Source of the DNA: a virus
Taxonomy: Duplodnaviria > Heunggongvirae > Uroviricota > Caudoviricetes
DNA: 11,406 nucleotides
Direction: 5' to 3' (one strand)
Virus record (IMG/VR): IMGVR_UViG_2671181122_000011
In this document: positions 1 through 11,406 of the stretch, piece after piece
Layout of the letters: each line of letters begins with the position of its first letter
Numbering within the stretch: the stretch's first letter is position 1
The notes under the pieces: generated by a model
Told to the model about the DNA's origin: nothing
Database searches by the model: none
Seen by the model: only the letters and a program-made list of their open reading frames with translations
Position numbers and translations under genes: made by a program

Positions 1-1461
1 ATGAAAAAATTACTGCATCTTTTTTTCCCGCTCTCGCTGCGGGTACGTTTTCTGTTAGCAACGGCAGCAGTAGTATTGGTGCTTTCGCTTGCCTACGGAA
101 TGGTTGCGCTGATCGGTTATAGCGTCAGTTTCGATAAAACCACGTTTCGGCTGTTACGTGGCGAGAGCAATCTGTTCTATACCCTTGCGAAGTGGGAAAA
201 CAATAAGTTGCATGTCGAGTTACCCGAAAATATCGACAAGCAAAGCCCCACCATGACGCTAATTTATGATGAGAACGGGCAGCTTTTATGGGCGCAACGT
301 GACGTGCCCTGGCTGATGAAGATGATCCAGCCTGACTGGCTGAAATCGAATGGTTTTCATGAAATTGAAGCGGATGTTAACGATACCAGCCTCTTGCTGA
401 GTGGAGATCATTCTATACAGCAACAGTTGCAGGAAGTGCGGGAAGATGATGACGACGCGGAGATGACCCACTCGGTGGCGGTAAACGTCTACCCGGCAAC
501 ATCGCGGATGCCAAAGTTAACCATTGTGGTGGTGGATACCATTCCGGTGGAGCTAAAAAGTTCCTATATGGTCTGGAGCTGGTTTATCTATGTGCTCTCA
601 GCCAATCTGCTGTTAGTGATCCCGCTGCTGTGGGTCGCCGCCTGGTGGAGTTTACGCCCCATCGAAGCCCTGGCAAAAGAAGTCCGCGAACTGGAAGAAC
701 ATAACCGCGAATTGCTCAATCCAGCCACAACGCGAGAACTGACCAGTCTGGTACGAAACCTGAACCGACTGTTAAAAAGTGAACGCGAACGTTACGACAA
801 ATATCGTACGACGCTCACCGACCTGACCCATAGTCTGAAAACGCCACTGGCGGTGCTGCAAAGTACGCTGCGTTCTCTGCGTAGTGAGAAGATGAGCGTC
901 AGTGATGCTGAGCCGGTAATGCTGGAGCAAATCAGCCGCATTTCACAGCAAATTGGCTACTACCTGCATCGTGCCAGTATGCGCGGCGGGACATTGCTTA
1001 GCCGCGAGCTGCATCCGGTCGCCCCACTGCTGGACAATCTCACCTCGGCGCTGAACAAAGTGTATCAACGCAAAGGGGTCAATATCTCTCTCGATATTTC
1101 GCCAGAGATCAGCTTTGTCGGTGAGCAGAACGATTTTGTCGAGGTGATGGGCAACGTGCTGGATAATGCCTGTAAATATTGCCTCGAGTTTGTCGAAATA
1201 TCTGCAAGGCAAACAGACGAGCATCTCTATATTGTGGTCGAGGATGATGGCCCCGGTATTCCCTTAAGCAAGCGAGAGGTCATTTTCGACCGTGGTCAAC
1301 GGGTTGATACTTTACGCCCTGGGCAAGGTGTAGGGCTGGCGGTAGCCCGCGAAATCACCGAGCAGTATGAGGGTAAAATCGTCGCCGGAGAGAGCATGCT
1401 GGGCGGTGCGCGGATGGAGGTGATTTTTGGTCGCCAGCATTCTGCGCCGAAAGATGAATAA
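1..1461 (+). CDS. phoQ: Sensor histidine kinase PhoQ (complete, 486 aa)
   Basis: Full-length ORF from ATG at 1 to TAA at 1459-1461. The translation matches E. coli PhoQ along its length as I recall it (N-terminal TM segment, acidic periplasmic patch EDDDDAE, HAMP, H-box [13 protein letters not shown]-box [12 protein letters not shown]). Confidence 0.95.
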
Positions 1462-1970
1462 ATATGTCCTTTTATCACCACAGCAAGGCAACCAATTGAT
1501 TTAATTAAACAACTCACACTGCAAAAAGTGCTAAAAACAGCAAATTGACTACACCATTAACTACACCGTTCGGTGCACTGTATGAAACAACGTTGAACAA
1601 ATAGACACAAGAAATATACAGGCGGGTAATCTTTCCAGGGGGAAGCGCACCAATTCATGAGGGGCGTTAATGTCGATATGGGGATCCCCATAACGGGGCT
1701 ACCAGATTTTTTTTCCGGTTAACTGTTAATCAGGCTGGTGGGCTTTACCTGTTCGGTAGGTGTTATGATTATCGTAATACCTTTCCCCCAATGGGGTAAA
1801 AGCTCCAACCGTAACGATGTTCGTTATGGTTGCCTTGATGGTCTGAGTGGTCATTTTGACCATTCAGCCAATGACCTTAATCAGAATTTTTCGCTAAAAA
1901 ATGACGTTGGCCACGTCATCCGGAAAGCACAAAATCACGTCGATTTTTAATGAACGGTTAAACCGTCTTT

Positions 1971-2010
1971 TTGTCACGGTGTGTCACTGGTTGTCACTCT
2001 CCGTCACGAT
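1971..2010. repeat. Four tandem 10-bp repeats each carrying GTCAC (ttgtcacggt / gtgtcactgg / ttgtcactct / ccgtcacgat)
   Basis: GTCAC recurs at 1973, 1983, 1993 and 2003, an exact 10-bp phasing. A nearby palindrome ATGACG-N7-CGTCAT lies at 1901..1919. Confidence 0.5.
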
Positions 2011-2057
2011 TGAGGTGGTGGACATTCTGCCCGACCGCGCATTTTTGCGCTATCGGG

Positions 2058-2291
2058 AATATCAAACAGTTACCGCGCCGACTTCCTCAAATTGAGGTTT
2101 CCGAAAATATCAGCGGGTTAGCGATTAAGCTGACGAGTAATTAAACTGCGAAAATTTCGTAGTTTGTGACTATCTGAAAGATAGTCGGTTGTTCCGGCCT
2201 CAGCCGTTGGCTGTTTCCGAAAATATCAGTAGGTTAGGCCAAAGCTCAAAAATGAGCTTTGGAACAATATCAACAAGTTACCGCCGTAACC
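2058..2291. repeat. Pair of direct repeats plus hairpins in a noncoding region
   Basis: GTTTCCGAAAATATCAG(C/T)(G/A)GGTTAG occurs at 2097..2120 and 2213..2236. AATATCAA(AC/CA)AGTTACCGC occurs at 2058..2078 and 2264..2284. A perfect hairpin AAAGCTCA-aaaa-TGAGCTTT lies at 2241..2260 and GACTATC-tgaaa-GATAGTC at 2168..2186. Confidence 0.5.
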
Positions 2292-2559
2292 GCTCCGGCT
2301 TCTTCCAGTGGTACGTAATTTTCTCCGTTTCCCGATACAGTGCCACGCGGCGATTGTAGGCCAGCATTTCAAGAACGCGGATCCGTATGTTGCGCATATC
2401 CACATCATTAAGCTGGATACCATCACGGCGCATCACCTCAGCAACAACACGCGCATAATTTTCGGCTGTCACGCTGTCCGGCTGCGTGGCCTGTTCGTCA
2501 GTCTGCTGGCTGATTCCACCAGCACGGCGGATTAATCCCAGTATTTCGGCTTCTGTCAT
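2278..2559 (-). CDS. Hypothetical protein, 93 aa, function unknown
   Basis: ORF with ATG at 2557-2559 and a GGGTG motif just upstream. Its start lies about 30 bp from cos copy A and it is transcribed away from it. I do not recognise the family. Confidence 0.45.
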   Translation of the reverse strand: MTEAEILGLIRRAGGISQQTDEQATQPDSVTAENYARVVAEVMRRDGIQLNDVDMRNIRIRVLEMLAYNRRVALYRETEKITYHWKKPERLRR

Positions 2560-2592
2560 TGTGCACCCATCGTTCTGATTGTCTGGTGTCGT

Positions 2593-2815
2593 CGGGTCCT
2601 TCCTGGAATTATGGACCCGTTACGGGGCGGCGACCTCGCGGTTTTTATCTGTTTATGAAAATTTTCCGGCAAAAGTCAGATCCGTTCTTCTTCTCTGTAA
2701 CAGACTGTTTAACAATGAAAATATTAAAAAAAGAAAGGATCTGACACGAGGCATTTTAGCCAGAAAATGCCATTATCAGATCCTTTCTCATTTTTGTTCA
2801 ATAATTGCGCGTCTG
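2593..2815 (+). other. Lambda-type cos site, copy A (cosQ-cosN-cosB)
   Basis: GGGCGGCGACCT, the 12-nt lambda cohesive-end sequence, lies at 2625..2636 preceded by CGGGTCCTTCC...GTTACG (cosQ-like). Downstream are TTTATGAAAATTTTCCGG, TCCGTTCTTCTTC (R3-like), an AT-rich I1-like stretch, AAAGAAAGGA (R2-like) and TCCTTTCTCATTTTTGTTC (R1-like), matching the recalled first ~190 bp of lambda. Confidence 0.8.
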
Positions 2816-3358
2816 TTACTCGCCTTTCTTCTGTAGCAACTTTTCCGGTACGTTTCCGGTTGTTTCTTTCAAGTAATCAGCCAGTATCTGTGGGAGGTTG
2901 TCGGCAACTCTGGCACTGGCATTACAGGCTTTAACCACTTCCCTTTTAAGCCTATCCAGCATGGCGGGGGTAATCTGTGGGAAGCTCCTTTGCATAGTAA
3001 GCGGGAGGCTGTCCATGATTGATGAAATCTGACTCGCCAGCTTTGAAAGCGCGTACAGGCAAAACTCAGTATCAATCACGTCACCGCGATCGCGCTCGTT
3101 TTTAAGTTCCTGCGCCTCCGCCTGTGCTGTCAGTAATCTGATCCTGACTCGTAAGAGTTCATCATCATCAATATCGCCTTTGTCGTTTGTAAGCTGGCTA
3201 ATTGCATTGTTAACCCTATTGTCTATCACGCTGGCAACATCATAAAACGCCTCACGGCCTTTACGTTCAACGGGAGTCACTCCCCACTTGTCGAACGCTG
3301 TCGCACTTACACGGCAGCTTTTCGCCATGTTTTTTTTGTTCATCAGGTGCGATTTCAT
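2816..3358 (-). CDS. Terminase small subunit, lambda Nu1-like (180 aa)
   Basis: N-terminus MNKKNMAKSCRVSATAFDKWGV...YDVASVI parallels lambda Nu1 MEVNKKQLADIFGASIRTIQNWQ...YDSAAVI (wHTH). Located about 135 bp downstream of cos copy B in the lambda-like arrangement. The true start may be the internal ATG at 3343. An 8-bp-stem hairpin (3362..3395) sits just 5' of the start. Confidence 0.85.
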   Translation of the reverse strand: MKSHLMNKKNMAKSCRVSATAFDKWGVTPVERKGREAFYDVASVIDNRVNNAISQLTNDKGDIDDDELLRVRIRLLTAQAEAQELKNERDRGDVIDTEFCLYALSKLASQISSIMDSLPLTMQRSFPQITPAMLDRLKREVVKACNASARVADNLPQILADYLKETTGNVPEKLLQKKGE

Positions 3359-3534
3359 TAATACACCAACTTAATTACTGCTTCAGGTTGGTGTATTGTT
3401 TGCATCTTTCCCTTTTTATTCATAAAGATAGATCAAACAACGAAACCACCACCACCCCCCTGAAAAGGCTCATAAATAGCGAAAAACCGCTAGGTCGCCG
3501 CCCCGTAACGGGCCATAATTCCAGGAAGGACCCG
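3359..3534 (-). other. Lambda-type cos site, copy B (cosQ-cosN plus divergent cosB-like spacer), cognate orientation for terS
   Basis: Reverse complement of 3470..3534 reads TTTACGGGTCCTTCCTGGAATTATGGCCCGTTACGGGGCGGCGACCTAGCGGTTTTTCGCTATTTATGA. The cosN 12-mer corresponds to 3492..3503 on the minus strand. Sequence between cosN and the terS start diverges from lambda cosB. Confidence 0.75.
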
Positions 3535-3535
3535 T

Positions 3536-3557
3536 AAAAAAGCCGGATTTCTCCGGC
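3536..3557 (-). terminator. Intrinsic terminator (GCCGGAGAAATCCGGC hairpin plus T-run on minus strand)
   Basis: Hairpin at 3542..3557 with adjacent A-run at 3536..3541 on plus (T-run on minus), immediately 3' of the 137-aa gene. Confidence 0.6.
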
Positions 3558-3563
3558 CTTGTC

Positions 3564-3977
3564 TCAGATGGTTTTCAGTATGCGATCGATGTCGCCGTCA
3601 TCGCCCTGGTTTCTGCCATCGTATGCCATGCCAGCTGATACGGCTTGCGGGCTGTGCATGTCCATAAAGTTTTCAAAGGCTGCGGTAAGTTCCGGCGCAA
3701 CCTTCGGACGTTCCTGCTCTATGGTCATGCTAAGGATGCTTTTAGCCGTACCAACATCGATACAAGGCACGTTTGCCATTGCACGCAACAGCGGCTGATA
3801 GTCTTTATGCTCATGAAGCGCCATAATCGCATCAGCGCGCGGCTTGTCCTGCTCTTCCAGTTTGTTTAGTTGATATACGGCCTCATAGGTTGATAAACCT
3901 CTGTCAGCCATTGCCCGCGCTTCGACTTTAAATTTACTCGCCAGCGGTAGCGTCATGATGCTTTCATTCGTTGCCAT
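3564..3977 (-). CDS. Hypothetical head-module protein, 137 aa
   Basis: ORF with strong RBS (AGGGGGAA) 5' of the ATG at 3975-3977. Starts 12 bp after the gpD-like stop, so it belongs to the same operon. No family recognised. Confidence 0.6.
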   Translation of the reverse strand: MATNESIMTLPLASKFKVEARAMADRGLSTYEAVYQLNKLEEQDKPRADAIMALHEHKDYQPLLRAMANVPCIDVGTAKSILSMTIEQERPKVAPELTAAFENFMDMHSPQAVSAGMAYDGRNQGDDGDIDRILKTI

Positions 3978-3989
3978 CGTTCCCCCTGC

Positions 3990-4325
3990 TTATCGGGCCA
4001 GCGGCTGAACGGATACGCCGGAACCCGCAAAGGCGGCGCATTTTTTCGCATCGGTGTCGACGCTCTCAGGCCAGTTAACGGCGGCAATATTGAATATCCC
4101 CGTCTTGTAACACTGTGCTGATTTCTGCTTTGACGTGCCCACAGGGTACGAGGTCAGATAAACAGCCTTGCCAGATTCCTGACCATCCCACGGCTTAAAC
4201 TCGCCATTGTCTGCCAGCATCAGCGGGGTAAATTCCTGAATAACGCCAGCATCAGCGGCAAAATGTACCAACGTCGTGGATACCTGCTGACTGCCTGCAA
4301 ATAACTCAATGTATGGAGTGTCCAT
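3990..4325 (-). CDS. Head decoration protein, lambda gpD-like (111 aa)
   Basis: TPLMLADNGEFKPWDG...CYKTGIFNIAAVNWPES...KKCAAFAGSGVSVQ parallels lambda gpD TPLMLDTSSRKLVAWDG...FYKSGTFRYEDVLWPEA...KKRTAFAGTAISIV. RBS GGGGGGA upstream. Confidence 0.85.
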   Translation of the reverse strand: MDTPYIELFAGSQQVSTTLVHFAADAGVIQEFTPLMLADNGEFKPWDGQESGKAVYLTSYPVGTSKQKSAQCYKTGIFNIAAVNWPESVDTDAKKCAAFAGSGVSVQPLAR

Positions 4326-4337
4326 AGAATCCCCCCG

Positions 4338-5393
4338 TTAACCAATTTTGACGGTAACAAATTTGCGAATATCTGCCGGTACCGGCTGCGGTGCACTGTG
4401 TGTCTGCACGTACTCAATCGCCGGATCGCCGTCCTCAATCCAGTTTTTCGGGTAAAACATGTTTTGTGTTGCGCCCGTTCTTACCGCTTCCTGATCCATT
4501 ATCGCACCATAGGCCACCAGCCCTTTATTGTTGGTGTTACCCAGGACCAGCAAATCAGGCTCAAGGAAATATTTTTCGGTACCATCGCTGTCAGTGTATT
4601 TGCCGGAATAGACGATAAGGGCCAGATCACCAAGATAGCCTTTAAAGCTCACCACTTCGCCCAGGTTTTTACAGGCCAGTTCGGCGGCGGATTCTGAACC
4701 ACGGGAAAGATCGTACAGCTCACGGAATTTTTTAAAGCTGCCTAATGTGCGCCATACCTCAGCGCCCATAATCATGACGTTTGCGGGGCAACCAGCCTGA
4801 TCAGCATAAAGCTCGATGTCATAGATTGGGTCGTGCATGTCTTTATCCTGCTCGGACCATTTTTTACCCTTGGCCTGCTCTATGATGCAGTTTTCCGGTA
4901 TTTTCCAGTCGATTTCATAGCGTTCTATGCCTTCGCCCTCAATGATGTTTTTTCCGGTCGTTACCGCATTCACCGCCAGCCATTCCACGCGTGCCTTAAT
5001 GGCGTTTATCTGGCGGCGCATGTTGCCAGTAATCAGGCGCATACGGCGATAGGTAGGGTCGTTAAGCTGTGCCGGATCTTCTCCAGCCATGCGCATGATG
5101 GTTTTCGTTGGATCGATTTCGTGCTTTGGCTTCATGTAGCCAGGTTTGATTGTGCTGGTTTCGTACCCTTTATCGCGCTGAACCTGGCTACCCACCATAG
5201 GCGAACAAAACGCCGACATGGTGACTTCTTCAATGTCCAGGGTATCCAGCATGATGTTTTGCGTGCTGAATGTCGCCACGTTCGGGAAAAACAGCGTGGT
5301 AAACAGAGGGCTGAATTTAAAATCCGCAATATCCCCGCGATTCAGGTACATGAAAAGCTGGTTAGTGTTAAGTGCCGTTGCTTTGCCTGCCAT
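4338..5393 (-). CDS. Major capsid protein, lambda gpE-like (351 aa)
   Basis: Conserved blocks relative to lambda gpE: FKFSPLF..LFF, PGYMKPKHEIDP, EDPAQLNDPTYRRMR, WSEQDKDMHDPIYDIELYA, RGSESAAELACKNLGEVVSFKGYLGDLALIVYSGKY, YPKNWIEDGDPA. RBS GGGGGTGA; start overlaps the upstream ORF stop (TAATG). Confidence 0.9.
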   Translation of the reverse strand: MAGKATALNTNQLFMYLNRGDIADFKFSPLFTTLFFPNVATFSTQNIMLDTLDIEEVTMSAFCSPMVGSQVQRDKGYETSTIKPGYMKPKHEIDPTKTIMRMAGEDPAQLNDPTYRRMRLITGNMRRQINAIKARVEWLAVNAVTTGKNIIEGEGIERYEIDWKIPENCIIEQAKGKKWSEQDKDMHDPIYDIELYADQAGCPANVMIMGAEVWRTLGSFKKFRELYDLSRGSESAAELACKNLGEVVSFKGYLGDLALIVYSGKYTDSDGTEKYFLEPDLLVLGNTNNKGLVAYGAIMDQEAVRTGATQNMFYPKNWIEDGDPAIEYVQTHSAPQPVPADIRKFVTVKIG

Positions 5394-5599
5394 TATTCAC
5401 CCCCATAATTTTTATGCATCCCAAGCGCCGCAAGTAAATAAGAGCGTACAAGTGAACCTATCGACGGCTCCGGCGTCATCAGCGGATCCAGTCCAGCCGC
5501 AACGCCAGCTTCATAGTTTTTTTTGTGGCGCTGCTTGAGCACCTCCACGATTTCGGGGCTTATGTACACCGAAACACCGCCTTTTTTCTCTTCAGCCAT
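5393..5599 (-). CDS. Small protein (about 68 aa) translationally coupled to the major capsid gene; function unknown
   Basis: Stop codon overlaps the capsid ATG (TAATG). Start is probably the ATG at 5597-5599 (AGAGGAA about 10 nt upstream); an alternative ATG at 5632 has no RBS. Confidence 0.5.
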   Translation of the reverse strand: MAEEKKGGVSVYISPEIVEVLKQRHKKNYEAGVAAGLDPLMTPEPSIGSLVRSYLLAALGMHKNYGGE

Positions 5600-5632
5600 A
5601 GTAAGAAATTCCTCTTCGACTAAAAAAATCAT

Positions 5633-5700
5633 AACTGGATGTTTATCCAGTCCTGATTATAATCAGAATTGCATTTTATGCAATGATATTGAGTTATGTT
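5633..5700 (-). promoter_or_regulatory. Candidate promoter/operator of the capsid operon, with nested palindromes
   Basis: Perfect palindrome TGATTATAATCA (5653..5664) contains TATAAT. TTGCAT lies 16 bp upstream on the minus strand (plus coordinates about 5681..5686). Additional dyads CTGGAT-gttt-ATCCAG (5635..5650) and ATTGCAT-ttt-ATGCAAT (5671..5687). Confidence 0.4.
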
Positions 5701-5763
5701 GCAAATTATGAAATGATTATCCCGATCACGAACGCCAGTGCATCCAAAAACCTCATATGCAAA

Positions 5764-5802
5764 AGCCCGATAAGAACCCTCTGACCTTATCGGGCTTTTT
5801 TT
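5764..5802 (+). terminator. Intrinsic terminator on plus strand (11-bp stem AGCCCGATAAG/CTTATCGGGCT plus T7)
   Basis: Strong hairpin followed by TTTTTTT, with no annotated plus-strand gene upstream; may end a short plus-strand transcript. Confidence 0.5.
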
Positions 5803-5807
5803 GGGCG

Positions 5808-5830
5808 CAAAAAAGCCGGATTGCTCCGGC
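5808..5830 (-). terminator. Intrinsic terminator (GCCGGAGCAATCCGGC plus T-run on minus strand)
   Basis: Hairpin at 5815..5830 with A-run at 5808..5814 on plus, 3' of the 74-aa gene. Second copy of the hairpin family seen at 3542 and 6179. Confidence 0.55.
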
Positions 5831-5850
5831 TATGTGTGCTGTGTGCTGGC

Positions 5851-6075
5851 TCAGTCTCTGATCTCTTTCAGAAATTCTATCAATGCATCTATCTGTTCAG
5901 GATTTACCGCCAGCATTTCACCGGATAGAGCACATCTCACAAAACCATGCTGATCCTTTTCAATCAGTGCGCCCGTCTCCAGGAATGCGCGGTAATCATT
6001 GATGCTCATCGTCTCCATGTTGTCAGCATGGTATTTATCACGCTGTTTTAATATCTCATCAAATTTCATCGGCAT
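5851..6075 (-). CDS. Hypothetical protein, 74 aa
   Basis: ORF with GAGGA RBS about 9 nt upstream of the ATG at 6073-6075, bracketed by terminators. Family not recognised. Confidence 0.5.
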   Translation of the reverse strand: MPMKFDEILKQRDKYHADNMETMSINDYRAFLETGALIEKDQHGFVRCALSGEMLAVNPEQIDALIEFLKEIRD

Positions 6076-6171
6076 TGTTTTTTTCCTCTGTTGTGTCTGT
6101 TTGTTTCAGATAGTAACTATGCCTGACCGTGACGAAAACCCGGTAATGCGCCATACCGTTTCAACTGGTGC

Positions 6172-6194
6172 AAAAAAAGCCGGATTTCTCCGGC
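6172..6194 (-). terminator. Intrinsic terminator (GCCGGAGAAATCCGGC plus T-run on minus strand)
   Basis: Hairpin at 6179..6194 with A7 at 6172..6178 on plus, 3' of the PerC-like gene. Third copy of the hairpin family. Confidence 0.55.
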
Positions 6195-6201
6195 TGTTTG
6201 A

Positions 6202-6474
6202 TTAGCTGTCCTGGTAATTGCGCCATATTTCATCACCAGCACCATCTATACCCATTTCGGCATAAGTGCGATCGACTGCCTTTTTCAGGTCTCCGAAATT
6301 ATCCGGCGGCTCCGGTGCCCTCTGTGCCTTCCTTGAACATTCCAGCCGTCGCATCGTGATGTGATGCCGTTCCTTGTCTGTCTCCACCAGCTGCATGACT
6401 TCACCCCATCGCGCCGCCGCCCTCCGGTAAAAGCCTTTCGCCTCCAGTTCCTCCGCTATGCGGTCATGTACCAT
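6202..6474 (-). CDS. PerC-family-like transcriptional activator (90 aa)
   Basis: MVHDRIAEELEAKGFYRRAAARWGEVM...PPDNFGDL resembles the PerC/Pch motif pattern as I recall it. Start at 6472-6474 is preceded by GAGGGGGTG and lies just 3' of the ssb stop, so the longer 130-aa ORF is an over-extension. Confidence 0.65.
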   Translation of the reverse strand: MVHDRIAEELEAKGFYRRAAARWGEVMQLVETDKERHHITMRRLECSRKAQRAPEPPDNFGDLKKAVDRTYAEMGIDGAGDEIWRNYQDS

Positions 6475-6484
6475 CGTCACCCCC

Positions 6485-6895
6485 TCAGAACGAAATATCA
6501 TCACCGTAAGAGTCATCGCCTCCCGCTGGTGGCTGATTACCCTGTGTGCCTGTGGTTTTGCGTCTGTTCCCGCCTGGACGTGCCGCGCGGGCACTGATTA
6601 CGCTGTCTGCGATAACCTGCCAGCCCTGCCGCGTTTCTCCGTTCTGTCCGGTCCACTGGCTTACCTGCATCGTGCCGGATACGCTGGCAACATCGCCTTT
6701 TTGATGTTTAGCCAGGAAGTCGGCCTGTTTGCCAAATGCGATGACCGATAACCATAACGTCGCCTGTCCGTCCTGTGCCTGGCTGCATGGCAAAGATACC
6801 GCCATACGCGCCAGCGTCATCGGTGTGCCCTTGCTGGTCTGTTTTACCTGCGGGTCGTCCACCAGCCGCCCGTAAGCGGCTATCTGTGCCGTCAT
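6485..6895 (-). CDS. ssb: Single-stranded DNA-binding protein (136 aa)
   Basis: OB-fold pattern (GRLVDDPQV..., WLSVIAFGKQADFLAKHQKGD, QWTGQNGETR), Gly/Pro-rich linker and acidic C-terminal tip DDISF (compare E. coli SSB DDDIPF). RBS GGAGAGGTGG. Confidence 0.85.
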   Translation of the reverse strand: MTAQIAAYGRLVDDPQVKQTSKGTPMTLARMAVSLPCSQAQDGQATLWLSVIAFGKQADFLAKHQKGDVASVSGTMQVSQWTGQNGETRQGWQVIADSVISARAARPGGNRRKTTGTQGNQPPAGGDDSYGDDISF

Positions 6896-7092
6896 AATTC
6901 CACCTCTCCGGTTTTAACGTTGATGGTTGTTACCTGTTCCGCTTCGGCAATCTCCCGTTCTGTCAGCGTGGCAAAGTTTGCCGCCGCCGTGGTCATGAAT
7001 GCGCTTATCAGGTCGGGATGTTCCTTCGCGTATCCTTCCCGCGTGTGGCGGTCTATCGTTCTGATTGCCACCTTTAAGGTGTGCTCAGTCAT
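6892..7092 (-). CDS. Hypothetical small protein (about 66 aa) upstream of ssb
   Basis: ORF whose stop overlaps the ssb start. I chose the ATG at 7090-7092 rather than 7173 because the longer form would run through the iteron array. Confidence 0.4.
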   Translation of the reverse strand: MTEHTLKVAIRTIDRHTREGYAKEHPDLISAFMTTAAANFATLTEREIAEAEQVTTINVKTGEVEL

Positions 7093-7152
7093 GTCTAACG
7101 CTTTATATTTTGGCTCTGTTCTGTCTCTGCGTTTTTGGGTCATTTCTCGCAA

Positions 7153-11406: not shown

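Follow-up and report, generated by a model that had tools for sequence, protein, structure and literature searches.

The segment at positions 2593-3534 of the window, the 11,406-nt stretch of viral DNA that was analysed, carries two lambda-type cos sites in inverted orientation, one on either side of a small-terminase (terS) gene. We read it as the DNA-packaging module of a phage-inducible chromosomal island (PICI) of the EcCICFT073 family, in which the site upstream of terS (copy B) would be read by the island's own TerS together with the large terminase (TerL) of a helper phage, and the other site (copy A) would be a borrowed phage cos serving another class of helper. We put the probability of this joint reading at about 0.6. 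The two-cos layout as such is already known from EcCICFT073, of which the window holds a relative with a full TerS instead of Rpp. An earlier note on this DNA had taken the layout to be undescribed; the inverted pair around rppA of EcCICFT073 has, in fact, been published as cos1/cos2 (PMC6092414, PMC6739421).

The alignment of the two arms of the inverted repeat (2593-2669 on the plus strand, 3459-3534 on the minus strand) covers 77 columns, 68 of them identical and 1 a gap, an identity of 88%, and its local score of 58 compares with 21 for the best of 300 shuffles. The 12-nt lambda cohesive end GGGCGGCGACCT is present without mismatch in both arms (2625-2636, plus; 3492-3503, minus); two matches to it occurred in 0 of 200 shuffles. 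Each arm also has the right flank of cosN TATTTATGA and a cosQ-like GGGTCCTTCC (2594, plus; 3524, minus) that aligns to lambda cosQ. Both copies therefore have what characterizes a lambda-type cos, a cohesive-end cosN with conserved flanks and a cosQ upstream of it, and the 180-aa Nu1-family TerS gene that they bracket supplies the feature typical of the EcCICFT073 family, a packaging-specificity gene flanked by two cos sites. The earlier note had described just such an inverted pair around terS, and the identity of the arms and the exact GGGCGGCGACCT in each bear this out; the shared core of about 65 bp that it gave (2593..2658 and 3470..3534) extends slightly further. It had also proposed alignment to the cos sites of lambda and of PICIs: lambda, PhiR5_1 and CFT073 cos1 and cos2 all align, and the cohesive-end columns are invariant across them. 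The features of the region are collected in Table 1.

Table 1. Features of the packaging region, in window coordinates
Feature	Position	Strand	Evidence or remarks
93-aa island gene	2278..2559	-	phrog_1561 1.3e-55; flanks copy A; last island gene before phoQ
Copy A cosQ	2593..2607	+	GGGTCCTTCC at 2594; aligns with lambda cosQ
Copy A cosN	2620..2641	+	cohesive end GGGCGGCGACCT at 2625-2636, exact match
Copy A cosN right flank	2648..2669	+	conserved TGTTTATGAAAATTTTCCGG; inverted-repeat arm ends here
Copy A R3	2677..2688	+	CAGATCCGTTCT, exact consensus; +52 from cosN
Copy A spacer, putative I1-like	2695..2720	+	TAAC...TGTTT between R3 and R2; aligned with lambda, PhiR5_1
Copy A R2	2732..2743	-	CAGATCCTTTCT on minus strand; +107 from cosN
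Copy A R1	2777..2788	+	CAGATCCTTTCT; +152 from cosN
Island TerS, Nu1 family, 180 aa	2816..3358	-	Pfam PF07471 2.3e-23; PHROG 57 3e-53, residues 1-174
Copy B cosB	3359..3458	-	different from and shorter than that of copy A; leads into terS ATG
Copy B arm	3459..3534	-	cosN right flank, cosN (cohesive end 3492-3503), cosQ (3520-3534)
Hairpin GCCGGAGAAATCCGGC, then TTTTTT	3535..3557	-	read from sequence; abuts copy B cosQ
137-aa conserved island gene	3564..3977	-	phrog_1999 4e-67; flanks copy B; synteny in relatives

The genes on either side of the pair are those of the island family. The 93-aa protein is also annotated in CFT073 and in an intact relative of the island (L001), and its gene lies on the copy A side in 12/12 close relatives. 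The product of the 137-aa gene has a weak additional match to the C terminus of a head maturation protease. The hairpin beside copy B probably acts as an intrinsic terminator for the capsid operon upstream of it, and CFT073 has the same element; a consensus scan for promoters and terminators returned 4 promoter-like sites against 2.0 expected and did not list it.

Copy A has the complete cosQ-cosN-cosB series attributed to it in the earlier note. Its cosB contains three exact CAGATCC(G/T)TTCT elements, R3 forward, R2 reverse and R1 forward (CAGATCCKTTCT), and their offsets from cosN (52/107/152) lie within 1 nt of those of lambda (52/108/153), where the orientations are the same. Cohesive end, cosQ and right flank are likewise shared with lambda, and the spacer that aligns with the lambda IHF site I1 is putatively I1-like. 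The R core, by contrast, is CGTTTCC in lambda and CAGATCC in copy A. A further difference lies downstream: lambda has one cos followed by the start of Nu1, at +189, whereas the window has two, and copy A runs into the 3' end of an antisense terS, the stop codon of which stands at +191. The earlier note had likewise pointed out a terS 3' end at the place where Nu1 should start.

The CAGATCC elements define a class of phage cos sites. A scan of IMG/VR for the R3..R2 pattern returned 91 loci, in 65 of which a forward Nu1 homolog follows; L099 and L078, both among these 65 phage-type loci, also have the exact GGGCGGCGACCT cosN. The class was recovered only through this pattern scan; a search of a phage database with copy A found no named phage covering >65% of it. 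Phages of the class (SerU-LTIIb, KU052038; IMG/VR loci L099, L078 and L011) have the R3/R2/R1 sequences and offsets of copy A, and L099 and L078 its cosN as well. They differ from the window in that cosB is followed by a forward Nu1 (HTH DVRTITxWQSQ, C terminus WIDDFRR) and a large terminase gene, and in that their cosN mostly has another sequence. The E. coli representatives are SerU-LTIIb-type prophages (251 genomes), the cosN of which differs from that of copy A. Judged by these matches, copy A is a bona fide phage cos of a natural cosB class. At the megablast level, no prophage with the copy A cosB was found co-residing in the 413 carrier genomes (median 1 place per genome), which counts against our main reading.

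Copy A is also, as comparison of islands shows, uncoupled from the island TerS. The Nu1 HTH of the CAGATCC-class phages (DVRTITxWQSQ) is unlike that of the window TerS (SATAFDKW-G). In Nissle 1917, the TerS protein and copy B are identical to those of the window and the R set of copy A is 21-like, the swap being precise and bounded by cosN and the terS 3' end. Conversely, the TerS that accompanies a CAGATCC copy A can belong to any of three classes (100%, 81% and about 50% identity). Copy A in loci L008 and L006 shows 0 substitutions in the 36 R positions against 24-28 in the 118 others, an avoidance of the R elements (0/24, P = 9e-4; 0/28, P = 2.4e-4) from which copy A looks functional and under constraint.

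The gene between the sites encodes a full small terminase. Its Pfam score is 83 bits against a cutoff of 30, with coverage of residues 33-148, and profile comparison with phage Nu1 (hhalign) gave a probability of 100% and an E value of 6e-42 over residues 6-166, the range over which lambda Nu1 is homologous. Identity to any phage TerS is at most 46%. The protein has a divergent N-terminal region, predicted to bind DNA, and an island-specific C-terminal tail; in its putative C-terminal TerL-binding segment, the motif LPxxLxDYL is similar to lambda and PhiR5_1. The N-terminal HTH can be aligned collinearly at low confidence, the recognition helix lacking 3 aa and the wing being shorter; a PDB sequence search gave no meaningful match, leaving this domain without structural support. 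Membership in the Rpp group (RppA/B/C homologs of 144-153 aa) was rejected, the protein having 180 aa and the full Nu1 architecture, and BLASTP found no similarity to RppA (E = 1.4).

Copy B differs from copy A in its cosB, which is the shorter spacer into terS that the earlier note had noticed (3359-3458). It contains a (GGT)n-GTTTCGTTGTT tract (3440-3460, plus strand) and, directly before the terS ATG, the inverted pair AATACACCAAC (3360-3370) and GTTGGTGTATT (3388-3398). Its only motifs are (GGT)n and AATACACC: there is no R triplet, and a search for a CAGATCC-like element in copy B found no match. The convergent sites with different terminase-recognition regions that had been proposed are accordingly present, both of them complete. 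The copy B cosB occurs in 472 E. coli genomes; base 3491, beside the cohesive end, is a lineage-specific substitution (CCTAGCGG, compared with CCTCGCGG in relatives). In E. coli, Kosakonia and Superficieibacter, islands with a window-type TerS N terminus keep the (GGT)n and AATACACC motifs, in the latter two genera at the same offsets, and a 194-aa TerS class with a 21-type HTH pairs with 21-type R elements in copy B. On this comparison, the copy B cosB co-varies with the TerS DNA-binding domain across genera, an association that could be due in part to tight physical linkage.

The closest described system is EcCICFT073, for which the sequences of cos1 and cos2 and functional tests have been published (Fillol-Salom 2018 ISME J PMC6092414; 2019 Mol Cell PMC6739421). 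It has in common with the window island the phoQ/roxA integration site, the flanking 93-aa, 137-aa, D-like and E-like genes, and inverted cosQ-cosN arms (77 nt, 82% complementary) around a packaging-specificity gene. Identity between these arms and the flanks in the window is about 94%. The equivalent of cos1 is copy B and that of cos2 is copy A; as published, cos1 leads into rppA, and cos2 points towards the rppA 3' end (PMC6739421 Fig S1A, PMC6092414 Fig S5). The two islands differ in the gene between the sites, rppA (144 aa) as opposed to the 180-aa Nu1 homolog, and in both cosB regions: EcCICFT073 cos2 has CATGTCCGGTT elements, a class that in 86 viral loci is followed by a forward TerS gene, and its cos1 has a CACCACCACCAC tract. 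A match of its cos2 to the native helper phi4 was considered and rejected, the phi4 cosB being 21-like, which again counts against our main reading.

Experiments on EcCICFT073 bear on the use of the two sites. Transfer is abolished by the double cos deletion, and its efficiency depends on cos1, whose cosB is recognised by the RppA-TerS complex (PMC6092414, PMC6739421). Both sites mediate phage-driven transfer, with cos1 requiring an island factor, and cloned cos2 supports plasmid transduction, both sites being called functional (PMC6092414, PMC6739421). Deletion of cos2, however, raised rather than lowered transfer by lambda and phi80 (PMC6092414, PMC6739421). This argues against the main reading, as does the report that inducing the resident prophages of strains IHE3034 and 18098 did not lead to transfer of their TerS-encoding PICIs (2018, PMC6092414). 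These reports called the PICI cosB sequences 'completely divergent', did not assign R elements and left the purpose of the two sites open (PMC6092414, PMC6739421).

At least 80% of the 1401-nt region is found as one place in 486 complete E. coli genomes, as a single collinear piece among the matches listed, and CFT073, Nissle 1917, UM146 and O157:H7 strains have the same structure. A search for the arrangement in other genomes, which the earlier note had suggested, found the inverted pair in 22/22 other island-type loci examined, six of which have differing cosN at the two copies; it is kept even where TerS identity between classes is only 50% and where the cosN types differ. A profile scan of genome contigs with the island-TerS alignment also found two loci in which islands with the same TerS type have a single cos. 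The cassette has the same orientation in 12/12 close relatives and is reversed relative to the backbone in another island lineage. Full-length TerS takes the place of Rpp in many E. coli islands, including those of O157:H7, O26, O145 and Nissle 1917.

The window island adjoins phoQ, as does its intact relative L001, which lies between phoQ and roxA; the UM146 island of this family is at cspD/clpS, and the roxA/phoQ site in IHE3034, checked for a TerS-encoding PICI, was empty. The full PICI gene set (int, alpA, pri/rep, a unidirectional operon, about 10-12 kb, att site) is present in L001 and UM146. In the window, the island is joined to DNA of prophage e14 at position 8766 and the int/alpA end is absent, and this copy may therefore be immobile. 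Assignment to the capsid-forming PICIs (cf-PICIs) was rejected, portal, TerL and protease being absent; intact relatives checked for such genes are annotated with E-like, D-like, 137-aa and TerS genes only.

The anatomy of the region, the class membership of copy A, the independence of copy A from TerS, and the co-variation between copy B and the TerS DNA-binding domain are shown by this analysis, and together they suggest that each cos site serves a different terminase specificity. Among the possibilities raised earlier, one site for the helper and the other for the island's own TerS appears best supported by the comparative evidence. Copy B would belong to the island itself: the island TerS would recognise the cosB there and then recruit the large terminase of the helper to cut the copy B cosN; the island has no gpA gene, and the endonuclease must therefore come from the helper. 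Starting at copy B, packaging would cross terS and continue along the island concatemer until the next copy B is reached. Copy A would be a copy of a phage cos from cosQ to R1, truncated exactly at the would-be Nu1 start, from which a helper of the CAGATCC class may package the island in the opposite direction with its unmodified TerS-TerL. In the inverted layout, packaging begun at one cos could end only at another copy of that same cos in the concatemer, so that ends would always match and units be complete, and recombination between the arms would invert the cassette instead of deleting terS.

Other readings assign the second site a different role or none. It is unlikely that copy A has no function and is merely left over from the capture of phage cos DNA beside terS. 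Transfer undiminished or even higher without cos2 in EcCICFT073 would fit this, as would the carriers' lack of a matching co-resident prophage and the single-cos islands with the same TerS type, the existence of which implies that a second site is dispensable. Yet copy A keeps its cosQ, cosN, right flank and three R elements intact and at phage-like spacing, substitutions avoid the R elements (P about 1e-3), the pair is present in all 23 island-type loci counting the window, and cloned cos2 is competent for plasmid transduction, with both EcCICFT073 sites described as functional. Where copy A differs, moreover, the change is a swap for another intact phage-type cosB set, not decay. The recombination scar offered as an alternative in the earlier note is disfavoured by the conservation of the R elements, between which the spacers diverge, and by the persistence of the pair in diverged island lineages. 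We consider it slightly more doubtful still that the island TerS reads both sites, giving bidirectional packaging from one specificity protein. Both adjoin terS and have cosQ and cosN in common, and the right half of the copy A R element (TCCTTTCT) is similar to other Nu1-type sites, but the two cosB regions share no R elements, an identical TerS goes with a wholly different copy A cosB in Nissle, and phages that use CAGATCC have a different recognition helix. No more credible is a copy A that acts mainly as a decoy, diverting or wasting the terminase of a matching class of helper without productive packaging. PICIs of this family do interfere with helper packaging via the terminase, and cos2 is costly for transfer with non-cognate helpers; against this, a complete cos with cosQ would package island concatemers productively, and decoy and hijack are therefore inseparable from sequence.

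Two further explanations concern the repeat itself. It is highly improbable that a programmed switch uses the arms for crossover and so flips terS and the packaging direction, for all that the arms are inverted around a segment of roughly 0.8 kb, that a DNA invertase gene lies in the window (8812-9402) and that the cassette is reversed in another lineage. The invertase is pinE of prophage e14, beside mcrA and the icd duplicate, and is missing from 28 other island loci; the region is in single collinear pieces among the matches listed for the 486 genomes, 12/12 close relatives have one orientation, and the arms are unlike the invertase-type crossover sequence at the window's e14 junction. A serine-invertase switch of the Hin/Gin/Pin type was rejected, as the e14 pinE is unassociated with the island elsewhere and orientation within the lineage is uniform. 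An assembly artefact, whether a mis-join or a collapsed repeat, has a negligible chance: the source contig is apparently draft-derived and viral, with the odd junction at 8766, but the structure recurs in hundreds of complete genomes, CFT073, Nissle 1917, UM146 and O157:H7 among them, and the collapse feared earlier is countered by these independent sequences.

In the SaPIs, pac-type staphylococcal PICIs, a satellite-encoded small terminase redirects the helper large terminase to the satellite's site. These islands, together with the cos-type SaPIbov5 and SaPIbov4, are analogous in function only, through an own TerS or a helper cos; headful pac packaging differs from the lambda-type cos, and the sequences are probably unrelated. 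SaPIbov4 has also been reported with two putative cos sites (PMC6092414, PMC6739421).

PICIs carry virulence and defence genes among enterobacteria, and the phages that package them set the host and helper range of the island. What comparison adds is that the second site is a phage cos of identifiable class, exchanged independently of the specificity protein, that some islands have two different cohesive-end sequences, and that TerS stands in the position of Rpp in a large group of E. coli islands. Rpp proteins have been proposed to have evolved from TerS (PMC6739421), a proposal touched by these results because a full TerS fills the same slot in sister islands. We hold it tentatively, at a little under even odds, that the inverted cos pair is a general, modular, dual-specificity cassette of enterobacterial PICIs, in which cos1/copy B lies upstream of the specificity gene and is read by TerS or Rpp, and cos2/copy A is a complete phage cos, swapped horizontally (CAGATCC, 21-like or CATGTCCGGTT, sometimes with a different cosN). 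If true, the cassette would give an island a second helper range that is independent of its own factor, and the inverted orientation would be selected, as it avoids both mixed ends between packaging series and deletion of terS. Expansion of helper range thereby becomes a testable hypothesis, and the classes of the second sites indicate which helpers to try.

Around terS the window carries, with a probability of about 95%, a PICI packaging module of the cos1/cos2 type, in which two inverted cos sites (copy A on the plus strand, copy B on the minus strand) flank a small-terminase (TerS) gene. The inverted repeat with two lambda-type cos sites described in an earlier note was borne out: gapped alignment of 2593-2669 with the reverse complement of 3459-3534 matched 68 of 77 columns with one gap (88%), one indel parting the two repeat blocks of the table; the local score of the arms was 58, the best of 300 shuffles reaching 21; and the two exact matches to GGGCGGCGACCT were reproduced in 0 of 200 shuffles. 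When lambda, phage PhiR5_1, the two sites of EcCICFT073 and copies A and B were aligned, cosQ, cosN and the TATTTATGAAAATTTT flank were common to all six sites, with the likeness stopping at the start of cosB. The base immediately after the copy B cohesive end (3491) is altered to give CCTAGCGG in the window and the near-identical contig L063 only, against CCTCGCGG in L001 (an intact relative), Nissle, CFT073 and lambda. Copy B could be nicked differently as a consequence.

Features of the window and of related islands
Feature	Position	Strand	Remarks
phoQ, chromosomal	1-1461		window start
Inverted repeat, longer block	2616-2669/3459-3512		54 nt, 85%; repeat search
Inverted repeat, shorter block	2593-2617/3510-3534		25 nt, 96%; repeat search
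Lambda cohesive end GGGCGGCGACCT, exact	2625-2636	+	copy A
CAGATCC(G/T)TTCT, exact	2677	+	copy A, offset 52 from cosN
CAGATCC(G/T)TTCT, exact	2732	-	copy A, offset 107 from cosN
CAGATCC(G/T)TTCT, exact	2777	+	copy A, offset 152 from cosN
terS, Nu1-family small terminase, 180 aa	2816-3358	-	Pfam, PHROG, profile-profile
Lambda cohesive end GGGCGGCGACCT, exact	3492-3503	-	copy B
pinE invertase (e14; preceded by a tail-fibre fragment)	8812-9402
mcrA HNH endonuclease (e14)	9509-10342
Single-cos island (copy B type), Kosakonia sp. S29	L103 3321-4010
Single-cos island (copy B type), Superficieibacter sp.	L104 3321-3990
Islands with unequal cosN (and unequal cosB) at the two sites			L032, L033, L062, L067, L076, L085 (IMG/VR); L008 + L102 (E. 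coli STEC316)

The DNA after phoQ matches an ~11-kb island that in many E. coli genomes separates phoQ from roxA and is annotated with integrase, AlpA, an Icd-like protein, P4-family primase, SSB, E-like major capsid and D-like decoration proteins, a 137-aa protein, TerS and a 93-aa protein; this gene set is that of a Gram-negative PICI. The 137-aa protein (3564-3977, phrog_1999) has a weak match (phrog_53, 6e-9) to head-maturation-protease profiles in their C-terminal part, a likeness that suggests a scaffold-like domain beside the capsid genes. Nested direct-repeat pairs between phoQ and the 93-aa gene (2058-2284; GTTTCCGAAAATATCAGCGGGTTAG at 2097 and 2213, AATATCAAACAGTTACCGC at 2058 and 2266) could have an att-proximal or regulatory role. 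At 8766 the island abuts an end of the e14 prophage, and its int and alpA side is absent from the window; in the stretch from there to 11406 the e14 part ends with an icd duplicate and is followed by the icd/ycgX region, inverted relative to phoQ. The window equals L063 less 822 nt exactly at this junction, and a Pin-type crossover-like sequence, TTCTCCCAAACCAACGTTTATGAAAA, begins at 8767; the junction is either a real PICI-e14 inversion or rearrangement or an assembly join.

The sister PICI EcCICFT073 shares the chromosomal site and flanking genes of the TerS island, and its inverted cosQ-cosN arms (77 nt, 82% complementary, 657 nt apart) lie around c1503, or rppA (144 aa). It “carries two cosN sequences,” and both sites have been cloned; its transfer was lower without cos1 and, with lambda and phi80, higher without cos2, and these two phages no longer transferred it without both (Fillol-Salom et al. 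2018, PMC6092414). A heterocomplex of RppA and the helper TerS recognises the cosB of cos1 (2019, PMC6739421). In the supplement sequences, cos1 reads into rppA and is thus equivalent to copy B, and cos2 converges on the rppA 3' end and is thus equivalent to copy A. The inverted orientation is not stressed in the text of either paper, and PICI cosB sequences are there termed “completely divergent,” with no R elements assigned (PMC6092414, PMC6739421). Because the cos1/cos2 pair is published for EcCICFT073 in these papers, the earlier note erred in thinking the layout undescribed; its observation stands, and its interpretation is partly supported. A full-text literature search found no later papers on cos1/cos2. 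Some E. coli PICIs (IHE3034, 18098) encode TerS but were not mobilised, and their cos architecture was not described (PMC6092414). Between the sites lies rppA in EcCICFT073 and the gene for a full Nu1-type TerS in the window. Like that of copy A, the R class of cos2 (CATGTCCGGTT ×3) occurs in the phage layout: 86 viral loci have it ahead of a TerS gene in forward orientation, and in only 6 does it adjoin an antisense rppA and inverted cos; the native helper, phi4, is 21-like and not of this class. A (GGT)n/(ACC)n tract is present in the cosB of both copy B (3443-3460) and cos1 (7610-7625 of L002, the CFT073 locus), at a similar distance from cosN and on opposite strands, despite the different proteins (TerS and RppA) that the two islands encode.

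Copy A has the make-up of a true phage-type cos. Its R elements, at 52/107/152, compare with lambda R3/R2/R1 at 52/108/153, and the antisense terS has its stop codon at +191, the place taken in lambda by the Nu1 start (+189). In IMG/VR the R pattern CAGATCCKTTCT-N(35-55)-AGAAAGGATCTG occurs at 91 loci, 65 with a forward Nu1 homolog after cosB (the phage layout) and ~21 with the island layout. Two phage-type loci, L099 and L078, have an exact GGGCGGCGACCT cosN and the R offsets of copy A, and such phages are candidate helpers for it. The E. coli members of this CAGATCC class are SerU-LTIIb-type prophages, in 251 genomes, with a different cosN; at the megablast level, no co-resident prophage with the copy A cosB was seen in genomes carrying copy A. 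Substitutions in the copy A cosB avoid the R elements (36 positions) in two loci picked by similarity and not by R pattern, with 0 of 24 falling there in L008 and 0 of 28 in L006 (hypergeometric P = 9e-4 and 2.4e-4); the elements are probably under purifying selection. The Nissle 1917 island agrees with the window in its TerS protein (WP_000835278.1, identical) and in copy B, but its copy A cosB is a 21-like R set, swapped in with its borders exactly at the flank of cosN and the 3' end of terS. Sequences 94-98% identical to the Nissle R3 segment lie elsewhere on the chromosome in 549 further genomes and presumably belong to prophage cos sites. Conversely, a CAGATCC copy A is paired with island TerS proteins of 100%, 81% and ~50% identity. 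Nu1 proteins of the class share the HTH DVRTITxWQSQGL and the C-terminus WIDDFRRxEG, and the helix SATAFDKW-G, shortened wing and C-terminus of the window TerS are unlike theirs. Island TerS appears, on this comparison, not to read copy A.

Copy B has counterparts in single-cos islands of Kosakonia and Superficieibacter, which carry E-like and D-like genes and a TerS 54-56% identical to that of the window, including its unusual N-terminus; neither has a further cosQ or cosN flank motif within 7.5 kb. Their cosB and that of copy B share a TGGTGGTGGT-GTTGTTGTT tract at equal offset from cosN and a CAATACACC(A/C)AC motif ahead of the start codon. In a second island TerS class (194 aa) the helix, VDPRTIERWQ, is of 21 type, as are the R elements of the accompanying copy B (CATGTCGGTACT…). 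This coupling fits a model in which the island TerS reads copy B as its cognate site, and physical linkage could also contribute to it.

The window TerS matches Pfam PF07471 (2.3e-23) and PHROG 57 (3e-53, residues 1-174), and profile-profile comparison aligns residues 6-166 with phage Nu1 proteins (probability 100%, E 6e-42), collinearity reaching to ~15 residues from its C-terminus. Its nearest phage relatives, N15 gp1 and PhiR5_1 Nu1, are 41-46% identical. The alternative that it is an Rpp (redirecting phage packaging protein) is rejected on this near full-length collinearity and a BLASTP likeness to RppA of only E = 1.4. Near its C-terminus the motif LPxxLxDYL is of the kind seen in lambda and PhiR5_1, not in the CAGATCC class, and the tail DYLxETTGNVPEKLxQxKGE is common to every island TerS class with two cos sites.

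At least 80% of the 1401-nt cos-terS region is kept in one place in 486 of 5426 complete E. coli genomes, and every top match listed is a single collinear piece, so the cos pair cannot be an artefact of assembly. Nor does plain duplication account well for it: cosN differs between the two copies in 6 of 22 other island-type loci (e.g. GGGGTACGGATACG vs GGGGCGGCAGACG), and in STEC316 the two island cosN differ from each other and from the cosN of a co-resident prophage sharing the copy A R class, which argues that the sites are separate packaging systems. All 22 loci keep the inverted pair, including two that have lost most of terS; L014 and L097 retain a ~19-aa terS remnant and both cos sites. 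In UM146, where the island lies between cspD and clpS, primase and terS are annotated as frameshifted (L227 3731-5478, 9101-9642), which indicates decay of a packaging gene in some lineages with both cos sites retained. Cassette orientation is uniform in the window lineage (12 of 12 close relatives, and the listed matches are single collinear pieces); in another lineage (L006, i.e. NZ_CP054662, L014, L035, L062 and L097) the cos-terS-cos cassette as a whole runs the opposite way with respect to the backbone genes and the 93-aa gene, and both orientations are therefore viable.

Functionally, copy B and the island TerS would recruit the helper large terminase, and copy A would let a helper of the matching cosB class package the island directly with its own unmodified terminase. 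Termination of lambda packaging requires that cosQ-cosN be encountered in the correct polarity, so an inverted site 0.8 kb past initiation would be ignored. Each packaging series would start and end on copies of one site, so that the ends would match and the units be complete, and recombination between the inverted arms would flip the cassette, with terS not deleted. We put such dual specificity at slightly better than even odds. Caution is called for by the better lambda- and phi80-mediated transfer of EcCICFT073 without cos2, by the failure of TerS-encoding islands to be mobilised, by the lack at the megablast level of a co-resident prophage with the copy A cosB, and by the e14-joined state of the island in the window. 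The arrangement was already known from this PICI family, of which the window has a TerS-bearing member, and a new kind of system is not established; the comparisons propose a testable explanation for a point that the field has left open.

Follow-up and report, generated by a model that had tools for sequence, protein, structure and literature searches.

Capsid, decoration, scaffold-like and small terminase genes in a truncated element that very probably derives from a classical Gram-negative cos-type PICI

Results

Organization of the packaging region

Within the 11,406-nt stretch of DNA that we analyzed (hereafter, the window), five genes share the minus strand and are accompanied by an intrinsic terminator and a lambda cosN, as a preliminary description of the sequence had reported. 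They encode, in order, a 68-aa protein (5393–5599; its stop codon overlaps the start of the next gene), a 351-aa gpE-like major capsid protein homolog (MCP; 4338–5393), a 111-aa gpD-like head decoration protein (Dec; 3990–4325), a 137-aa protein (3564–3977), and a full-length, 180-aa Nu1-type small terminase (TerS; 2816–3358). Profile searches, which that description had recommended, upheld its assignments of MCP (Phage_cap_E, 2e-49; phrog_29, 4e-106), Dec (Pfam HDPD, 6e-17; phrog_49, 3.5e-26), and TerS (Phage_Nu1, 2e-23; phrog_57, 3e-53), and placed the 137-aa and 68-aa proteins in phrog_1999 (4e-67) and phrog_3255, respectively. The order of the gpE-like, gpD-like, and 137-aa genes is the inverse of lambda Nu3-D-E, with capsid before decoration, and is kept in every relative examined.

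MCP is 43% identical to lambda gpE and 96% identical to c1499 of EcCICFT073, the Gram-negative prototype of Rpp-type cos phage-inducible chromosomal islands (PICIs; Fillol-Salom 2018, 2019). Identity to phage proteins is at most 47.5% among the best matches listed, with all 408 matching records in the <60% band; because every listed phage MCP is <48% identical, the gene does not represent a recent pick-up. Dec is 34% identical to gpD and 97% identical to EcCICFT073 c1500. A 2018 paper (PMC6092414) had already called these two EcCICFT073 genes capsid and head-decoration genes.

A scaffold had been thought missing from this region. As judged by profile comparison, the 137-aa protein is a member of the lambda Nu3/gpC C-terminal scaffold-domain family and a predicted scaffold: hhalign gave 97.4% (E 1.5e-11), lambda Nu3 also matches phrog_1999 (2.7e-26), and the C-terminus of PhiR12 gpC/Nu3 spans the whole of that profile (8e-68). 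By tblastn, the 137-aa protein aligned with the last ~80 residues of the PhiR12-phage gpC/Nu3 ORF at 37–39% identity. It additionally matches the head-protease family phrog_53 at that family's C-terminal end (6e-9), and it is 97% identical to its EcCICFT073 counterpart.

The terminator that ends the capsid operon, a hairpin followed by a T-run (3533–3562, minus strand), was read from the sequence and belongs to direct-repeat family D1. It occurs in three near-identical copies, of which the other two (5806–5835 and 6170–6199) were scored as terminators. Further minus-strand genes encode a 74-aa hypothetical protein (5851–6075; phrog_1957), which is followed by the terminator copy at 5806–5835; a PerC-family regulator (6202–6474; Pfam PerC, 1e-42), an accessory gene of the PICI family (Table S1, PMC6092414); and an SSB (6485–6895; Pfam SSB, 1.7e-16) that is 97% identical to that of EcCICFT073.

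RefSeq annotates the same 207-nt gene for the 68-aa protein in relatives, and its family was found in E. coli and Salmonella only. The last gene of the packaging region encodes a 93-aa protein (2278–2559, minus strand; phrog_1561) that is 91% identical to its EcCICFT073 counterpart. AF2 models of the 68-aa protein (pLDDT 72, two helices) and the 93-aa protein (pLDDT 71, three helices) gave no significant Foldseek match.

A cosB-terS cassette between inverted cos sites

TerS is 35% identical to lambda Nu1 (residues 6–166 versus 3–180), an alignment that covers the TerL-binding C-terminal region of lambda; its best phage match is N15 gp1 (46%). Rpp proteins, by contrast, are 144–153 aa long and consist of a TerS-like DNA-binding domain without the TerL-binding half (Fillol-Salom 2019), and RppA matches Nu1 residues 3–55 only. 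BLASTP detected no similarity between TerS and RppA, and TerS had no sequence match in the PDB, RppC included. A full-length Nu1 homolog fills the rpp slot, and the other module genes match those of the Rpp-type prototype.

Upstream of terS, between it and the 137-aa gene, lies a cosQ/cosN site in lambda-like orientation (cos1; 3459–3534, minus strand), whose cosN, GGGCGGCGACCT (3492–3503), is the exact lambda sequence; 0.04 matches would be expected by chance. An inverted cosQ/cosN copy (cos2; 2593–2669, plus strand) lies downstream of terS, delineated by inverted repeats I1 and I2 and by alignment with the cos sites of lambda and EcCICFT073. Its cosN (2625–2636), also exact, had escaped the preliminary description, which was right that the element has its own cos and TerS.

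The 792 bp between these sites (2670–3461, minus strand), comprising cosB-type sequences and terS, are unrelated to the rppA cassette of EcCICFT073: blastn found 93–94% identity on both flanks and none inside, and the cosB regions of the two elements differ. As read from this alignment, the choice between terS and rpp is that of a swappable 0.8-kb cassette ending exactly at the two inverted cos repeats.

TerS-encoding E. coli PICIs have been on record since 2018 (PMC6092414). In the one published attempt, EcCIIHE3034, whose TerS status we take from the same paper, and EcCI18098 were not mobilized after mitomycin C induction (PMC6092414), so TerS-directed packaging is a prediction from homology.

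Identity and condition of the element

The phoQ-side boundary of the element is marked by an exact att core, GGACATATTT (1460–1469, minus strand), that overlaps the phoQ stop codon. Table S1 of PMC6092414 gives the same core and the ycfD-phoQ site for EcCICFT073 and EcCIRM12579; prophages do not use this site, and the window holds its phoQ-side core copy only. EcCIRM12579 and the PICIs of O55:H7 CB9615 and O157:H7 EC4115 are ~98–99% identical in DNA across 1462–8765, with identical att site, gene content, and gene order; the window copy differs from the EcCIRM12579 type by ~210 bp in the left arm (1868–2077). The CB9615 and RM12579 copies were already tabulated as PICIs (Fillol-Salom et al. 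2018, ISME J, Table S1, PMC6092414).

A RepA-family helicase gene (7344–8743, minus strand), identified by homology and RefSeq annotation, is frameshifted and split into two ORFs because a G-run at ~7880–7883 is 1 nt short; alignment with the intact CB9615 gene shows one G missing. Directly 3' of it, iterons TTTTnCnCCTCACTTTT lie at 7161, 7244, and 7329, within a region (7134–7345) holding direct-repeat families D3 and D4 with 83–85 nt spacing. This region is probably the ori, its position fitting the PICI ori rule of PMC6092414. The element thus has the PICI arrangement of its own replicase with an ori directly 3', though RepA is frameshifted in the window copy. Downstream of the ori come the capsid-morphogenesis genes (MCP, Dec, Nu3-like) and TerS; capsid morphogenesis and terS are PICI core components, and 97% of Type A elements are from E. 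coli (PMC10085698).

At 8764–8767, the sequence passes from PICI to e14 (pix site, pinE, mcrA, icd'). PICI sequence stops at 8765, and the side that would carry DUF4222, small ORFs, the Icd-like gene, alpA, and int is missing. This junction is absent from all 5,426 complete E. coli genomes. The tyrosine integrase and alpA expected at the left end of a PICI are thus lacking from the window, and both are present in the intact, 98–99% identical relatives. The window copy is dead: e14 pin/mcrA has taken the place of the int/alpA side, and RepA is frameshifted. As it is a remnant, assignment to the PICI family is drawn from the intact relatives. With high confidence, we read the locus as the packaging half of a classical Gram-negative cos-type PICI of the EcCIRM12579/O157:H7 EC4115 type, sister to EcCICFT073, that integrated at ycfD(roxA)-phoQ and was truncated and inactivated in the present genome.

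Relatives and other satellites

We compared ten elements from E. coli, Kluyvera, Cedecea, and Superficieibacter; the E. coli copies sit at ycfD-phoQ, at tRNA-Pro/yejM, and inside prophage gpE genes. Pfam, PHROGs, and tblastn detected no tail, lysis, portal, protease, or TerL genes in our element or its nine relatives, and tblastn with lambda and PhiR12 proteins found portal, protease, and TerL in none of the ten. The absence of portal and terL, for which a census had been proposed, is therefore consistent, and the earlier suggestion of a helper-dependent satellite is supported. Five of the ten loci pair the 68-aa gene with the Nu3-like gene, and the five whose third gene is a 127-aa HTH-type gene lack the 68-aa gene. 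The 93-aa gene is full length in seven (the window, L001, L003, L006, L007, L009, and L012) and was not detected in L008, L010, or L011. Among complete E. coli genomes, about 11–14% carry the capsid/TerS module, with TerS-type islands ~8 times commoner than the RppA type (768 versus 97 genomes).

EcCICFT073 shares the att site and layout of the window element, the 68aa-MCP-Dec-137aa module in the same order, and two cos sites with lambda-identical cosN. It differs in carrying rppA in its cassette, where the window element has full-length Nu1-type terS and another cosB, in its replication gene (primase rather than RepA helicase), and in its 68-aa protein (only 68% identical). In Nissle 1917, an element with the same 68aa-MCP-Dec-137aa-TerS-93aa module has a terS gene 99.8% identical to that of the window, but its integrase is another one, its att site lies in the tRNA-Pro/yejM region, and its replication gene encodes a primase. 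Helper-embedded PICIs of the 11capE type (PMC10111431; L006, L008, and L011) have the same MCP-Dec-small gene-TerS backbone, DUF4222, and primase. However, they sit inside the helper gpE gene, their third gene encodes an excisionase-like HTH protein (127 aa) and not a Nu3-like one, they lack the 68-aa gene, and their MCP is only 53% identical to that of the window.

The gene set had been thought to match neither P4-like elements nor Rpp-type or capsid-forming PICIs (cf-PICIs). For P4-like elements this stands: a Pfam/PHROG scan of ten ORFs of the window element found no psu, delta, sid, epsilon, or alpha primase-helicase, and the architecture differs. It stands also for cf-PICIs (EcCIEDL933; Alqurainy et al. 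2023), which likewise encode an HK97-fold MCP and their own small terminase, and whose int/alpA/rep side is related to that of classical PICIs, but which also have TerL, HNH, and head-tail connector genes alongside those for portal and maturation protease. Pfam, PHROGs, and tblastn with lambda-type queries found no portal, protease, or TerL in the window or in intact relatives, and connector and HNH genes are absent from the annotation of the latter. It fails for Rpp-type PICIs, since the EcCICFT073 module is 96–97% identical.

Possible functions of the capsid genes

Each of the six loci compared has an intact MCP gene (dN/dS 0.07–0.22), and MCP, Dec (0.07–0.30), and TerS (0.12–0.16) are under purifying selection (0.07–0.30 overall) in all PICI lineages examined, which have diverged to 53–64% amino-acid identity. 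EcCICFT073 nonetheless is still transferred when either c1499 or c1500 is deleted or c1499 is exchanged for cat, with up to ~1e6 transductants/ml with phage 80; the authors found no phenotype for c1499, and the island is reported to be packaged in phage-sized capsids. Of 29 reference Gram-negative PICIs, 21 have an MCP, which transfer does not require (PMC10111431). The trio of capsid, decoration, and scaffold genes is a standard, selectively maintained, non-essential part of the PICI family, and the earlier proposal that the element spreads by supplying its own capsid lattice is not supported. That MCP, Dec, and the scaffold-like gene are under such strong purifying selection is hard to square with dispensability and shows that laboratory assays miss their function. 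Our best guess is that, with particular natural helpers, the trio may supply island-encoded or mixed shells or change how heads assemble, instead of forming an obligatory lattice.

In intact copies, a lambdoid cos helper would induce alpA, and the island would excise and replicate with its own RepA or primase at its iteron ori, as shown for EcCICFT073. The 68aa-MCP-Dec-Nu3-like unit is presumably one operon between the terminators at 5806–5835 and 3533–3562. TerS is predicted to bind the island-specific cosB beside the lambda-identical cosN and, given 35% identity to Nu1, may recruit helper TerL directly through its conserved C-terminal half; EcCICFT073 Rpp, by contrast, must pair with helper TerS. 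DNA would then enter heads with helper portal and protease, and tails would also come from the helper, again as shown for EcCICFT073. Helper-dependent induction, packaging, and high-frequency transfer have been shown experimentally for that sister only.

One version of this working, which we regard as possible but rather unlikely, makes the island a partial capsid-former that builds its own decorated shell (MCP, Dec, Nu3-like) on the helper portal, uses its own TerS and cos with helper protease, TerL, and tails, and is intermediate between classical and capsid-forming PICIs. It would account for MCP, its cognate Dec, and a Nu3-family domain being encoded in one terminator-ended unit, kept intact under purifying selection in lineages at 53–64% identity, and, at <48% identity to every listed phage MCP, not recently acquired; a decoration protein, moreover, would make sense only if the island MCP reaches an expanded lattice. 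Yet the resident helper, lambda, and phage 80 still transfer EcCICFT073 mutants in c1499 or c1500, large capsids holding phage-length DNA were reported for this island, and a second PICI subtype keeps MCP and Dec without the scaffold-like gene.

Similarly tentative is a role like that of SaPIbov5 Ccm, in which island MCP, Dec, and scaffold-like protein co-assemble or compete with helper capsid proteins, with certain helpers only, redirecting head size or disturbing helper assembly. Ccm is likewise a homolog of the helper major capsid protein on a cos-packaged (staphylococcal) PICI, and it demonstrably gives small capsids; another such homolog is suspected in PmCI172, which makes small heads. 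Purifying selection on the capsid genes fits this reading, and the 11.2-kb genome is by our calculation ~1/4 of lambda, short enough for one copy to fit a smaller head. However, interference with lambda persists when c1499 or c1500 is deleted and maps to rppA; small capsids were not reported for EcCICFT073 with lambda; no phenotype was found for the E. coli PICI MCP, which, unlike Ccm, is accompanied by its own decoration and scaffold-like proteins; and retention of a dedicated decoration protein would go unexplained.

That a decayed lambdoid prophage kept fragments of E, D, Nu3, and Nu1 by chance is extremely improbable and, although the window copy is damaged (RepA frameshift, lost int side), in effect ruled out by the census and published mobilization data: the inverted E-D-Nu3-like order is conserved, the compact 11-kb layout with integrase, alpA, and pri/rep recurs at ycfD-phoQ, at tRNA-Pro/yejM, and in other genera, no gene is disrupted and dN/dS values lie well below 1, and sister EcCICFT073 was mobilized at high frequency. 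The preliminary description had likewise rejected a simple deletion derivative.

Discussion

The finding is genuine but already known: publications between 2018 and 2023 covered the element and its att site, the capsid and decoration genes, and the existence of TerS variants, and SatelliteFinder and similar automated tools already classify such loci. Lambda-like genes for capsid, decoration, scaffold-like, and small-terminase proteins form the PICI family's standard packaging module, so the observation is real without being new. Two points are small additions to published knowledge and could guide experiments, namely the Nu3-family assignment of the 137-aa gene and the cosB-terS/rpp cassette bounded by inverted cos repeats.

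The worth of the locus lies in the biology it points to, a widespread capsid/TerS module that is clearly under purifying selection and whose TerS type outnumbers the studied RppA type. A more speculative proposal, to which we give little credence at present, is that TerS-type PICIs are "half capsid-formers" whose trio builds island-specific decorated shells on the portals of natural lambdoid helpers. These shells, possibly of a smaller T number fitting one 11-kb genome, would be filled by the island Nu1-type TerS via helper TerL. If this were true, island shells would have gone unnoticed in laboratory work with lambda and phage 80, and TerS-type PICIs would form an evolutionary and mechanistic bridge from classical PICIs to cf-PICIs.

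The element is a catalogued phage-inducible chromosomal island

The window is a piece of E. coli chromosome, in which the plus-strand gene phoQ (1–1461) is followed by a block of co-oriented minus-strand genes extending from 1470 to ~8765. By megablast, at least 80% of this block is present in 356 of 5,426 complete E. coli genomes, with many O55:H7 and O157:H7 strains among the carriers and best matches ~98–99% identical. O55:H7 strain CB9615 holds an intact element between phoQ and roxA (ycfD), which comprises, in order, a tyrosine integrase, an alpA-type HTH gene, Icd-like genes, small ORFs, DUF4222, a RepA helicase, a small gene, SSB, PerC, small genes including one of 74 aa, and then the genes for a 68-aa protein, capsid protein (MCP), decoration protein (Dec), a 137-aa protein, TerS and a 93-aa protein. 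EcCICFT073, the prototype Gram-negative Rpp-type (rppA-bearing) cos phage-inducible chromosomal island (PICI), occupies the same site in E. coli CFT073 with the same layout, and its proteins are 96.3% (MCP), 97.3% (Dec), 97.1% (137-aa), 97% (SSB), 91% (93-aa) and 68% (68-aa) identical to those of the window. The att core GGACATATTT, as published, lies at 1460–1469 and overlaps the phoQ stop codon.

Both EcCIRM12579 (O55:H7, ycfD-phoQ, 11.2 kb) and the CB9615 copy are listed in Table S1 of Fillol-Salom et al. 2018 (PMC6092414), and the coordinates given there for the CB9615 copy are those of the locus compared here. In the same study, the EcCICFT073 genes c1499 and c1500 were given as those for capsid and head decoration, and TerS was noted to be encoded by some E. 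coli PICIs and not by others (PMC6092414). The core of the SatelliteFinder PICI model consists of integrase, regulator, pri-rep, capsid morphogenesis and terS, and E. coli accounts for 97% of complete "Type A" elements (PMC10085698). An MCP gene is found in 21 of 29 reference Gram-negative PICIs, with transfer still possible without MCP (PMC10111431). The locus is an already catalogued classical PICI that carries the standard packaging module of its family. The preliminary description had viewed its gene set as novel and unlike that of Rpp-type PICIs; this is incorrect, because the layout of EcCICFT073 and the published capsid, decoration and terS content match it. What holds from that interpretation is a satellite with its own cos and TerS that is not a deletion derivative of a lambdoid head region. 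EcCIEDL933 was considered as the identity of the element and rejected, as the literature gives it as the prototype of the capsid-forming PICIs.

The packaging module

All five genes of the module lie on the minus strand. They encode TerS (2816–3358; Pfam Phage_Nu1, 2e-23; phrog_57, 3e-53), the 137-aa protein (3564–3977), the gpD-like Dec (3990–4325; HDPD, 6e-17), the gpE-like MCP (4338–5393; Phage_cap_E, 2e-49) and the 68-aa protein (5393–5599). Identity to the lambda proteins is 43% for MCP with gpE, 34% for Dec with gpD and 35%, full length, for TerS with Nu1. The coordinates and E-before-D gene order first read from the DNA were borne out by the ORFs, the Pfam and PHROG matches, the terminator and the exact cosN. 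An Rfam scan of the whole window returned zero matches, a relaxed Pfam scan of the small proteins returned only noise, and an NCBIfam scan of seven element proteins and three from relatives gave no match for the window proteins.

Three near-identical terminator hairpins (3533–3562, 5806–5835 and 6170–6199; plus-strand sequence AAAAAAGCCGGATTTCTCCGGC) stand 3′ of the 137-aa, 74-aa and PerC genes and split the unidirectional late region into separate units. Iterons (TTTTnCnCCTCACTTTT) occur at 7161, 7244 and 7329, spaced by 83–85 nt, in a region (7134–7345) directly 3′ of RepA; PICI replication origins are reported immediately 3′ of the replication gene (PMC6092414). The left arm of the island (1470–2277) is 0.8 kb long with few ORFs and no Rfam family match. 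It contains a 25-nt direct repeat (GTTTCCGAAAATATCAG..GGTTAG) at 2097 and 2213, and ~210 bp of it (1868–2077) do not align with the CB9615 copy.

Inverted cos sites flank a variable packaging-specificity cassette

Beyond the 3′ end of the 137-aa gene, the T-run hairpin at 3533–3562 is followed by TTACGGGGCGGCGACCT, which contains an exact lambda cosN 12-mer (3492–3503), and then by terS. A second exact cosN, inverted, lies downstream of terS at 2625–2636 (0.04 matches expected by chance), and the two form the cores of a 77-nt inverted repeat (2593–2669 and 3459–3534). The slot between these repeats is the only module-level difference between the window, where it encodes the 180-aa TerS, and EcCICFT073, where it encodes RppA (c1503, 144 aa). 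By blastn, the two islands are 93–94% identical over 2258–2669 and 3462–5843, with no match over 2670–3461. Alignment of the cos regions revealed that sequence up to and slightly beyond cosN is common to the window, lambda and EcCICFT073, while the cosB side is unrelated. Because identity stops at 2670–3461 and the cosB side is unrelated, we infer that a 0.8-kb specificity cassette, consisting of cosB with terS or rpp and ending at the inverted cos repeats, has been exchanged between near-identical islands. This suggests that recombination at the inverted cos repeats delimits a packaging-specificity cassette that can be swapped. Among the 5,426 genomes, 768 carry the terS allele, 97 carry rppA and 598 carry the window MCP allele; Nissle 1917 has the same module, with a terS gene 99.8% identical, inserted at a different att site and accompanied by a different integrase and a primase.

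The window TerS aligns with lambda Nu1 over residues 3–180, including the C-terminal half; residues 100–181 of Nu1 bind lambda TerL (as cited in PMC6739421). Alignment of RppA with Nu1 is limited to residues 3–55. A close relationship of TerS to Rpp proteins was considered and rejected, since BLASTP found no similarity between the 180-aa TerS and RppA and a sequence search against solved chains in the PDB, RppC included, found no match. RppA and an Rpp-like protein from L007, a related locus, match HTH_BldC of NCBIfam below threshold, at 17.4 and 15.7 bits where the cut-off is 77 bits. A perfect 11-bp inverted repeat (AATACACCAAC ... GTTGGTGTATT; 3359–3400) just upstream of the terS start, in the island-specific cosB region (3359–3461), is a candidate TerS-binding or operator site. 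The TerS of L008, a PICI embedded in its helper, is far nearer phage TerS than that of the window is: encoded at 9487–10038 of its locus, it is 72% identical to lambda Nu1 and carries an internal stop codon.

A scaffold-type protein and two small proteins

The 137-aa protein matches phrog_1999 over its full length (4e-67), with a second match to the very C-terminal end of phrog_53, the head maturation protease family. Lambda Nu3 also matches phrog_1999 (2.7e-26), and the gpC C-terminus of the lambdoid PhiR12 phages spans the whole profile (8e-68). By tblastn, residues 49–131 align with the C-terminal ~80 residues encoded by the gpC/Nu3 ORF of PhiR12 phages at 37–39% identity, and hhalign of the 137-aa family against Nu3/gpC C-termini gave a probability of 97.4% (E 1.5e-11). 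Because of the profile shared with Nu3, the PhiR12 match and the hhalign result, we assign this protein as a predicted Nu3-family scaffold domain. The link is visible through PHROG profiles and hhalign, not phmmer, an exhaustive run of which found only eight representatives. The island had been described as lacking a scaffold, and these matches overturn that view. Its E-D-Nu3-like gene order is the reverse of the Nu3-D-E order of lambda.

The 68-aa family (phrog_3255) was detected only in E. coli and Salmonella. A beta-alpha-alpha pattern had suggested a ribbon-helix-helix protein; the AF2 model (pLDDT 72) consists of two helices, Foldseek returned nothing for it at E < 1, and no assignment was made. 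A single-sequence AF2 model of the terminal 93-aa protein (pLDDT 71) likewise had no significant Foldseek match.

Capsid genes are conserved in a satellite lineage

We compared ten elements: the window, six other E. coli loci, and one each from Kluyvera, Cedecea and Superficieibacter. The E. coli sites are ycfD-phoQ, tRNA-Pro/yejM and the interior of lambdoid prophage gpE genes. In species-representative genomes, a locus search with a single MCP sequence yielded zero loci and its profile version only three. The MCP-Dec pair adjoins PICI replication genes in all ten elements (DUF4222 with primase or RepA in nine; RepA alone detected in L012, another of the related loci), and portal, protease and TerL are absent from every one. 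At the helper-embedded PICIs L006 and L008 (E. coli) and L011 (Cedecea sp.), the lambda-like portal, protease, D and E genes are those of the helper prophage, into whose capsid gene the island is inserted, a published configuration (PMC10111431). The module occurs as two subtypes, 68aa-MCP-Dec-Nu3-like and MCP-Dec followed by an excisionase-like 127-aa HTH gene; these three helper-embedded islands have the latter in place of the Nu3-like gene, and are without the 68-aa gene.

Codon-level comparison of six loci showed intact MCP and Dec genes in each, with dN/dS well below 1 (MCP 0.07–0.22, Dec 0.07–0.30, across lineages down to 53% identity; TerS 0.12–0.16). The PICI MCP is less than 48% identical to each phage match among the best listed, and the 408 records matched in a phage collection of 50,697 are all in the <60% identity band. 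A decayed prophage would have relatives that carry portal and terL or pseudogenized capsid genes; the census and selection data reject that reading, and the locus belongs to a satellite lineage.

The window copy is truncated and fused to e14

The RepA helicase gene has a 1-nt deletion in a G-run (~7880–7883) that leaves two ORFs (7853–8743 and 7344–7832), which may reflect genuine decay or a sequencing error in the homopolymer. DUF4222, the small ORFs, the Icd-like genes, alpA and int are missing because the PICI sequence stops at 8765. One unassigned base separates it from the outer edge of pix, the Pin recombination site of prophage e14 (TTCTCCCAAACCAACGTTTATGAAAA, region 8764–8793), upstream of pinE (8812–9402), mcrA (9509–10342), the icd 3′ fragment (10576–10740) and ycgX, which form the right end of e14. 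As a result of this truncation and fusion, only ~7.3 kb separate phoQ from the e14 right end (pinE, mcrA, icd′). A search of the 5,426 complete E. coli genomes failed to find the PICI–pix junction. Pin-mediated crossover is not supported as the cause, as the junction lies at the outer edge of pix, away from its centre, and nothing resembling pix is present at this position in the intact PICI; the junction has the appearance of an endpoint of an illegitimate deletion or inversion, or of an assembly error. From its gene content, the window copy is predicted to be unable to excise or replicate, and, provided that the assembly is correct, it is a dead remnant private to this genome.

Discussion

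In EcCICFT073, alpA induction depends on the helper, and excision and replication on the island's own functions (cited PICI papers, including PMC6092414). Packaging is cos-dependent and requires the helper terminase, with transfer reaching up to ~1e6 per ml (cited PICI papers), in phage-sized heads (cited PICI papers, including PMC10111431). In TerS-type (terS-bearing) islands, the full-length Nu1 homolog would bind the island's own cosB beside the lambda-type cosN and may recruit lambdoid TerL directly, replacing the Rpp-TerS heterocomplex. The one published attempt to mobilize TerS-type islands found no helper (PMC6092414).

Since it is selectively maintained, the capsid, decoration and scaffold trio does something. 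We give roughly equal, modest weight to two readings: that, with natural helpers, the trio forms decorated shells of island-encoded or mixed composition, and that it is a Ccm-like modulator of helper head assembly. Loss of c1499 or c1500 from EcCICFT073 leaves both transfer and interference intact (cited PICI papers, including PMC6092414), and the published genetics argue against the trio as an obligatory lattice.

Our additions are modest: we place the 137-aa protein in the Nu3 family, define the cos-bounded terS/rpp cassette and supply figures for selection and for the census. We found no statement of the first two in the PICI papers cited here, and they may already be known.
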